DNA from: Candidatus Poribacteria bacterium
GTDB lineage: Bacteria; Poribacteria; WGA-4E; PCPOR2b
Length of the DNA: 64,000 bases
Assembly: GCA_965218095.1 (NCBI GenBank)
Contig: OZ244587.1
Location: 1,248,001-1,312,000, forward strand
Reading direction: 5' to 3'
In this document: piece after piece, positions 1-64,000 of the stretch
Layout: each line of letters begins with the position of its first letter
Numbering within the stretch: the first letter of the stretch is position 1
Notes under the pieces: model-generated
The model's input: only the letters and a program-made list of their open reading frames with translations
The model's database searches: none
What the model was told of the DNA's origin: nothing
Position numbers and translations under genes: made by a program

Positions 1-2350
1 TGACAGGATAGATATATTTGAAATTGTATTTTCACTGATCTTCAGCTGCGTGAGACTTGTCAATCCTGCCAACGCCGATATATCTGAGATGCTGTTCCCC
101 CAGATATACAGTTTTGTGAGGTTGGTTAGGCTTGCCAGTATAGATAGGTTTGAGATTTGGTTATCCCATAGCTGCAACTCTGTCAGGTTGGTCAACCCCG
201 CAAGTGCGGATATATCCGAGATGCTGTTGTCTCCCAGTTTGAGTGTTGTGAGGTTTGTCGCTGTCTCAAGTCCGGTCAAATTGGATATACTTGCATCTTG
301 TGCGGTAAGCGAGGTGAGCGTTGCCATCTCTGTGGGAGTGATTGGGTCTCCTGATTTTTTACCGAGAGCGGCTTCAATTTCGGCGCGTAGATTGGGGTCT
401 GGGATGTTTACTGCTGCCACCACTTTAGCGGTATCGTCTATGTCGGTGACGTTGATAGTAACAGTAATGGTATCTGTGAGACTACCATCGGAGACGGTGA
501 TTGTTACGGTATAGACGGTTTTGGTTTCATAGTCGAGCGCGGATTTGGTTTGCAACTGCCCGGTGCTGCTATTAATGCTAAACGATGCTGCATCAGTACC
601 ACCGAGTGTATAGGTGAGGGTGTCGTTGTCAGCATCCGTGGCGGCTATAGCAGCCCCAATGTTTACGCCTGCCGCAGTGTTTTCTGCGATTGAGCGAGTG
701 GTAGAAGTGTCATCGGTGAACACTGGGGCGGTGTTTGCCGCCACCGTTGTGACTTCAATCGTGCCTTGTGTGACTTGGCCGTTTTGAATTATACAATTAT
801 CCGCAGAGACACAGGTATATGTTCCGTTATCCGCAGTTAGACTTCGTCCAGGGCCCATTGTAAGACGGGGTGTATTAAATCCACTGGGTAATGGAATATC
901 ATCACCGACCTCGTAAGTAGCCATGTCGGTTTGTTGCTCATCGACATCTGTGACATTGATGGTGACGGTAATGCTGTCACTACCGCCATTCCCATCCGAG
1001 ACGGAGACTGTGACAGAATAGGATGACTTCGTTTCATAATCTAGTGCTGTTTGTGTTTTCAACTGCCCAGTGGTACTATTGATATCAAACAAAGCCGCGT
1101 CGGTGCCGCTGAGAGTGTAGGTGAGGGTGTCGTTGTCTGCGTCCGTAGCGGCTACTGCGTTGCCGATGTTTACATCTGCTGCGGTATTCTCTGCTATTGT
1201 GCGGGTGGTGGAAGTGCCATCGGTGAATGTCGGTGCGGTATTCGTCGTCGCTGCTGTGGCGGTAAAGGTTGCCGTCTGGGAAACCCCTTGGACACTGACG
1301 CGAACCGTATTTGTGCCAGCGCTGTTTCCAAGCGTCAGCGTGCTCTCTGCCCTGCCGTTAGTGTTGGTTGTGGTGTTTGTTGCACTCAATGTGCCCCCGC
1401 CCGCGGTAACAGCAAACGTCACCGGCACCCCTGCAAACGCGACACGGCTTGCATCTTGCACTTCCACAACAAACGGCTGTGCAAGCGTTGTGCCGGTGTT
1501 GCCCGATTGCGTATCGCCCGATATTTTCACAGGTGTGGTCGCTACGCGGTTATCAAATTCTATATACACATTTTTCGCCTGCAGGGCGGGTATGTGCGTA
1601 TAGATAGATGGATAATTCAACGGATTTCCCGACGCATTGAGCTCGGTGAACTCACCAAATCCTGTGTTTGCAACTAACGGTGAGAGGTCAGAGACGGCGT
1701 TATTCTGAAAATATAACTCTGCCAGTTTGGTGAGATTTTGGACAACAGATATATCTGAAATGCTGTTGTTCGGCATATCCAACCACACCAGTTTGGTGAG
1801 GTTCTGAACAGGCGTTATGTTTGTGATGGTGTTGTTTCCGATTTGCAGTTCTGTCAGGTTTGTCAAGCCTGCCAACGCCGATATATCTGAGATGGCGTTG
1901 TCTTTAAGACTGAGTTCTGTCAGATTCGTCAATCTTGACAGGATAGATATATTTGAAATTGTATTTTCATTGATCTTCAGCTGCGTGAGACTTGTCAAGC
2001 CTGCCAACACAGATATATCTGAGATGCCGTTCCTCCAGATATACAGTTTTGTGAGGTTGGTTAGGCTTGCAAGGATAGATAGGTTAGAGAATGGGTTATC
2101 CCAAAGCTGCAACTCTGTTAGGCTTGTCAATCCTGCAAGTGCAGAGATATCCGATACCGAGTTGTTTCCAAGTTTGAGCGTGGTGAGGTTTGTCGCTGTC
2201 TCAAGCCCTGTCAAATCGGAGATTCTTGCATCTTGTGCGGTAAGTGAAGTTAACGTTGCCATCTCCGCTGTGGAGATTGGGGCACCGGATGTTTTGCCGA
2301 GCGCGTCCTCAATTTTGGCGCGGAGGTTGGGGTCGGGGATGTTTACTGAT
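1..2350. repeat. Internal duplication: about 1-410 is a diverged copy of about 1936-2346 (internalin-type LRR block)
   Basis: tgacaggatagatatatttgaaattgtattttca occurs at 1 and at 1936, followed by about 400 bp of colinear similarity. Confidence 0.85.
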
Positions 2351-5300
2351 GTTCTCTGTGTATCAACAACGGTAGGTCCTGCACTGATGACTTCAAGTGG
2401 TAGGTCGGGAGATTTGGCGAGTTCATAACCCTGGTGAAGAGCACTACCGCGTTGGTCCGCATCAGTCGGTAACCCCGGCAACGTCCCAATATCTACGGTT
2501 ACAGCAGCGGTTGAGCCTGCGGGGCGGTTCACAGTAAGCACGTCGCTTTCCACACTGCCGATGGGGATCATGATACTTGTTACGTCCCCACTGATACTAC
2601 CGTTCGTAACGGTGAGGGGCAGCACTATATTAAACGGAGCGCCTGTGGGTGCGACTGCCTTAAACTGCCCATCTGCAACCTTCTCCAACGAAACGGTAAG
2701 TGACAGATCCGTTGTCTCCTGACGCAGTTTGAGTGTTGTCAGTGAGGTGAGCCCTTCAAATATGCCATCCGGCAACGTCGTCAAATCGTTTCTACTCAAG
2801 TCAATCGTTGCCAGTGCGGTGAGCCCATCAAATATGCCATCCGGCAACGTCGTCAAATCGTTGCCCCACAAGCTGATCGCTGTCAGCGCGGTGAGCCCAT
2901 CAAATATGCCATCCGGCAACGTCGTCAAATCGTTTCTACTCAAGCTGATCGTTGTCAGTGAGGTGAGCCCCTCAAATATGCCGGCAGGTAACGTCGTCAA
3001 ATTGTTACTCTGCAACTCGATGGTTGTCAGTGAGGTGAGCCCCTCAAATATACCGGCGGGTAACGTCGTCAAATCGTTGCCATACAAGGGGATCCTTGTC
3101 AGTGCGGTGAGCCCCTCAAATATGCCGGCAGGCAACGTCGTCAAATCGTTGTTCCACAAGCCGATTGATCGCAGCGAAGTGAGACCCTCGAAATCACTAG
3201 ATTTCAATGAAGTTATTGACTTTACTTGCAGGTCGAGGTATGTAATTGCTTTGAGGTGTGCCAAGGACACATCGTCAATGGACATATCGTTAACGCGAAC
3301 GGAATTTAAATTAGCCATAATCGCGTCCCGTACCTGAGGCGTACGTTCACTTACCCGGATTAATGTTGTCCCACCCAGTTCTGTGAACTCCAGTGGCCAG
3401 CCAGGTGATTTAACGAGCCTATAGTCAGAATGACCAGAGGGCAACCCCGGCAACGTTCCGATATCCACGGCAACAGCATTGGTCGTGTCGGAAGCACGGG
3501 TCACGGTAAGAATTTCGCTTTCCACACTACCCGCAGGAATCGTGATGCTCGTTGCACCACCGTTGATACTCCCATTGGTAACAGTGAGTGGTAACACCAT
3601 TTCAAACGGCGCGCCCGTGGGTGCTACCGCCTTGAATTGCCCTTCTCCAAACTTCTGTAGTGATAAGGTAACGCGCAACCTGCCTGGATTATTATACATC
3701 GAAAGCGATGTCAGGTTTGAAAGTCCTTCAAATATACCCTCTGGCAGATTCGTAAGATCATTGTCAGACAACCTAAGTGATGTCAGATTTGAAAGTCCTT
3801 CAAAAACATCTCCAGGTAGACTCGTCAGCGAATTGTGTGCCAGATAAAGTGATGTCAGATTTGAAAGCCCATCAAACACCTCCTCCGGCAGACTACTTAG
3901 CGAATTGTTACGCAAAAAGAGAGTTTTCAATGCCGACAGCCCATCAAACACCTCCTCCGGCAGACTACTTAGCGAATTGTTATATAAGTCGATTGTAGCC
4001 AATTTTGAAAGCCCATCAAACACTTCCTCTGGTAGACTCGTTAAGGAATTTGAAGCCAACTGGAGTTTTTCAAGTGCCGACAAATCTTCAAACACGTCCA
4101 CAGGCAGGCTCGTTAGCGCATTTGATTGCAGCCAGAGTTCTTTCAATGCTGATAACCCATCAAACACGTCCTCCGGCAAACTGGTTATGGAATTGTTATC
4201 TAGGATAAGCGTTTCCAGAGACGGCATTCCGGAAAAATCGCCAGTTTTCAGTGAGGTAATTGATTTATTGCGTAGAGAAAGGTAGGTTATTGATCTTACG
4301 TGCACCGGTGTCACATTGTTGGCAGAAATCCCTTGCTGAAACCTAGCGCGAGTAAGGAGCACTATTTGATCGCGCACCTGCGGGGTACGCTCGCTGACCG
4401 GGGTGAATACGGGATCCAGCCCGGTGAATGTCAGCGGCAGGTCGTCTGATTTGACAAGGGAGTAGCCGGAATGATTTGTGGGTAACCCCGGCAATGTTCC
4501 GATATTCACGGTAACGGTGGAGGTCCTATCGGAGGTGCGCAATACCGTGAGCGGTTCACTTTCCAAGCTGCCGGCAGGAATCGTGATGGTTGTTGCGCCA
4601 CTGTAAATGGTGCCGTTGGCGATGTTGAGAGGCAGCACAATATCAAAGGGTGCGCCGGTCGGTGCTACCGCCTTGAACTGATTGTCACCAACCTTCTCAA
4701 GGGAAACAGTTAGGGGCAGGGGATAAGCTGCATTTTCCTCTAAATGGAGCCTTGTCAGTCCGGTCAACCCTTCAAAAATGCCATCTGGCAAAGTGGTGAA
4801 CTGATTGCCCCTCATAGCCAGAACCGTCAGCTTAGTTAGCCCGTCAAAGATGCTGCTGGGCAGAGTAGTAAACCGGTTGTAACCGAGTTGGATCCATGTC
4901 AGCGAGGTAAGTTCATCAAAGATGTCCTCCGGCAAGCTGCTTAATTGGTTGCCATATAGGCGGAGGGTTGTCAATACAGTGAGTCCGTCAAAGATGTCTT
5001 CCGGCAGTATCGTTAACTGGTTGGAGCCCAAGTGGAGTTCCTCTAAGCCGGTGAGTCCCTCGAAATCGCCGACTTTTAGCGAGGTAATTGACTGACCAGA
5101 TAGATCTAGGTACGTAATCGCTGCAAGGTGTGCCTCTGTCACTTCGTTGGCAGAATTAACACCCGGCACCGCGGCGACGATAGCATCACGTACCTGTGGG
5201 GTGCGTTCGCTAACTGGGATAAATCCGCTTACCAAACGACTGATGACGAACAGTGGTAAGTCGTCGGATTTGACAAGGGTGTAACCTTGATGAAGAGGAG

Positions 5301-7605
5301 TTCCATACCGATTCACATCGGTAGGCAGCCCCGGCAACGTTCCGATATCCACGGTGATAGCTGCGGTCGTGCCAAGCGTACGGGTCACAGTGAGGGATGT
5401 GCTTTCCACGCTGCCCTTGGGAATCGTGAGGGTGTTCGCCCCACCGCTGATGCTCCCGTTCCTAGCACTGACCGGCAGCACAATATCAAACGGCGCGCCT
5501 GTGGGTGCTATAGCCTTGAACTGACCCTCTCCAACCTTTTCCAGCGACACAGTAAGGGGCAGTGGGTCAACAGCGTTACGCCCTAAGCGTAGTGATGTCA
5601 ACGACGGCAACTGAGAAAAGATACCTGCAGGTAAGCTGGTTAACTGATTACCGGACAAATCAAGCGATGTCAGCGACGATAGCCCAGAAAAATCGTCTGC
5701 CGATAAACTACTGAGCCTGCCACGTATCGTAAGACTTGTTAGTGATGTTAGATTGTCAAACACACCATCCGGTAGGGAGGTGAGTTTCACTCCGGACAAG
5801 TTGAGCGAAATCAAAGATGTTAGATTGTCAAATACGCCATCCGGCAGGGAAGAAAGAAGACTATTACGCTCCAAGTTGAGACGCTCCAACGATGTCAGAT
5901 GGTCAAACACACCATCCGGCAGGGAAGTAATTTTGTTTTGGGCTAGGTCAAGCGTTGTCAGTGATGTCAAATTGTCAAATACGCCATCCGGCAGGGAGGT
6001 AAACGTATTAGCATAGGCAGCACCATCCAAAATAAGTGTGTTTAGCTGGGTCAACTGGTCAAAAGCTCCGGCAGGGATGGAAGCGATTCGGTGGTAACCC
6101 ATATTTAGAATCTTCAGTGAGGTTAGACCGAGGACCGCGTTAGGGATGGTAGTGAATTTTGAGTTGTAAAGGCTGAGTCTTTCCAGTGAGGTCAGATCGT
6201 CAAAAATACCATCTGGTAGGATGATACCCGCATGCCCATTCATCTCAAGGGTTGCCAGTGCGGTCAACCCCGAAAAATCGCCTATCTGAAATTGAATGGG
6301 TGTGCTACTCAGGGGTGTCCCTGATGGGAGCCCCCTAATCCCTGCGAGGTGTGCCTCTGTCACTTCGTAGTCAGCACTTACACCCGCTGCTCGCACAATT
6401 GCATCGCGCACCTGTGGCGTGCGTTCACCGACTGGTGTAGGACCCCCCGACAAGCCTTCAAGCACCTGTATCGGCAGCCGTGTGGGTGTTTTGAACAGTT
6501 CGTAGCCTGCGGGCGGATTCGGTAGGTTCCCGATATTAACAATAACCGGAAACGTCGTGCCGGGTATGCGGGATACGTTGATAACATCACTTTCTGTGCT
6601 GCCTGCCGGAATCGTGACAGTTGCCGCTCCCACTCCGTTGATGATTGTGATTGGCAGGACGATGTCAGATGGCGCACTCGCGGTTGCTGTGGCTTTGAAC
6701 TGACCTTCGCTGACTTGCGTCAGCGAGACAAATGCGGTCGGACTGTTACGTGGTTCGCCCCAAATTCTGATTTTCAACGGATATGCCCTAAATGAATCAG
6801 ATGAAATACCTGGGGCTAAACTATCCCCATTGTCATCTCGGGCCCTCTGCCAACCTGGAAGGATGGACGCGATTGATCTATTATAGACTCGATCACGAAT
6901 AGACCACCCCGGCGCGGAGCCAGTATCCTCGTCGTCCTCATAGGTGAGGGATAACACGGAACTGTTGGCATCAGTCGCTTTAACTTTAATAAAGTATTCC
7001 GTATCAGGGGCAAGTATAACGCTATTATTCCCACTGAATACTTGGACTCCTGTACCTGTGTTTTGCGAACGACCTAATGTGTATAGAAGCGAATCAATCC
7101 GAAAAAATCCACCCGATGCGTGTCCAACCCAGATACTTACGGAAAGATTAAGTGGCGTTGAAGGATCATTTGCAAACCGTACATGAAGATTAACACCACT
7201 AATTCTGTAGCCATTTCCATGGACTCCAGTCCGGAATCCTTGAGTCAAGGGGGTCCAAGCTCCAAAGCTCACCCGGTGATGGTCGTCAAAAGGTACACCT
7301 ACGCGAGCAAGGAAGAATTTGTCTGGTTGATCGAAGTTGCTCACGAGCAGCTGTTGTGCATGCGCGCTGTCGACCGCACCGAGGACCGCGACCCCCATCA
7401 AGACAACGAAAGCGCAGCGGACCAATAGACTGATTGACCGGGAAAGACGGGACATTCGCCTTGATTGTTTCATGTGTGCTAAGGTCAAATTGTGTATAAA
7501 CAACTCAGGCGACGATTTTCTTCCGCTGCTTGAGGGGCGATCCGTTTCCATGATTGTGTTTTCCTTATGACCACGAGAGGCAAAGCGAAGAAGTTGCCTT
7601 TTCAT
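1..7605 (-). CDS. Giant secreted leucine-rich-repeat / cadherin-domain surface protein (>2,535 aa; 3' end beyond the window edge)
   Basis: ATG at 7605 follows RBS AAGGAG. Signal-like segment SLLVRCAFVVLMGVAVLGAVDSAHAQQ. The same frame reads LRR sequence (ISENTISNISILS) at position 1-40, and the ORF track reports no stop-terminated ORF in this frame. Domains: N-terminal choice-of-anchor-R-like domain (LVSNFDQ...GWSIRD), 24-aa LRR blocks (LPDGxFDGLTSL), 22-aa internalin-type LRRs with an IPDPNLRA cap, an Ig/Big_1-like domain, and two cadherin domains (PVFTDG...AENTAA...LDYETK). Confidence 0.9.
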   Translation of the reverse strand, partial: MKRQLLRFASRGHKENTIMETDRPSSSGRKSSPELFIHNLTLAHMKQSRRMSRLSRSISLLVRCAFVVLMGVAVLGAVDSAHAQQLLVSNFDQPDKFFLARVGVPFDDHHRVSFGAWTPLTQGFRTGVHGNGYRISGVNLHVRFANDPSTPLNLSVSIWVGHASGGFFRIDSLLYTLGRSQNTGTGVQVFSGNNSVILAPDTEYFIKVKATDANSSVLSLTYEDDEDTGSAPGWSIRDRVYNRSIASILPGWQRARDDNGDSLAPGISSDSFRAYPLKIRIWGEPRNSPTAFVSLTQVSEGQFKATATASAPSDIVLPITIINGVGAATVTIPAGSTESDVINVSRIPGTTFPVIVNIGNLPNPPAGYELFKTPTRLPIQVLEGLSGGPTPVGERTPQVRDAIVRAAGVSADYEVTEAHLAGIRGLPSGTPLSSTPIQFQIGDFSGLTALATLEMNGHAGIILPDGIFDDLTSLERLSLYNSKFTTIPNAVLGLTSLKILNMGYHRIASIPAGAFDQLTQLNTLILDGAAYANTFTSLPDGVFDNLTSLTTLDLAQNKITSLPDGVFDHLTSLERLNLERNSLLSSLPDGVFDNLTSLISLNLSGVKLTSLPDGVFDNLTSLTSLTIRGRLSSLSADDFSGLSSLTSLDLSGNQLTSLPAGIFSQLPSLTSLRLGRNAVDPLPLTVSLEKVGEGQFKAIAPTGAPFDIVLPVSARNGSISGGANTLTIPKGSVESTSLTVTRTLGTTAAITVDIGTLPGLPTDVNRYGTPLHQGYTLVKSDDLPLFVISRLVSGFIPVSERTPQVRDAIVAAVPGVNSANEVTEAHLAAITYLDLSGQSITSLKVGDFEGLTGLEELHLGSNQLTILPEDIFDGLTVLTTLRLYGNQLSSLPEDIFDELTSLTWIQLGYNRFTTLPSSIFDGLTKLTVLAMRGNQFTTLPDGIFEGLTGLTRLHLEENAAYPLPLTVSLEKVGDNQFKAVAPTGAPFDIVLPLNIANGTIYSGATTITIPAGSLESEPLTVLRTSDRTSTVTVNIGTLPGLPTNHSGYSLVKSDDLPLTFTGLDPVFTPVSERTPQVRDQIVLLTRARFQQGISANNVTPVHVRSITYLSLRNKSITSLKTGDFSGMPSLETLILDNNSITSLPEDVFDGLSALKELWLQSNALTSLPVDVFEDLSALEKLQLASNSLTSLPEEVFDGLSKLATIDLYNNSLSSLPEEVFDGLSALKTLFLRNNSLSSLPEEVFDGLSNLTSLYLAHNSLTSLPGDVFEGLSNLTSLRLSDNDLTNLPEGIFEGLSNLTSLSMYNNPGRLRVTLSLQKFGEGQFKAVAPTGAPFEMVLPLTVTNGSINGGATSITIPAGSVESEILTVTRASDTTNAVAVDIGTLPGLPSGHSDYRLVKSPGWPLEFTELGGTTLIRVSERTPQVRDAIMANLNSVRVNDMSIDDVSLAHLKAITYLDLQVKSITSLKSSDFEGLTSLRSIGLWNNDLTTLPAGIFEGLTALTRIPLYGNDLTTLPAGIFEGLTSLTTIELQSNNLTTLPAGIFEGLTSLTTISLSRNDLTTLPDGIFDGLTALTAISLWGNDLTTLPDGIFDGLTALATIDLSRNDLTTLPDGIFEGLTSLTTLKLRQETTDLSLTVSLEKVADGQFKAVAPTGAPFNIVLPLTVTNGSISGDVTSIMIPIGSVESDVLTVNRPAGSTAAVTVDIGTLPGLPTDADQRGSALHQGYELAKSPDLPLEVISAGPTVVDTQRTSVNIPDPNLRAKIEDALGKTSGAPISTAEMATLTSLTAQDARISDLTGLETATNLTTLKLGNNSVSDISALAGLTSLTELQLWDNPFSNLSILASLTNLTKLYIWRNGISDISVLAGLTSLTQLKINENTISNISILSRLTNLTELSLKDNAISDISALAGLTNLTELQIGNNTITNITPVQNLTKLVWLDMPNNSISDISVVQNLTKLAELYFQNNAVSDLSPLVANTGFGEFTELNASGNPLNYPSIYTHIPALQAKNVYIEFDNRVATTPVKISGDTQSGNTGTTLAQPFVVEVQDASRVAFAGVPVTFAVTAGGGTLSATNTTTNTNGRAESTLTLGNSAGTNTVRVSVQGVSQTATFTATAATTNTAPTFTDGTSTTRTIAENTAADVNIGNAVAATDADNDTLTYTLSGTDAALFDINSTTGQLKTQTALDYETKSSYSVTVSVSDGNGGSDSITVTINVTDVDEQQTDMATYEVGDDIPLPSGFNTPRLTMGPGRSLTADNGTYTCVSADNCIIQNGQVTQGTIEVTTVAANTAPVFTDDTSTTRSIAENTAAGVNIGAAIAATDADNDTLTYTLGGTDAASFSINSSTGQLQTKSALDYETKTVYTVTITVSDGSLTDTITVTINVTDIDDTAKVVAAVNIPDPNLRAEIEAALGKKSGDPITPTEMATLTSLTAQDASISNLTGLETATNLTTLKLGDNSISDISALAGLTNLTELQLWDNQISNLSILASLTNLTKLYIWGNSISDISALAGLTSLTQLKISENTISNISILS
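2735..3190. repeat. Near-identical 72-bp tandem repeats encoding 24-aa LRR units
   Basis: The string gtgagcccntcaaatatgccnnncggcaacgtcgtcaaatcgtt recurs with a 72-bp period about six times. Confidence 0.9.
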
Positions 7606-7970
7606 GATTTTTGACTCCTTTACGATTAAGCAGTCGTGCAATTCGTTGTGCGTCTTGACAAAACGAGTGTTGAGTTAGCTCCGGTTCCGTTCATCCCTAC
7701 GAGGCCTGCCGAATTTGTAATGGATTGGAAGTTGGTAGCCGCTCGCCTACATCTTCTGCGACTATCATCCTACAATACTAGGTTCTAAGTCAACCCTTGT
7801 TTGGCACTTGACGATGACCTTCTGCTGCGCGCTAGGATCAAGCGACTGAACAAGGAGTGATCAACTGAGCGAATAGTGAAGGCGATAGAAGATCCCGATA
7901 GTAAATCCTGTGCGATAGAGATCCTCTTGCCCCGCTCCATGGAAAGTGATAAGAGAAATTCACTCCTTCC

Positions 7971-10067
7971 CTATTTGATGATGAGCATCTTCCGCGTAGC
8001 AGAATAGTCCCCGGCAGACAGATGATAGAAATACACGCCGCTTGCCATCTGCTCACCGAACTCGTTACGACCATCCCAGTAAATCGCTTTCGACCGACTT
8101 TCGTAGAACGCCGCCATCCGATGCCCAACTTCAAGCGTACGAACAATCCGTCCACTCTGGTCATAGATGGTCAGCGTTACAAAAGCATCCTCTGCCAACC
8201 GATACGGAATCCACGTCTCTGGGTTGAATGGATTCGGGTAGTTTGGCAGGAGTACCGTCTCTTTAGGAGCCAGCGTTGCCAGAAGTCGCTCCAAGAAAAG
8301 AACGCCCCGCTGCGACGTTGCATCCGTCAAGTTTAGTGTTTGCGTTTGAGCCAACCACTGCCCCACGTCTGTTGCCGTCAGCATCGTCAGTGCCCGTGGA
8401 TTTGAGGACGGCGCGGCTGCCACATTCCCAAACGCCCCCGCTACCAACACCAAATCCTGGATGTTCACAATCCCATCGCCGTTTACGTCCGCCACCAGAT
8501 CTAGACCCTCATCCCCGAGATCTGACGCCACCAACACCAAATCCAAGATATTTACGACTCCATCGCTGTTCACATCGGGATCAACGACAGTAACTAACGG
8601 GCTTTGTCCGATCAATTTCAAGGTTCTATCCGAACGTGACGCGGAGCTAACGATGAAGGTAGCAATGCGAGCCGCGGAGGTAGTTGCTCCCGAATTACCG
8701 CCGCCACTGCCATAAGTAACAGTGATTGTATCACCGGGCATCAGGGTCTGAATATCGACTTGAATCTTATGCTTGGTGAACGTTACATCACCAAGCATTC
8801 CGGTTGAGGTAACGGTCGTGTATCCCGGTAGGCCTTGAATCCCCTGTGGCGGTGTCCAACCTGACGCAACGTGGACCGTAATCGCCCCTCCACGCATCCT
8901 GCCTTCGGCGGTATAGGTAATAACCATTTCGGTGCCATCGCTATGTGCAGCGACAGAAGCCGGCGAAACAGAAGCCGCCCCAGATCCGTCTGGGGTGTCA
9001 GGCGGCGCCTCAAACGCCAGATGATTCGACAAAAACTCCAGCGATTTTTCGGCGATGAATGTGTGTCCATCGTTATGCTCCTCGTATTCGTGATTGATCC
9101 CGAGATTAGTCATAGCGCGATCCAGCGCTCTCCCCTGGCGAAGGAATGCAGTTTCGTCCTTAGTACCATGGACGAGCTTAATTCCATTCAACTTCACCGG
9201 CAGATCGAGCGCCCGATCCAATTCATGGATGATGTCATTCTCAATAATGCGCTCCCAGACTTCATCCACGCGCCGAAACCAGAGGCCGTCCACTTCATAC
9301 GGCATATCCAAATAGAAGGGCGGCTTGTCAGGGTTGGGGGCGACCGCCGCCAGATACGCGAGGCCGTTTCGTGCCGGCAGGGGCAATTTATCGAAGAGCT
9401 CCCAAGCCTGGTCTTCAGGCAATATCTCCAAACCGAGCGAGACGATAGCGCCCACAACCTCTACGAAATTCTCAACCCAATAATCACTGAAATTGTAAGT
9501 ACCTGCCTGAGCGACGACCACACTGAATACATCGGGATATTTCAGGGCAAGGTGCATCGAACCGTATCCCCCCATCGAAAAGCCGGTAATCCCTCGACTG
9601 TCCCGGTGGGGGATTGTCCGATAATTGGCGTCGATAAAATTGACCACATCCCTCACAATGTACGTTTCATAATCTCCGATCGTTGGAGAACTGATATATT
9701 GACTGCCGTCAAACCTGTTCGAGCCATCAACGAAAACGGCAATCATTTCCCCAATTTCCTCATTTTGGATCATCCGGTCCATCGCTGATTTGACTTTGTT
9801 CGTCAGGCTCTTCGCGTTTCCGCCGAATCCATGAAGCACATAGATTACGGGATATCGCTTTTGGCTGAACTCATAGCTTGGCGGCAGATAAATCCCTGTC
9901 GATTTGGCTCCCGAATCGCCGATGAGATTGTCCTTCAATGCATCCCAGGTGCGCTGCCACCAAACCAGCTTGCTCCCCTGCGCCAGGGCAGCAGGCTGCG
10001 AGGCCAGAGTGATTAGCAACCAGAGCAGAATGTAAAACGGTGGATTTTTGAGCGGAGTTTTGAACAT
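7971..10067 (-). CDS. Secreted esterase (alpha/beta hydrolase) with dockerin-like and FlgD/CTD C-terminal domains
   Basis: Signal peptide; YVLHG and GFSMGG nucleophile motif; DVNSDGVVNILDLVLVA x2 (dockerin/EF-hand); PNYPNPFNPETWIPY...YWDGRN C-terminal domain. Confidence 0.85.
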   Translation of the reverse strand: MFKTPLKNPPFYILLWLLITLASQPAALAQGSKLVWWQRTWDALKDNLIGDSGAKSTGIYLPPSYEFSQKRYPVIYVLHGFGGNAKSLTNKVKSAMDRMIQNEEIGEMIAVFVDGSNRFDGSQYISSPTIGDYETYIVRDVVNFIDANYRTIPHRDSRGITGFSMGGYGSMHLALKYPDVFSVVVAQAGTYNFSDYWVENFVEVVGAIVSLGLEILPEDQAWELFDKLPLPARNGLAYLAAVAPNPDKPPFYLDMPYEVDGLWFRRVDEVWERIIENDIIHELDRALDLPVKLNGIKLVHGTKDETAFLRQGRALDRAMTNLGINHEYEEHNDGHTFIAEKSLEFLSNHLAFEAPPDTPDGSGAASVSPASVAAHSDGTEMVITYTAEGRMRGGAITVHVASGWTPPQGIQGLPGYTTVTSTGMLGDVTFTKHKIQVDIQTLMPGDTITVTYGSGGGNSGATTSAARIATFIVSSASRSDRTLKLIGQSPLVTVVDPDVNSDGVVNILDLVLVASDLGDEGLDLVADVNGDGIVNIQDLVLVAGAFGNVAAAPSSNPRALTMLTATDVGQWLAQTQTLNLTDATSQRGVLFLERLLATLAPKETVLLPNYPNPFNPETWIPYRLAEDAFVTLTIYDQSGRIVRTLEVGHRMAAFYESRSKAIYWDGRNEFGEQMASGVYFYHLSAGDYSATRKMLIIK

Positions 10068-10289
10068 GATTTGTTAGCTTCCTGGTGTAAGAGATACACA
10101 ACTTCTTGGGATGGTTCTGAACCGGTTAATTTCACACTTGCCAATTTGTGTATATTTCGTATTGCGTAGAACATAAAAGAAGTCGTTCTTCTTACGTTTT
10201 ACTTGATTCAAGTTCCAATCTAACTTGACTTTGTATGAGATTAAAAGAGGTAATCGGCAGATCCACTGGTGGCTCCGGTCTCCGACCGA

Positions 10290-10570
10290 GAGTCTTTGAC
10301 CTGTCTTCAACTCGATTGCCTTCTGCCCCGGGATATCCTCGTGGCGCGTGTTGAGCAGGCACTCCCGCTCGTGGTCTGTCCGGTAGCGCCGTTGGCTGCC
10401 GGGGACGACCATAAGGCGGGCATCGTTTATCAGCGTCAAGTGCTATTTGAGCCGGGTCATGGGCCGGTTCAGGATCTCAAGTTCAACCTCTTCTGTGCTG
10501 TCCCGTTCATTTTTGCCGAAATCCCGGTGCCACCCAAAGCCGTAATCGGCATTGTAGGGATTGTTGATAG
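10290..10570 (-). pseudogene. Phytanoyl-CoA dioxygenase family remnant
   Basis: Reads GFGWHRDFG...MTRLK*HLTLINDARLMVVPGSQRR with an in-frame TAG at 10443-10445; no start or proper end. Confidence 0.6.
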
Positions 10571-10617
10571 AGCAAATATATTTGCTCTCGGAAAAAGTCT
10601 CGTCATTTCCTCTGCTG

Positions 10618-11394
10618 TTAGGCATCATGAGTCTCAAACAGGCAGCGGACCGCTTCGCTGACACGGGCAAAGGCTTCGACGCTGAGAGCACTCGGAGAGA
10701 AAGAATTGGCCATATAGGGATCATCACGGCGGCGCCAAAAACTCGTGACGGCTGGCCGGTCGTCCACACTGCGATTGAGCGTGGCGCCGTGCCAAAGGTG
10801 GCTATTGAAGACGATGACCGTGCCGGCAGAACCGAGCAATTTAATTTCCCGTGGGTGCGGGGCATTCAGATCATCTATCGCATCTTTTGGGTGTTTGCCA
10901 CTGAGATGACTACCGGGAACCACACGCGTCGCGCCATTATCTTCAGTGAAATCCGTTAGAAGCCATATCGAGTTACACACACAATACGCTCCCGGTTTGG
11001 TGGGTGGCCCACTCTTGAAAGCATCATACGGATAGTCAACATGAAATGCCTGGTGACCACACCCCGGCGGATTCGGCCGCGAATGGATGCCTAAAGATAT
11101 GAAATCTTCCCTTAGCACATGAGCGATTGCGGCAAGCACGCGTGGGTGCGTCAAGCAAATATCAAAATCGGGGGCTTTGTTTTGCATGTTTCCACACTCC
11201 GATGGTCCTCCCTCTTCACCTGTCTTTTCGAGGGCAAACAAATTCTCTATCGCGGTACGCATCTGGGCGATCTGCTCGGAGGAGAGAATACCAGGCAGTG
11301 GTAGAAAACCGTCTCTATCCAACTTGAGTTTCTCCTCCTCGGAGAGGGTATTTTCTCTAACGCCAAGCGCATAAAGCGCTTCTTGACATGTCAT
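10618..11394 (-). CDS. Phytanoyl-CoA dioxygenase family (PhyH-like Fe(II)/2OG oxygenase)
   Basis: FHVD, LTDFTEDNGATRVVPGSH and LWHG motifs. Confidence 0.9.
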   Translation of the reverse strand: MTCQEALYALGVRENTLSEEEKLKLDRDGFLPLPGILSSEQIAQMRTAIENLFALEKTGEEGGPSECGNMQNKAPDFDICLTHPRVLAAIAHVLREDFISLGIHSRPNPPGCGHQAFHVDYPYDAFKSGPPTKPGAYCVCNSIWLLTDFTEDNGATRVVPGSHLSGKHPKDAIDDLNAPHPREIKLLGSAGTVIVFNSHLWHGATLNRSVDDRPAVTSFWRRRDDPYMANSFSPSALSVEAFARVSEAVRCLFETHDA

Positions 11395-11508
11395 GATGTT
11401 GCCTCCTGTGCCTGAAACGTGGTGTGTGATGTGTGAAACGAGATTCGTCGATTTGCTGATTTGACTCCCTCTAACTCTCCCTTGGTAAACCGAGAGCCCA
11501 AGACCTGC

Positions 11509-12534
11509 TCAATGGGCAGAACCCTCCATCTCCCCATCCTCTTCATCGTGAACCTGTGTTTCACCTTCCACATTCGTCGTCAACTGTAAGAAGACCTCCT
11601 CAAGCGTTATTTCGACAGAACGCATTTCAAGCAAGCTCCAACCGTTTTGGATGATGGTTAACGAGACGTGTGCGCGAATATCCGCACTCAGATCACAATT
11701 CAGATGGAAAGCTGGGTTGTCGCCATCGCTCGAGCCGCGGCTTTCAACATGATTGACACCTGGAATGTTCCCCAGGGCGATCCTCACGTCATCCGCTGGA
11801 CCCGATACCTCAAGATAGAGCGCTTTGGTATCGCCAAGCTCTGTGCGCCCACCATCACCTGCGTCAATAGAAACTGCACGCCCCTCCAATAGCTTCACAT
11901 CGCCGGTGATCCGCCCTTCATTGATCACGATCAGCCGCTCACAAGTCATACTCGCTTCAGGGAGGATGTGCGTGCTGAGGATGATAGTGTGTTCCACCCC
12001 GAGTTCCTTAATCAGTTCGCGGATTTCGATAATCTGCCGCGGATCTAGTCCCGCTGTAGGTTCATCAAGGATGATGACGTCCGGATCGTGAATCAGCGCC
12101 TGTGCCAAGCCAACACGCTGACGATACCCTTTAGACAACTGACCGATAATCTGAACCCGTCGCTCTGTCAAACCACAGGATTCAATGGCCATATCCAATC
12201 GCTCAGCGCGCTTGCTGCGCTGCAGCCCTTTGATCTTTGAAACAAATTTGAGGTAGCCGGTGACGGTCATCTCAGGGTAGAGCGGTACACTTTCGGGGAG
12301 ATACCCGATGTGCTTACGAACCTCCAGAGATTCCTTGAAAACATCGTATCCTGCGACGGTCGCTTTTCCACTGCTCGCCGGCATAAAGCAGGTCAGAATC
12401 CGCATCGCAGTTGTTTTGCCGGCGCCGTTTGGTCCCAGAAAACCGACCACTTCGCCTTGGTTGATGCGAAAGGAAATACCTCTCAAGGCTTGAACCAATC
12501 CATAATTTTTTGTGAGGTTTTCAACTTCGATCAT
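11509..12534 (-). CDS. ABC transporter ATP-binding protein (ABC-2/GldA-like)
   Basis: Walker A GPNGAGKTT, signature LSKGYRQR, Walker B ILDEP, H-loop STH. Confidence 0.93.
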   Translation of the reverse strand: MIEVENLTKNYGLVQALRGISFRINQGEVVGFLGPNGAGKTTAMRILTCFMPASSGKATVAGYDVFKESLEVRKHIGYLPESVPLYPEMTVTGYLKFVSKIKGLQRSKRAERLDMAIESCGLTERRVQIIGQLSKGYRQRVGLAQALIHDPDVIILDEPTAGLDPRQIIEIRELIKELGVEHTIILSTHILPEASMTCERLIVINEGRITGDVKLLEGRAVSIDAGDGGRTELGDTKALYLEVSGPADDVRIALGNIPGVNHVESRGSSDGDNPAFHLNCDLSADIRAHVSLTIIQNGWSLLEMRSVEITLEEVFLQLTTNVEGETQVHDEEDGEMEGSAH

Positions 12535-12640
12535 TTCTCATTTATCACTTTCTCCGGATGGTTAAAACGGTTTGATATTTGATCTAATCTTCAGTATAAT
12601 TCACCAAGCAAAATTAAAATTTACTTGGTCAGAAAGGGAA

Positions 12641-12935
12641 TCAAATGACATCAAAAGTCAAGGTCAGCAAACCCAATTTCCACCAGGACACTATTTTTTG
12701 AAGCCCGAGAATCCGCGTGATGGAATCTTTAAAATTCTTGAAGTTCGTCTCGGTCAGCAACCTTCGCATTTCGTCTGTGCTGTCGTCTGCCGCAAGCAAC
12801 GAAGCCACAATCGCCCCCGCGGAACTTCCCGCTGTCGCACGAAACGTGATCTGTCTCTCTTCGGCGGCGGCAACCGCGCCCACTAAGGCGATACCGCGCA
12901 CCCTCCCGCCTTCAAAGATGCCATACACTTCAGCC
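12641..12935 (-). pseudogene. Truncated patatin-like phospholipase (N-terminal part only)
   Basis: FEGGRVRG (degenerate GGGxRG) and GSSAG nucleophile motif; the ORF ends before the DGG motif. Confidence 0.7.
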
Positions 12936-13009
12936 ATGATCAGCCTCGTCCACACAGCAGTAACGTCATCAATAATAGCATACCCTAACACAACGTAGAT
13001 GTCAATCTG

Positions 13010-13888
13010 CTATTTACGTCTTCTACGAATGACAAACACCCGATCCCCTTCACTCCCCAAATACATCTTGCGCTGATCGGGATTGGCGGCGGTAGATTTG
13101 GCAACGACATCCGGGAGATCAAGTTGACACGATGTAATGCAAATCTGATCAGCCTCGACGACGACTTGACGCCACATCATTGGATAGCAGATCGCTGCCA
13201 CCGTGATGGTGTGTAACACACCGTTTCGCTCGTAAACACGGTTGAGATGCAGGTGTCCATGAAATGTTACCAAGAGATGATCAAAGCTATTGAGGATGTC
13301 CAGCACCGTCTCTGAATTATCGATTCGTGCGCCGAGCCCCTGAAACTCTTGAGGAGGTGGACAGATGAGTTGATGAGAGAACAGAAGGGCCTCCTGATCA
13401 GCATCAGCGGCGGCTTGTAATTCGTTCCACAGCCATTCAAGCTGGCGTTCGCCGATATGCCCGTGCGTCAAATCTGTGGGGACCTCCTGTGAATCGAGGA
13501 GGATAAACCGAAGATCCTCGTGGACGAAGCTGGTGTAGGCGAGTCCGTCTACGCCAAAGTGATTCAGGTACGCAGCCTTAGATCCAGTCACGGGGTCAAG
13601 ATCGTGGTTGCTAGGTATGTAGTAGCACGCAGCGTGCAATTGTTCCTCGAAACCCTTTGCTTGCGCTAACGCTGCTTCATGCTGATCAACGGTCGTACCA
13701 AAACTATCCCCACCACAGACAATATCGCCGCCATGAATGACAAATGCCGGCTGAAAATCATTTAATTGTCGGATCAATTCCGTGTAAATTTCAATGCTAC
13801 TCTCTTGCTATTGCGTGCCATCCCCAAAATTCTGTGGAGCATCTGGAAAAAAATGTGTGTCCGTGATGAATGCAAATCGAAAAGCCAT
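13010..13888 (-). pseudogene. Calcineurin-like metallophosphoesterase with a premature TAG at codon 27
   Basis: ATG at 13888 after an AGGAAGG RBS gives MAFRFAFITDTH (DxH motif). TAG at 13808-13810 is followed in frame by GGD, SNHD and HGHLH motifs. Confidence 0.8.
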
Positions 13889-14092
13889 GTGGTCCTTCCT
13901 GTTTCAAGCAGATTTTTCTTGGCTAATAGTGTACCAGAGTTTTGCGTCTGGCTCAATCCTTTTCTCATATCAGTTGTTGACAATCTGCTGCTAAAAATCC
14001 CGATCAAAGATCGGGCATGGGATCCGTTAGTAACCTTTAGATTTCGACCTGGTATCAGTTTCAATCTTACCGGCAAATCTTGAAGATCCATT

Positions 14093-14121
14093 TTGACAGG
14101 TTAATGAATAGATGTTATAAT
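14093..14121 (+). promoter_or_regulatory. sigma70-type promoter for the protease gene
   Basis: TTGACA (14093-14098), 17-bp spacer, TATAAT (14116-14121) with an upstream TG. Confidence 0.7.
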
Positions 14122-14162
14122 CGTTGACGGTGTTGAAATCTATTGCAGTCATGGAGGAATGA

Positions 14163-15617
14163 ATGATGTGTTTAAGACAAAGGTCTGGTCAATCAAGAGT
14201 TAGCGAAGGGATCTTCATTTGGACCCTCGTGATTATTTTCGGAGGCGGAGGAATCGTCCCCGAAAGCTCGGCAGAACACAACTGGACGGAACAAATCGCA
14301 GTCTTCAAACCGATGGTTGTGAACGTGGAGACCTCTTCGGAGGTTGTGTTTGAAACGGAATCGAAGGGAACAAATTTCGCCACCGGCTTCATCGTTGACG
14401 CAGAACGTGGCCTCATCGTAACCAACCGACATGTGACTGGCAGTAGCCCGTCTTATGTCAAGATCAATTTCTATAACGGCAGCTTTACAGAAGCGAAGAT
14501 GCTTTACTATGATCCGACACACGATTTCGGTTTTTACAAAATCGATCCGGACGAAGTTCTGTTTGAACTTCAGGCGGTGCAACTCGGTTCGTGGCGCGAC
14601 CTGGCCTTGGGAGATGAACTGCTCCTGATCGGCAACAATGAAAAAGAGGAGTATTCAATCAAATTTGGCACAGTCGCCAATCTCAACGTGAACAAGGGAG
14701 ATCGGCATTCGAGCTACATCCACACGACGTTTGATCGCACGGGCGGCTCAAGCGGCAGCCCTGTCTGGAACACAAAGGGAGAGGTCATCGCCATCCATGC
14801 GCGCGGCACCGACACTTCCAGTTTTGAGTTACCTATCAATTATGTGATCGATGCCTTGAAGCAGATCCAGAGCGGCACGCCAATTCAACGCGGAGAAATT
14901 GGCGTAGATCTGGAGTTGATTTCAATCGGAGAGGCAATCAAGCACTTCGGGCTTCCCGAAGCCTCGCGTGCGGAGATTGGCCCCTCGGAAGCAGGGACGC
15001 CGAAAGTGATCCAGATCGAATCCATCATCCCCAAAACGACAGGCGGAGCGAACCTTCGCGCTTCCGATATTATCTATCGGATTAACGAGAAGCTGATCCG
15101 CGACGATCTATACACCTTCGATGCAATACTCAATGAAAGCGTGGAACGAAGTGTTGCGCTAGACATCTATCGCAACGGGAAGGGGTTAACCGTTGAAGTG
15201 CCGACAGAAGATCTTGAGATGAAAAAAGTTCGTCGGTTTGTCCGCTTTGCGGGTTCAATCTTTCACGATATAACCCCCAATCTCAGACAGATGCTTTACT
15301 TTGAGGCAGATGGGGTTTACCTGCCGCATGCGGTTGCTGGGAGTAGCTTTTCCCGTGTCGGCATGCGCGAGCATAATGGAAATTCAAAAGTGGTGATTTT
15401 GGAGATCAACGGGCGAGCGATTAAGAATCTGGACGATTTTATCGGTGCCTGTACCGAGATTTCAGATGGACAGCATACATACGTAGTCATCCGCGACTTC
15501 AACCTGTTTGACAGCTCACCAACGCCCAGAAGTTTGACAATCAATCTGAAGTTTGGTCCGCCCGAAGTGTTCGAGTGGAATGAGGGCAAGCTTGACTGGG
15601 AAAAGGTGGAAGAATGA
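14163..15617 (+). CDS. Trypsin-like S1 serine protease with PDZ domains (Nma111/DEG7-like)
   Basis: Catalytic triad motifs TNRHV, DPTHDFGF and GGSSGSPV; N-terminal hydrophobic segment; PDZ-like C-terminal half. Confidence 0.85.
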   Translation: MMCLRQRSGQSRVSEGIFIWTLVIIFGGGGIVPESSAEHNWTEQIAVFKPMVVNVETSSEVVFETESKGTNFATGFIVDAERGLIVTNRHVTGSSPSYVKINFYNGSFTEAKMLYYDPTHDFGFYKIDPDEVLFELQAVQLGSWRDLALGDELLLIGNNEKEEYSIKFGTVANLNVNKGDRHSSYIHTTFDRTGGSSGSPVWNTKGEVIAIHARGTDTSSFELPINYVIDALKQIQSGTPIQRGEIGVDLELISIGEAIKHFGLPEASRAEIGPSEAGTPKVIQIESIIPKTTGGANLRASDIIYRINEKLIRDDLYTFDAILNESVERSVALDIYRNGKGLTVEVPTEDLEMKKVRRFVRFAGSIFHDITPNLRQMLYFEADGVYLPHAVAGSSFSRVGMREHNGNSKVVILEINGRAIKNLDDFIGACTEISDGQHTYVVIRDFNLFDSSPTPRSLTINLKFGPPEVFEWNEGKLDWEKVEE

Positions 15618-15676
15618 AACGTGATGAGTCATAAGTGAATCCTTGACTCCTTGATTCTCAATTCATAGGAGGGAAT

Positions 15677-17056
15677 TTGATACCTTACAAACGAGTTTAT
15701 CCTATCGTAACATTTCTCTTTGTGTTTTGCCTAATCGGTAGCGCAATTGCAGATGTTGAAATCAATATTTTTCTATTGAATACGGAGTTCTTTTTCGATA
15801 ATGAAGAACCCCACGGCAAAGTGGTTGGCGATTCGGCGCCCATCCCAACACCGGAAGAATATGAAGCCAAAGCCATTGCCGAATTAATCGACGGACATCA
15901 AGCAAATCTCGTTGGGCTCGTCGAAGTGGAAAATCGAGACGTTGTCGAAAAGGTCAGATCTTACCTCACAAGCCCTGACGAATGGAAAATCGCCTTTAAT
16001 GAAGGGAGAGATACTTTTACTGGCCAAGATGTCACCATCCTCACGAAATTTGGGATCGTGCCGGGAAGTGTGACGAACTTCCCAGAGGAGCGTGGAATAT
16101 TCTTCGTGGGTGACAAAGAACAAGATGTAAACCCCTCAAAGATTCTCGGCGTCGAATTGAAAATCGCCGATGATCCCTTCTATATCCTGATTACCCACCT
16201 CATATCTCACCGCAACCCCGCAAATGACGCCAAGCGACTCGCTCAAGCGACCGTCGTACGTCGTCAAGCCGCCAAGGCAATGATCAACGACAAAAACGCC
16301 ATCGTCATGGGCAACATGAACGACACGCCGGGGACGCCGGTCATCAATCGGCTGCGGGGGTTCGATGACATCTGGGGCGACCTTCTTCAGACCGCCAATG
16401 TGGTCGAGGCGAATGAGCGGTATACCTACGTCTACGAAGGTCAGAAAAACCTGCTCGATCACATTCTCATCAGTCCAAGTCTGTGGAACGAGTTTCGCAA
16501 TGTTGAAGAAGGGAAGCGGTGTGAAATTATCGATGTCGGTAAGCTATCAGATCGCCGGGCAATTATCGCGCGATTGCGGATTGTCCAGCCCGTCGTCGCG
16601 ATTGAAACAGACAAAGGCACAATCGAAATCGAGCTCTACCCAAGCGTTGCGCCGAAAACTGTTGCCAATTTTCTCAGGCTTGTCGAAGATAAATTTTACG
16701 ATGGGCTGACCTTCCACCGTTATGTCGAGAACTTTGTGATTCAGGGCGGCGATCCGAGCGGTGATGGCACCGGTGGGCCAGGTTGGACAATCGAGGGCGA
16801 GTTTCAAAATCCGAAGCTCCGCGCAAAGATGCCTCGACATGCAAAAGGGATCGTTGCTATGGCACGGACCGGCGATCCGGACTCCGCAGGAAGCCAGTTT
16901 TACATCTGTCTGGATAAAAACAGATCTCGTTATCTTAGTCTGAACGGGCAATATACGACCTTCGGGAAAGTCATTGCTGGAATCGAGGTCGTCGATCAGC
17001 TTCAGGCGGGGGATGTGATGAAGATGGTACGGCTGCAGGGGGAGAACGGAGAGTAG
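15677..17056 (+). CDS. Endonuclease/exonuclease/phosphatase domain fused to cyclophilin-type peptidyl-prolyl isomerase
   Basis: EEP motifs GLVEVEN, GNMND and LLDHILIS; cyclophilin motifs APKTVANF, FHRYVENFVIQGGDP and AMART...SAGSQFYI. Confidence 0.85.
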   Translation: MIPYKRVYPIVTFLFVFCLIGSAIADVEINIFLLNTEFFFDNEEPHGKVVGDSAPIPTPEEYEAKAIAELIDGHQANLVGLVEVENRDVVEKVRSYLTSPDEWKIAFNEGRDTFTGQDVTILTKFGIVPGSVTNFPEERGIFFVGDKEQDVNPSKILGVELKIADDPFYILITHLISHRNPANDAKRLAQATVVRRQAAKAMINDKNAIVMGNMNDTPGTPVINRLRGFDDIWGDLLQTANVVEANERYTYVYEGQKNLLDHILISPSLWNEFRNVEEGKRCEIIDVGKLSDRRAIIARLRIVQPVVAIETDKGTIEIELYPSVAPKTVANFLRLVEDKFYDGLTFHRYVENFVIQGGDPSGDGTGGPGWTIEGEFQNPKLRAKMPRHAKGIVAMARTGDPDSAGSQFYICLDKNRSRYLSLNGQYTTFGKVIAGIEVVDQLQAGDVMKMVRLQGENGE

Positions 17057-17062
17057 GGCTGC

Positions 17063-17095
17063 AACCTTCCGAAGGTTTGTAACCTTCGGAAGGTT
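17063..17095. repeat. REP-like palindrome or bidirectional terminator between convergent genes
   Basis: aaccttccgaaggtt-tgt-aaccttcggaaggtt; related palindromes occur at 24562 and 33739. Confidence 0.6.
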
Positions 17096-17110
17096 ATTTT
17101 CTGTTACGCA

Positions 17111-18595
17111 TCACGAGATCCAATCCCGCACGAGTTGTACCAGCAGGCGCACACCGTAGCCAGACGCACCCGTGGGAATGTACGATGAGCCTTTGATGCC
17201 CCACGCCGTGCCGGCAATGTCCAGATGAACCCAGGGATAGCCCCCCGCAAATTTTTTCAGGACCGCAGCCCCGACGATTGTCCCCGCCGTTCCATCGCCG
17301 ATATTTTTCACATCAGCCACATCGCTTTTAATTAATTCATCGTAATCGTCCCAAAGCGGCAGGCGCCACACTCGTTCATGCGTTTTCTCAGCGGCGGCTT
17401 GGATCTTATCCATCAGGTCGTCATCCGTCCCCAACATTCCACAGGCGAAGTGCCCTAGCGCCGTGACGACTGCGCCGGTCAACGTTGCCAGATCGATGAC
17501 AGCTTTTGGGTCATACTGGGTGGCGTAGCCCAACGCATCTGCCAGTACCAACCGTCCTTCCGCGTCCGTGTTGAGGATCTCGATCGTTTTGCCACCGTAG
17601 GTTTTGACGACATCTCCCGGCCTCTGAGCGGTGGCGCTCGGCAGGTTTTCGCTCGCGGCGATCAAGCCGACGACGTGCAGATCGGGTTTGAGATGGCCGA
17701 CGACCTGCATGGCACCAAGCACGGCTGCCGCGCCGGACATATCATGCTTCATATCCATCATCCCTGAACCGGACTTGAGCGACAGTCCACCGCTATCGAA
17801 GGTGATGCCTTTTCCAACAAACACGACGGTGTCTTTTCCCTCACCGTTGGGGGTATGTTCCAGGATAATAAATCTCGGTTCCTCGCTGCTTCCCTGAGAT
17901 ACACCGACTAACGTGCGGAAACCTTTCTCCTTGAGTTGCGCGAGATCAAAGACCTCACATTTTAGCCCTGTTTCATTTGCGACCGCACCCGCCTTTTCAG
18001 CGAGCATCGTTGGCGTCAGGTGATTCGGCGGTTGATTGCTCAGATCCCGTGCCAGGTTCGTCCCATTCGCAATCGCTTCGGCGACCACAACGCTGCCTTC
18101 GACCGCCGATTTGCTTTCTTCATTCTCCACAAGAAACGTGATGGATTCAAGCGCCCTAATCTTGTCGAGGTCTTGCGTCTTGTGCTGATTGAATTGGTAG
18201 AGCGAAAGCAGGCAGGCTTCAGCAGCGGCTTGTACCATCTCTTGCGGTGCTTCAGGCGGCAACGGAATAGCGACGGTTTTGATCCTCAGATTACGGAGTT
18301 CCTGGACAATTTTGCCCACTGCCTGACGCGCTTTCTCTGAATCAAAATCCTCGTTTTTGCCGAGGCCTACCAGCCCAATCCGTGGAGCGGTGAGCCCACC
18401 TCTTGTGTAGAGTAAGCTAGTCTGTTTGAGTTCGCCTTTGAAGTCGCCTGATTCCAGCAATTCGCTAATCGCACCATTGATTGCCTCATCAGCGGCTTGA
18501 GGACCACTGATGAGTTCTTTTTCTTCAAAAACGCCGAATATGACCGCATCGGCTGCTTCTGTCCTGAAATCTCCAATTTTGACGTTAATTTGCAT
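17111..18595 (-). CDS. pepA: Leucyl aminopeptidase (M17)
   Basis: GKGITFDSGG, MKHDMSGAA, NTDAEGRL and DLATLTGA motifs. Confidence 0.95.
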   Translation of the reverse strand: MQINVKIGDFRTEAADAVIFGVFEEKELISGPQAADEAINGAISELLESGDFKGELKQTSLLYTRGGLTAPRIGLVGLGKNEDFDSEKARQAVGKIVQELRNLRIKTVAIPLPPEAPQEMVQAAAEACLLSLYQFNQHKTQDLDKIRALESITFLVENEESKSAVEGSVVVAEAIANGTNLARDLSNQPPNHLTPTMLAEKAGAVANETGLKCEVFDLAQLKEKGFRTLVGVSQGSSEEPRFIILEHTPNGEGKDTVVFVGKGITFDSGGLSLKSGSGMMDMKHDMSGAAAVLGAMQVVGHLKPDLHVVGLIAASENLPSATAQRPGDVVKTYGGKTIEILNTDAEGRLVLADALGYATQYDPKAVIDLATLTGAVVTALGHFACGMLGTDDDLMDKIQAAAEKTHERVWRLPLWDDYDELIKSDVADVKNIGDGTAGTIVGAAVLKKFAGGYPWVHLDIAGTAWGIKGSSYIPTGASGYGVRLLVQLVRDWIS

Positions 18596-18742
18596 AATAA
18601 GCTATCCTTTCTGATTTGGAATCTCCTTGTTTAGCGCTGCTGATTATGACCTATAGTTCCGGCTCCGGAAGGAGGCAGGAAGGGACGGAAGGATAAGTGA
18701 TAAACTTCCAATCTTCCTTCCACTCCTTCCATTCTTCCTGCT

Positions 18743-19230
18743 TCAGTTCTCATCTTTCCGTTTCACGCGATAATTCACCCAACCCGCTCGCCAATTATCA
18801 GGAGCAACCGATTCATCCAACTGACAAAGTAAGCCATCCGTCGTCAACGTTTCCCCAGCCGGCTGCCACGTTTTCTCCTTCGTGATGACGAGCAGCGTTT
18901 CCAAGCCAAGTCCTCGCTCCGCTGTGACAGCCACATTATCAATTTGGGCCACCCACCCCAGTGCTTTCGGCACAATGCGCCAGCCATCCCCGTGATACTC
19001 ACGATTCACCTGGATAGATTGCTGATACCCGAAATGTCCATCGGCAAGGATAGACAGCAGGTAAACATGGTAATCTCAGCTTCGATTTTGACCTCCACTT
19101 CTCGACTTAACATCCCACGCGCGTTTGTCTCAGCCGCCTCAAGTTTCGGGGCGGCACCAACGCCGTAGTAGAATTGTGGGTCGATTGGCTGCTGCTTGAC
19201 CCAATAAGGTAGTTCATCAAGTGTCTCGGT
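18743..19230 (-). pseudogene. Fragments of a lipoprotein-like gene (LPP20-like segment)
   Basis: Frame LPYWVKQQPIDPQFYYGVGAAP...AETNARGMLSREVEVKI resembles LPP20 proteins; frames are broken. Confidence 0.3.
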
Positions 19231-19370
19231 TTGAGATGCTACATTGGGAGTTTCGAGGAGCGGTGTCGTCTTGCCGCTGCAAGCGAAAAATGGAAGGAAA
19301 GGAATTGCCTAGTTTTTTCCCCCAGTCCCATCTCTTGTTCTTTACTGAACTTTGCTGAAATTTTATTCGT

Positions 19371-19865
19371 TCACTCATTTTTGACATTGTACCTTTCGCA
19401 GATTGTTTTGATGAGATCGGTTGTCGATTTGCCCGAAACGTTCAACCCAACAATTACCCGACCACCGTTGGATTCGACAATCTCTCGCTCAATGACCTGC
19501 TCGATCGTGTAGTCACCACCCTTGACGTGGATGCTCGGCTTGAGGGCAGATAACAGTTCAATCGGATTTAGTTCCGGGAAGATCGTGACGTAATCCACAC
19601 ATGCCAGGCCTGCCAGCATTTCCGCGCGTTCGTCGTCGGGAACGAGGGGACGGTTTTCCCCTTTGAGGACGCGAACCGAGTCATCACTATTGACGCAGAC
19701 GACGAGAAGATCTCCGAGCGCCCGCGCTGCCTCCAAGTACCGCAGATGACCGACGTGCAGCACATCGAAACAGCCGTTGGTCGTCACGACGATTTTGCCG
19801 TGTTCTTTCGCGCGGTGAACAATCTCGGCGAGTTGATCGCGTTGATAGGTTTTTTCTTTTGACAT
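19371..19865 (-). CDS. rfaE2: D-glycero-beta-D-manno-heptose 1-phosphate adenylyltransferase (stand-alone HldE domain II)
   Basis: TNGCFDVLHVGH, NSDDSVRVLKG, VKGGDY and GKSTT motifs. Confidence 0.9.
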   Translation of the reverse strand: MSKEKTYQRDQLAEIVHRAKEHGKIVVTTNGCFDVLHVGHLRYLEAARALGDLLVVCVNSDDSVRVLKGENRPLVPDDERAEMLAGLACVDYVTIFPELNPIELLSALKPSIHVKGGDYTIEQVIEREIVESNGGRVIVGLNVSGKSTTDLIKTICERYNVKNE

Positions 19866-20162
19866 AATTCGTAAAACGTAAGCGTAGTGCTTAAGAAACT
19901 GAACCCTTGTTGTCTATCTTTCAGCGGGCAGTCTCTTCTCCTTGCTACCTATGATAGACTTTCCCGCTCAATTTCGCTCCGCACGCAGCCTATCAAGATA
20001 TAAGCAGGCGTCGGCAAGCAGTTGTTCCTGTTCGCGGATGATGTGTTCCAACTGTTCAACGTTCGCTTCGAGTTGTGCCTTTTCTTCCCATAATTTGGTT
20101 TGCCGCTGCTGCATCCGGGTGCATATAAAACTTGGGGGAGGCCCCAAAAACGGCCAAGAATT

Positions 20163-21777
20163 TCACCCATTCGCACCCAAAACCGAGGTTTCAACAAAAA
20201 TCGGCACAACGGTCACCGAGGTTTGCGGATCTTCGGAGACCGTTTCATACTTTGTCCAGTTGGTTTTATTAATCGTTTCGACGAAACAGATCAGCAAAAT
20301 CTCGCTCAAACCCAGTTGCTGACCATAACGTGCGGCTTGCGCGAGGGCTTCTTGATACCCAAACTCATCGGTAAAACTCTTTAATTCAAGCCCATAGATC
20401 TGCCCAGCGTACCTGATGATGAGGTCGATTTTGCCATTTCCCGTCGGGAATTCAGGGAAGACGTATCCTTTGCGGTGTTGGAGAAAGTTCGCTAAGTACA
20501 TGTACAATGTGAAATGGTAGACCGCTTCATAAATCCGCAAATCAGTTCGACGCGGTGCCCCTTTGAGTAATCAATCGCGATTGTTTCTCAAGTGGCTCTC
20601 AAACCATCGAATCAAGTTCTTAACAGTTAGCCCATCCACCGTGATGGTATCCGACAGGTCTTCAAATGGCTCATATAATTTCCCCATGTAGCAGAAGTGC
20701 GTGAACGAAAAATAATTGAAAAGCCCTTTCTGAACGAAGGGAGAGGAAAACTTCAGATAACGTCGGTTGTCGTCAGCAATTTCCATGTCGACCACGCCAT
20801 TTGTATACAGGAAACTGGTATGTGGCTCATTGAAACGAAATGGAATCTTCTCATCAGTTTGAAACATATCCAAGACCAGTCCACGATAAGGCTCCTGTTT
20901 CGCTTTGCTGATGATATTCATAATGTTCGCATTCGGTAGGGCATCGATCGCCGCCGCGTAGGCCGTCTCGAAATCTTGTATGGTGATAGTCGGCTTGGGT
21001 TCGTTGTACGTCTTGGTGAGCAGTTCACCCAACCATGAAGTCAATCCCAGTTGCCCTTGGGTTTCATAGAAAACCTGCTCGATGACGGCGGATTCCACCG
21101 TTTGACCGCTCTCCCGCTCGTACCAATGGAATATGCTTTGGATTTCGTCAAAGGTCAGGTTGGGGACGTGCAAACTCCGCTGGACATTAAAAGGCGAGCC
21201 GCTCACGTTCTCGACGCCGAGTATGCTCCGCACCCCGATGAGCGCGACGCCGTGCAGGAAATAGTCTTTTTCAGCAGAAGGTTTATCGGCTTGGTACCGT
21301 CTGTTGCCATAGATATTCCGAAAGACGCCAGCAATACCATTGATCGCATTTTCAGGCGAGGCATCGAATTCATCAAGAATTAAAATCAGTGGTTTCTTGA
21401 GAGTTGTTTTTTCAAAGATAACATAAAATTCTTCCAAGTCATTAACGGGTACATCTTCAACTTCAAGTTTCTTTACGATTTCACGAGCAATAAACTAGAC
21501 GATAGGTTCAACGCAGGTCTGCATCATGAAATGTTGCAAACTGAGGACAACCATATCGAAATCCTTGTATTGCGATTCATGCAGTAACTTTTCTTTTGCA
21601 CCACCTGCGTCATAATCCACGTTTTGCCGCGCTATCAAGGCGCCCAGATGGTCATGTAGTACCCGCCTTTATTCGGTCGCCGACGAGTTGGTTTAAGACG
21701 TATTCAATCGAGGCTGTGCGAGGCACATAATAATGCAAATCTGTATCAACGGGTCCGTAAGATGAAAATTTACGCAT
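20163..21777 (-). pseudogene. AAA-family ATPase with C-terminal PD-(D/E)XK nuclease domain, disrupted
   Basis: Starts MRKFSSYGPVDTDLHYYVPR with frameshifts in the 5' part. Walker B ILDEFD and SPFNV follow. In-frame TGA at 20571-20573 (RD*LLKGAP), then PEFPTGNGKIDLII...GLELK nuclease motif. Confidence 0.8.
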
Positions 21778-22199
21778 TGTCTTCTCCTTGTCCAATCAGT
21801 CAGAATGATGAGACCTGCTAACAGATTGATAGGCGATTTTAGCACGGTGTAGACACTGTGTCAATATCAAAAGTGAGAACGAAGCGGGGATGCTATGGTA
21901 TAATGATCAGGACTTACGCAATTGAACCAGCGGATTATACCCCCAACCTCCTGTGCATCTTGTATCCGGTTCAGGACTCAAGATATGGTGAAATCGCAGG
22001 TTCTGCACATCGGCTGCGTAGGTCCTACAGATGTTGAATTGTATTCCAACTACCTTCGACGGGAGGTGTATCTCACTTTCCCTGATCAGCGTGCATAAGG
22101 GATGCCCTTCCCAACGATCTTTTGAATTCAAGAAGAGAGTCCTCCTCAAAGACAAAGACCGTCCTGGCCGAAATTAAGAAATGAACCACTCAGTTGCTT

Positions 22200-22345
22200 T
22201 GCCACACGGGATTTCGCGTAGTTTATCCCGAGCACGGATTGAGGAATCTCCGTGCTCGGCCGATCTATCGGACTTCGCTTCGACTTGCATCCCGAATGAA
22301 GATCGGGGTTATCCCGATCCTATCGGGGCTCCTACTCGACTGGCC
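22200..22345. repeat. Cluster of nested short inverted repeats (REP-like element)
   Basis: ccgagcacgga...tccgtgctcgg (22228-22259), ccgat-c-tatcgg, cccga...tcggg, cccgatcctatcggg. Confidence 0.5.
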
Positions 22346-22386
22346 CTCCGAGAACACTAAATAATCCTGAATTAGAAAGATGTCTA

Positions 22387-23222
22387 GGTTCTGTTGACAT
22401 TTCAAGCGAGCCATATAAGAGTGGCGACAAAGCTGAGAAATCCAAAATAACGGACAACTAGCTTCTCAAACCGAGAGAAGATACGACGATACCATTTTAT
22501 CTTGTTGATGAAACATTCAACCCGATGTCTCTCTTTGTATAAGTGTTTGTCATACGTTCTTTGGTCAACACGATGACTTTTTGGCGGTATCACCGCAATC
22601 GCTCCATTCGCCTCAATAACCGCGATAAAAGCGTCCGAATCGTACTCCTTGTCTCCAATCACATATTCACTGTTATATCCGATTATCAACCCTTCCGCCT
22701 CAGTTATGTCATGTCTCTGACCGGGGGTCAGATGAATTCTTAGCGGATTGCCTAGTCCGTCAACGGTGATGTGATTTTTTGTACTGAAACCGCCCCGAGA
22801 CCGACCTAATGCTTGGTTTTCAGTGCCACCCTTTTTTTTAAGGCGCCAGCTTTTTAAGGCGCCCGCCGCAGACGGGTGAGCGCAGCAGATGGTACTGTCC
22901 ACAATAAGCGACTCGATATCGGGGTCAGAGGCGAAGTGGTAGTGGATCTGTGTGAAGATACCTTTGTCGCACCATCGAGCAAACCGCTTGTAGCGGGTGT
23001 TCCATTTGCCATAGGTGTCTGGTAGAAGTCTCCATTGAGCGCCGCTACGAGTCACCCACAGAACTGCTTCGACGAAGCGGCGTGTAGCAGCTTCGTCGCC
23101 AACATAGATGGTGGGACAGCTTAGAAGAAACCGGTATATCTTATTCCATTGTTCATCAGGTAAGGTTATTGGCGTCATTCTTCTATTATGCCACAACCTT
23201 ATACTCAAATGTCAACAGAACC
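22387..23222 (-). mobile_element. IS5-family insertion sequence, copy 1
   Basis: 16-bp TIRs GGTTCTGTTGACATTT / AAATGTCAACAGAACC with TA on both flanks; transposase ORF 22402-23208. Confidence 0.93.
22402..23208 (-). CDS. IS5-family transposase
   Basis: EAVLWVTRSGAQWRLLP..YGKW, IVDST, GRSRGGFSTK, GDKEYD and YKERHRVECFINKIK motifs. Confidence 0.9.
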   Translation of the reverse strand: MSIRLWHNRRMTPITLPDEQWNKIYRFLLSCPTIYVGDEAATRRFVEAVLWVTRSGAQWRLLPDTYGKWNTRYKRFARWCDKGIFTQIHYHFASDPDIESLIVDSTICCAHPSAAGALKSWRLKKKGGTENQALGRSRGGFSTKNHITVDGLGNPLRIHLTPGQRHDITEAEGLIIGYNSEYVIGDKEYDSDAFIAVIEANGAIAVIPPKSHRVDQRTYDKHLYKERHRVECFINKIKWYRRIFSRFEKLVVRYFGFLSFVATLIWLA

Positions 23223-23298
23223 TAATGAAAAACTTGCATTTTCTTTAACAGTAAGGCAAACTGAATAAGGAAAATTTTAACAGAAAGGGGATTGTATT

Positions 23299-23793
23299 AT
23301 GTTATATTTGAATTCAGTTGGGAATGCTACCGCCAGCAAAACGGAGAAAAGATACGCGATCTGTCACGAAAAGGTTCCCCTTATGCAAAACATTACGGAA
23401 TTGGCGCCGTCAAAGGAACTTCTGGCACAGTGGCAATCAGAAAAGATTGACTGGGAAGACTTTTGGCAGCGATTCATTGACGAAATGCGAGCGGAGTATC
23501 GCAAGGACGACAAAAGCCGACTCAAGAGATTGGCAAAATCTGGAAACGAGAGAGCAGGACAAAGCGCGCGAGAACCGATTGGGGATACACAACTGACTAA
23601 GGTAGATCGACAGCGAATGGAGGAAATCGCTGCGAAATGTGAATTTTTTTCGTCCGGACAGCCACGCAGCCGGCGGCGAACCTGCCAAGTCTGTAAGCAT
23701 TTAGATCAACAGGCCTATATGTGTCCTATGACCCGGCAGGTCGTCATCCATTACGAGTGGACGACGCTGCTCCGGTTCGGTCCTCAAGCCTGA
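23299..23793 (+). CDS. DUF488/YeaO-like protein with a Cys-rich C-terminus (possibly internally deleted)
   Basis: ELAPSKELL..W....IDWEDFWQRFIDEM is typical of DUF488; C-terminal CQVC...C. Confidence 0.55.
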   Translation: MLYLNSVGNATASKTEKRYAICHEKVPLMQNITELAPSKELLAQWQSEKIDWEDFWQRFIDEMRAEYRKDDKSRLKRLAKSGNERAGQSAREPIGDTQLTKVDRQRMEEIAAKCEFFSSGQPRSRRRTCQVCKHLDQQAYMCPMTRQVVIHYEWTTLLRFGPQA

Positions 23794-24542
23794 TACGCAT
23801 GACTGGTTTTGAGGAATGCTTGTACTTCAGATGGCACAAGATGATCAATCGAATTTCCCTGTTGGATCTGTGTACGAATGTCCGTTGAAGAAATCTCGGC
23901 ATAAAAATTTGGCAATCCGATTAGATCGATGCAGCTTGCGTAACGTTGGAAATCCGGCTGTGCCAGCAATTGCCTCATGGCGTCGGCATTATGTTCTTGA
24001 CGGTTTGCAACGATGAGGCAACACTGACCGAGGAGGGCTTCCAATGCGCCGTGCAGATTGGTATAATATTTCGCGTTGAAGATGCGAACCAGCGTATCGT
24101 AGCCGAGGATAAACGAAAAGTGCGTGCCGGATGGATACGCTGGCTTTAAGGCTTCAATTTTCTCGATGAACCTGCCGTGACTACAAGCTGCCACAGAGAA
24201 ATTCTTCCGGCTTACAGCGTACAGCCTGAGCATCAACAGCCGATCTGCGAGAGAAAGCCCGAACACGCCTTTATCGACGTTTACTCTCGCCAAGATTAGC
24301 AAAATCTCATCCAGATTGTATTGCTTGTGCGCCTCTTCGATCATTTTGATGTGGGCGACGGTGAGCGGATTGAAGGAACCGGAGAAAATACCAAGCCTTC
24401 TTCCGCTGTCTTTGATACGTTGAGGGGCACGATAAACCCAGCAAATCTCTGGTTCGCCATCTGGATCTAGCTGATCAACAAGCCTCTCTAGGCGACGATA
24501 TTCATCGGACTGTTTGAATGTTTGAATGTCTCCCACAATCAA
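23784..24542 (-). CDS. Nicotinate/nicotinamide-nucleotide adenylyltransferase-like protein
   Basis: SGSFNPLTVAH (T/HxGH-like), FILGYDTLVR and ISSTDIR motifs. Confidence 0.85.
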   Translation of the reverse strand: MIVGDIQTFKQSDEYRRLERLVDQLDPDGEPEICWVYRAPQRIKDSGRRLGIFSGSFNPLTVAHIKMIEEAHKQYNLDEILLILARVNVDKGVFGLSLADRLLMLRLYAVSRKNFSVAACSHGRFIEKIEALKPAYPSGTHFSFILGYDTLVRIFNAKYYTNLHGALEALLGQCCLIVANRQEHNADAMRQLLAQPDFQRYASCIDLIGLPNFYAEISSTDIRTQIQQGNSIDHLVPSEVQAFLKTSHAYQA

Positions 24543-24561
24543 ACTCCTGTTAGACCATGAT

Positions 24562-24590
24562 CCTTGAAAAGGTTCGCAACCTTTTCAAGG
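24562..24590. repeat. REP-like palindrome
   Basis: ccttgaaaaggtt-cgc-aaccttttcaagg perfect inverted repeat. Confidence 0.55.
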
Positions 24591-24739
24591 GTTCCACATT
24601 TCTGCCGTGATGCCCTACTACACTGATAAATCCTGACAGTCAAAACTAATTTTAACTACTCTCATCGCTTATGTCAACGACATTCCCTTTAGAGCAGCAC
24701 CACTAGCGCTGAGAATCAAGAGAAATTTTGCTTATAAGC

Positions 24740-24768
24740 TTGACAAACTTTCCCAAATCGCATATCAT
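24740..24768 (+). promoter_or_regulatory. sigma70-type promoter of the queD-tgt locus
   Basis: TTGACA (24740-24745), 17-bp spacer, TATCAT (24763-24768). Confidence 0.6.
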
Positions 24769-24787
24769 AAAACTATCCTGAAGTGCG

Positions 24788-25189
24788 TTGAAAGAAAGGA
24801 ATTGCCCCTTGTATACAACCGTCATCGTCCCATTTGAATTCTATGCAAGTCACAGCCTGTCTGTTCGGGAAAAGCCGCATAATCACTATTGGACACTGAA
24901 GCTGTTTGTGAAAGGCATCCCGAAAAATGGCATGGTTATTGACATTCTCAAGCTGCGACAACTCACAGATCCGTATGTCGAAAAGCTTGTAGATACTTAC
25001 CTGAATGACAATCCCGCCCTGACCGAAGAACAGGCGGCTTGCCCAACTTGTGAAATGCTTGCTGCCTATTTCTATGAGCATGTCTCCCAAGCCCTGGAGG
25101 GGTTCGATGCTGAACTCAAAGCCGTCGAGGTTGAATTACGTGAACTTGAAGGGAAGGAATGGGGTGCGGCACGACTCGAAGCGGATTAA
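24788..25189 (+). CDS. queD: QueD/PTPS-family 6-carboxytetrahydropterin synthase-like protein
   Basis: FYASHSL...HNHYW (Zn-binding His), GMVID, YLND and PTCE motifs; the true start may be the TTG near 24809. Confidence 0.75.
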   Translation: MKERNCPLYTTVIVPFEFYASHSLSVREKPHNHYWTLKLFVKGIPKNGMVIDILKLRQLTDPYVEKLVDTYLNDNPALTEEQAACPTCEMLAAYFYEHVSQALEGFDAELKAVEVELRELEGKEWGAARLEAD

Positions 25190-25190
25190 A

Positions 25191-27069
25191 ATGACTGACG
25201 CTCCGACTTATCAAACCAAAATCCGAAGGAAGGGTGGCAGGATCGGTGAGTTTCACCTAAAGCGTAACAGTAAAGGGCTCCACCCGTTATCAACACCCAT
25301 TTTGTACCCTGTCCTCTCATTCATGACCGGTACAAGTCCACGCGGCGGTGGGATTTGGAAATACCTGTTGAGAGATTTCATGAAGCACAACGTGCCGATC
25401 CTCTCGCAAGTGCTGCATTTTCTGGACTTCAATCTCACCGGCAAGCACATTAAACGCTGGCGAAATAAGTCGATGCGTGAATGGTACCGAGGGGTAAATG
25501 GATTGTATCATGCACCACTTGTCCTGGATTCCGGCGGGTTCAAATTGCTTTACAATGCCGGACTCGATCTCTCAGAGTTTGGGATTCATAGAGAGACAGA
25601 GGCGGATGATATTCTTGCGTTTCAACTCGATGTCGGAGGGGACATCATCGCATCGCTGGATTATCCACTTCCTCCCGGACTTGCCCGCCCCGAAGCGGAA
25701 GCCCGCATGAATCGAAGCCACCAGAACGCATTTCGGGTTGCAGAGCGACTCGCAGAGATGGACAAACCACCTTACCTGTATATCTGCTGTCATGGACAAT
25801 CGAGAGCAGATATTCAAAATTATGTCGATCAGATTTTTGATCGGTTAAAGGGTGTACTTCCCTCTTTCGGTCTTGCAGTCGGTTCACTGGTGCCGCTGCA
25901 GGGCGGCAATGATTCGGAGGTGCTCTTACGAATTTGCGGTGTCCTCGACGCAATTTCTGAATCAGAGCGAGATCTAACGCCTATCCATGCTTTTGGGATT
26001 TCTGGTAATCTGACGCCTATATTAGCCTACCTGGGAGTCGATAGTTTTGACAGTACAAGCTACATCCAATCGGCGCGGAATCTTGGCTATTCCGAGCCCG
26101 AGACGCAAAGAAAATTAAAGGTCATGGAATTGGATACGATGGATTGTACTTGTCGTGTCTGCCGGGAAACTTCCCTTGAAGAAATGCAGCAGGCATTTAT
26201 GGAAGCCGAAAGCTATCGGCGAACATCAACAGGGAAGTACAAAAGCGAATATTACGCCGCAATTGCGCTGCATAACTTCGAGATGGAAGCCGAAACGCTG
26301 AGAGATATGAAGGACGCGATTACAGGCGATGACACGCTTGAGGCGTTAGTTCGCCATGCCTCGACGGCTCGCGGTGTTCGAGAGGCAGTAGACTAGCTGG
26401 CTGAAAATGACGATGAATTCGCAGTTCAAATGTCAAGAACGGCTGTGGTTGTTCCCAAACGTTTGACAAGTCGGCGTACTTATCAAACAAACTCCTATCA
26501 GTTAGAACTCTTCACCTGCGCAGCCCCACCTCAAACCGATCTGTTCCTTCACGAAGAACAACCGACGATTTCGCTGAATTATACCCCCGACTCATTTTCC
26601 ATTCCGCCAGACTATCAGCCGCCCAACGGGAAGCGGATCCTTTTAACGATTCCCTGCGCAGGGAAGAAGCCGTATTCCCTTTCGCGTACCCACTCGATTG
26701 TCGACGCCAAACTTCAAACCGCCTTCGGAGAAAATCAGCGAGCGATTCACAAGATCACCTTTTCGGGCTTATACGGGCCCGTTCCTGAAGAATTTGAATC
26801 AGAGGAGGCTGTGATACGCTATGAATTCCAATTGTCGCCCCGACATACCGACCAGATACAGCTTTGCGCGGATCGGTTCAATACCTACCTACCTCGACGA
26901 ACAGGGGGAACACTATGAACTCATCGTCGGATATGCCACAAGTCGTGCCTATCGCGAAGTCTTTGAGCGCATCCAAAAGCATCGACCAGATTTTATCCTG
27001 CTCCCCACAAAACCGAAGCAGAAACGACTCTCCGAGTTCTTCCGACATATCCACCTTGATGAATTAATA
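25191..27069 (+). pseudogene. tRNA/DNA-guanine transglycosylase (TGT family) fused to an ArcS/DUF5591-like domain; interrupted by a TAG, a 4-bp duplication and IS insertions
   Basis: TGT motifs LDSGGF, SLDYP, CHG, AVGSL, HAFG, DSFDSTS and Zn site CTCRVC...HN. In-frame TAG at 26394-26396. ArcS-type motif PCAGKKPYSLSRTH, then SGLYGPVPEE. TACC x3 frameshift at 26882-26893. The 3' end continues at 28187-28244 and 29071-29087. Confidence 0.8.
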
Positions 27070-28178
27070 GAGGGGTGTGCATAGTAGTTCATTGGAAAAC
27101 AGCCGCCATATGAGAGATATTGCGAGCAGGTAACTTCCATATGGCATTGGCAATCATAGCCACTTGCACTGATAACACCCCGATAGCTAAACAACAGCGT
27201 ACATTGAAAAACCCCTTGACCGGTAACTGCTTCTGTTGAGGAGTGGTGCCTATCACTTTAGCAATCAAGTCAAACAACGGTTCAACCGAACTGCGACGTT
27301 TGCTTAAACAGAGACGCTGCTTGGGTTGGTTGATAAATCGATGATACGCCTTGGCAAACCGTCCCTTTGTCCATCTAAGTGCCGGGGTAATCAAAGCGAC
27401 TTGTGCCTTCGCCCAACGACGGATACGGTCTGCTTGGGTATAGGCATCATCGGCAGTGAGTGTCTGCGGTGAAAGTTGTGTCAGAATCTCAGACGCTTTA
27501 GCATCTATCGCCCAACTTTCGGAGACCGACGCACGGTGCACAGTTATCAGTGTTGGGAACGCACCTTGTGTGCAGATAATGTGAAGTCCGTAGCCATAGA
27601 CCCAGCCATGATAACCACTCTTGCTCCACGTGGCATCGGTGTCGAGGTTGCGTAGATGTTTAGGTACTTTTCCTGCTTTGCGGTCAGTTTGATGCCAGAC
27701 GGGTCCTCGTGCCTTAAATAAACTTTTGTCGGCTACCAGATGAGCCAAGTTGAATTGTTGGGACAAGTCAGTGGCATACTGACCGATAAACAATACAAAT
27801 GCCTCTATCACTTCATATAATGCCTTATAGCGACGTGCAATCGTGGTTCGATGAGGGGGCTGTTGCCACCCCAGCATTTGTAACACTTCTGGGTGATTGA
27901 TTAGCCACCGCCATTGCGTTTTGAAGCCATAGATGCCGTGAAACTGCATCAACATGAAGAAAATGATAAACGAGGTGGTTGAATATGTCAATGGTTTTGC
28001 GTGTGTGACACCTGGTTTGTCAATACGGTGTTGCATAAACTGCTCAAAGAGTTGCATAATAAGAGTGACATAATCAGCCAACATTGGTCTTTGTACCATA
28101 TTGGGGCTCCTTTTGCTATGATAACAATAGGAAACCCTTTTGGCTTGATTATGTCAACTATATTTATGCACACCCCTC
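27070..28178 (-). mobile_element. DDE insertion sequence (IS982/IS5-like) inserted in the 3' end of the TGT-ArcS gene
   Basis: 14-bp TIRs GAGGGGTGTGCATA (27070-27083) / TATGCACACCCCTC (28165-28178); 8-bp target duplication AATTAATA at 27062-27069 and 28179-28186. Confidence 0.92.
27089..28099 (-). CDS. DDE transposase (DDE_Tnp_1-like)
   Basis: LVADKS, DTDATW..GWVYGYGLH, ADDAY and RRSSVEPLF motifs; lies inside the TIRs. Confidence 0.88.
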   Translation of the reverse strand: MVQRPMLADYVTLIMQLFEQFMQHRIDKPGVTHAKPLTYSTTSFIIFFMLMQFHGIYGFKTQWRWLINHPEVLQMLGWQQPPHRTTIARRYKALYEVIEAFVLFIGQYATDLSQQFNLAHLVADKSLFKARGPVWHQTDRKAGKVPKHLRNLDTDATWSKSGYHGWVYGYGLHIICTQGAFPTLITVHRASVSESWAIDAKASEILTQLSPQTLTADDAYTQADRIRRWAKAQVALITPALRWTKGRFAKAYHRFINQPKQRLCLSKRRSSVEPLFDLIAKVIGTTPQQKQLPVKGFFNVRCCLAIGVLSVQVAMIANAIWKLPARNISHMAAVFQ

Positions 28179-28244
28179 AATTAATAGAAGTTTTATTGAG
28201 TGTTTTAGAGAAGAAAGCTGTTCAGGAGGGCTACAATGGTGCTA

Positions 28245-29068
28245 GGTTCTGTTGACATTTCAAGGGAGCCATATAAGAGTGGGGACAAAGCTGAGAAATC
28301 CAAAATAACGGACAGCTAGCTTCTCAAACCGAGAGAAGATACGACGATACCATTTTATCTTGTTGATGAAACATTTAACCCGATGTCTCTCTTTGTATAA
28401 GTGTTTGTCATACGTTCTTTGGCCAACACGATGACTTTTGGGCGGTATCACCGCAATCGCTCCATTCGCCTTGATAACCGCGATAAAAGCGTCCGAATCG
28501 TACCCCTTGTCTCCAATCACATATTCACTGTTATATCCGATTATCAACCCTTCCGCCTCAGTTATGTCATGTCTCTGACCGGGGGTCAGATGAATTCTTA
28601 GGGGATTGCCTAGTCCGTCAACTGTGATGTGATTTTTTGTACTGAAACCGCCCCGAGACCGACCTAATGCTTGGTTTTCAGTGCCACCCTTTTTTTTAAG
28701 GCGCCAGCTTTTTAAGGCGCCCGCCGCACACGGGTGAGCGCGGCAGATGGTACTGTCCACAATAAGCGACTCGATATCGGGGTCAGAGGCGAAGTGGGGG
28801 TGCATCTGTGTGAAGATACCTTTGTCGCACCATCGAGCAAACCGCTTGTAGCGGGTGTTCCATTTACCATAGGTGTCTGGTAGAAGTCTCCATTGAGCCC
28901 CACTACGAGTCACCCACAGGACGGCTTCGACGAAGCGGCGTGAGATGGTGGAGATGGTGGGACAGCTAAGAAGAAACCGGTATATCTTATTCCATTGTTC
29001 ATCAGGTAAGGTTATTGGCGTCATTCTTCTATTATGCCACAACCTTATACTCAAATGTCAACAGAACC
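28245..29068 (-). mobile_element. IS5-family insertion sequence, copy 2
   Basis: Same TIRs as copy 1 (28245-28260 and 29053-29068), TA flanks, near-identical sequence. Confidence 0.93.
28260..29054 (-). CDS. IS5-family transposase (4-aa in-frame deletion relative to copy 1)
   Basis: Near-identical protein to 22402-23208. Confidence 0.88.
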   Translation of the reverse strand: MSIRLWHNRRMTPITLPDEQWNKIYRFLLSCPTISTISRRFVEAVLWVTRSGAQWRLLPDTYGKWNTRYKRFARWCDKGIFTQMHPHFASDPDIESLIVDSTICRAHPCAAGALKSWRLKKKGGTENQALGRSRGGFSTKNHITVDGLGNPLRIHLTPGQRHDITEAEGLIIGYNSEYVIGDKGYDSDAFIAVIKANGAIAVIPPKSHRVGQRTYDKHLYKERHRVKCFINKIKWYRRIFSRFEKLAVRYFGFLSFVPTLIWLP

Positions 29069-29116
29069 TAATTGCATTCAAGAATAAATGCCTGAAAGGT
29101 TAGAGGTAAGTTCAGA

Positions 29117-31084
29117 TCACGCTTTCATCAGGTTGTCGATGGCTGTCAAGTGCCAGTTCGGATCTTCCAATGCTTCATACACAACGCCACCCTCGACATT
29201 CCGAGGTGTGGGGAGTCCCAACAGGTAGCAGAGCGTCGGTGCGACATCGATTACCCGCACCTGCCGCTGAAGCGCTACGCCTTTACGGACACCAGCACCG
29301 GATAGAATGAACGTCGAGTGCTGCCCGCCGATACCGAAACTGACGGAGGGGAGTTGTTTGCCGTGTGCGCCGTCAAACTCTGGGTGCAGTGCGTAAACCA
29401 CATCGCCCACCAGATTGCTCGTGAGGTTGACCATCTCAGCGTCAGCGCGGGTGAGTGCAAGCGAAAAGGGGTGCCTGCCGGTCTCTGAGTCCTGATAGGC
29501 GTGAAGGGCGGCGATGAGCTCCTGCTGCGTGGCTTCATAGTCTGCGGAATCGACCATACCGTCCGGTTCACGGCCTTTGAGATTGATGAAGATATGCACC
29601 AAGCCAACGTTGACCGCACGGGTTTTCGACCAATCGATTTCCCGTGTTCCCTCTTTGTACATAATGAAACCGGCCTCCTCCAACACCTGAGCGATGTCCA
29701 CCACACGAAATTGGTTGGGGGTTCCGCCGTGATCTGAGCACACGAGGATAACCGTGTCATCGTCGGCGAGCTCCATCACGCGCCCGATCATCCGATCGGT
29801 CGAAGCGTAAGTCCGAATGACTCCATCACGGCACCGCTGGATTGTCTCAGGAGCGGCACCGCTCACTTCATCGGCCTGACTCAAGAAGAAGTGGCTCGTG
29901 TAATCCGGCGCATGGGTTTCGACCATGAGGACATCCCACTCGCCCGTCTTCGTCAAGTGCTGCGCGACATCGGCGAGTCGCTGGTGGTGGTATTCTAAGG
30001 ACTCGAAGTAGGTGTCATCATCTATTACGCCCAACGCATCCCGACCGGGGTTCTGAAGAAATGAACCGATTTCCTGATCGATCTCTCCCGCGATTTCTGC
30101 AGGGACGGTGTAGCCTTCGCGGGGCCAGATCTGCGGGACGAACAGTTCAAATGCATCGGCATTCGGGGTGAGGGTAATCAGTTTCATACGCACATACCCC
30201 TCCACATCAGCCCCGTCAATCTCGAAGGCGTCAAGCCACCAATCGCTCCAATCACCCACGCCAAGCTCTGAGACAGTATCACTTCCAGACCGACTTCGGC
30301 AGACCCGTACCCGATCATAGCCGTTATCACCGGTGGCGTAGATTAAACAGAAAAAGGATTTTGGCGTACCCTGTTTTCCCCGATTCATGTCCTCCCGACC
30401 TCGCGTCAGCGGCTGAATTGTCAATTCAACCTCGTGTGGCGGTTGCGTTGAATCGGGGAGCTCTGTCCAATCCTTCCCTTGAGCGTCTTCAATCGTCACC
30501 GGATCGATATTGCGAACCGTTTGCAACGCACTTGGATCCAGCGTCTCCGGGTCGCGCTGTCCACCAATCGGGCGTGGCGCCCACTTTCCACCAGCGAAGA
30601 GGTGATAGCCAGCAACTTGATGGTGATTTGATACACCGGGGCCCGTGCCTTCCACCTGAATACCGGTCATCACTGTGGGGGGCCAGGACATCTCCCACTT
30701 GACAAGGATCGGTTTGCGTCCGACGCGCTCGACGAGATTCCAGAGGTATTCCGACTGACACAACTTCGTGTTGATGCCCCAAACGGTCTGATCTAACCGT
30801 TCGCCCAAAGCGCGGATGTTAAAATCCATCACCCGGTGGGTGCCGGGCCATGAACCGGTGGAAAGCGCCGTCCAGCCCGGCGGGGTCAGGGTTGGGAAAA
30901 CGCCGATCATGTGTCGATAAACCCCCTGTTGCATCAACCGAGCCATATTCGGCGCATGCCCCCAGTCAATCATGTTTTTGACCAGTTCCATACTGGCGCC
31001 ATCTATGCCAATGACAATTGCACGTTTCGCCGGAGATATATTCGATACATCAGGATTCTGATACATAACAAACTCCCTTTTCAC
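29117..31084 (-). CDS. Alkaline-phosphatase superfamily nucleotide pyrophosphatase/phosphodiesterase
   Basis: IGIDGA, PTLTPPGW (Thr nucleophile), CSDHG and IDVAPT motifs. Confidence 0.85.
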   Translation of the reverse strand: MKREFVMYQNPDVSNISPAKRAIVIGIDGASMELVKNMIDWGHAPNMARLMQQGVYRHMIGVFPTLTPPGWTALSTGSWPGTHRVMDFNIRALGERLDQTVWGINTKLCQSEYLWNLVERVGRKPILVKWEMSWPPTVMTGIQVEGTGPGVSNHHQVAGYHLFAGGKWAPRPIGGQRDPETLDPSALQTVRNIDPVTIEDAQGKDWTELPDSTQPPHEVELTIQPLTRGREDMNRGKQGTPKSFFCLIYATGDNGYDRVRVCRSRSGSDTVSELGVGDWSDWWLDAFEIDGADVEGYVRMKLITLTPNADAFELFVPQIWPREGYTVPAEIAGEIDQEIGSFLQNPGRDALGVIDDDTYFESLEYHHQRLADVAQHLTKTGEWDVLMVETHAPDYTSHFFLSQADEVSGAAPETIQRCRDGVIRTYASTDRMIGRVMELADDDTVILVCSDHGGTPNQFRVVDIAQVLEEAGFIMYKEGTREIDWSKTRAVNVGLVHIFINLKGREPDGMVDSADYEATQQELIAALHAYQDSETGRHPFSLALTRADAEMVNLTSNLVGDVVYALHPEFDGAHGKQLPSVSFGIGGQHSTFILSGAGVRKGVALQRQVRVIDVAPTLCYLLGLPTPRNVEGGVVYEALEDPNWHLTAIDNLMKA

Positions 31085-31166
31085 AATTTGACGAAGATAT
31101 GTCGATTTTAATGGGTTTAGGACTGACGCAGTTGGCGTCTAAAGCAATTCCAGGTCTCAACCGGTA

Positions 31167-32279
31167 TCAGGAGGTTTCCGACTCAAACTCCAATCCAACC
31201 CGAATCGCTCCACCCTGTTCGGCCAACGCAAAGGCTTCGTTGATCTGACCGAATGGGAAAGTATGGGAGATGATCTTGTGGAACGGATATTTACCCTGTG
31301 TGCGTTTCAGGAAGTCCAGCGCACGGGCGATGACCCAACCCTCATAAACGATGATGCCCCGGATAGTCCTGCTGCACCGCACAATACTGCCCGGATCGAT
31401 TTCGGTGGGCATCCCGAGATTGATATTCCCAATCCAGAGATAACGCCCGCCCCAACGGAGCATCTCAATCCCTTCGGATAGGACGCGCGGCGAGCCAACA
31501 AATTCAGCGACGAGGTCTGCGCCGGCCCCCTGTGTGTGATCAAGGATGTATTCAACACGGTCTTTTACGGAAAGTTCATCGACGTTGATGAGGTGGTCTG
31601 CGCCAAATTCACGGGCAAGCTCAAGCCGCGTCCGCAGGCGATCCAACACGACGATCTGTCCGGCGCCCATCTCTTTCGCCACAGCCATCGCGTAGAGTCC
31701 GAGCCCACCCGCGCCCTGAATCACCACCGTATCGCCGAGCGTGACACCGATTTGGTTGAGCCCATAGATCACTTCCGACAGCGCACAATTCACCGGTGAA
31801 ACGAGCGCGTCAGGCAGTTCATCAGGGACCTTGAAGATCCAGTGTCCGGGCTTCATGTAGTAATATTCGCCGTAAGCCCCGTGAAAATGCGGGGGCTGAT
31901 CGCTTGGCACACCGAGCCAATCCCGATAGCGGTTGGGACAGCCGGGCTTTCCGTTGAGGCACATCCAGCAGTGATGACACGGCTTGAAATAGGAATAGGT
32001 AATCCGATCTCCCTCCTCCAACGACCGCCCCATGCTGTCGGTTTGAATATTTTTCCCTAGTTCTTCGATTGTGCCAATCATTTCATGACCGAGAATTTGC
32101 GGGATGCCGCTGGCAATCTTGGGGCCGTGTCCTCGCCAAAAGTGCAGATCTGACCCGCAGATATTCGCCATCCGCATTTTGACCAGGAGATCATCCGTTC
32201 CCGTTGATGGCACGGGATACTCTCGGAATTCCATCGGTGTTTGTGGCTGCGTAAAAATGGCAACCTGTCCTGTTTTCAT
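31167..32279 (-). CDS. Zinc-binding alcohol dehydrogenase
   Basis: ICGSD, LGHE, CHHCWMC...C and GAGGLG motifs. Confidence 0.92.
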   Translation of the reverse strand: MKTGQVAIFTQPQTPMEFREYPVPSTGTDDLLVKMRMANICGSDLHFWRGHGPKIASGIPQILGHEMIGTIEELGKNIQTDSMGRSLEEGDRITYSYFKPCHHCWMCLNGKPGCPNRYRDWLGVPSDQPPHFHGAYGEYYYMKPGHWIFKVPDELPDALVSPVNCALSEVIYGLNQIGVTLGDTVVIQGAGGLGLYAMAVAKEMGAGQIVVLDRLRTRLELAREFGADHLINVDELSVKDRVEYILDHTQGAGADLVAEFVGSPRVLSEGIEMLRWGGRYLWIGNINLGMPTEIDPGSIVRCSRTIRGIIVYEGWVIARALDFLKRTQGKYPFHKIISHTFPFGQINEAFALAEQGGAIRVGLEFESETS

Positions 32280-32327
32280 TGTGAGCTCCTCCTGTGCGTG
32301 AGACGTGAAACGTAAGGCGTCAATTTC

Positions 32328-32732
32328 TTATTCCGCGTATTCGTCGAAATTAATCACCTTCCACTGTCCGCCAACCCGTTCAGTCAGAATCACGGTGTTG
32401 CGCACGCTGTTTGAGATGCTTGTGTTTTTAATGGTTAGCTGATACCTGAAGACGACCTGATTTTCAGCCTTCACTTTTTTCCCGACCTTTTCATACGCAA
32501 TTTGTGGGTGCACTTTCGACTCCTCACTTCCATTGCGGACTTCCCGTAATAACTCAATTTCCTCCTCCAGTTTTTCCTTGGCAAGGCCATCACTCAAGCG
32601 CAACGCCATTCCCTGATTGGCGTGCAGGTAATAGTTATAAACAAAGTCTTCAGCGACGCCATCAGACGTGTTTCTATCTGAACAAGCGAATATGAACAGT
32701 AGAAGACTGAAGCCAACCCATGCGGTTTTCAT
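32328..32732 (-). CDS. Hypothetical lipoprotein (NTF2-like fold possible)
   Basis: Start MKTAW with lipobox IFAC; ends GQWKV. Confidence 0.6.
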   Translation of the reverse strand: MKTAWVGFSLLLFIFACSDRNTSDGVAEDFVYNYYLHANQGMALRLSDGLAKEKLEEEIELLREVRNGSEESKVHPQIAYEKVGKKVKAENQVVFRYQLTIKNTSISNSVRNTVILTERVGGQWKVINFDEYAE

Positions 32733-32850
32733 GACATTTTCCTTTTGCTGACGCGTTTGGACGATTCGCAATTTTGCTTGACGTGGTTTAGACGGGTTGA
32801 TATAATGCCTGATAATTGTTATACTTGACTCTTGGAAATAGAAAGGAAAA

Positions 32851-33681
32851 TTGATGATCATTTACCGCTGGTGTATTCTATTCCAATGGATTGTGTTGTG
32901 TTGCTTCATTTGTGTGGGAGGATGTGATCGTCCCAAAGAGGAGTCACCGGCTGGTTCGACCCCAAAACCGGATCAGACTTCCCAACCGGCGACGCCAAAA
33001 CGTGCGCCGAGGACCCTGGAAGCGTTCCAAAGCGCAATTGAAGCTAGACAGGTAGGAACAATCAGCGGAAGCGCGTTATTCAAAGGCGCCCCCCCCACAC
33101 CGAAGGAACTCCGTGTGACGCTAAACAAGCGCACATGTGGGCATACATATCAATCCGAAAGTCTCCTCATCTCTGGAAAGGGAGGGATTCAGAATGTCGT
33201 CGTGTCGCTGCTGAGAATCCCTGAAGGACTGCCAATCGAGACTTCTGAATCTTTGGTCAAAATGGATCAGCAAAGATGCGTTTTTATCCCGCATGTGCTG
33301 ATCGTCCGTGCCGGCACAGAATTTGAAGCTTTAAGCAGCGATCCGGTACTGCATAACTTCCATGCCATTGGAAATCATAATAAAGAGATCAATGTCACGC
33401 AGACCAAGACGAAAAGGAGGCGGCTACCTGTGATGTTTCCTGAACCTGACACAGTCATGGTGATCTGTGATGTGCATAGCTGGATGAAGGCGTGGATTAT
33501 TGTCGCGGAACACCCCTACTACACACTCACAAATGCAGAAGGTCAGTTTCGGTTGGAAAATGTACCAGAAGGGAGCTACCAGATTAAGGCGTGGCATGAG
33601 GAACTGGGTGAGCAGATTCAAAAGGTCACAGTGAAAGTCAATCAAGATACAGGTATTGATTTCGAGTTTAGTCAACCATAA
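32851..33681 (+). CDS. Lipoprotein with cupredoxin-like and carboxypeptidase-regulatory-like domains
   Basis: Lipobox VGGC; DQQRCVFIPHV, DPVLHNFH, CDVHSWM and TNAEGQFRLENVPEG motifs. Confidence 0.75.
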   Translation: MMIIYRWCILFQWIVLCCFICVGGCDRPKEESPAGSTPKPDQTSQPATPKRAPRTLEAFQSAIEARQVGTISGSALFKGAPPTPKELRVTLNKRTCGHTYQSESLLISGKGGIQNVVVSLLRIPEGLPIETSESLVKMDQQRCVFIPHVLIVRAGTEFEALSSDPVLHNFHAIGNHNKEINVTQTKTKRRRLPVMFPEPDTVMVICDVHSWMKAWIIVAEHPYYTLTNAEGQFRLENVPEGSYQIKAWHEELGEQIQKVTVKVNQDTGIDFEFSQP

Positions 33682-33738
33682 CAGAATCGGTTTGAGGCGT
33701 TTCTAAGTGGTTCAGTGCGCCATGTCCGTATAGGGTTG

Positions 33739-33769
33739 GACCTGACAGGTTTTTGAAACCTGTCAGGTC
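33739..33769. repeat. REP-like palindrome or terminator between convergent genes
   Basis: gacctgacaggttt-ttg-aaacctgtcaggtc. Confidence 0.65.
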
Positions 33770-33815
33770 TGGTGTCAAACCGATATGAATTTATGGGAGT
33801 AGGACCACTAAGTTT

Positions 33816-34187
33816 CTATTCCCATCTGGTCTGTGCCGAAGTGCCTGTATGCCTGTTGTATCTGTCGATATAGTCTCCCCGGGGTGGGCTGAAGATATCC
33901 AGGACGCACGCCGGTCCCTCAACCACAACTCCCGAATGCACCACATCCGAAGGAACAATGAAGGCGTCTCCTATTCCCAAGACCTTTTCCTCTGAACCAA
34001 TCCTGAACTTCAACTTTCCCGACAATACCAGGCCTGCCTGCTCGTGTGGATGGCTGTGTTCCGGAACTTCACTACCTTCCGTCATTTCCAAAAAGGAGAG
34101 CATCAGATGTTCCCCGGAGATAATACTACTGAGCGCCCCCGGGAATAATTCCATTCGGGGCAGTTCCTCGGAAGCTATAAACGGCAT
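33816..34187 (-). CDS. Cupin domain protein
   Basis: HSHPHEQ...PSDVVH cupin motifs; RBS GGAGGG before MPFIA. Confidence 0.88.
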   Translation of the reverse strand: MPFIASEELPRMELFPGALSSIISGEHLMLSFLEMTEGSEVPEHSHPHEQAGLVLSGKLKFRIGSEEKVLGIGDAFIVPSDVVHSGVVVEGPACVLDIFSPPRGDYIDRYNRHTGTSAQTRWE

Positions 34188-34286
34188 GTCTTCCCTCCTC
34201 AAACTTTTCCAGAAAAATAAGTAGGCGGGGCATTGCCCCACCCCTTACCAATGTTCACGGTCAACATATCTGCTTTTGATTCCCGG

Positions 34287-34751
34287 TCATTTTTTAACGA
34301 CCTTAATCTCTTTCGATGCCTTCCACGGTGCGGTATGGTTGGGTTGTTCCATTGCCACTAACGTGGTGCTCTCTTCCAACGCAATCGTAAAAGTGACCTT
34401 AGGCATTGTATGAATCGGATGCAGATAAGCCCGCGCTAACTCGACATCATTTTTGTAGATCGCAATCCAGTTGACATAGTGCTCATAGAGGGTTGGATGG
34501 ATTGCATCGGCACCGATAGTTACAGTTACATCAAACCATTCACCGGCACGAACCTCACCTGGACACTCAATTTTCGGTGTATGTTTCGCATCGTGCTCTG
34601 TTTTGATGTGTTTGAAATCGCCGATTACATCTTCGTCAAAAACCTGCTCAAGTTGATTTGCAACAACGGGAATCGCAATCAACACAGCAATGACTCCCAG
34701 ACTTAACGCTCCAATCTTGAAAGGCTGGTTTTTCAACAATCGAAATAACAA
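34287..34751 (-). CDS. Superoxide-reductase-like (desulfoferrodoxin Fe-binding domain, class II SORL) protein with an N-terminal membrane/signal segment
   Basis: KHTPKI, HPTLYEHYVNWI and NH motifs; TTG start at 34751 after AGGAGG. Confidence 0.7.
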   Translation of the reverse strand: MLFRLLKNQPFKIGALSLGVIAVLIAIPVVANQLEQVFDEDVIGDFKHIKTEHDAKHTPKIECPGEVRAGEWFDVTVTIGADAIHPTLYEHYVNWIAIYKNDVELARAYLHPIHTMPKVTFTIALEESTTLVAMEQPNHTAPWKASKEIKVVKK

Positions 34752-34978
34752 AATGATACCTCCTGTTGATAGATTTAAATCAGGAGTTACGCAGCTGGTT
34801 TTGTCCCATCCACGATTCATCTGCATCTTGTATCATCTGGGTCAGGATTCAACAAGATCCAGGAGGGTGACATTTAACTCAATATGAAATGCGTAATCCC
34901 TATTAAAGACAACGTGATTATACCACACCGTCCGAAACAGTACCAACGAAAACTTCAGTCGGCTGAAGATGTGGCGAT

Positions 34979-35407
34979 TTAGTTCAGCGATGGTACTGCT
35001 GCGGTACCAGAAAGCGCCATCTCTCTCGGCAATGGAGAGGCGTGGTGATGCACCATCTTCCAATCCTCGCCTTCGCGTTTGAAGACGTTCGTCGCTTGAG
35101 CGAACGATATGCCCATCCTCCCGCCAGCGAAGGTATGGATCGATTCTACACACGTTACCCATGCAAACTGTTTATCGACATGAATCGAAACCTCACTGGG
35201 GTGGATGTGCATCCGATGTGTATTCTGGAAGATATTGACCCAACTCTGGCGAATTTCCTCCCAGCCGGTGAGCGTCTCCCAGTTCGGATGAATACATTGC
35301 ACCCAATCCGCTTGTAGCCATACGTCGTCCATCATGTCAATGCTCAAATTTTGCATCGCTTGATAAAAGTTGAGATTTGCCTGTTCAACCTGTTGTTGAT
35401 TTGTCAT
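34979..35407 (-). CDS. SnoaL-like / NTF2-family protein
   Basis: ANLNFYQA, CIHPNW, ATNVF and WKMVHHHAS motifs. Confidence 0.85.
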   Translation of the reverse strand: MTNQQQVEQANLNFYQAMQNLSIDMMDDVWLQADWVQCIHPNWETLTGWEEIRQSWVNIFQNTHRMHIHPSEVSIHVDKQFAWVTCVESIHTFAGGRMGISFAQATNVFKREGEDWKMVHHHASPLPREMALSGTAAVPSLN

Positions 35408-35433
35408 TAATTTCTCCGGCTATCGATCTCCAC

Positions 35434-35585
35434 CTTAATCCGGCAGATCCACCGAGGTGGCGAGCCAACAAGAAGCACGGACATGGCACCGATGCTGATT
35501 ACAGGCCACCTGTTGTCGGTATGATCGGGCAAGGGAATGGTCAGGTCTGTTTGCGCGTTGTCCATCACACGGAGGTTGTCAGAAA
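35434..35585 (+). pseudogene. IS1595-family transposase remnant
   Basis: DPPRWRANKKHGHGT..YRPPVVGMIG..NGQVCLRVV resembles the ISXO2-like DDE region; isolated fragment. Confidence 0.5.
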
Positions 35586-35666
35586 AAGATCGTCAGATCG
35601 TCCTGATTAATAGAGCTGGATCTGATCTCTACAGTGGCTTACATGTTACGCATCACATATCACGCT

Positions 35667-36074
35667 TCACTCGCCACTAAAGAGCCCCATCCCCGCAGAC
35701 CCATCTGCAATCTTCCGAATCTGCTTTTCAAAGCCAGACGGTGAAAACGTCCATGTGAGCCAAAGTGGCGCATCACCGGTGTTGACAAAACGGTGTTCAA
35801 CCTTCGGTGGGATAAAAATCACCGTCCCCGGTTTCAGGTCCGCGACCTCATCCCCGACGAACCCTTTCCCTTGACCGCCAAAGATAAATATGATCTCTTC
35901 AGCTTCGTCATGGGCGTGCATTGGGATCTCGCTATGGGTATCGATCTCCTCCAGCCCCGCGGCAAAGCGTTCTGTTTCAACGGTGTTCGGTTCGATGCAG
36001 GTGTATAATGTGCGCGGGGTTTCCCCTTCAATCCGAACGACTTCAGCGTCTTCTTTGTGGAAAAAATATGTCAT
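35667..36074 (-). CDS. Cupin domain protein
   Basis: HAHDEAEE...PPKVEH motifs. Confidence 0.88.
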   Translation of the reverse strand: MTYFFHKEDAEVVRIEGETPRTLYTCIEPNTVETERFAAGLEEIDTHSEIPMHAHDEAEEIIFIFGGQGKGFVGDEVADLKPGTVIFIPPKVEHRFVNTGDAPLWLTWTFSPSGFEKQIRKIADGSAGMGLFSGE

Positions 36075-36200
36075 CGTATCTTCCTTTCTCTGTGTACATT
36101 GATAAAAGTCTATCTTTTGATTTCTATTGGTGCAGGAAACTCCCAGAAATGTAAAATCTCTTTTTGTGAGGTCGATATTTCACGTTTTACGTTTCACGCA

Positions 36201-37502
36201 TTACGTCTTCTGCGGCTTTTTCTTCGCCGCGGGGAACAGGATGTTGTTCAGGATGAGCCGGTAACCCGGTGAGTGTTTGTGGAGATCCAGGTTGGTTGGC
36301 ACTTTTCCTTCTCCGACGAGGTGGCGATAGTCCTCCGGATCATGTCCGCCGAGGAACGTAAACGTCCCCCTGACCAACTTGCCATGGATGTACTTGGCGT
36401 AACGGCTTCCCTCAATGTCACCCATGATTGTCACAGTGTCGCGGATGGTGTCCTTGTTAAACGAAGTCGTCTGTCCGAGAAATCCGCGTACCCGACTCAC
36501 ATGATTCTGAGTGAGCATCGTCGGGATGGGATCATGCTTTGCAGCAAACTCAAATAACACGAAATCCTCCACGCCTGATAGCGGGTTGAGATCCGGGCGC
36601 GGGTTATCGATATTTGAAAATTCATACCGATTCGGATTTGGGTAGAGCGTAAAATTCTCAAAGCCGAAGGTTCTATCAAAATTAAGTTTGGACTGATAGT
36701 CTAGGTCGAGTGGTGTCCCGTCGAGTTCAGGCGCAACGATATCTACGCTTCCGCCCCCTGTCGAGAGCGCGATGTCCAATGTTTCTGGCGCCGAACACAT
36801 GGCAAACAGAAATCCACCCTTGACGATGTAATCCTGGATCTGCTGGGCAATATCCACCTTGTGTTTCGGCACGCCATCAAATCCCGCTTCTGCCGCAGCC
36901 TGTTCAAACAGGTGCTTGCGCTGCTGATACCATACTTGCCCCTTATAAGCACTGTAGAATTTTCCGTGCTGCCCCGTGAAATCCTCATGGTGCAAGTGCA
37001 GCCAATCGTACTCTTTCGTGAACAGGACCCCCGCTGCAACCTGCTTATCCCAGATTGTGTCATAGGGAATCTCTGCGTACTCCAAAGCGATTTTTACGGC
37101 ATCATCCCATGGATCTCGGTAGGGCGTATCCTCCGGTGGCGCATAAACAGCGATCTTGGGTGCTTTTTCCAGCAAGATCTCATCCATATTGCTATTATCC
37201 ATTTCGGACTGGATAGCACCATAATCGGAAACGGAGATCGGCTGAAAACTGACGCCCATCACCTGCGCCTTGAGTTGCACCTCCGGAGTGTCTCTCAGAA
37301 GAAAGGAGCCTCCCCGATAATTCAACAGCCACTTTGCACCATACTGCCGTGGACCTTCCAGCGCCCAATATGTCAATCCATAAGCCTTCAAGTGATTAAT
37401 TTGTGTATTATCCATCGGCACAAGTAACCACTGTGCAGAGGTGTTGCTGACTATCATCAAGAAAAAGAGTGATACCAGCAGGGTGCTTTTTGCTGAATTC
37501 AT
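36201..37502 (-). CDS. Conserved secreted protein (family often labelled 'asparagine synthetase B' in Bacteroidetes; class I GATase-like fold)
   Basis: Signal peptide; HLKAYG, WLLNYRGGSF, PWDDAV, WLHLHHEDFTGQ, FAMCSA and GGHDPEDY motifs. Confidence 0.7.
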   Translation of the reverse strand: MNSAKSTLLVSLFFLMIVSNTSAQWLLVPMDNTQINHLKAYGLTYWALEGPRQYGAKWLLNYRGGSFLLRDTPEVQLKAQVMGVSFQPISVSDYGAIQSEMDNSNMDEILLEKAPKIAVYAPPEDTPYRDPWDDAVKIALEYAEIPYDTIWDKQVAAGVLFTKEYDWLHLHHEDFTGQHGKFYSAYKGQVWYQQRKHLFEQAAAEAGFDGVPKHKVDIAQQIQDYIVKGGFLFAMCSAPETLDIALSTGGGSVDIVAPELDGTPLDLDYQSKLNFDRTFGFENFTLYPNPNRYEFSNIDNPRPDLNPLSGVEDFVLFEFAAKHDPIPTMLTQNHVSRVRGFLGQTTSFNKDTIRDTVTIMGDIEGSRYAKYIHGKLVRGTFTFLGGHDPEDYRHLVGEGKVPTNLDLHKHSPGYRLILNNILFPAAKKKPQKT

Positions 37503-37514
37503 CGATTTTTCCTC

Positions 37515-38354
37515 CTAAAAAAGTAATACGTATTGCGTATTGCGTAAAACAACCTTCCCAGCCTTCCCCTTCCTTCCTTTCCTTGTATAAAATGAACTCA
37601 TGAACAGCACTTCAAAATTTCGTGTCGTCATCTCCCCAATTTTCTTTAGTGAAACACCGCGGAGTTCAGCGATTTTTTCTGCTATGGTGCGAACATAAGC
37701 CGGTTCGTTGCGTTTGCCGCGCCGAAACTGTGGCGCCAACCATGGGCAATCCGTCTCCACAAGCAAACGGTCTGCGGGCACTTCCCGTGCTGCGTCTTGC
37801 AGTGCCTTCGATTTGCGGTAGGTTACCGGTCCGCCGATGCCGATGTAAAATCCGAGATCGAGGCTCTGTCTCACGAGCTCCACGTCGCCTGAAAAGCAGT
37901 GCATCACGCCGCACACCTTTCCGAGCCGCGCTCGCAAAATTGGGAGGATGTCGTGATATGCCTCGCGGTTGTGAATGACGATTGGGAGATCTAATTCCTC
38001 TGCCAGATCCAATTGTCGTTCAAACGCCATCTTTTGGATTGGACGCGGCGAGAGATCGCGATAGTAATCGAGTCCCATCTCGCCAAGCGCGAGCACCTTC
38101 GGATGGGCAGCAAGTTCACGAAAAATTCGTATGGTTTCGTCATCCAGGTCTTTCGCATCGTGTGGATGGATGCCGACAGTGGCATAGACCTGATCATATT
38201 GTTCTGCAAGATTGATCGCCCCACGGCTGGTCTCCGGATCGAATCCGATCGCCAAAATCGCATGAACACCAGCTTGTCGGGCGCGTTCTATCATTGCCTC
38301 CCGATCGGCATCGAACTGATTGAGTTGAATGTGGGCATGTGAATCAATGAACAT
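37515..38354 (-). CDS. tatD: TatD-family deoxyribonuclease
   Basis: DSHAH, GIHPH, GEMGLDY, HNRE, HCFSG and ETDCPWL motifs. Confidence 0.93.
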   Translation of the reverse strand: MFIDSHAHIQLNQFDADREAMIERARQAGVHAILAIGFDPETSRGAINLAEQYDQVYATVGIHPHDAKDLDDETIRIFRELAAHPKVLALGEMGLDYYRDLSPRPIQKMAFERQLDLAEELDLPIVIHNREAYHDILPILRARLGKVCGVMHCFSGDVELVRQSLDLGFYIGIGGPVTYRKSKALQDAAREVPADRLLVETDCPWLAPQFRRGKRNEPAYVRTIAEKIAELRGVSLKKIGEMTTRNFEVLFMSSFYTRKGRKGKAGKVVLRNTQYVLLF

Positions 38355-38473
38355 AATAAAATTTCCGATTTCGTTAATATCACTCCATCAAGGTTCTCTC
38401 GACACGAATTTGAGTGTACAAAAACATTCTCGTGAGGTGAGGCGCTTACAATTGTCAACCGATCATTGACAAG

Positions 38474-39538
38474 TTAGGGACGATAAATAATCTGAAAAAC
38501 CTTAATGTCATTCATTGCGAAATCACTCACGAAAACGAAATTCGCTTTGGAAACTGCAATGCCTAAGGGGTCTACAAGCACCTCATTGTCAAATGCCATC
38601 ACAAGCTGTCCATCTTTCGTGAAGACCTGGATGCGCTGATTTCCTCGATCTGTTACATAGAGATAACCCCAGCGATCCAGTTCGATGTGACTCGGTTCTC
38701 GAAATTGCCCCAGCCCTTCTCCTTCAGTCCCCCATATTTTGACGAGGTTGCCGCTGAAGTCGTATTTCTTGATCCGATGGTTGCCTGAATCGACAATGTA
38801 GACATTCCCACGGGCGTCTGCGACGAGATCTGTTGGATCGCGAAACTGTTCCCTTGCCCCACCAAAACCTCCTCGTGTCAGCACGGGGAGGCCTTCAGTG
38901 TTAAACTGGACGAATCGGTTGTTTCCCGTATCGACGATGTAGACCTCCCCATTGCGCCCGATGCCAATGCCGCTTGGCAGATCGAGATCTATTACAGCAT
39001 CCCCATCTCTATCCTCATAGCCGGTGTCCGATCGGCTTCCAACCATGACGTGGAAGATCCGGTCTACGAGGTCGCAGTATTGGATGCGGTTGTTATCTGT
39101 GTCCGCAACATAGAGGAGTTCGGTCCGCTGAAAATTGATGGCAACATCGCTCGGATTATCAAATTCCCCCCGCCGCCAACCACGCACCCCAAATTCCGCG
39201 ACGAAATTCCCTTCGGGGTCGACGACCTGGACGCGGTTGTTTCCCGAATCGGCGACGTAGAGGCGCCCAAGACGATCGAAATCAAGCCCAGCCGGACGCA
39301 GGAATTGACCCGCCCCCTGACCGGGACGACCAATCGTTTCGATATAGTTGACGCTCAGTATGTGCGGAGCAGGGTGGTCATGAATGGATGGAACAATCTG
39401 GGGCGGCGTAATCTTTTTTGTTAGGAAAAGCTCAGGCTCTGCTTCGACAGCTTGATCAACAGCGGGGCGCAGGGAAGCACAACTCAAACCAAAGGAGAGA
39501 AAGATCAGAATGTGCAGGAAAACGCATCTCGCCTGCAT
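38474..39538 (-). CDS. NHL-repeat beta-propeller lipoprotein
   Basis: Lipobox GLSC; repeated YVADSGNNRVQ-type NHL units. Confidence 0.88.
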   Translation of the reverse strand: MQARCVFLHILIFLSFGLSCASLRPAVDQAVEAEPELFLTKKITPPQIVPSIHDHPAPHILSVNYIETIGRPGQGAGQFLRPAGLDFDRLGRLYVADSGNNRVQVVDPEGNFVAEFGVRGWRRGEFDNPSDVAINFQRTELLYVADTDNNRIQYCDLVDRIFHVMVGSRSDTGYEDRDGDAVIDLDLPSGIGIGRNGEVYIVDTGNNRFVQFNTEGLPVLTRGGFGGAREQFRDPTDLVADARGNVYIVDSGNHRIKKYDFSGNLVKIWGTEGEGLGQFREPSHIELDRWGYLYVTDRGNQRIQVFTKDGQLVMAFDNEVLVDPLGIAVSKANFVFVSDFAMNDIKVFQIIYRP

Positions 39539-39541
39539 CGC

Positions 39542-40147
39542 TTACCCCTTTTGGACTCGAAACTTAAATACAAAGGTGGTTTCTGTTTCGGTGAATTCGC
39601 TGTGGACTTTGGGAACAATAATACGTAAACTTGAAGATTTAATACTGCGCTTGTGGAAATATAGGAAGAATTGAACACGACGTTTTGGCATAATCGTTGT
39701 TCTCTCAATGTCTTCGCGCGGCAACGCTACGGGATCACCCATTACGCGAAGCGCCCTATTTTCTCTAAAATCCTGGCGGAATTCAGGGGGCAACTTGGGT
39801 TTAAAGTTTTTGCCGAGATGAAATGAAAGCTGAGACCTGTGGATGGGCTTTGCGACATTGCCGGACTGATCGAGCATCGAACAATTCTTCTGTTTAAGCG
39901 AAATCCAGTGATTCGTACTATTGAAGACTATAATTCCGAATGCATCCACCTCTTTTACATCATTCAAGGGGACTGCCATCACTGTGACACCGTTTTTGAC
40001 ATGGACAACTGCCCCTGACCGGGGGAGGATGGTTGCCTCCGGATCAAAAACAGGAACAATGCGGATCGGTTGAAAGGCGGAACAGCCCAGATTTGCGAGG
40101 AGTAATATGGTAAGTAATTGTAGGCTCAGTTGTATGTATTTTTTCAT
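39542..40147 (-). CDS. Hypothetical lipoprotein
   Basis: Lipobox NLGC; translationally coupled to both neighbours. Confidence 0.7.
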   Translation of the reverse strand: MKKYIQLSLQLLTILLLANLGCSAFQPIRIVPVFDPEATILPRSGAVVHVKNGVTVMAVPLNDVKEVDAFGIIVFNSTNHWISLKQKNCSMLDQSGNVAKPIHRSQLSFHLGKNFKPKLPPEFRQDFRENRALRVMGDPVALPREDIERTTIMPKRRVQFFLYFHKRSIKSSSLRIIVPKVHSEFTETETTFVFKFRVQKG

Positions 40148-41280
40148 TTTCCTTCGGCGAAAAAAGCGAGCAACTTACTAAGTGTTGCCGGTAGGTCTTG
40201 ACGCTGCACGTAGTGATCTATAATCACGTCACGTTGTGCATAGCTGGATGAAGGCGTGGATTGTAAGTCAGCCCCGCGAGAGGCGTTAGTCTGTTCGCCG
40301 GGTCCACCTTGACACACGTGGTTCTGTTCCACAAGTACGAGATCCCCCAGCGGGAACTTTGTTGAGAATCCTCCCAGGGAATTTTGATCGGTTAGAAGCG
40401 TAATCTGTGGCAGACAGGCTTGTGACAAGTTGTCCATTTCAACTGTCAGATATGTAATTTCGGCGGATAAAAGTTCAGGCTGTCCGGGTTGATTGGATTT
40501 TCTCTTAGGAAGCGCATCACCTGGATAAACAGTGATAAGAGGGAGTTTTCTCTCCAACGCTGTACGAATTGCAGCGAGCAGCGTTACGAAATGGACCCGT
40601 TGAGGGACAGCATAGGGGTCAACAACGACGAGGATCGCCGGATGACTCGAAATTGTTCCTTCTCCTGCTGCGATTTGCCATCGGACCTGATTCGGCGCCG
40701 TGTTTCGATTAACGAGATCTGTAAGTCTAATAGCAGCCGATAACTTTTTGTCGATTGAAGGCGGGTAGAGATCGGATATCGCATCCGAATCGAACAGATA
40801 GCGGAGACGTACATCAGCAGGCATCGGAGAATAATAATTACAGTGTGGACAAACATAAAAATTCCGTTCCAATGTCTGTTTGAATACAAACTCATTACAG
40901 AATGTACACTTATTCCACAGCCCACTGCGCCTATCTTTTTGAAAACTGGCTATAGCCTCATTTTCATCCTCATATCGATCGAAGAGAGTGACAAGCTTGG
41001 CCATGACAATCAAGCTCTTGATGTTTCCACTGACCTGGAGTAGAGCAATCCACCCGCTTTTTCTTTGAACTGATGTATAGCCGGCAACAATGACACCAAG
41101 ACCGGAGCTATCCACCATGCGGACTTTTTCGAGATTCAACAGGATTTTAACCTCGCCCTCCTCAGCAGCATTAATCTGTTCATCAATGATATGCTTGAGA
41201 ACTAAGCTATCGGAACCGATAACCCTGCCCTCAATATCTAAAATCGTGACACCTTCTCTTTTGCGAATATTTACATTCAT
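40144..41280 (-). CDS. STAS (anti-anti-sigma) domain fused to an AccD-like zinc ribbon and degenerate carboxyltransferase domain
   Basis: N-terminal STAS with VDSSGLG; then GLWNKCTFC...NFYVCPHCNY...RLRYLFD (AccD Zn ribbon) and LPQITLLTD...GG...LGDLVLVE (AccD-like). Confidence 0.8.
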   Translation of the reverse strand: MNVNIRKREGVTILDIEGRVIGSDSLVLKHIIDEQINAAEEGEVKILLNLEKVRMVDSSGLGVIVAGYTSVQRKSGWIALLQVSGNIKSLIVMAKLVTLFDRYEDENEAIASFQKDRRSGLWNKCTFCNEFVFKQTLERNFYVCPHCNYYSPMPADVRLRYLFDSDAISDLYPPSIDKKLSAAIRLTDLVNRNTAPNQVRWQIAAGEGTISSHPAILVVVDPYAVPQRVHFVTLLAAIRTALERKLPLITVYPGDALPKRKSNQPGQPELLSAEITYLTVEMDNLSQACLPQITLLTDQNSLGGFSTKFPLGDLVLVEQNHVCQGGPGEQTNASRGADLQSTPSSSYAQRDVIIDHYVQRQDLPATLSKLLAFFAEGK

Positions 41281-41360
41281 TTGGCGGCCTCCTTGGATTG
41301 AAGTGATGGCAGCCTATTGGGTTGCCCTGAGTTTGTCAAGAAATTGAGTCGGGACGACGC

Positions 41361-41792
41361 TTATCGCTTATCATCCGACTCTTTATGTTTAACCATTCTG
41401 ACAACTGTGCCTGACTTTTCGTAAGTGACGACATCCATACACGATTCCATCAGAAAAAGTCCTCTGCCACTACTCTTTAAAAGGTTTGCCGGATCCAACG
41501 GATCTGCCACTTTTTCCCGATCGAAACCTTGCCCCCCATCCCGGACGACAACTGTGAGCTTATCTGGATGAACAACGAACTCAAAGTGAGTTCGCTTATT
41601 CACATCCTCATTATTCCCATGTTTAATTGCATTCGTCCCGGCTTCAATCACTGCCAGATTCACCTGTTCGCATGTTTCCTCATCGAACCCCATCTCTCTA
41701 AGAATTTCGGAGATAAGCACGTCTAACAGGTAAACAAGCTGCATTGAGCTCGGGAGATCAAGGTGAATGACTTGCTCGGTTGTCTGTCCCAC
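41361..41792 (-). CDS. Anti-sigma factor Ser/Thr kinase (RsbW/SpoIIAB-like)
   Basis: EAGTNAIKHG, DGGQGFD and GRGLFLM HATPase_c_2 motifs. Confidence 0.9.
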   Translation of the reverse strand: MGQTTEQVIHLDLPSSMQLVYLLDVLISEILREMGFDEETCEQVNLAVIEAGTNAIKHGNNEDVNKRTHFEFVVHPDKLTVVVRDGGQGFDREKVADPLDPANLLKSSGRGLFLMESCMDVVTYEKSGTVVRMVKHKESDDKR

Positions 41793-41796
41793 CTGG

Positions 41797-42978
41797 CTAT
41801 TCCTTTCCGTGTTTAATTTTTATAACGACAATTGTGATATCATCGTTCCGATGATTTGTTCCGCTAAAATTCAAGAGATCCGTCTCAATCGCCTGGCAAA
41901 GCATTTCAGCGGATAGATTTCGGCTCGACTGAAAGATTTCAGAGAGCTTTTCTTCACTGTAAAACGTTCCATCAGACTCACGCTCTGTTTCCGTGACTCC
42001 ATCCGTATAGAGCAGAATCTCACCGCCGGGCTCACAGTGAATCGCCTCAGGTTCGAATTCGGCAAAGTCGAAACTACCCAACACTATGCCACCGACTTTC
42101 AGTTGATCAACATCAGTGCCTTGATTTTTCAGATACAGCGGGTAACAGTGTCCTGCATTTGAATAAGTAAAAGTCATCGCAACGGGATCCAAAATTCCGT
42201 AGATCATCGTGGCGAAAAGATCCGGATCGGTGTCAATTACAAGTAGGTCATTGATCCGCTTGAGAATGGCTGCCGGCGAGGCTTCTTCACGACAAACGAG
42301 CCGAAGGGTGGTACGAATCATTACCATCAGCAAAGCTGCAGGAATGCCTTTGCCGCGGACATCGGCGATTGCGATGCCTAAACGATTGTCCGCTAACGGA
42401 ATAAAGTCGTAGAAATCCCCCGAAACTGTCATTGAACTCCGCAGCATGCCGGCAATATCAAATCCTGGCAGGTCAGGGGCGCCTTGAGGTAACAGCTTTT
42501 GCTGAATCATTGCCGCCGTTTGGAGGTGTGAGGCAAGCTGTTCAATTCCTGCTTCACTGAACCAATCTCCCATTGCCCCAATGAGCGGATTGATATATTT
42601 TGTCGGGCGCGTTCGCCCAAGTACGGCTTCAATTCGGGCCGTCAACTCACCAAGGTCAAAGGGTTTTGTGATGTAATCGTCTGCACCGGCGTTCAGCCCT
42701 CGAACCTTCTCGTGAGTTTGGGCTCGCGCCGTAAGCATAATGACGGGAATGGTACGGGTTTGTGCATCCACTTTGAGTTTTTCCAAAACCTCAAACCCAT
42801 CCACCACCGGCATCATCAGATCGAGGAGGATAAGATCGGGCAAATGCGTTTTCGCTTGTTCTAACGCACTTATGCCATCATTTGCAGTGATAACATCGAA
42901 TCCATCAGCAGTCAGACTCATCTCAACCAACTCAAGAATATCGATATCATCATCCACAGTGAGGATTGTCTCAGCCAT
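41797..42978 (-). CDS. Response-regulator receiver fused to PP2C/SpoIIE phosphatase (RsbU/RsbY-like)
   Basis: VDDD, LDLMMP and KPF receiver motifs; SGDFYD, ADVRGKG, YTDGVTE and DDIT PP2C motifs. Confidence 0.92.
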   Translation of the reverse strand: MAETILTVDDDIDILELVEMSLTADGFDVITANDGISALEQAKTHLPDLILLDLMMPVVDGFEVLEKLKVDAQTRTIPVIMLTARAQTHEKVRGLNAGADDYITKPFDLGELTARIEAVLGRTRPTKYINPLIGAMGDWFSEAGIEQLASHLQTAAMIQQKLLPQGAPDLPGFDIAGMLRSSMTVSGDFYDFIPLADNRLGIAIADVRGKGIPAALLMVMIRTTLRLVCREEASPAAILKRINDLLVIDTDPDLFATMIYGILDPVAMTFTYSNAGHCYPLYLKNQGTDVDQLKVGGIVLGSFDFAEFEPEAIHCEPGGEILLYTDGVTETERESDGTFYSEEKLSEIFQSSRNLSAEMLCQAIETDLLNFSGTNHRNDDITIVVIKIKHGKE

Positions 42979-43096
42979 TATTTAGAGATACTCCTTGAAT
43001 TAAAGAACTCCGCAAGTGGGCTAATGAGCAAATCAGCGAATCGTGAATCGGTTCATGGGTTCATTGAAATCCTGAACTCATGTACGAATGAACTTC

Positions 43097-45385
43097 TTAC
43101 GTTTTACGCATTACGTATCGCGCATCACATTTCACGTCCTGATCTTTTCCAACCAGAGATAATACAAACTGAAAATTGCTGCCTTTTCCTCGATCTCCGT
43201 CGTCAATCCACAAGGTTCCACCATGCGCCTCAATAATACTTTTGGTAATCGATAATCCCAAACCGGAACCGCCTTGCTGACGTGTGTGAATATCACTGAG
43301 CTGATAAAATTTGTCGAACACCTTTGGGCGTTCTTCGACTGGAATGCCTGGCCCTGTATCAATCACCTCAACGTGCAAGAGATTGCCATCAACTTTAAGT
43401 TTAACGACAACTTCACCGTTATTCGGCGTAAACTTAATCGCATTGCCAATCAGATTTGTAAAGACTTGGCCCATGCGCTCTTCGTCTCCGATAATCTCGG
43501 GAATTGATTCAGGAGCGATGAACTTCAACTGAATTGATTTCTCATCGGCTTGCGGGCGAATCTCCTCAATCCGCTGGGTTGCAATTTCCAGAAGCGAAAT
43601 CGGCGTCTCTCTCATTTGTATCCGCCCGGACTCAATCCGTGAAATATCGAGCAGATCGCTAATCAGAGCGGCAAGCCGCTTCGATTGGCGTTGGACCCGC
43701 GCGAGGCTATTCCGCTGTTTGTCGTTAATTGGACCAGCCTTGCCGTCTAGAATGAAAGAAACGAAACCGATGATGGAAGTCAGCGGTGTACGCAATTCAT
43801 GAGAGACCAAGGAGATGAAATCGGATTTCATCTGGTCAATCTCTTTTTCTCGTGTAATATCATCGAAAAGGTAGACCGTGCCGAGTGCAAAGCCGTTTTC
43901 GTCAAGGAATGGGCTGGAAATGATCCGCAGAACCAGCTTCTCATCATTGTGAACTAAAGTGACTTCAGATATTACCGGTTTATTCAGAGAGATTTGGCGT
44001 TGATTCTCCTTGAAGATGTTAATTAATTCTTCATTTTGGATAATCTGGGTGAAATCCTTACCGATTCCATCTGTGCTGACGTTCAGCAGGTATTTAGCAG
44101 CAGGGTTGATGTGAAGCACACGGTTATTCGAGTCCACAAGGATTAACCCTTCTGCGAGACTATTCACGATAGCGGTCATCTTCTTCTCTTCTTTTGTCAA
44201 CTTTTCGACCGCATTTTTGAGGTTCCACCGCATTGAATTGAATTCGCCTGCCAGAATGCCGACTTCACTGCTACTGGTGACGGGAATCTCCTGATCGAAT
44301 TCCCCATGCCCGATGGCTCGCGCCGCACTTGCCACCTGCATAATCGGTGTGACAATGCGTCGGGAGAAAACAAGTGCAATCAGAATCACAACCAGGCAAG
44401 AGATCAGCGTGCAAGTCAGGATTCGCTTGGTGAGTTTTGTCACTTCGTAGAAAGCCAATGAGGTGGGCTGCGAAACCAGAACTGTCCAGTTTTCGAAGTT
44501 TTGCTTATCATGACTTTGTTTCCTCCATCGCTGGGTGCGTGCCCAACCATATACCCTTTTTTCCCCTCGTACATCGGTTTCCCCATCCATTTCATAGCCA
44601 TAATACTCATCGCGCGCACTAATTGCCGCCATCGCCGCATCGCTCATTTCAACACGATCCAAGAAATCGTAACCGCCACCCGGGGAAGAAGCGATGACTC
44701 GCCCGTGCTCATCAATGAGACAAATTTCTGTTACCTGAATCTGCTTATCTTCATCGGAAGGCGACTTGACCAGTTCAGAAAGTTCAGGTAGTGGGCTAAC
44801 AGCTTTCAACACACCGACCACTTTCGAGTCAGAGGTTTTATCAGGAATTGGCAAAGCGATTGACAGATAGTGATGTTGTTTTTGGGCATCATATTGGACA
44901 TCGCTAATAAACTTATACCCGAACCCATTATTATAAGCCCTGCTCCACCAGTCTTCATCGATCTTTTGAGAACGTAAACGTTCATCAGTTGCGATAATAA
45001 CCTCCTGGTGCAGGTTGGTAATAATTATCTTGCTATCAGGACCCAGACGCCTTTCAAGCCTTTTGACGTCATCCCACAAGTGCGTAGAGATTTGATCCAA
45101 TGTCGATGATACGTTGTCTACATTGGTGACGGCGACCGCTGGGCCGATGCGCCACACCAGCGCTTCAATTGGTATCAACAGCCTGAGAATCGTGCGATCC
45201 GCTTGATCAATCTTCTCTTGAGCCAGTCGTACCAAGCTTTCGCCGATTGTGTTTTTCAACGCAATCTTCCCGGACCAATAGGCCAAAGCGGAAACGACAA
45301 GTAAAGGAATGAGCGAGACCAGCAGGAAGAGCAACACAAGCTGCCCGCGCAAGCCTATTCTGAGACAAAGGCGTTCAATCATCAT
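43097..45385 (-). CDS. Membrane sensor histidine kinase (Cache-HAMP-PAS-HisKA-HATPase)
   Basis: Two TM segments, HAMP, PAS; SHELRTPL, NLIGNAIKF, DTGPGI and GSGLGL motifs. Confidence 0.93.
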   Translation of the reverse strand: MMIERLCLRIGLRGQLVLLFLLVSLIPLLVVSALAYWSGKIALKNTIGESLVRLAQEKIDQADRTILRLLIPIEALVWRIGPAVAVTNVDNVSSTLDQISTHLWDDVKRLERRLGPDSKIIITNLHQEVIIATDERLRSQKIDEDWWSRAYNNGFGYKFISDVQYDAQKQHHYLSIALPIPDKTSDSKVVGVLKAVSPLPELSELVKSPSDEDKQIQVTEICLIDEHGRVIASSPGGGYDFLDRVEMSDAAMAAISARDEYYGYEMDGETDVRGEKRVYGWARTQRWRKQSHDKQNFENWTVLVSQPTSLAFYEVTKLTKRILTCTLISCLVVILIALVFSRRIVTPIMQVASAARAIGHGEFDQEIPVTSSSEVGILAGEFNSMRWNLKNAVEKLTKEEKKMTAIVNSLAEGLILVDSNNRVLHINPAAKYLLNVSTDGIGKDFTQIIQNEELINIFKENQRQISLNKPVISEVTLVHNDEKLVLRIISSPFLDENGFALGTVYLFDDITREKEIDQMKSDFISLVSHELRTPLTSIIGFVSFILDGKAGPINDKQRNSLARVQRQSKRLAALISDLLDISRIESGRIQMRETPISLLEIATQRIEEIRPQADEKSIQLKFIAPESIPEIIGDEERMGQVFTNLIGNAIKFTPNNGEVVVKLKVDGNLLHVEVIDTGPGIPVEERPKVFDKFYQLSDIHTRQQGGSGLGLSITKSIIEAHGGTLWIDDGDRGKGSNFQFVLSLVGKDQDVKCDARYVMRKT

Positions 45386-45397
45386 ACATTTATGTTT

Positions 45398-45736
45398 CTA
45401 CGAATCAAAAGCGTTCGTTGCGGATTCTTCATCTTGATAAATTTCAAGAATTGTGTTTAGCCGTGTAACCTGTAAGACATTCATGACAGTTTTTTGCGGG
45501 TTGAGCAAGACGAGTTTTCCAGCCATATTCTTGAGGGACTGCAAGGTGGCTATAATTGTTCCCAACGCAGAACTATCTAACAGAGGTACCTTCGTCAGGT
45601 CTAAGATTAAACGTCCTCCGCTCTGCTCAATCTGCATATCCATTTCACGTTTAAGCGCATTGACCGTATTCCCAATGATTTTACCATCAACTCGGAGAAT
45701 TGGAATGTTGTTCTTACTGATGGTTGTCTCAAACAT
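45398..45736 (-). CDS. STAS-domain anti-sigma factor antagonist (RsbV/SpoIIAA-like)
   Basis: 112 aa; LDSSALG phosphoacceptor motif. Confidence 0.9.
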   Translation of the reverse strand: MFETTISKNNIPILRVDGKIIGNTVNALKREMDMQIEQSGGRLILDLTKVPLLDSSALGTIIATLQSLKNMAGKLVLLNPQKTVMNVLQVTRLNTILEIYQDEESATNAFDS

Positions 45737-46474
45737 CTAATAAAGCTCCTTAATTCGTATAGCGACATAGGTCCGATTTAGCTCGGGGATATGGCTGTTG
45801 ATAACAGATTGGACATGGCCACCCAGTGATCGCAATTTAGGGGTCACTGATTGAATCTCCGGTTCAACATTGCACGACTTGTAAGCAATCCATGTGCCAT
45901 CTCGCTTCAATAGTGGAAGGCAGTAAGTCAGCGAATCCTCTAAAGAAGCGACATAACGGGTCAAGACCCAATCATAAGCGTTTTGTTCGGTACATTCTTC
46001 AGCACGTTGAGTGATGATGCGGACATGCGTCCACGACGCGGCAGCGTTCGATTGAGCGTTCCGACTCAGTTGAGAGATAAGGAACCGTAGAAAACTTGCC
46101 TTCTTTGATGAGGATTCAAGCAAGACTAACTGAACCCCAGGGATATAAATTTTGATTGGTATGCCGGGGAAACCTGCCCCCGTCCCAATATCAATCACTG
46201 AATCTCCTAGCTTGATGGAAAAATGTCGAAGGACGCTTAACGAATCGAGGAAATGCTTCATAATGATTTCTCGATCAGCGCAAATCGATGTCAGGTTTAG
46301 TTGTGAATTCCAGCGTTTGAGCTCAAGCCAGTAAGTGACAAATTGATCGAGCTGTACCGGCCCCAACGGAAAGCCGTGCTGAAGAAGTGTCTGCTTCAGG
46401 AGATCTCGAAATTCCTTCTGCGTATTGTGTACTGCGTGATGCTTTTTAGGTGATCTATTTCCCCACTTACCCAT
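45737..46474 (-). CDS. rsmG: 16S rRNA m7G527 methyltransferase
   Basis: WNSQLNLT, HFLDSL and DIGTGAGFPG motifs; downstream of mnmG. Confidence 0.92.
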   Translation of the reverse strand: MGKWGNRSPKKHHAVHNTQKEFRDLLKQTLLQHGFPLGPVQLDQFVTYWLELKRWNSQLNLTSICADREIIMKHFLDSLSVLRHFSIKLGDSVIDIGTGAGFPGIPIKIYIPGVQLVLLESSSKKASFLRFLISQLSRNAQSNAAASWTHVRIITQRAEECTEQNAYDWVLTRYVASLEDSLTYCLPLLKRDGTWIAYKSCNVEPEIQSVTPKLRSLGGHVQSVINSHIPELNRTYVAIRIKELY

Positions 46475-46478
46475 TGAC

Positions 46479-48380
46479 TCATTGACTCATTTCCCGTTCT
46501 TTTCGCTTGTACTGTTCGACCCAGACCATAAGTATCGAGCTATCCGCAGGCGAAACACCAGGGATACGCGATGCTTGTCCAATGGAGATTGGACGAATCG
46601 TTGCGAGTTTTTCGCGCGCTTCCGTTTTTAAGCCACTGATTGAATCGTATTCAAAATCATCCGGAATCCGAAAGTGTTCCATCTTTTTGAACTGTTCGAT
46701 TTGCACAGCTTGACGGTGAATGTATCCCTCGTATTTGATTTGAATTTCGACCTGTTTCTCAACCGCTTTGGGCAGTGATCGAAGATTCGGCGCAAGCTGC
46801 TGGATTTGGTCGTAATGAATTTCTGGGCGTTTGAGCAGATCTGCCAGGGATGTTGGCTTGCTAAGTTCGCCAATATTGACCTGTTTCAAAAGATCTTGCG
46901 TGCCCGGTGATGGTTTCAGGTATGTTTGATTTAAGCGATTTAATTCTTCACCCACGAGTTTCCGCTTGATTTGGAAACGATTGTAACCGTCATCATTGAC
47001 CAACCCAATCTGGCGACCAATCTCCGTCAATCGTAGGTCTGCGTTATCCTCACGCAACTCCAGCCGATACTCCGCCCGCGATGTAAACATGCGATACGGT
47101 TCGCGGATGTCCTTCGTGACGAGGTCATCGATGAGGACGCCAATGTATGCCTGGGACCGGTCTAGAATCAGCGGCTCCTCACTGCGCACCTTCAAGGCGG
47201 CATTAATCCCTGCCATCAATCCCTGTGCGGCGGCTTCCTCATAGCCGGTAGTACCGTTGAGTTGTCCCGCAAAGTAAAGGTTCTTCACCTGCTTGGTTTC
47301 GAGCATCGGGTAGAGTTGCGTCGCCGGGGCAAAATCGTACTCCACCGCATAAGCGAAGCGCATAATCTCGGCGTCTTCCAGTCCTTTGATGCTGTGTACC
47401 ATATCTACTTGAACGTCTTCCGGCAAACTGGCGGAGATTCCATTTAGGTAAATCTCGTCTGTATCTCTGCCTTCAGGTTCGACGAAGACCTGATGTCGAT
47501 TTTTGTCGGCGAAACGCACCACTTTGTCCTCAATCGAAGGGCAATACCTGGGCCCAATGCCGGCGATCCGGCCGCTGTACATTGCAGATCTATGAAGATT
47601 GTCGCGAATAATCTGATGCGTCTTTTCGTTCGTGTAAGTCAGGTGGCAAGGCATCTGGGATTGCGTAATCTTTTCTGTTGAGAACGAAAAAGGACGTGGA
47701 TGCGCATCGCCGGGTTGAATCTCCATCACACCAAAAGCCACGGTATGCGCATTGACGCGAGGCGGCGTTCCGGTTTTCAAACGACCAATTTCAAATCCGA
47801 GATTCAAAAAACTCTCTGATAGTTTTTCCGCCGACGATTCTCCGGCACGTCCTGCGCTGTAGGATACATTGCCGAGATGCACCAATCCCTTGAGAAACGT
47901 GCCTGTGGTCAGGATTACCGTTTTGGCAAGATAGGCGGTTTGGGTGTAGCTTAATATCCCGATGCACTTACCCCGCTCGGTCAACAGGGCATTGACCAAC
48001 ATCTGCTTAATATCGAGATGCGGTTGCCGCTCCAGCACTCGCTTCATCTCATACTGATACGCCTTTTTGTCCGCCTGCGCACGACTTGAGCGGACAGCCG
48101 GACCTTTCTTCGTATTCAGTTGGCGAAACTGGATGCCCGTTTTGTCGATATTCTTCGCCATCTCGCCACCGAGTGCATCGATCTCCTTGACGAGATGCCC
48201 TTTTGCAAGTCCACCGATTGCCGGGTTGCAGGACATTTTCGCGATTGTGTCGAGGTTAATTGTGACAATCAATGCCTCGCAGCCCATCCGCGCAGCGGCG
48301 AGTGCAGCTTCACACCCGGCGTGTCCTGCACCCACAACAAGGACATCATATTGTTTGTGATAGGTATTCATTTTTATCAC
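46479..48380 (-). CDS. mnmG: tRNA uridine-5-carboxymethylaminomethyl synthesis enzyme MnmG (GidA)
   Basis: GAGHAGCEAA, MSCNPAIGG, KTGTPPR, PRYCPSIEDK and GQLNGTTGYEEAAAQG motifs. Confidence 0.97.
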   Translation of the reverse strand: MIKMNTYHKQYDVLVVGAGHAGCEAALAAARMGCEALIVTINLDTIAKMSCNPAIGGLAKGHLVKEIDALGGEMAKNIDKTGIQFRQLNTKKGPAVRSSRAQADKKAYQYEMKRVLERQPHLDIKQMLVNALLTERGKCIGILSYTQTAYLAKTVILTTGTFLKGLVHLGNVSYSAGRAGESSAEKLSESFLNLGFEIGRLKTGTPPRVNAHTVAFGVMEIQPGDAHPRPFSFSTEKITQSQMPCHLTYTNEKTHQIIRDNLHRSAMYSGRIAGIGPRYCPSIEDKVVRFADKNRHQVFVEPEGRDTDEIYLNGISASLPEDVQVDMVHSIKGLEDAEIMRFAYAVEYDFAPATQLYPMLETKQVKNLYFAGQLNGTTGYEEAAAQGLMAGINAALKVRSEEPLILDRSQAYIGVLIDDLVTKDIREPYRMFTSRAEYRLELREDNADLRLTEIGRQIGLVNDDGYNRFQIKRKLVGEELNRLNQTYLKPSPGTQDLLKQVNIGELSKPTSLADLLKRPEIHYDQIQQLAPNLRSLPKAVEKQVEIQIKYEGYIHRQAVQIEQFKKMEHFRIPDDFEYDSISGLKTEAREKLATIRPISIGQASRIPGVSPADSSILMVWVEQYKRKEREMSQ

Positions 48381-48469
48381 ACGCTTTCTGACTTGTTAAT
48401 TTCGGGCTTTCTTAGCATAGCATTCTTGATCAGAAACACCATATGAATCACTGCGCCATGAACGCGGCT

Positions 48470-48554
48470 CCGAGGGTCCATCCTGCGTAATTGTCCATCC
48501 GTCTTCGATGAGGGCATTCCTCACAGTATCATGGTAAATATCGCGCTGGGGCAA
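48470..48554 (-). pseudogene. XisH-family N-terminal remnant
   Basis: PQRDIYHDTVRNALIEDGWTITQD matches the XisH N-terminus; truncated after about 25 aa. Confidence 0.55.
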
Positions 48555-48581
48555 AGGGAATCACCTTGCCATCAGGTTGGC

Positions 48582-49562
48582 TTACAACCCCGAATAGATG
48601 ACACTCAACACCAACTGTCCAACAACATCCAAACTCTCTGCACTACATTTATCGGGAGTATCTTCAACCGTGTGCCAATAGGGGTAATCGAAGTCGATGA
48701 TATCGATTGTCGGGAGGCCTGCTCGGATGAGGGGCAGGTGATCATCCATAATCGGAGGCCCCAGCCGGCGTTGAAACGCCGATAGTCCCATCTCTTCAGC
48801 CCGTCGCCAAATTGCCTCTGTTAATTCTCGTGCCGCGTTCCACGAATATCGCTCCATCGGCAATTCTAGGTTTTGATCGCCCACCATGTCCAGCAAGATA
48901 CCAAAATCTGCCTGCCATCTTCCCATATTCCGGGCAAAGTGCGTGGATCCGAGAAACATATTGGAAATCGTTCTGCCATAATCTTCACCGTCAAACAGGA
49001 CGATAATCACTTGGGTCGGAGGCGGTTTGGATTTCAGAACCCGTGCAACCTCCAGCAGCACTGCCACGCCCGAAGCGCCATCGTTTGCGCCAAGGATTGG
49101 ATCGTTTCGATTGGATGGATCGGCATCCTGGTCGGCGAATGGGCGGGTATCCCAATGTGCGGCGAGGAGAATCTTTCCACCCTCATCTTCCCCGAAGCGC
49201 GCCAAGATATTATTCATCTGAAGCGTCTCGTCTTGGCAGCGAAATTCAAAAGGCTGAAGCACGACTTCGGCAGCAAACTTTTCAAGTTCTGCAAACAGAT
49301 ATGCACTCGTCTCCCGGTGGACAGGTGTGCCCGGAACACGCGCTCCAAACTCACACTGCTTCTCCAAGTAGGCAAATGCACGTTCGGCGTTAAAGGCGCC
49401 ATCACCGATTGGCTCCTCTGCCAAAACAGACGGAGACGAATCGGAGTCGGAAGGGGTGCAAACCAACAATCCATCGGAGCCGAGGATAATCATGCATAAC
49501 ACACTCCACAACAGCATCCCGATGGATCGGGGCAACCTGAGTTCGCGAGGAAATCGGTTCAT
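48582..49562 (-). CDS. M28 peptidase / glutaminyl cyclase-like protein
   Basis: AHWDTR, GANDGASG, FDGED, LDMVG, DDH and WHT motifs. Confidence 0.88.
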   Translation of the reverse strand: MNRFPRELRLPRSIGMLLWSVLCMIILGSDGLLVCTPSDSDSSPSVLAEEPIGDGAFNAERAFAYLEKQCEFGARVPGTPVHRETSAYLFAELEKFAAEVVLQPFEFRCQDETLQMNNILARFGEDEGGKILLAAHWDTRPFADQDADPSNRNDPILGANDGASGVAVLLEVARVLKSKPPPTQVIIVLFDGEDYGRTISNMFLGSTHFARNMGRWQADFGILLDMVGDQNLELPMERYSWNAARELTEAIWRRAEEMGLSAFQRRLGPPIMDDHLPLIRAGLPTIDIIDFDYPYWHTVEDTPDKCSAESLDVVGQLVLSVIYSGL

Positions 49563-49583
49563 GGGTTCATTTTATGTTTTCGC

Positions 49584-50183
49584 TTAAACTTGTCGGCGTC
49601 CTTCCAACGCTTTGGCGAGTGTAACTTCATCAATATACTCAAGGTCGCCTCCAACCGGAATGCCATAAGCAATTCGAGTGATGGCGATTCCAAGATTTTC
49701 GAGGCGTTTTGTCAAATACAGCGCAGTCGCCTGTCCCTCAGTGGTATAATTTGTCGCAAGGATTACTTCTTTAATGTCTTCATAGCTGATCCGTTCAAAG
49801 AGCGTGTCAATTCTTAGATCCTTCGGGCCCACACCGTCCAACGGCGATAAAACACCCATGAGCGCATGATATAAGCCTTTATACTCCTTTGTTCGCTCAA
49901 TTGCTAAAAGATCATCAGGCTCTTCAATAACACAAATCGTTTGACGGTCACGCTCGGGATCTGCACAGATATAGCATGGGCTCCGATCTGTGATATTTCC
50001 ACAGATTGTGCAGTAGGAGAGGTGAGTTTTCATATCGGAAATCGCTTGTGCCAGTTTGGCGGTTTCCGATTCAGGCATTTTTAACATATAAAATGCCAAA
50101 CGTTGTGCTGTTTTAGGACCGATTGTCGGCAGTTTTTGTAACTCGTTAATTAAACGTGCCAGCGGTTCAGGATAATGGAGCAT
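49584..50183 (-). CDS. recR: Recombination mediator RecR
   Basis: LPTIGPKTAQRLA, C4 zinc finger, Toprim domain; start MLHYPEP. Confidence 0.96.
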   Translation of the reverse strand: MLHYPEPLARLINELQKLPTIGPKTAQRLAFYMLKMPESETAKLAQAISDMKTHLSYCTICGNITDRSPCYICADPERDRQTICVIEEPDDLLAIERTKEYKGLYHALMGVLSPLDGVGPKDLRIDTLFERISYEDIKEVILATNYTTEGQATALYLTKRLENLGIAITRIAYGIPVGGDLEYIDEVTLAKALEGRRQV

Positions 50184-50258
50184 TTTTCGGATTCGGATTG
50201 TGGATATTGGATTGCCAAAGGGAAAAATCAGCAATCGGAAATCTATAGTCCGCAGTAT

Positions 50259-50567
50259 TTACATCAGCCCTGGGATTTTAACGCCCCCGGTCAACTTGCT
50301 CATCTCTTGAGTCATCAATTCTTGAGCCTGATGGTGTGCTTCATTGACAGCGGCAACAATGAGATCCTCGAGCATTTCAACGTCATCTGGATCTACCACC
50401 TCGGGTGAGATTGTAAGTGACACGAGTTCTTGCTGACCATTGGCAACGGCTGTTACCATGCCTCCACCAACGGTTGCTTCGACAGTGCGGCTGGCAAGCT
50501 CTTCTTGAATCTCAAGCATGCGCTTTTGCATCTTTTGGGCCTGTTTCATAAGATTGTTCATATTCAT
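50259..50567 (-). CDS. ybaB: Nucleoid-associated protein YbaB/EbfC
   Basis: MKQAQKMQ...GGGMV...DVEMLEDLI; lies between dnaX and recR. Confidence 0.95.
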   Translation of the reverse strand: MNMNNLMKQAQKMQKRMLEIQEELASRTVEATVGGGMVTAVANGQQELVSLTISPEVVDPDDVEMLEDLIVAAVNEAHHQAQELMTQEMSKLTGGVKIPGLM

Positions 50568-50619
50568 TTCAATGACCTCTCATAAAGTTTGTCAAAATAG
50601 TTGACATCCAAATAAAGGT

Positions 50620-52503
50620 TTATTTGGGTTCGATTTTAAGAATTTTTGCTTCAAAGAGATTGAGAGTAGGAGCAAGCTGCAGATCACGTTCAGCCTCATG
50701 CTGAAGCATCATTGGTGTTGTTTCCTGTGTCCTCCTCTTGGGAGAAGCCGTTGTGTTGATATCAGGAGTCGCGCTCGAAGCAACAAAGTTAATTTGAACG
50801 GGACGCCCAAGCAAATCGGTAAGTATCTCCCTGAACAAAGCCTTTTCATCATCATCAATTAACTCCGTATAGGCGGGAGGACAAGCAATTTTCAGTTCCA
50901 GACTGGCTGACGAAGCTGTTCCTCCTTCGTTATCCGGTGACAGGGTCGCGTTCTTCAAGTATCTGTTTAATATCGTTTTCCCTTTGTTTTGAAGCCTTTC
51001 TAAGAATTTTTCCCAAACCTTCGCCAGCTCATTTGAATCACGAATCAGGTTCTGTACATCTGAGGGACCCGACCTGAAGCGGGCATCACTCTCACGATTT
51101 TTGTTTATATCGACGCCGGCAGAAATTTGCTCAGACCCGGTACGATTGCCCGAAGATGGGTTTGCTGCATGCGCGAAGGTTTGATGTGGCGCTAATTCTG
51201 AATCTGTGTTGGCTTCTGAAATCGAAGCAGAAGCAGATGGTCTCGGTGGAAGCGTCTGTTCATCCACAGTTGATTCGGAAGCCACCGGGAGCGCTTGGGA
51301 TAGAAATTGTCTGCCTGGAGCATCGCTCCTGTCAATCTTGTCCTCAATCTCCGATAGTCGTTTCAAAATCCTGGTAAGCTGGATGCCTTCCTGGATTGAG
51401 CAGGCGTCAATCAGAGCGGATTCAAACTGGATTTGTGCATAACCATGCTGCTTAATTTCGCTGCTTGTTCGCATCAGGATTTTGATAATTCTTGATAAAC
51501 GCTCTGGGGAAGCAAGGTTCGCTTTCTCCTTCATCAATTGCAGTTCTGACCTGGAACTCTGGATTAAATTCTCTAAGTTCGACCCAATGGCTAAGAGCCT
51601 CAAGTTTCTGAAGCAGGTAATCAGTTGATGAAGGCATTGCGTCAAGTCTGTCCCATTTTTTACTAACTGGTCAAGCGCCTGGAGCGACTTCGGCAGATTA
51701 CATTGCAAAATCGCATCAATCAGTTCACTTGTCAGATGACTTGAACCAAACCCCAGGATCTGGTTAATTTGCTCCAAATTGAGGTTCTTCCCTGGTGACG
51801 CGGTTAGTCGTTCTAACAAGTTCTCTGCGTCCCTCAGACAACCTTCTGATTCCTGTGCGATCAGAGATAGTCCCTGTGCATCAATGTCGACATCTTCTGC
51901 CTCACAGATGGCTTGCAGACGGACTGTGATTTGATTTTGCTCCATGTAGCGAAAATCAAAATCTTGACAGCGCGATATGATTGTCTTAGGGACTTTGTGG
52001 CGTTCGGTTGTCGCGAGGATGAAAATGACGTGCGGCGGGGGTTCCTCAAGCGTTTTCAAAAGGGCATTAAACGCCTCTTGAGTCAGCATGTGGGCTTCAT
52101 CAATGATGTAGATTTTATAACGGCAGGAAGCTGGGGCGAGTCTGGTATTCTCGCGCAATTCGCGGATGGGGTCGATACCTCGATTAGAGGCAGCGTCCAT
52201 TTCAATGACATCAAAAGATTGCCCCTGAGAGATTTCCAGACAGAATTGGCAACCATTGCAAGGTTCAGCCGTCAATTCTTGGCTAAACTCAGTTTCTCGG
52301 TAACGGTCGGGACAATTGACTGCTTTCGCAAGAATGCGGGCGACTGTTGTCTTCCCGGTTCCTCTTGGTCCCCAGAACAGATAGGCATGCCCAATCCGAT
52401 CGGATAAGATTTGATTTTTCAGGGTTGTTATCACATGCGTTTGCCCAACGACATCTTGGAACGATTGGGGACGCCATTTCTGCGCTAAAACCTCATAAGA
52501 CAT
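50620..52503 (-). CDS. dnaX: DNA polymerase III subunit gamma/tau
   Basis: KWRPQSF, GPRGTGKTT, DAASNRG, IIDEAHML and SRC motifs. Confidence 0.96.
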   Translation of the reverse strand: MSYEVLAQKWRPQSFQDVVGQTHVITTLKNQILSDRIGHAYLFWGPRGTGKTTVARILAKAVNCPDRYRETEFSQELTAEPCNGCQFCLEISQGQSFDVIEMDAASNRGIDPIRELRENTRLAPASCRYKIYIIDEAHMLTQEAFNALLKTLEEPPPHVIFILATTERHKVPKTIISRCQDFDFRYMEQNQITVRLQAICEAEDVDIDAQGLSLIAQESEGCLRDAENLLERLTASPGKNLNLEQINQILGFGSSHLTSELIDAILQCNLPKSLQALDQLVKNGTDLTQCLHQLITCFRNLRLLAIGSNLENLIQSSRSELQLMKEKANLASPERLSRIIKILMRTSSEIKQHGYAQIQFESALIDACSIQEGIQLTRILKRLSEIEDKIDRSDAPGRQFLSQALPVASESTVDEQTLPPRPSASASISEANTDSELAPHQTFAHAANPSSGNRTGSEQISAGVDINKNRESDARFRSGPSDVQNLIRDSNELAKVWEKFLERLQNKGKTILNRYLKNATLSPDNEGGTASSASLELKIACPPAYTELIDDDEKALFREILTDLLGRPVQINFVASSATPDINTTASPKRRTQETTPMMLQHEAERDLQLAPTLNLFEAKILKIEPK

Positions 52504-52591
52504 AATTTCCCCCATCAGGCGAGGCAGGGCTGATTAAAAACACTCAAGTACTGTAGCTGATGAAAGAGAAAGGGGACGGGGATGGAAAATC

Positions 52592-52866
52592 CTGGCTATG
52601 CACCTAAAGCTTGACGAGTTCCCCTAAGCGTTACCCAAGCAGTTAACTCCAACTAGGCTTCCCTGCGTCACACTCTCAGCTTATCTACCGCTGCTTCTTT
52701 CCAGACCTGACGGGGTTTGATAATTTCAAGTTGCTCAGGACCCAATCTTCATCGCCACTTACTTGGGCCAGTCCTCAAGAGAAGATCACCGCACAATAGG
52801 AATTCAGCCCTGCTATAGCGGATTGCAGGTTCAGGGCACCGCTACCTCCCCGCTTAGCATAGCCAA
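52592..52866 (-). ncRNA. ffs: Signal recognition particle RNA, large (Alu-domain) bacterial type
   Basis: Minus strand begins TGGCTATGCTAAGCGGGGAGGTAGCGGTGCCCTGAACCTGCAATCCGCT, as in Bacillus scRNA. Domain IV GTCAGGTCTGGAAAGAAGCAGC is present, the 5' and 3' ends pair, and the gene sits upstream of dnaX. Confidence 0.9.
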
Positions 52867-52885
52867 GTCTTGATAGAGGTGATGG

Positions 52886-52976
52886 TGGCGGAGAGAGTGG
52901 GATTCGAACCCACGGTACGGTTTCCCGCACACATGATTTCCAGTCATGCCAGTTCAACCAACTCCTGCATCTCTCC
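52886..52976 (-). tRNA. tRNA-Ser(GGA)
   Basis: Cloverleaf with long variable arm; anticodon arm CATGA-CTGGAAA-TCATG; encoded CCA. Confidence 0.95.
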
Positions 52977-53082
52977 GAAAAATCAGAATAACAAAAATCG
53001 CCGCTGTCACTGCGTAGGAGCAAGTCTTTCCTATGCTATTCTAAAAGTCCACAAAATCATTGACGATCAGAAAAATATATGA

Positions 53083-53155
53083 TGGAGCAGACGGGATTTG
53101 AACCCGTGACCTCATCCGTGCGAGGGATGCGCTCTCCCAACTGAGCCACTGCCCC
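53083..53155 (-). tRNA. tRNA-Ala(CGC)
   Basis: GGGGCAG acceptor stem with G3:U70; anticodon arm CATCC-CTCGCAC-GGATG. Confidence 0.95.
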
Positions 53156-53161
53156 ATAAGG

Positions 53162-53248
53162 CGGAGAGAGTGGGATTCGAACCCACGGTGACTTACGCCA
53201 CAGCAGTTTTCGAGACTGCCCGATTAAACCTAACTCTCGCATCTCTCC
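53162..53248 (-). tRNA. tRNA-Ser(CGA)
   Basis: Anticodon arm GCAGT-CTCGAAA-ACTGC; long variable arm. Confidence 0.95.
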
Positions 53249-53254
53249 GAAAGT

Positions 53255-53704
53255 TTAGATTCGCCGATCGCGGAAAAAAGATTTGAGTAGATGGCTGCTC
53301 TCCTCCGCTAGAACGCCTTGCGTGACCTCCACCTGGTGATTGAGCCGTTTGTCCTGCAACAGATTGAACAACGTTCCCGCAGCCCCAGCCTTTGGATCTG
53401 AAGTTGCGTAAACAACCCGAGGGATGCGAGCCAAGACAATCGCCCCACAACACATCGGACATGGTTCCAAAGTCACATAAAGCGTCGTATTTGTCAAACG
53501 CCAATCACCGATAGATGAAGCAGCCAATCGAATCGCAATCAGTTCTGCGTGGGCAGTTGGATCCCCGGTCTGCTCCCGCTGGTTGTGGGCGCGAGCAAGG
53601 GCAATGCCATCCTTAACGATAATCGCTCCAACGGGAACTTCACCGAGTGAAGCGCCTTTACGCGCGATTTCAAGGGCTTCGCGCATCCAGAACTGATCTG
53701 ACAT
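53255..53704 (-). CDS. tadA: tRNA adenosine(34) deaminase
   Basis: GEVPVGA, TAHAE and TLEPCPMC motifs; start MSDQFW. Confidence 0.95.
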   Translation of the reverse strand: MSDQFWMREALEIARKGASLGEVPVGAIIVKDGIALARAHNQREQTGDPTAHAELIAIRLAASSIGDWRLTNTTLYVTLEPCPMCCGAIVLARIPRVVYATSDPKAGAAGTLFNLLQDKRLNHQVEVTQGVLAEESSHLLKSFFRDRRI

Positions 53705-53743
53705 ATACAGAAAATCAAAAAGGGGCAATCGCCCCAATGAGCG

Positions 53744-53778
53744 TTTTCAGTCCCGCCACAAAACCACGGGACTGAAAA
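53744..53778. terminator. Stem-loop between tRNA-Arg and tadA (terminator or processing hairpin)
   Basis: ttttcagtcccg...cgggactgaaaa inverted repeat. Confidence 0.5.
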
Positions 53779-53791
53779 GGATATTTCTTTA

Positions 53792-53865
53792 AGCGCCTGA
53801 GAGGATTCGAACCCCCGACCTTCTGATCCGTAGTCAGATGCTCTATTCCACTGAGCTACAGGCGC
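53792..53865 (-). tRNA. tRNA-Arg(ACG)
   Basis: Anticodon arm TCTGA-CTACGGA-TCAGA. Confidence 0.95.
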
Positions 53866-53886
53866 ATCAAAAGGCGCATCAAAAAA

Positions 53887-53974
53887 TGGCGGAGAGGGTG
53901 GGATTCGAACCCACGATGGCTTGCGCCATAACTGCTTAGCAGGCAGCCCAGTTCAACCACTCCTGCACCTCTCC
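53887..53974 (-). tRNA. tRNA-Ser(GCT)
   Basis: Anticodon loop CTGCTAA; long variable arm; encoded CCA. Confidence 0.95.
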
Positions 53975-53986
53975 GTATAGTTGTAA

Positions 53987-54074
53987 TGGCGGTGGGAGTA
54001 GGATTCGAACCCACGGTGGCTTGCGCCACAACGGTTTTCAAGACCGCCGCTTTCGACCACTCAGCCATCCCACC
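53987..54074 (-). tRNA. tRNA-Ser(TGA)
   Basis: Anticodon arm GCGGT-CTTGAAA-ACCGT; long variable arm; encoded CCA. Confidence 0.95.
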
Positions 54075-54088
54075 AAAAAAGTGTCTTT

Positions 54089-54117
54089 ATTGTACCAAAA
54101 AAAAGGGCTGTTGTCAA
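54089..54117 (-). promoter_or_regulatory. sigma70-type promoter of the tRNA-tadA-ffs-dnaX block
   Basis: TTGACA (54117-54112), 17-bp spacer, TACAAT (54094-54089), 14 bp upstream of tRNA-Ser(TGA). Confidence 0.75.
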
Positions 54118-54441
54118 GAACCATTGAACGCCTTTAGAAATTCCTCATCTGATGAATTTTTCTTGCGGCGCTTCCCAATCAAATGCTGCAGTTCAAAAGA
54201 CAGCGTTTTGAACGATTTGATCCCCATGAACCGCTGAAGAGGGCAATTTTGGGCATAGCTTTTCTACTGCAACATATCTCTGATTAATACACAATTGGCA
54301 AAAAACACAACAAAAAATTCCAAAGCGGTACTTGACGACTTGTCAAAGACATGCTATCATTCGTGAGGTTGAATCAGATATTCATCTTTCTTTTCTTCCA
54401 AAGCGCAATCTCAAATTCCTAAATCTCAAGGAGATACAATA

Positions 54442-55284
54442 ATGACATCAACACAACTCAATGACCAGCAGATGGCATTCTTCGACACGTTTGGCTTCTT
54501 GTACTTTCCCGGGCTGCTAGCTGATTGCGCCAACAAAATCGTTGATGAGTTTGAATCCATCTGGGCAACCCACGGCGGTGGGCACCACGGCAAGCTGCAT
54601 GACGGGGTGAGTCGTTCCTGCATCTTTCCGTTCCCCGATCAGAGTGAGTTCCTCAGTTCCCTGCTGGACAACCCGCGCATCCACGACATCGCTGCCAGCA
54701 TCTGTGGCGACGACTTCAATTACACGGGCGGCGATGGCAACTTCTACGCCGGCGATACCCGCTGGCACTCCGATGGCTACGACAGAAACCGGCTGATGAG
54801 TATCAAGATCGCTTTCTACCTCGATCCACTGACGGGCGACACCGGCGCCCTGCGCGTCATTCCTGGCAGCCATCGCGTTGGGGACGCTTATGCCGACGCC
54901 GTTGAACGCAACATCCGAGAAAGCGGAAAGATCTGGGGCTTGCCCGGCAGCAAAATTCCCGCCCTAGTCCTGGAGACAACACCTGGCGACATCGTCGTCT
55001 TCAACCACAACCTCAAGCACGCTGCTTTTGGCGGGGCAATGCGCAGACGGATGTACACGATGAACTTCTGCTGTCGATATCCCGAGGATCGACTTGAGGA
55101 GTTGCGCGAAAAACTGGGCAGGTTGGCGCGATTTTGGATCGATCGCATCCACGGTGAAGCGATGATTCACACCGCTGGGCCAGAGCGGATGGTACACCTG
55201 AAGCAGGTCATGGAAAATGACACACATCTCGCTGCGTTACACCAGCAGTTCAAAAAGACGATGGAAGAACCGTCGCGGGGTTGA
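54442..55284 (+). CDS. Phytanoyl-CoA dioxygenase family protein
   Basis: WHSD, GALRVIPGSH and LKHA motifs. Confidence 0.88.
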   Translation: MTSTQLNDQQMAFFDTFGFLYFPGLLADCANKIVDEFESIWATHGGGHHGKLHDGVSRSCIFPFPDQSEFLSSLLDNPRIHDIAASICGDDFNYTGGDGNFYAGDTRWHSDGYDRNRLMSIKIAFYLDPLTGDTGALRVIPGSHRVGDAYADAVERNIRESGKIWGLPGSKIPALVLETTPGDIVVFNHNLKHAAFGGAMRRRMYTMNFCCRYPEDRLEELREKLGRLARFWIDRIHGEAMIHTAGPERMVHLKQVMENDTHLAALHQQFKKTMEEPSRG

Positions 55285-55312
55285 CGACGGCTCTGCGAAA
55301 AGGAGCAAAACA

Positions 55313-56011
55313 GTGGATCTAAATGAAGCCAAAGTGCATTTAGCTGATGAAGGCTACTGTCTGTTAGAAGATCAGTTCGATCCATGTGAAGCGGAACGCC
55401 TTGATGCGATAGCACGCCGTTTCATGGAACATCAGGAAGGATATATCAGTATGGAGGGGGCGCTCAATCAAATCCCAGAGCTTGCACCGCTGTGCATCCA
55501 TCCCCCCATCCTTGAGCTCGCGGAAGCGGTGCTTGGGGAGAATTTTATCCAGGCAAACAATGTCGCTATGAAGTGGTGTAAACCCGGCGCAAAGGCCGGA
55601 GGCTTACATGCGGACTGGCCGTTATGGGATGTGCCGCAGCCGTGGGCTCAGTTTCCCACGGGATTTCAGATCTTTTGGATGCTCACAGACTTCACGCCCG
55701 AGAACGGCACCACCGTGGTTGTGCCTTTTAGCCACCACACACGACGTCCCCCGACACCCAACCGAACCTATCCACAGGAAATACCAATTGTTGGGAAAGA
55801 GGGATCAGTATTGCTCTTCCACAACGGGATTTGGCATCGGAGCGGCGCGGATACAACCCATGACCGGCATCACATGGCGGCCAACATCTTCTATCTCCCC
55901 TGGTTTGTCAACAGGCCGAAAGAAACCTGGCCGCTGGTGAAGCGTGAGATCTACGACACATTCCCTTCTCGGTTGCAGGAATTGCTGGTGCGTTCCGTTG
56001 AGGCGAATTAA
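55313..56011 (+). CDS. Phytanoyl-CoA dioxygenase family protein
   Basis: GTG start after AGGAG; LHAD, LTDFTPENGTT..VPFSH and IWHR motifs. Confidence 0.88.
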   Translation: MDLNEAKVHLADEGYCLLEDQFDPCEAERLDAIARRFMEHQEGYISMEGALNQIPELAPLCIHPPILELAEAVLGENFIQANNVAMKWCKPGAKAGGLHADWPLWDVPQPWAQFPTGFQIFWMLTDFTPENGTTVVVPFSHHTRRPPTPNRTYPQEIPIVGKEGSVLLFHNGIWHRSGADTTHDRHHMAANIFYLPWFVNRPKETWPLVKREIYDTFPSRLQELLVRSVEAN

Positions 56012-56055
56012 CGAACAAACGCTCATGTAGACAGGCTTCTGAAAGGAGTGACACT

Positions 56056-57315
56056 ATGCTTTTCAACAAAGCCCGGGCAATGGAGTACATGCGTCGCTGC
56101 AGTGTAGATGTGCTAGTAGCGACCTCGCCGGTCAACATTACCTATTTTTCGGATTATCTCTGCTGGATTGATCCGCTATTCAAAGGATATATGATGGTAC
56201 CGGGCGCATCAAGCGACCTCGATTCGACCGGTGCATACGCGGTCTTCCCGCTGGAAGGTGAACCGGCGCTCGTCGTCAATCCGGCGTTTGCAGTAAATGC
56301 CTCCGAGCTATGGGTGCGTGACCTGCATATCTTCGGCGGCCCCGGCTTGGACGACTCGCTGCCGCCTGCCACGTTGTCCGACGCAGAGCAGCGCATCTTT
56401 GATCTGCTCGATGCGTCGCAGTCGAATGCAACGCCAACTGACGCGTTTTTGAGCATCCTGAAGGCGCGGGGGCTGATTGACGCTCGGATCGGACTGGAGA
56501 TGGAAGGGTTGTCACTGGCATCGAGGGCGACAATTGAGGGGGCGTTGCCGAGAGCGACGATTAAGGACTGCTCGAATCTCATTCGCCTCATTCGGATGGT
56601 CAAAACCGAAGATGAACTGTCGCGACTGACCCGCGCTGCCGAAATCAGCGAGGGGGCAGCCTTGGAAGGCCTGGATCTGGCTCGGCCGGGTCACCCGATC
56701 GCCGATGTCGTCCAACACTACCGTGCGCGGATAGCCGAGCACGGGGCAAATTTCGATCACTTTGCATTCGGCATACGGGGTCTAGGCCTCGCCACGGAGC
56801 CGAACTACCTCCTGACTGATGACGATCTGCTCTACGTGGATTATGGCTGCATTTATCAGGGGTGCTTCTCGGATAGCGGCACGACGTTGACGATGCGCGA
56901 ACCGTCGGCGACGCTGCTCGATAGGCACGCGGCGTTGCGTGAGTGTGTTACAGCAGGGGTGGACGCAATTCGGCCGGGAGCGAAAGCATCGGAGGTTCAA
57001 GCCGCCATGTGGGGTGCCCTTAGTGCGCACGGCATCACAGCCTCGTTTCCTCATGGACATGGTTTGGGGCTGGAAGTTCGCGATTACCCAATCATCGTTG
57101 CTGACAACGGGCTCCGCATCCGTGATGGTTGCGTGGACGTACCATCAGACCTGCTGCTCGAAACGGACATGGTCATCAATCTGGAGGCGATGATCTCCCT
57201 GCCAGGCGTCGGCTCGCTGCATATTGAGGTTTCGTTCGTCATTACAGCAGATGGCAGTCGCCCGCTCGTGCCGCAGGATCGAACACGTCCTGTGCAACCG
57301 TCTGCGCCAAACTAG
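56056..57315 (+). CDS. Xaa-Pro peptidase family (M24) protein
   Basis: RMVKTEDE, VDYG...SD, HGHGLGLE and NLE...IE motifs. Confidence 0.88.
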   Translation: MLFNKARAMEYMRRCSVDVLVATSPVNITYFSDYLCWIDPLFKGYMMVPGASSDLDSTGAYAVFPLEGEPALVVNPAFAVNASELWVRDLHIFGGPGLDDSLPPATLSDAEQRIFDLLDASQSNATPTDAFLSILKARGLIDARIGLEMEGLSLASRATIEGALPRATIKDCSNLIRLIRMVKTEDELSRLTRAAEISEGAALEGLDLARPGHPIADVVQHYRARIAEHGANFDHFAFGIRGLGLATEPNYLLTDDDLLYVDYGCIYQGCFSDSGTTLTMREPSATLLDRHAALRECVTAGVDAIRPGAKASEVQAAMWGALSAHGITASFPHGHGLGLEVRDYPIIVADNGLRIRDGCVDVPSDLLLETDMVINLEAMISLPGVGSLHIEVSFVITADGSRPLVPQDRTRPVQPSAPN

Positions 57316-57375
57316 GGCTGCTCAGCGGAAATAATTCCACAGTGCACCAAGTCACTAGCGTTGTCCTCGCCTCCG

Positions 57376-58082
57376 TTAATACACGATAACCAGATGTCGA
57401 ATCTTCTCCAGTGTTTTCTCCCCGATACCTTTGACATTCGTGAGATCATCGACGCTAGAAAATCCGCCGTAGGTTTCGCGGTACTCAATAATGCGTCGTG
57501 CCATCGCGGGACCAATGCGAGGAAGCGTTTGCAACTGTTCCGATGTCGCGGTGTTAAGGTTGATGAGCGGGCTATCCGTTAACGTGGGCGCGGGTACCAA
57601 AGTTGAAGGGGAAGCACAGGAGGAGCGGAGGAGGCAGGATTGATGTGTGGATTCGTCCGCTGCACATCGCTGGCAGGAGATATAGCTTGGGGAATTTCTG
57701 GGACGTAGATCTGCTGCTCATCGCGGACCTTAGCAGCGAGATTCAGACGGTGAACATCAGCCTGATCTGTTCCCCCACCCGCCTTTTCGATGGCATCTTG
57801 TACACGCACACCGGGAGAAAGGCGATAAACCCCCGGCGATTGCACTGCGCCTGTCACATGGACAACGATTTCTGGCAGTGGGGACAGTTGTTGTGATTTC
57901 GGCGCGGATTTTGTCGGTTGGCTTGGTGAGAGGTGATCTGCCTCCGCACCAACGACGAGATCTGGCTCACCGAGAAAAAGCGCCGGGCGAAAATGCTTTA
58001 GGATCCAATATCCACTTCCTGCCAATATCACAACGATCAGGAAAATGAGGACTTTTTGATATTGTTGGTCGAGGGTGTTCAT
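57376..58082 (-). pseudogene. comEA: ComEA-family DNA-binding protein split by a frameshift near 57620
   Basis: TM segment plus SLBB domain (VHVTGAVQSPGVY...[16 protein letters not shown]) in one frame; HhH domain ([19 protein letters not shown]...VKGIGEKT) in the next frame. Confidence 0.8.
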
Positions 58083-58229
58083 TGATTTTGAGGAGAAAAA
58101 AAGAGGATTCGGAAATTCCTACGGTCTACAGAAGGTTCCAAAAAAATTGCTTATGTTGGCAGAACGAAGTATAATCTGAGTTAGTAAAGTTGTCAAGGAG
58201 TTTTACCGAAGGGAGTTCGGCAACATTTT

Positions 58230-58440
58230 GAGACTGTTGCATAGACCGACCCCCGATTTGACGGGGATCCATGCAGGAGAGAAAGTAAAACCGGGGGTTC
58301 CCTCCCAAGTTGACATCGGGCGCAAAGCCGCGTCCGGCTTGACACGTTGTCGGGGCAATTTTGCCCTGGATGTGGCAAATTTTCGTGTCAACCTGAAGGT
58401 TCAAACCTCCATGAATGCTGGTCGCGGATGCAACGGTCTC
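58230..58440. mobile_element. 211-bp MITE-like non-autonomous element
   Basis: 13-bp TIRs GAGACTGTTGCAT / ATGCAACGGTCTC (1 mismatch), flanked by the direct repeat CATTTT (58224-58229 and 58441-58446); no transposase. Confidence 0.7.
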
Positions 58441-58471
58441 CATTTTTTGGTCGGTTGCCATTGAAAGTTGC

Positions 58472-60411
58472 TTAAATCCAGCTATACACAGCAGAACGCA
58501 GAACAAGGCTCAGAATTGGCCAGAAGCACCCTATCAACGCTTCGCCGAGTACCAGTCCGATAAAGAAAGGCATCGCTCGACGATAGGCGCTAATACTGCC
58601 ATGTTTGAGTATGAGCCACTTGGCGCTCATCCCGAACAGCAGGGGAAACCAGACCAGATTCATTGTACCGGGGGCGACACCGACCACGTAGCCTGCGGGG
58701 TGAAGCGGACACCAGACGAACCGGGTGCGGAGAAACATAATGCCAAGGTTCAAGACAAAGCCCAATCCGAGAACCGTCATCGCCAACCAATCCGTCGGCT
58801 TGGGATTAATCAACCAAGATGACAGAAAATTGTATGCCTCCGCACCGCCTGAGTGGATCTGCTCAGAATCCGCCGCGACCCCTTCCTTGTAAATCGTGTA
58901 TGGATAGAGAATGAGGCTCGATTCAATCCCAACGACACTGGCAATTACCAGCACAATTAGCATGGTGCGGTTTCGGATTCCCGCTCGATCAGCCAGTTTG
59001 AAGGCTTCCATCTGATCGGGCATTGGGTGCGTCCGAAACGATGCGTAACTTGCCCCGCTCAACCAATTCATCATGGAAAGTACTGTCAAATTCCCCGCCC
59101 GGAGCCGGCGCGTGCCGAACATGGAGATTGTCAGGTATTGTGGGGTGACGTAACCAACGGACTGAATGGGAGGGCCCAACTCCGCTCGCATGCGCGTCAA
59201 TCCAACAACGATCAGCAGATAGATCGTGATAAAGATCGCATAACCCCGGATCGACATGCCCCCTTTTATACAAAAGCCCATCAATACCAAAAGGCAGATA
59301 CACAATGTAATCACTGTGGTATGATAAGAAACTGGCTCGTCTGCTTCATCCGCCTGATCCGGACGAATGACGCGAGCGATGACTTGCGCAAAATGCTTTC
59401 TGCCACTCCAGCAGGTGACGACAAGCAGAGCGAGGAGCGCACCGGCACCTTGTTCCCCGAAAAATGGATACCCCGGCAGGTTTACAATACCAGCCATGCT
59501 TCCGAACAGCAGTTGTCCCTTTCTCATCATGTAGAAAAATGCGCAGGAAAAGGAGAGATCCAAAGGGAGGATAAAGCCGAGACCAATCAGGTAAGGGTGG
59601 AGACGCAGCGGCATGCTCCCCAGTACATTCCACGGTTTGTGTGTGAAGTAGATGTTGAGGTCATATTTCTTCACGGGAATTGAAGGCAAGGTCGGAAAAA
59701 AATACTGAAGCCCATTCAGCAGGTTGATGCCAGCGGCAATCCCAAAGCCAATCCAGAGCAAGCGGTTTCTGAAAATTGCTCCGGATTGCGTCGTGATCTC
59801 GAAAGGGATCTGGATAACCGGATACGCCAATTTTTCATGCGCCACCCATTGCCTTCTGAGAATTGAGGTGAGACAGAGGAAAATCAGCATCAGCGAGAAG
59901 ATGACAATCGACCACGATAAGATTGGCGTCAACCAATACCGCATGTAGCCGTCTTTGAAGAAATTTACCTCTCCCTCGAAAAAATCGGTGATGGCTTTGG
60001 GGTGGGAGACAACAAGCCATTTTGGCAGGTGGCGAAATAGCAGCGCTTCCCAGTCGTTTTCAGGGGTTGCAAAACGGAAGGCATACGGTATCAGTCCCAT
60101 CAAGCGAGGCATACACGAGGCATACAGTCGTGCTCTGAGAAGGCGCTTCCTACAGCGAGCATGCCGTAGATCACGATAAGGTCTTGCCGGCTAAGTGCGG
60201 CTTTTGGAGAGATGTGACGGACAACTATGTTCAACCACGTTATCACTAGGAGGGCAAACATGACGTTGACCGACAGCGTAACAGTCGTCAGGTGCGCTGT
60301 ATGCCATAACATTTCCACGTAGGCAATCCAGTAACTGTTGGCAGTGATCAACACCGCACCGATCAGCACTGCACGCTTAGTAATTCTGGCAGATGGTTCT
60401 TTTTTCATCAT
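58472..60411 (-). pseudogene. DUF6785-like polytopic membrane protein (putative transporter) frameshifted by an 11-bp tandem duplication
   Basis: Many TM helices; HEKLAYP, RMRAELG and LHPAGY motifs. TGTATGCCTCG is repeated twice at about 60105-60126 and splits ORFs 60100-60453 and 58472-60112. Confidence 0.75.
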
Positions 60412-60978
60412 ATCAAAAACTCTAAATCCTGGATGCCTCAATGGATATTCCACTTTAGCGGGTATGAGAGTTTTCCTGAGAGGGCATACACAGGGATGCG
60501 CCTACGAGAACCACCTCAGAGTGGGCAGATCTGTGTGTCTGCTACTGGTGAATAATTACCAGATTCAGCTCGCATTCACGACGATTCCGAGCAGTGCGTC
60601 AGCATTGAATGGATTCGGAAAGTTTGGAAACAGCGTCGTCCGCTTGAGTGGATCCAACTTCACCCAACCCAACGTTGTCACAAACAGCCTAATAGGAAAG
60701 GCGGGCTTGTCGAGAGTTTTACCAAATATCTAACGCGCTGTCAATAAAAAAATTGCGGAAGTAACAAACAGCCCTGCACTTAACTTGATAGTCCGGCAGA
60801 GGGGTTTACCAGAATTTTATGTGTTTTTAATTCAGAGTTTTTAATTCAGAAATGGTATAATTAAAAAAGTTACTGAGTTGCGGGGTTGGCACGACCGGAT
60901 TCAGTGCCAGCCGGCCAATGTGGGGGCGTGAACAGCAGCGGCTCGAAATCAAGATGGCATAAAAAGAAAGGGGTAACC

Positions 60979-61800
60979 ATGCCAACAATAGCAATGTCCA
61001 GTTTGGTACACGCCGGCGAGCCATTTTCAGCCCAGAAGACGACGGAACTCATTGAAGAACTTGGCCGGGAAGGGTTTGTATTGATCCCAAACGTTCTGAC
61101 ATCTGAGGAGGTTGAAAACCTGAAGGTGCGTTTCGACCAATTTTTCGCCGATCCAAAGCACTTTGAAACGGACAATCTCTATAGCGACTGGATTGGCGTC
61201 CGCTTGTTCGAGACGGATACGATGTTCCGTAACATGCTGGTGCGCGAACCGATCATCAGCCTTGTTGAGGCAGTCTGCGGAAAAGACTGCCATCTGATTG
61301 CCGACGGTGCGATACGGAACCGGCCAGGCGAGGCCATTTCCAACTTTCATGTTGACGACACTGTGTTTTTCCCGCTGCCGGATGACGTCCCCCGGCACGA
61401 CCCTCGTATCCCGTTGCCGGTGTTCCAGTTGACGGTTCAGATACCGCTGACCGACATCCGGTCGATTGAATACGGACCAACGCAGTTTGTCCCTGGAAGT
61501 CATTACTCGGGCCGACACCCTGACGACAAAGAAAACCCGAGTTTCGAGGGGAAGGGGCCGGTATCTATTTTGTGTAAGCCTGGCGACATCTATCTCCAGA
61601 CTGGCCAGTGTTGGCACCGGGGCGCGCCCAACACCTCCGATCGGACACGCTACCTCTACCAGATGGCGTATGGCCCGCGCTGGGTGTCACAGCGGTTTTA
61701 TCCCTTTCTAAACTACCGGATGCCCGATCATGTCCACGATGGCGCAGGAGAACGTCTGCTGCGCGTGCTGGGGAAACACTCCAAGGGGGCCTACGGTTAA
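60979..61800 (+). CDS. Phytanoyl-CoA dioxygenase family protein
   Basis: FHVDD, GPTQFVPGSH and CWHRG motifs; likely start MPTIA. Confidence 0.88.
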   Translation: MPTIAMSSLVHAGEPFSAQKTTELIEELGREGFVLIPNVLTSEEVENLKVRFDQFFADPKHFETDNLYSDWIGVRLFETDTMFRNMLVREPIISLVEAVCGKDCHLIADGAIRNRPGEAISNFHVDDTVFFPLPDDVPRHDPRIPLPVFQLTVQIPLTDIRSIEYGPTQFVPGSHYSGRHPDDKENPSFEGKGPVSILCKPGDIYLQTGQCWHRGAPNTSDRTRYLYQMAYGPRWVSQRFYPFLNYRMPDHVHDGAGERLLRVLGKHSKGAYG

Positions 61801-61829
61801 TTCTTCGCCCATGCAAGGAGCTAAACTTT

Positions 61830-62360
61830 GATGGAAGTTGACAATGGCAAAATAGTCGAGATGTTTAATCGCATGAACCTTGAATATCCGGGTTTGGAGA
61901 AGGTCAGAGACGCCGTGGAAGCCGGGGATTACCCTACCGCTGAAGCGACTTATCTGGAATACTATCGCGCCTGAAGTGAATGTTACAATCATCGGGCGGA
62001 AGATCCGGAATTTGCTCGGCTGACTTTCTGCCTACTCGGCGTTGCCCATCCATCAGATTTGATTCACGACGCCGACGCGGGGCTCTTCAACACCGGTCGG
62101 CACATTGTGTTGGACGACTTCACCGCCGCTGAAGCGGTTCCCCTGGCGAGAGGACTGGGGAACGATGAGCACACCGCAGGAGCACTCCGTCAAGGGACAA
62201 AACCGCGCAGATCCGGGACGTGGCGACCGGAAAGTTCCGTGGACAACCATTGCGGCATTGGGATAGGGTTATGGGTGTGGCGTTCAGCCCAGATGGAAAA
62301 TTCCTGGCTACCGCGTTGATGGATAACACTGCCCGGCTGTGGCGCACACTGGCAGCGCTG
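61830..62360 (+). pseudogene. Mosaic of gene remnants (heparinase-like N-terminus, AAA_35-like segment, WD40 repeat)
   Basis: NLEYPGLEKVRDAVEAGDY..A..YLEYYR*; PEFARLTFCLLGVAHPSDLI..FNTGRHIVLDDFT; DKTAQIRDVATG...VMGVAFSPDGKFLATA..DNTARLW. Confidence 0.5.
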
Positions 62361-62404
62361 ACGCCTCCTTGACCACCTCTGTGTCTTCCCCCATAGGGAT
62401 TAAG

Positions 62405-63820
62405 TTAAGCCGAAATCGTGCCATTGGATAGGGGTTTATTGGCTCCTCTCCTCTGAAAGCAAGGTTTCACCTGGCCTGTCACGTAGGTTGAATTTGTCAT
62501 GAGGCGATCCAAAGCCTTGAGGTAGCGATGGGGGATTCTGGCTTTGACCTGGATTGAGTCACCTTGATAGTCAGTGTCCAAAACCTCACCGTGTTTATAC
62601 AGATAATCCAACGCCTTCCCATCCCGATAAGAAAGCGTAAGCGACACATCAATGTTGTATGTTGAGAAGCGTTCTGCGAGAAGGTCTTTCAGTTCTTCTA
62701 ACCCTGTTCCATTCTGCGCCGAGATTGCGAGGCTATCAGGATATTTGCTTCGGAACAGTTGGATTTGTCCCTCATCTTCCAGCAGATCAACCTTGTTGAG
62801 CAGCATAATTGTTGGTAACTCGAAGGCGCCCAACTCTTTAAGCACCTCATCAACGGCATCGATCTGACTTTCCGCCTGTGGATGGCTCACATCTACCACA
62901 TGGAGCAGCAGAACTGCCTCCGCAACCTCCTCCAGCGTTGCCTTGAATGCAGCCACCAGATGGTGTGGGAGCTTTTTGAGAAAACCAACCGTATCACTCA
63001 ACAGAACCCGTTGGTTGTCTAGCAAATCAACAAGGCGGGTTGTTGGGTCCAAGGTTGCGAACAACTTATCTTCAGCCAAGCGGTTCTCGCTCGTCAAAGC
63101 ATTGAAGAGCGTTGATTTCCCGGCGTTGGTATAACCGACAATTGAAACGTTAATCATCTCCTGACGGTTGCTTCGCTGCACACGGCGATGCTTCTCAATA
63201 CCTTTGAGCGCCTTTTTGAGGCGTGAAATTTGTGAGCGAATCAACCTTCGGTCGATCTGAAGCTGGGTCTCACCGGGACCGCGGACTATTCCGCCAGCAC
63301 GTCCGGCACTGACTCCTGCCGTTCCGCCCGCGCCTGTGCCAAGCCGGGAGAGGTGCGTCCACATTCGCGTCAAACGCGGCAAGGCATATTGCAGTTGCGC
63401 CAGATCCACCTGTAATTTTGCAGCTTTCGTTTGCGCACGTTGCGCGAAGATCTGTAGAATCAGGCTCGTTCGGTCGATTGCGATGATATCGAGGCCTTTT
63501 TCTAGGTTGCGCGTTTGCGCTGGCGTGAGGTCGTTATCAAAAATAATTGCTTCCACCTTGAGTTCACCGATCACCGCTTCCAATTCCTCTATCTTTCCCC
63601 GCCCAATAAAATAGGCGGGGTCAGGCGTCTCTTTCGGCTGTATGGTTTCAGCAAACACTTCCATCCCCGCTGTCTCTGCGAGCCGTCTTAGCTCTTCCAG
63701 TGAACTTTCCACCTCGCTCCGCAGCTCATCCTTCAGCTTTACACCAACAAGGATAGCCCGTGTTGGGGAAGTTGTCATAGTATCTTGCCCTTCGTGCATA
63801 TCGTCTCCTTTCGGCGACAT
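62405..63820 (-). CDS. hflX: GTPase HflX
   Basis: IGRGKIEE, GPGETQL, VGYTNAGKST, LFATLDPT, SDTVGF and NKVD motifs. Confidence 0.96.
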   Translation of the reverse strand: MSPKGDDMHEGQDTMTTSPTRAILVGVKLKDELRSEVESSLEELRRLAETAGMEVFAETIQPKETPDPAYFIGRGKIEELEAVIGELKVEAIIFDNDLTPAQTRNLEKGLDIIAIDRTSLILQIFAQRAQTKAAKLQVDLAQLQYALPRLTRMWTHLSRLGTGAGGTAGVSAGRAGGIVRGPGETQLQIDRRLIRSQISRLKKALKGIEKHRRVQRSNRQEMINVSIVGYTNAGKSTLFNALTSENRLAEDKLFATLDPTTRLVDLLDNQRVLLSDTVGFLKKLPHHLVAAFKATLEEVAEAVLLLHVVDVSHPQAESQIDAVDEVLKELGAFELPTIMLLNKVDLLEDEGQIQLFRSKYPDSLAISAQNGTGLEELKDLLAERFSTYNIDVSLTLSYRDGKALDYLYKHGEVLDTDYQGDSIQVKARIPHRYLKALDRLMTNSTYVTGQVKPCFQRRGANKPLSNGTISA

Positions 63821-64000
63821 GCTTGTAACGGAAGTATGTGTATACTCAACACCGCGTGAAATTGTGTTTTTTTTATCCGCGAATCTTTGCCAATCTTCAC
63901 GAATAGGAATTAAAAATTCGCGTCAATTCGCATTATTCGCAGATGATGATTTAAAAAGCACAGTTTCTACCGTTGGACAGTATAATGAAAATGGCAAACT

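Follow-up and report, generated by a model that had tools for sequence, protein, structure and literature searches.

A broken Poribacteria gene belongs to a family of fused guanine transglycosylase–ArcS core enzymes that probably modify DNA

The window studied here, a 64,000-nucleotide stretch of DNA from a sponge-symbiotic Candidatus Poribacteria bacterium, carries the remains of a gene from an undescribed family of 610-660-aa enzymes, in which a complete archaeal-type guanine transglycosylase (TGT) domain is fused to an ArcS C1/DUF5591 core, without a PUA domain. Its members are neither housekeeping Tgt nor canonical ArcTGT, ArcS or DpdA. Three lesions have turned the window copy into a pseudogene, which makes no fused enzyme today; an intact paralog of 635 aa (70% identical) is found in the same genome, outside the window (G000:C1:287709-289613). 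We consider it most likely that the window locus is a dead paralog and that the family consists of Dpd-like DNA 7-deazaguanine (dG+-type) modification enzymes, gene neighbourhood being the evidence that points to DNA as the target. The features of the locus are as follows.

24740..24768, + strand: promoter match, sigma-70-like TTGACA-17-TATCAT (11/12 consensus positions; consensus match only)
24788..25189, + strand: PTPS-fold "QueD-like" gene, frame still open (Pfam PTPS PF01242, 1.5e-15)
25191..26396, + strand: TGT (ArcTGT-like) catalytic domain of the broken gene, up to the premature TAG (Pfam TGT, 1e-17; NCBIfam TgtA, 84.6 bits)
26397..26891, + strand: in-frame continuation, linker and first two thirds of DUF5591/ArcS C1 (81% identical to P0002)
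26883..26894, + strand: frameshift site, lesion 2 (ACCT three times in tandem; the homologs' frame moves +1)
26887..27071, + strand: final third of the C-terminal domain, read in the new frame, YLDEQGEHYELIVGYATS...DELIE (81% identity with residues 561-622 of P0002)
27072..28178, − strand: IS element, lesion 3, ~1107 bp, in the 3' end of the gene (direct repeats and terminal inverted repeats)
28181..28255, + strand: displaced final 24 codons and original stop, LIEVLLSVLEKKAVQEGYNGARFC then stop (resembles the tails of intact homologs)
28260..29054, − strand: second IS transposase, IS4/5 type, DUF4096 + DDE (Pfam), outside the gene, just downstream

A sequence-only reading of this DNA had described a promoter, a queD-like gene, a TGT gene starting 1 nt later with its motifs kept in the N-terminal ~400 aa, and an in-frame continuation past one TAG into an ArcS/DUF5591 motif, all of which hold up. 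The promoter is a consensus match only, because the region contains eight promoter-like sites compared with 5.3 ± 2.6 in shuffles. The TAA of the QueD-like gene ends at 25189 and the ATG of the TGT gene lies at 25191. The TGT part (25191-26393, 401 aa) contains LDSGGF, LDYPLPP, CCHGQ, GVDSFDS and CTCRVC...ALHN, and is cut short by lesion 1, a Trp-to-TAG change at 26394-26396. This Trp is conserved in homologs, and in an alignment to P0002 the stop stands opposite W403. The continuation, which reads PCAGKKPYSLSRTH...SGLYGPVPEE, matches DUF5591 (PF17884, 4.6e-10) and NCBIfam ArcS (1e-9). At the frameshift, two tblastn segments, in frames +1 and +2, overlap at TYL. The IS element is bounded by the 10-nt direct repeat AATTAATAGA (27062-27071 and 28179-28188) and contains a minus-strand transposase ORF (27089-28099; Pfam DDE_Tnp_1); because of its insertion, the last 24 codons are severed. 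At the protein level, the transposase just downstream clusters with the ORF at 22402-23208. With these three lesions, the locus cannot make the ~650-aa polypeptide that had been proposed for it. The frameshift, the IS insertion and the paralog outside the window had been missed in that proposal.

Fusion is by far the prevailing architecture among homologs of the window gene; the family comprises 667 representatives at E ≤ 1e-3. Among the 120 best hits, 119 are single fused proteins of 570-663 aa with both domains, the exception being the window's own truncated ORF. Carriers include Poribacteria, cyanobacteria, Chloroflexota, a Symbiobacteriaceae MAG and haloarchaea. In 22 diverse members, the TGT domain has invariant D113-SGG, D157, H266, D287, C321, C324 and H361, and the C-domain has invariant P493, Y494, G528, P531, E535, R561 and R586, with C488, K492 and S497 nearly invariant. 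These conserved columns line up with the ArcTGT motifs and with PCxxxKPYxxSxxH of AF0587. The AF2 model (pLDDT 89.5) shows two domains joined by a disordered linker (419-454) and nothing after C1; neither Pfam nor the model reveals a PUA or C2/C3 tRNA-binding domain. Both the best fold match of the model and the closest profile match (5e-33) are to ArcTGT, DpdA (7ui4) being matched at 7e-4. In a tree of 78 rows, the TGT domains group together in a clade separate from ArcTGT, ArcS and bTGT (SH-aLRT 82), within which the Poribacteria genes are monophyletic (99). The suspected divergence from housekeeping Tgt is thus borne out, and the window's own genome also has a canonical Tgt (550.9 bits). 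Canonical ArcTGT (358-631 bits) is present in all four haloarchaeal carriers searched, and canonical ArcS (821-856 bits) in three of them.

The upstream gene is shown to encode a Poribacteria-specific T-fold protein without QueD catalytic residues, dispensable beside many intact orthologs, and its naming as QueD did not survive. Its probable start is the TTG at 24809, which gives a 126-aa form as in homologs. It shares with QueD (6-carboxytetrahydropterin synthase; E. coli 4ntk) the common PTPS T-fold, the three zinc histidines and the YLND motif, but scores 35.3 bits against the NCBIfam QueD model (cut-off 89.25). The catalytic-Cys loop is missing, five residues being deleted in the pairwise alignment with E. 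coli QueD and ∼14 columns relative to canonical PTPS rows, and the Asp-His pair reads Val-Asp in the E. coli QueD register. Unlike QueD, its family is confined to Poribacteria-like sequences: all 57 homologs found by sequence are 58-98% identical over the aligned stretch, and the organism-named one among them is from Poribacteria. Beside 7 of 11 intact clade-B orthologs of the fused gene, this upstream gene is decayed or gone. As had been noted, the window contains no queC or queE; hits for QueC, a QueE-like gene, QueF and a bimodular PTPS all lie elsewhere in the genome.

Gene neighbourhoods outside Poribacteria fit the Dpd-like DNA target that had been raised as an alternative. Neighbour genes were called by a simple ORF filter, and a single representative provided the annotation for each of their clusters. 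Among 24 non-Poribacteria loci, nine contain a DpdJ-like helicase (PADLOC DpdJ, 1.6e-53 for the representative), six a DpdK-like PLD nuclease (6.8e-11) and nine a GmrSD_N/NsnA-like + HEPN pair; helicase loci, whether or not they include the DpdK-like nuclease, and GmrSD/HEPN loci together account for 17 of the 24, often with preQ0 genes. Further neighbours in these loci are QueC, QueE-like radical SAM, PTPS, YhhQ-type Vut_1 family, deoxyribosyltransferase, NurA/HerA, and a second TGT with an ATPase. A Haladaptatus plasmid island carries the same gene set. DpdJ/DpdK-like clusters are missing from all 53 Poribacteria loci in the tree, and searches of the window's own genome found nothing for DpdK and, for DpdJ, helicases with weak scores only (≤37.5 bits). 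At 13 of 19 clade A loci (Poribacteria), a PF01555 DNA methylase lies immediately upstream of the fused gene, and five of these loci have a MutH-like nuclease in between; this adjacency, confined to clade A, could be inherited synteny. At the annotation level, the neighbour clusters scanned include nothing DpdB- or DpdC-like.

On the reading that we favor, the N-domain would replace a guanine in DNA by preQ0 with the help of the conserved Asp general acid/base, the Asp nucleophile and the Cys3His zinc site, and the C-domain would add an amine to the nitrile, yielding dG+ or a preQ0-amine adduct. Judging from the neighbourhoods, the enzyme of cyanobacteria, Chloroflexota and haloarchaea would be the marking half of compact Dpd-like restriction-modification/defence cassettes, partnered by a DpdJ-like helicase and DpdK-like PLD nuclease, or by a GmrSD/HEPN pair, together with preQ0 supply genes. 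In Poribacteria, the gene was probably inherited vertically and duplicated into several clades; there is no Dpd-type restriction partner, so the enzyme would act as an orphan DNA marker, which in clade A has a conventional DNA methylase as its neighbour, sometimes accompanied by a restriction nuclease. PreQ0 would be supplied by the queuosine pathway of the genome itself. That the product is archaeosine, as had been suggested, is uncertain: according to the available text of PMC11298593, Thermococcus ArcS yields preQ0-lysine and the radical-SAM partner RaSEA is required, and no RaSEA-type partner is conserved beside the family. Several observations speak against DNA marking. The TGT domain is nearest to a tRNA enzyme, ArcTGT; vertical inheritance in Poribacteria is what is expected of a housekeeping RNA enzyme; the Dpd-type partners are missing from the loci of the window's own lineage; and the ArcS chemistry may need RaSEA. 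Furthermore, a DpdB-type ATPase, on which Salmonella DpdA depends (PMC10164549, available text), is not conserved next to the gene, and phage records and viral contigs searched by sequence contain no family relative.

Could the gene in the window really be intact, its stop codon and frameshift being assembly or sequencing errors? Indel errors are possible in single-contig MAGs from long reads. Against this stand short-read-derived contigs of public runs from three studies, which cover 26200-27071 and have no insertion or deletion there; one run may be the source sample, and the other two studies are separate. The frameshift site shows no insertion or deletion in the contigs of all four runs, and the TAG is unchanged in those of X1, X2 and X4. 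Those of X2 and X4 differ from the window at two other sites only within 26200-27071, and join 27071 directly to 28189 onward, revealing an IS-free (empty) site in two of the three studies. The contigs of three studies thus contradict sequencing error, and we give this explanation next to no credence. Alternatively, the locus might be functional in split form, with the 401-aa TGT-only product serving as a stand-alone preQ0 transglycosylase like DpdA, perhaps working with the PTPS-like protein, and the ArcS part shed. Both ORFs are open behind a strong promoter match, the same truncated ORF, 418 aa long, recurs in another assembly (P0021: 5 member sequences, 2 contigs), and TGT-only proteins of 386-418 aa occur among the family representatives. 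We nevertheless find this distinctly improbable, since a gene with three independent lesions looks like a typical case of decay, the short representatives may be metagenome contig fragments, and the close homologs are fused in all but one of the best 120.

As for the substrate, an RNA enzyme, at least in Poribacteria, would insert preQ0 into tRNA or another RNA and then form a G+-like base, as a bacterial equivalent of ArcTGT plus ArcS on a single chain, of which the window would again hold a dead paralog. This would suit the profile and fold proximity to ArcTGT and the monophyletic, chromosomal Poribacteria genes without a Dpd-type nuclease/helicase partner. In addition, ArcS is active even on preQ0 nucleoside 5'-phosphate (PMC11298593, available text), and its C1 chemistry is therefore independent of tRNA shape. 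Yet the enzyme has no PUA or C2/C3 tRNA-binding domain, and its presence is patchy (25 of 41 related genomes, with none of six in family f2 and none of five in f4). One copy in this genome is decaying freely, the family occurs in restriction/defence cassettes of other phyla and on a haloarchaeal plasmid, and ArcTGT is already present in all four haloarchaeal carriers searched, accompanied by ArcS in three, which makes an RNA target unlikely. The same activity on the 5'-phosphate, together with a nucleoside 2-deoxyribosyltransferase in two Chloroflexota cassettes, would be consistent with action on a free base or nucleotide, e.g. in 7-deazapurine small-molecule metabolism, rather than on nucleic acid. 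We regard this as highly improbable, because the nucleophile Asp and zinc site are typical of polymer-acting TGTs and the enzyme is accompanied by helicases and nucleases rather than by biosynthetic tailoring enzymes.

Among known systems, Vibrio phage nt-1 DpdA2 + ArcS2 (Cui, Hutinet et al., NAR 2023, PMC10516641) likewise combines a guanine transglycosylase with a PUA-less, DUF5591-only ArcS core, and is reported in the available text to produce dG+ in E. coli plasmid DNA; here, in contrast, both activities reside on one polypeptide, the carriers are cellular (bacteria and haloarchaea), and the TGT half is ArcTGT-like rather than DpdA-like. With the Dpd system of Salmonella Montevideo (DpdA-K), the family shares the three conserved Asp of the TGT-superfamily enzyme (PMC10164549, available text) and, outside Poribacteria, the company of DpdJ-like helicases, DpdK-like PLD nucleases and preQ0 genes. 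However, its cassette has only 3-4 genes, it scores 19.6-25 bits against DpdA models (cut-off 200), and it has an ArcS core where the Dpd system has DpdC, which predicts a different final base. The PCX3KPYX2SX2H motif of C1/DUF5591 is common to the family and to the ArcS that works with RaSEA in Euryarchaeota (PMC11298593, available text), but the fused proteins lack PUA, retain all TGT catalytic residues in the N-domain, score 37.6-90.9 bits against the ArcS model (cut-off 440) and coexist with true ArcS in most of the haloarchaeal genomes searched. Finally, ArcTGT (1iq8) shares the catalytic Asp, GxxVPL, DxFDS and the zinc motif, whereas in the fused family, which scores 79.5-84.6 bits against the TgtA model (cut-off 350), the C1-C2-PUA tRNA-binding tail of ArcTGT is replaced by an ArcS-type C1.

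The locus consists of a promoter match, a QueD-like gene and a TGT gene in close succession, followed by two insertion sequences.

24740-24768, + strand: sigma-70-type promoter match, near-consensus TTGACA-17-TATCAT (consensus match only)
24788-25189, + strand: QueD-like ORF (Pfam PTPS, 1.5e-15)
25191 (ATG) to 26394-26396 (TAG), + strand: TGT ORF (Pfam TGT, 1e-17), starting 1 nt past the TAA of the QueD-like ORF
27072-28178: IS with terminal inverted repeats and a DDE transposase ORF (27089-28099, - strand), flanked by the 10-nt direct repeat AATTAATAGA
28260-29054, - strand: second IS transposase (IS4/5-type, DUF4096 + DDE), past the original stop of the window copy

The TGT ORF encodes the LDSGGF, LDYPLPP, GVDSFDS and CTCRVC...ALHN motifs. 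Beyond its TAG, the same frame continues as PCAGKKPYSLSRTH...SGLYGPVPEE, which matches DUF5591 (PF17884, 4.6e-10) and the NCBIfam ArcS model (1e-9). Because the ORFs, the Pfam matches and the read-through frame were all found, the sequence-only reading of this locus (a promoter, a queD-like gene, a TGT gene spaced by 1 bp and an ArcS motif upon read-through) is correct, and its assignment of the C-terminal region to ArcS/DUF5591 holds. The IS4/5-type transposase is present twice (same protein cluster), at 22402-23208 (- strand) and 28260-29054 (- strand), thereby bracketing the region, and the IS at 27072-28178 is a third element that differs from this pair. A 164-aa ORF at 23299-23793 (+ strand) resembles DUF488 models over their middle part alone (residues 32-81). 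It overlaps the adjoining cytidylyltransferase-like gene at that gene's end and could represent a gene fragment. Among the ten ORFs near the locus there are no defence genes; metabolic, proteolytic and IS transposase genes are found instead.

To place the lesions in the window copy, we aligned its DNA with the closest intact homolog (P0002, 637 aa, 81% identical). The TAG stands opposite a Trp that is conserved in the homologs (AVNWLIEN versus AVD*LAEN). The alignment then shifts to the +1 frame at ...ADRFNTYL, where the DNA has three tandem ACCT (26883-26894), and this shifted frame stops at ...DELIE, where the IS starts. The frame right after the second copy of the direct repeat reads LIEVLLSVLEKKAVQEGYNGARFC* and agrees with the tail of the homologs. 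Six public runs from three studies contain this stretch, and contigs from four of them were compared with the window over 26200-27300; run X1 may be the source sample, and the other two studies are separate. The TAG, covered in X1, X2 and X4, shows zero differences, and the frameshift site shows no insertion or deletion in any of the four runs. Apart from two other positions, contigs from X2 and X4 agree with the window up to 27071, where they leave it and continue with 30 letters of 28189 onward, i.e. the uninterrupted target site of the IS. From these contigs, the population is fixed for both the nonsense codon and the frameshift, and the IS came in later or is polymorphic. A second assembly likewise yielded the truncated 418-aa ORF (P0021). 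Together, these three lesions rule out the single ~650-aa polypeptide that had been envisaged from the window gene. The locus is a fixed pseudogene, for which annotation as a functional QueD/TGT operon should be avoided; as the window contains only a dead copy, this particular locus is of lower value. As a side observation, summed contig depth over 27051-27300 is ~3-26 on the gene and climbs to 290-980 within the IS, a pattern shared by all four runs and indicating that this IS family is very abundant in those metagenomes.

The upstream gene had been described as queD-like, with QueD making the preQ0 precursor, but it is not a canonical queD. Its product scores 35.3 bits with the QueD model (TIGR03367), against a cut-off of 89.25. 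The three zinc histidines are kept, as assessed by comparison with E. coli QueD structures and the bimodular PTPS of the same genome, and the loop with the catalytic Cys is missing (a 5-residue gap relative to E. coli QueD, ~14 columns relative to canonical PTPS rows). The Asp-His pair, which in QueD is catalytic together with the Cys, is replaced. The subfamily is narrow, all 57 matches being 58-98% identical over the aligned stretch, and the only one with an organism name comes from Poribacteria. Moreover, the ORF is intact beside only four of 11 genes of clade B (a Poribacteria subclade of the fused family) and is frameshifted, reduced to remnants or undetected elsewhere. The QueD-like protein is thus no dependable enzyme of the preQ0 pathway, and the fused enzyme does not require it. 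Elsewhere, the genome encodes QueC, QueF, the bimodular PTPS and a QueE-like protein whose 85 bits fall short of the Bacillus-type cut-off.

The window genome, a single-contig Candidatus Poribacteria MAG of 6.35 Mb, also encodes an intact 635-aa paralog that is 70% identical to the window copy (P0028, C1:287709-289613). A word-index search identified 465 proteins at E<=1e-3, and 119 of the best 120 of these contain PF01702 and PF17884 in one protein of 570-663 aa, the exception being the truncated ORF of the window itself. Homologs are therefore single fused proteins and not two separate genes, the arrangement that would have spoken against the proposal. An exhaustive search of representatives yielded 667 clusters at E<=1e-3, of which 104 also passed E<=1e-30; many were full-length with 33-47% identity. 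In the TGT domain of 22 diverse members, D113 (DSGG, general acid/base), D157 (substrate Asp), D287 (DxFDS, nucleophile) and the zinc ligands C321, C324 and H361 are invariant, and the fourth ligand, C319, is nearly so. The C-terminal domain has the ArcS motif PCX3KPYX2SX2H, the columns of which are kept across the 22 members and align to AF0587; P493, Y494, G528, P531, E535, R561 and R586 are invariant, and C488, K492 and S497 nearly so. The family profile matches ArcTGT (1iq8, 5e-33), AF0587 (2q07, DUF5591, 5.7e-13), bacterial TGTs (~1e-10) and DpdA (7ui4, 7e-4). Its G-S-L-V-P-L segment aligns with G-G-V-V-P-L of ArcTGT, which a review tied to preQ0 specificity (PMC5699537). An AF2 model of P0028 (pLDDT 89.5, pTM 0.87) displays two domains joined by a disordered linker (419-454), and Foldseek ranked ArcTGT first with this model. 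From residue conservation, profile matches and the AF2 model, both domains look catalytically competent.

None of the established annotations fits the fused protein. With the NCBIfam models, the window part and P0028 score 84.6 and 79.5 bits for TgtA (TIGR00432, cut-off 350), 37.6 (window C-terminal part) and 90.9 bits for ArcS (NF040592, cut-off 440), 19.6 and 25 bits for DpdA (NF041059, cut-off 200), and 21.2 and 24.5 bits for Tgt (TIGR00430, cut-off 306.75). The PADLOC DpdA model (PDLC02807) gives 23.4 bits. We therefore rejected ArcTGT, ArcS, DpdA and bacterial Tgt as identities for this protein, since all its NCBIfam scores are far below the cut-offs. We placed the bTGT of the same genome at the root of an 88-domain TGT tree (quick search in IQ-TREE, with SH-aLRT as the only support measure). 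Here the 78 rows of the fused family group together (support 82) and stay separate from ArcTGT, ArcS and bTGT; the deep order is unsafe owing to long branches. Four haloarchaeal genomes carrying the family were searched: all four encode a canonical ArcTGT (358-631 bits, one split) and three a canonical ArcS (821-856 bits). Outside the window, its genome encodes two further divergent archaeal-type TGT paralogs of 344 and 393 aa (TgtA, 57 and 72 bits), at G000:C1:3554616-3555377 (L153:1447-2478, - strand) and G000:C1:678095-678865 (L155:1486-2664). One adjoins a HerA-like ATPase (anti-phage HerA model, 1.5e-38) and the other an AAA protein with weak BrxD/ORC matches, neighbours that recall the HerA/TGT 'BRC' systems (PMC12839542).

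Next, we compared gene neighbourhoods at 24 loci outside Poribacteria (cyanobacteria, Chloroflexota, a Symbiobacteriaceae MAG and haloarchaea). Neighbouring ORFs were called with a simple filter and clustered by BLAST, and one representative per cluster was annotated. A DEAD/Helicase_C protein of 1285-1463 aa, whose representative matches PADLOC DpdJ (1.6e-53), is encoded at nine loci and is the immediate next gene at seven of these. Six loci encode a PLD-like protein of ~160 aa (PADLOC DpdK, 6.8e-11), and nine cyanobacterial loci a pair consisting of GmrSD_N (PADLOC NsnA, 4.7e-61) and HEPN proteins, so that the helicase or this pair is found at 17 of the 24. QueC occurs at five loci, a PTPS gene accompanied by a QueE-like radical-SAM gene at two, the YhhQ-type Vut_1 family at three and a nucleoside 2-deoxyribosyltransferase at two; other neighbours include NurA with HerA, a STAND NTPase, and a second TGT (419 aa) with an HATPase protein. 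On a plasmid of Haladaptatus sp. YSMS36 (L122, NZ_CP119784.1 37912-63792), there are three TGT-superfamily genes (352, 654 and 673 aa). Besides a TGT, the TGT-DUF5591 protein and a third TGT-like protein, the record annotation gives this island a DEAD/DEAH helicase, a PLD-like protein, DUF6884, an ATP-binding protein and a 1493-aa AAA protein. The helicase, PLD, GmrSD/HEPN and preQ0-gene neighbours are marks of a Dpd-like DNA modification-restriction cassette. Among the neighbour clusters, as annotated by their representatives, none was labelled DpdB or DpdC, and the radical-SAM neighbours seen across the family are QueE-like or, beside Poribacteria clade-B copies, KamA-like. In the Symbiobacteriaceae MAG (L116), two family members are convergent (684 aa, 8935-10989, + strand; 756 aa, 14762-17032, - strand), with a 259-aa protein and a 998-aa STAND/AAA NTPase encoded between them and QueC just upstream.

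The 53 Poribacteria rows are monophyletic (support 99): 20 including P0028 form clade A (support 100), 11 form clade B (support 100), 16 belong to a third clade, and the few that remain are basal. The window copy falls, without a resolved position, in a 36-row clade holding A and B (support 96), and is nearest to clade B by identity. Among 41 related genomes, 25 encode the fused family, with a distribution of 20/24, 0/6, 4/5 and 0/5 in genome families f1 to f4. DpdJ/DpdK-like clusters are absent from all the Poribacteria loci compared, and the window contains nothing of this kind. In the window genome (93.9% complete), the PADLOC DpdK model has no match and the DpdJ model finds generic helicases only (<=37.5 bits), giving no convincing Dpd-type restriction partner there. 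A PF01555 DNA methylase is encoded directly upstream of the clade-A gene at 13 of 19 loci, with a MutH-like nuclease (PADLOC REase_II, 3.9e-13) between the two at five; the P0028 locus has both. In two f3 genomes, the clade-A gene is followed within a few bases by a gene for a GNAT acetyltransferase (Acetyltransf_1, 1.5e-11; L034:7546-8040, L036:7517-8011), and GNAT-TGT pairings are mentioned for BRC systems (PMC12839542). The genes flanking clade-B copies (aminotransferase, cyclophilin, KamA-like radical SAM and xylose-isomerase-like) were rejected as partners, as their arrangement looks like plain synteny within one genus. The KamA/lysine-2,3-aminomutase-like gene lies three genes downstream (L024:4553-5614; cluster c9, 9/9 loci), all in one genus, so its position is probably plain synteny too; it may still merit attention, given that ArcS draws on lysine and on a radical-SAM partner.

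The N-terminal domain would exchange guanine for preQ0 by double displacement, a route described for TGT and DpdA (PMC10164549). The C-terminal domain would then attach an amine to the nitrile, a reaction also carried out by ArcS. Thermococcus ArcS transfers lysine, with its radical-SAM partner RaSEA needed to reach G+, and Methanocaldococcus ArcS reportedly uses ammonia, Gln or Asn (PMC11298593). In E. coli, ArcS2 and DpdA2 of Vibrio phage nt-1 led to small amounts of dG+ (PMC10516641).

The database name of the fused protein is just 'tRNA-guanine transglycosylase'. An RNA target is unlikely; the gene context and the missing PUA domain suggest that the substrate is probably DNA. Indeed, the PUA domain at the C terminus of ArcS binds tRNA, no PUA match was found in Pfam, and the P0028 model ends at C1. 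With DNA as the target, we tentatively propose that the fused enzyme, without a DpdB-type ATPase, might write an archaeosine-type base (dG+ or a preQ0-amine adduct) into the cell's own chromosomal DNA. It could provide the mark in a minimal, so far undescribed defence system of Dpd-like type, composed of TGT-ArcS, a DpdJ-like helicase and a DpdK-like nuclease and spread over bacteria and haloarchaea. Poribacteria might have kept the enzyme as an orphan, with an epigenetic or protective role for its mark, in up to three paralogous clades. If so, a cellular single-chain TGT-ArcS with helicase and nuclease partners would bring a new chemical self-mark into restriction-modification biology, and would offer a compact means of labelling DNA with deazaguanine at specific sites.

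We found no description of a fused TGT-DUF5591 protein in the literature consulted; the supplementary tables of PMC6884629 and PMC10516641 (ArcS similarity networks, Data S1) may list such proteins. Phage ArcS is said to cluster with 'bacterial and archaeal homologs' (PMC6884629). With P0028 as the tblastn query, nothing in 50,697 phage records matched at 1e-5. Alignment A1 was used to scan viral contigs, and none of the 32 resulting pattern matches was confirmed.

Compared with known enzymes, the fused family shares with ArcS the C1/DUF5591 domain and its PCX3KPYX2SX2H motif, but lacks PUA. It shares with ArcTGT the TGT barrel, the catalytic Asp residues and the Cys3His zinc site (invariant, as aligned to 1iq8), whereas the C1-C2-PUA tail of ArcTGT is replaced by an ArcS-type C1 only. 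Bacterial queuine Tgt, in contrast, is a single housekeeping copy, found in this genome at C1:4888672-4889718 (550.9 bits on PF01702), and the fused protein scores far under the Tgt cut-off. The closest kin among known systems are Dpd and DpdA2-ArcS2. Cellular Dpd systems make dPreQ0 and dADG; to our knowledge, dG+ in DNA has so far been shown only for viruses, where it is made by separate DpdA and ArcS2 or Gat-QueC proteins.
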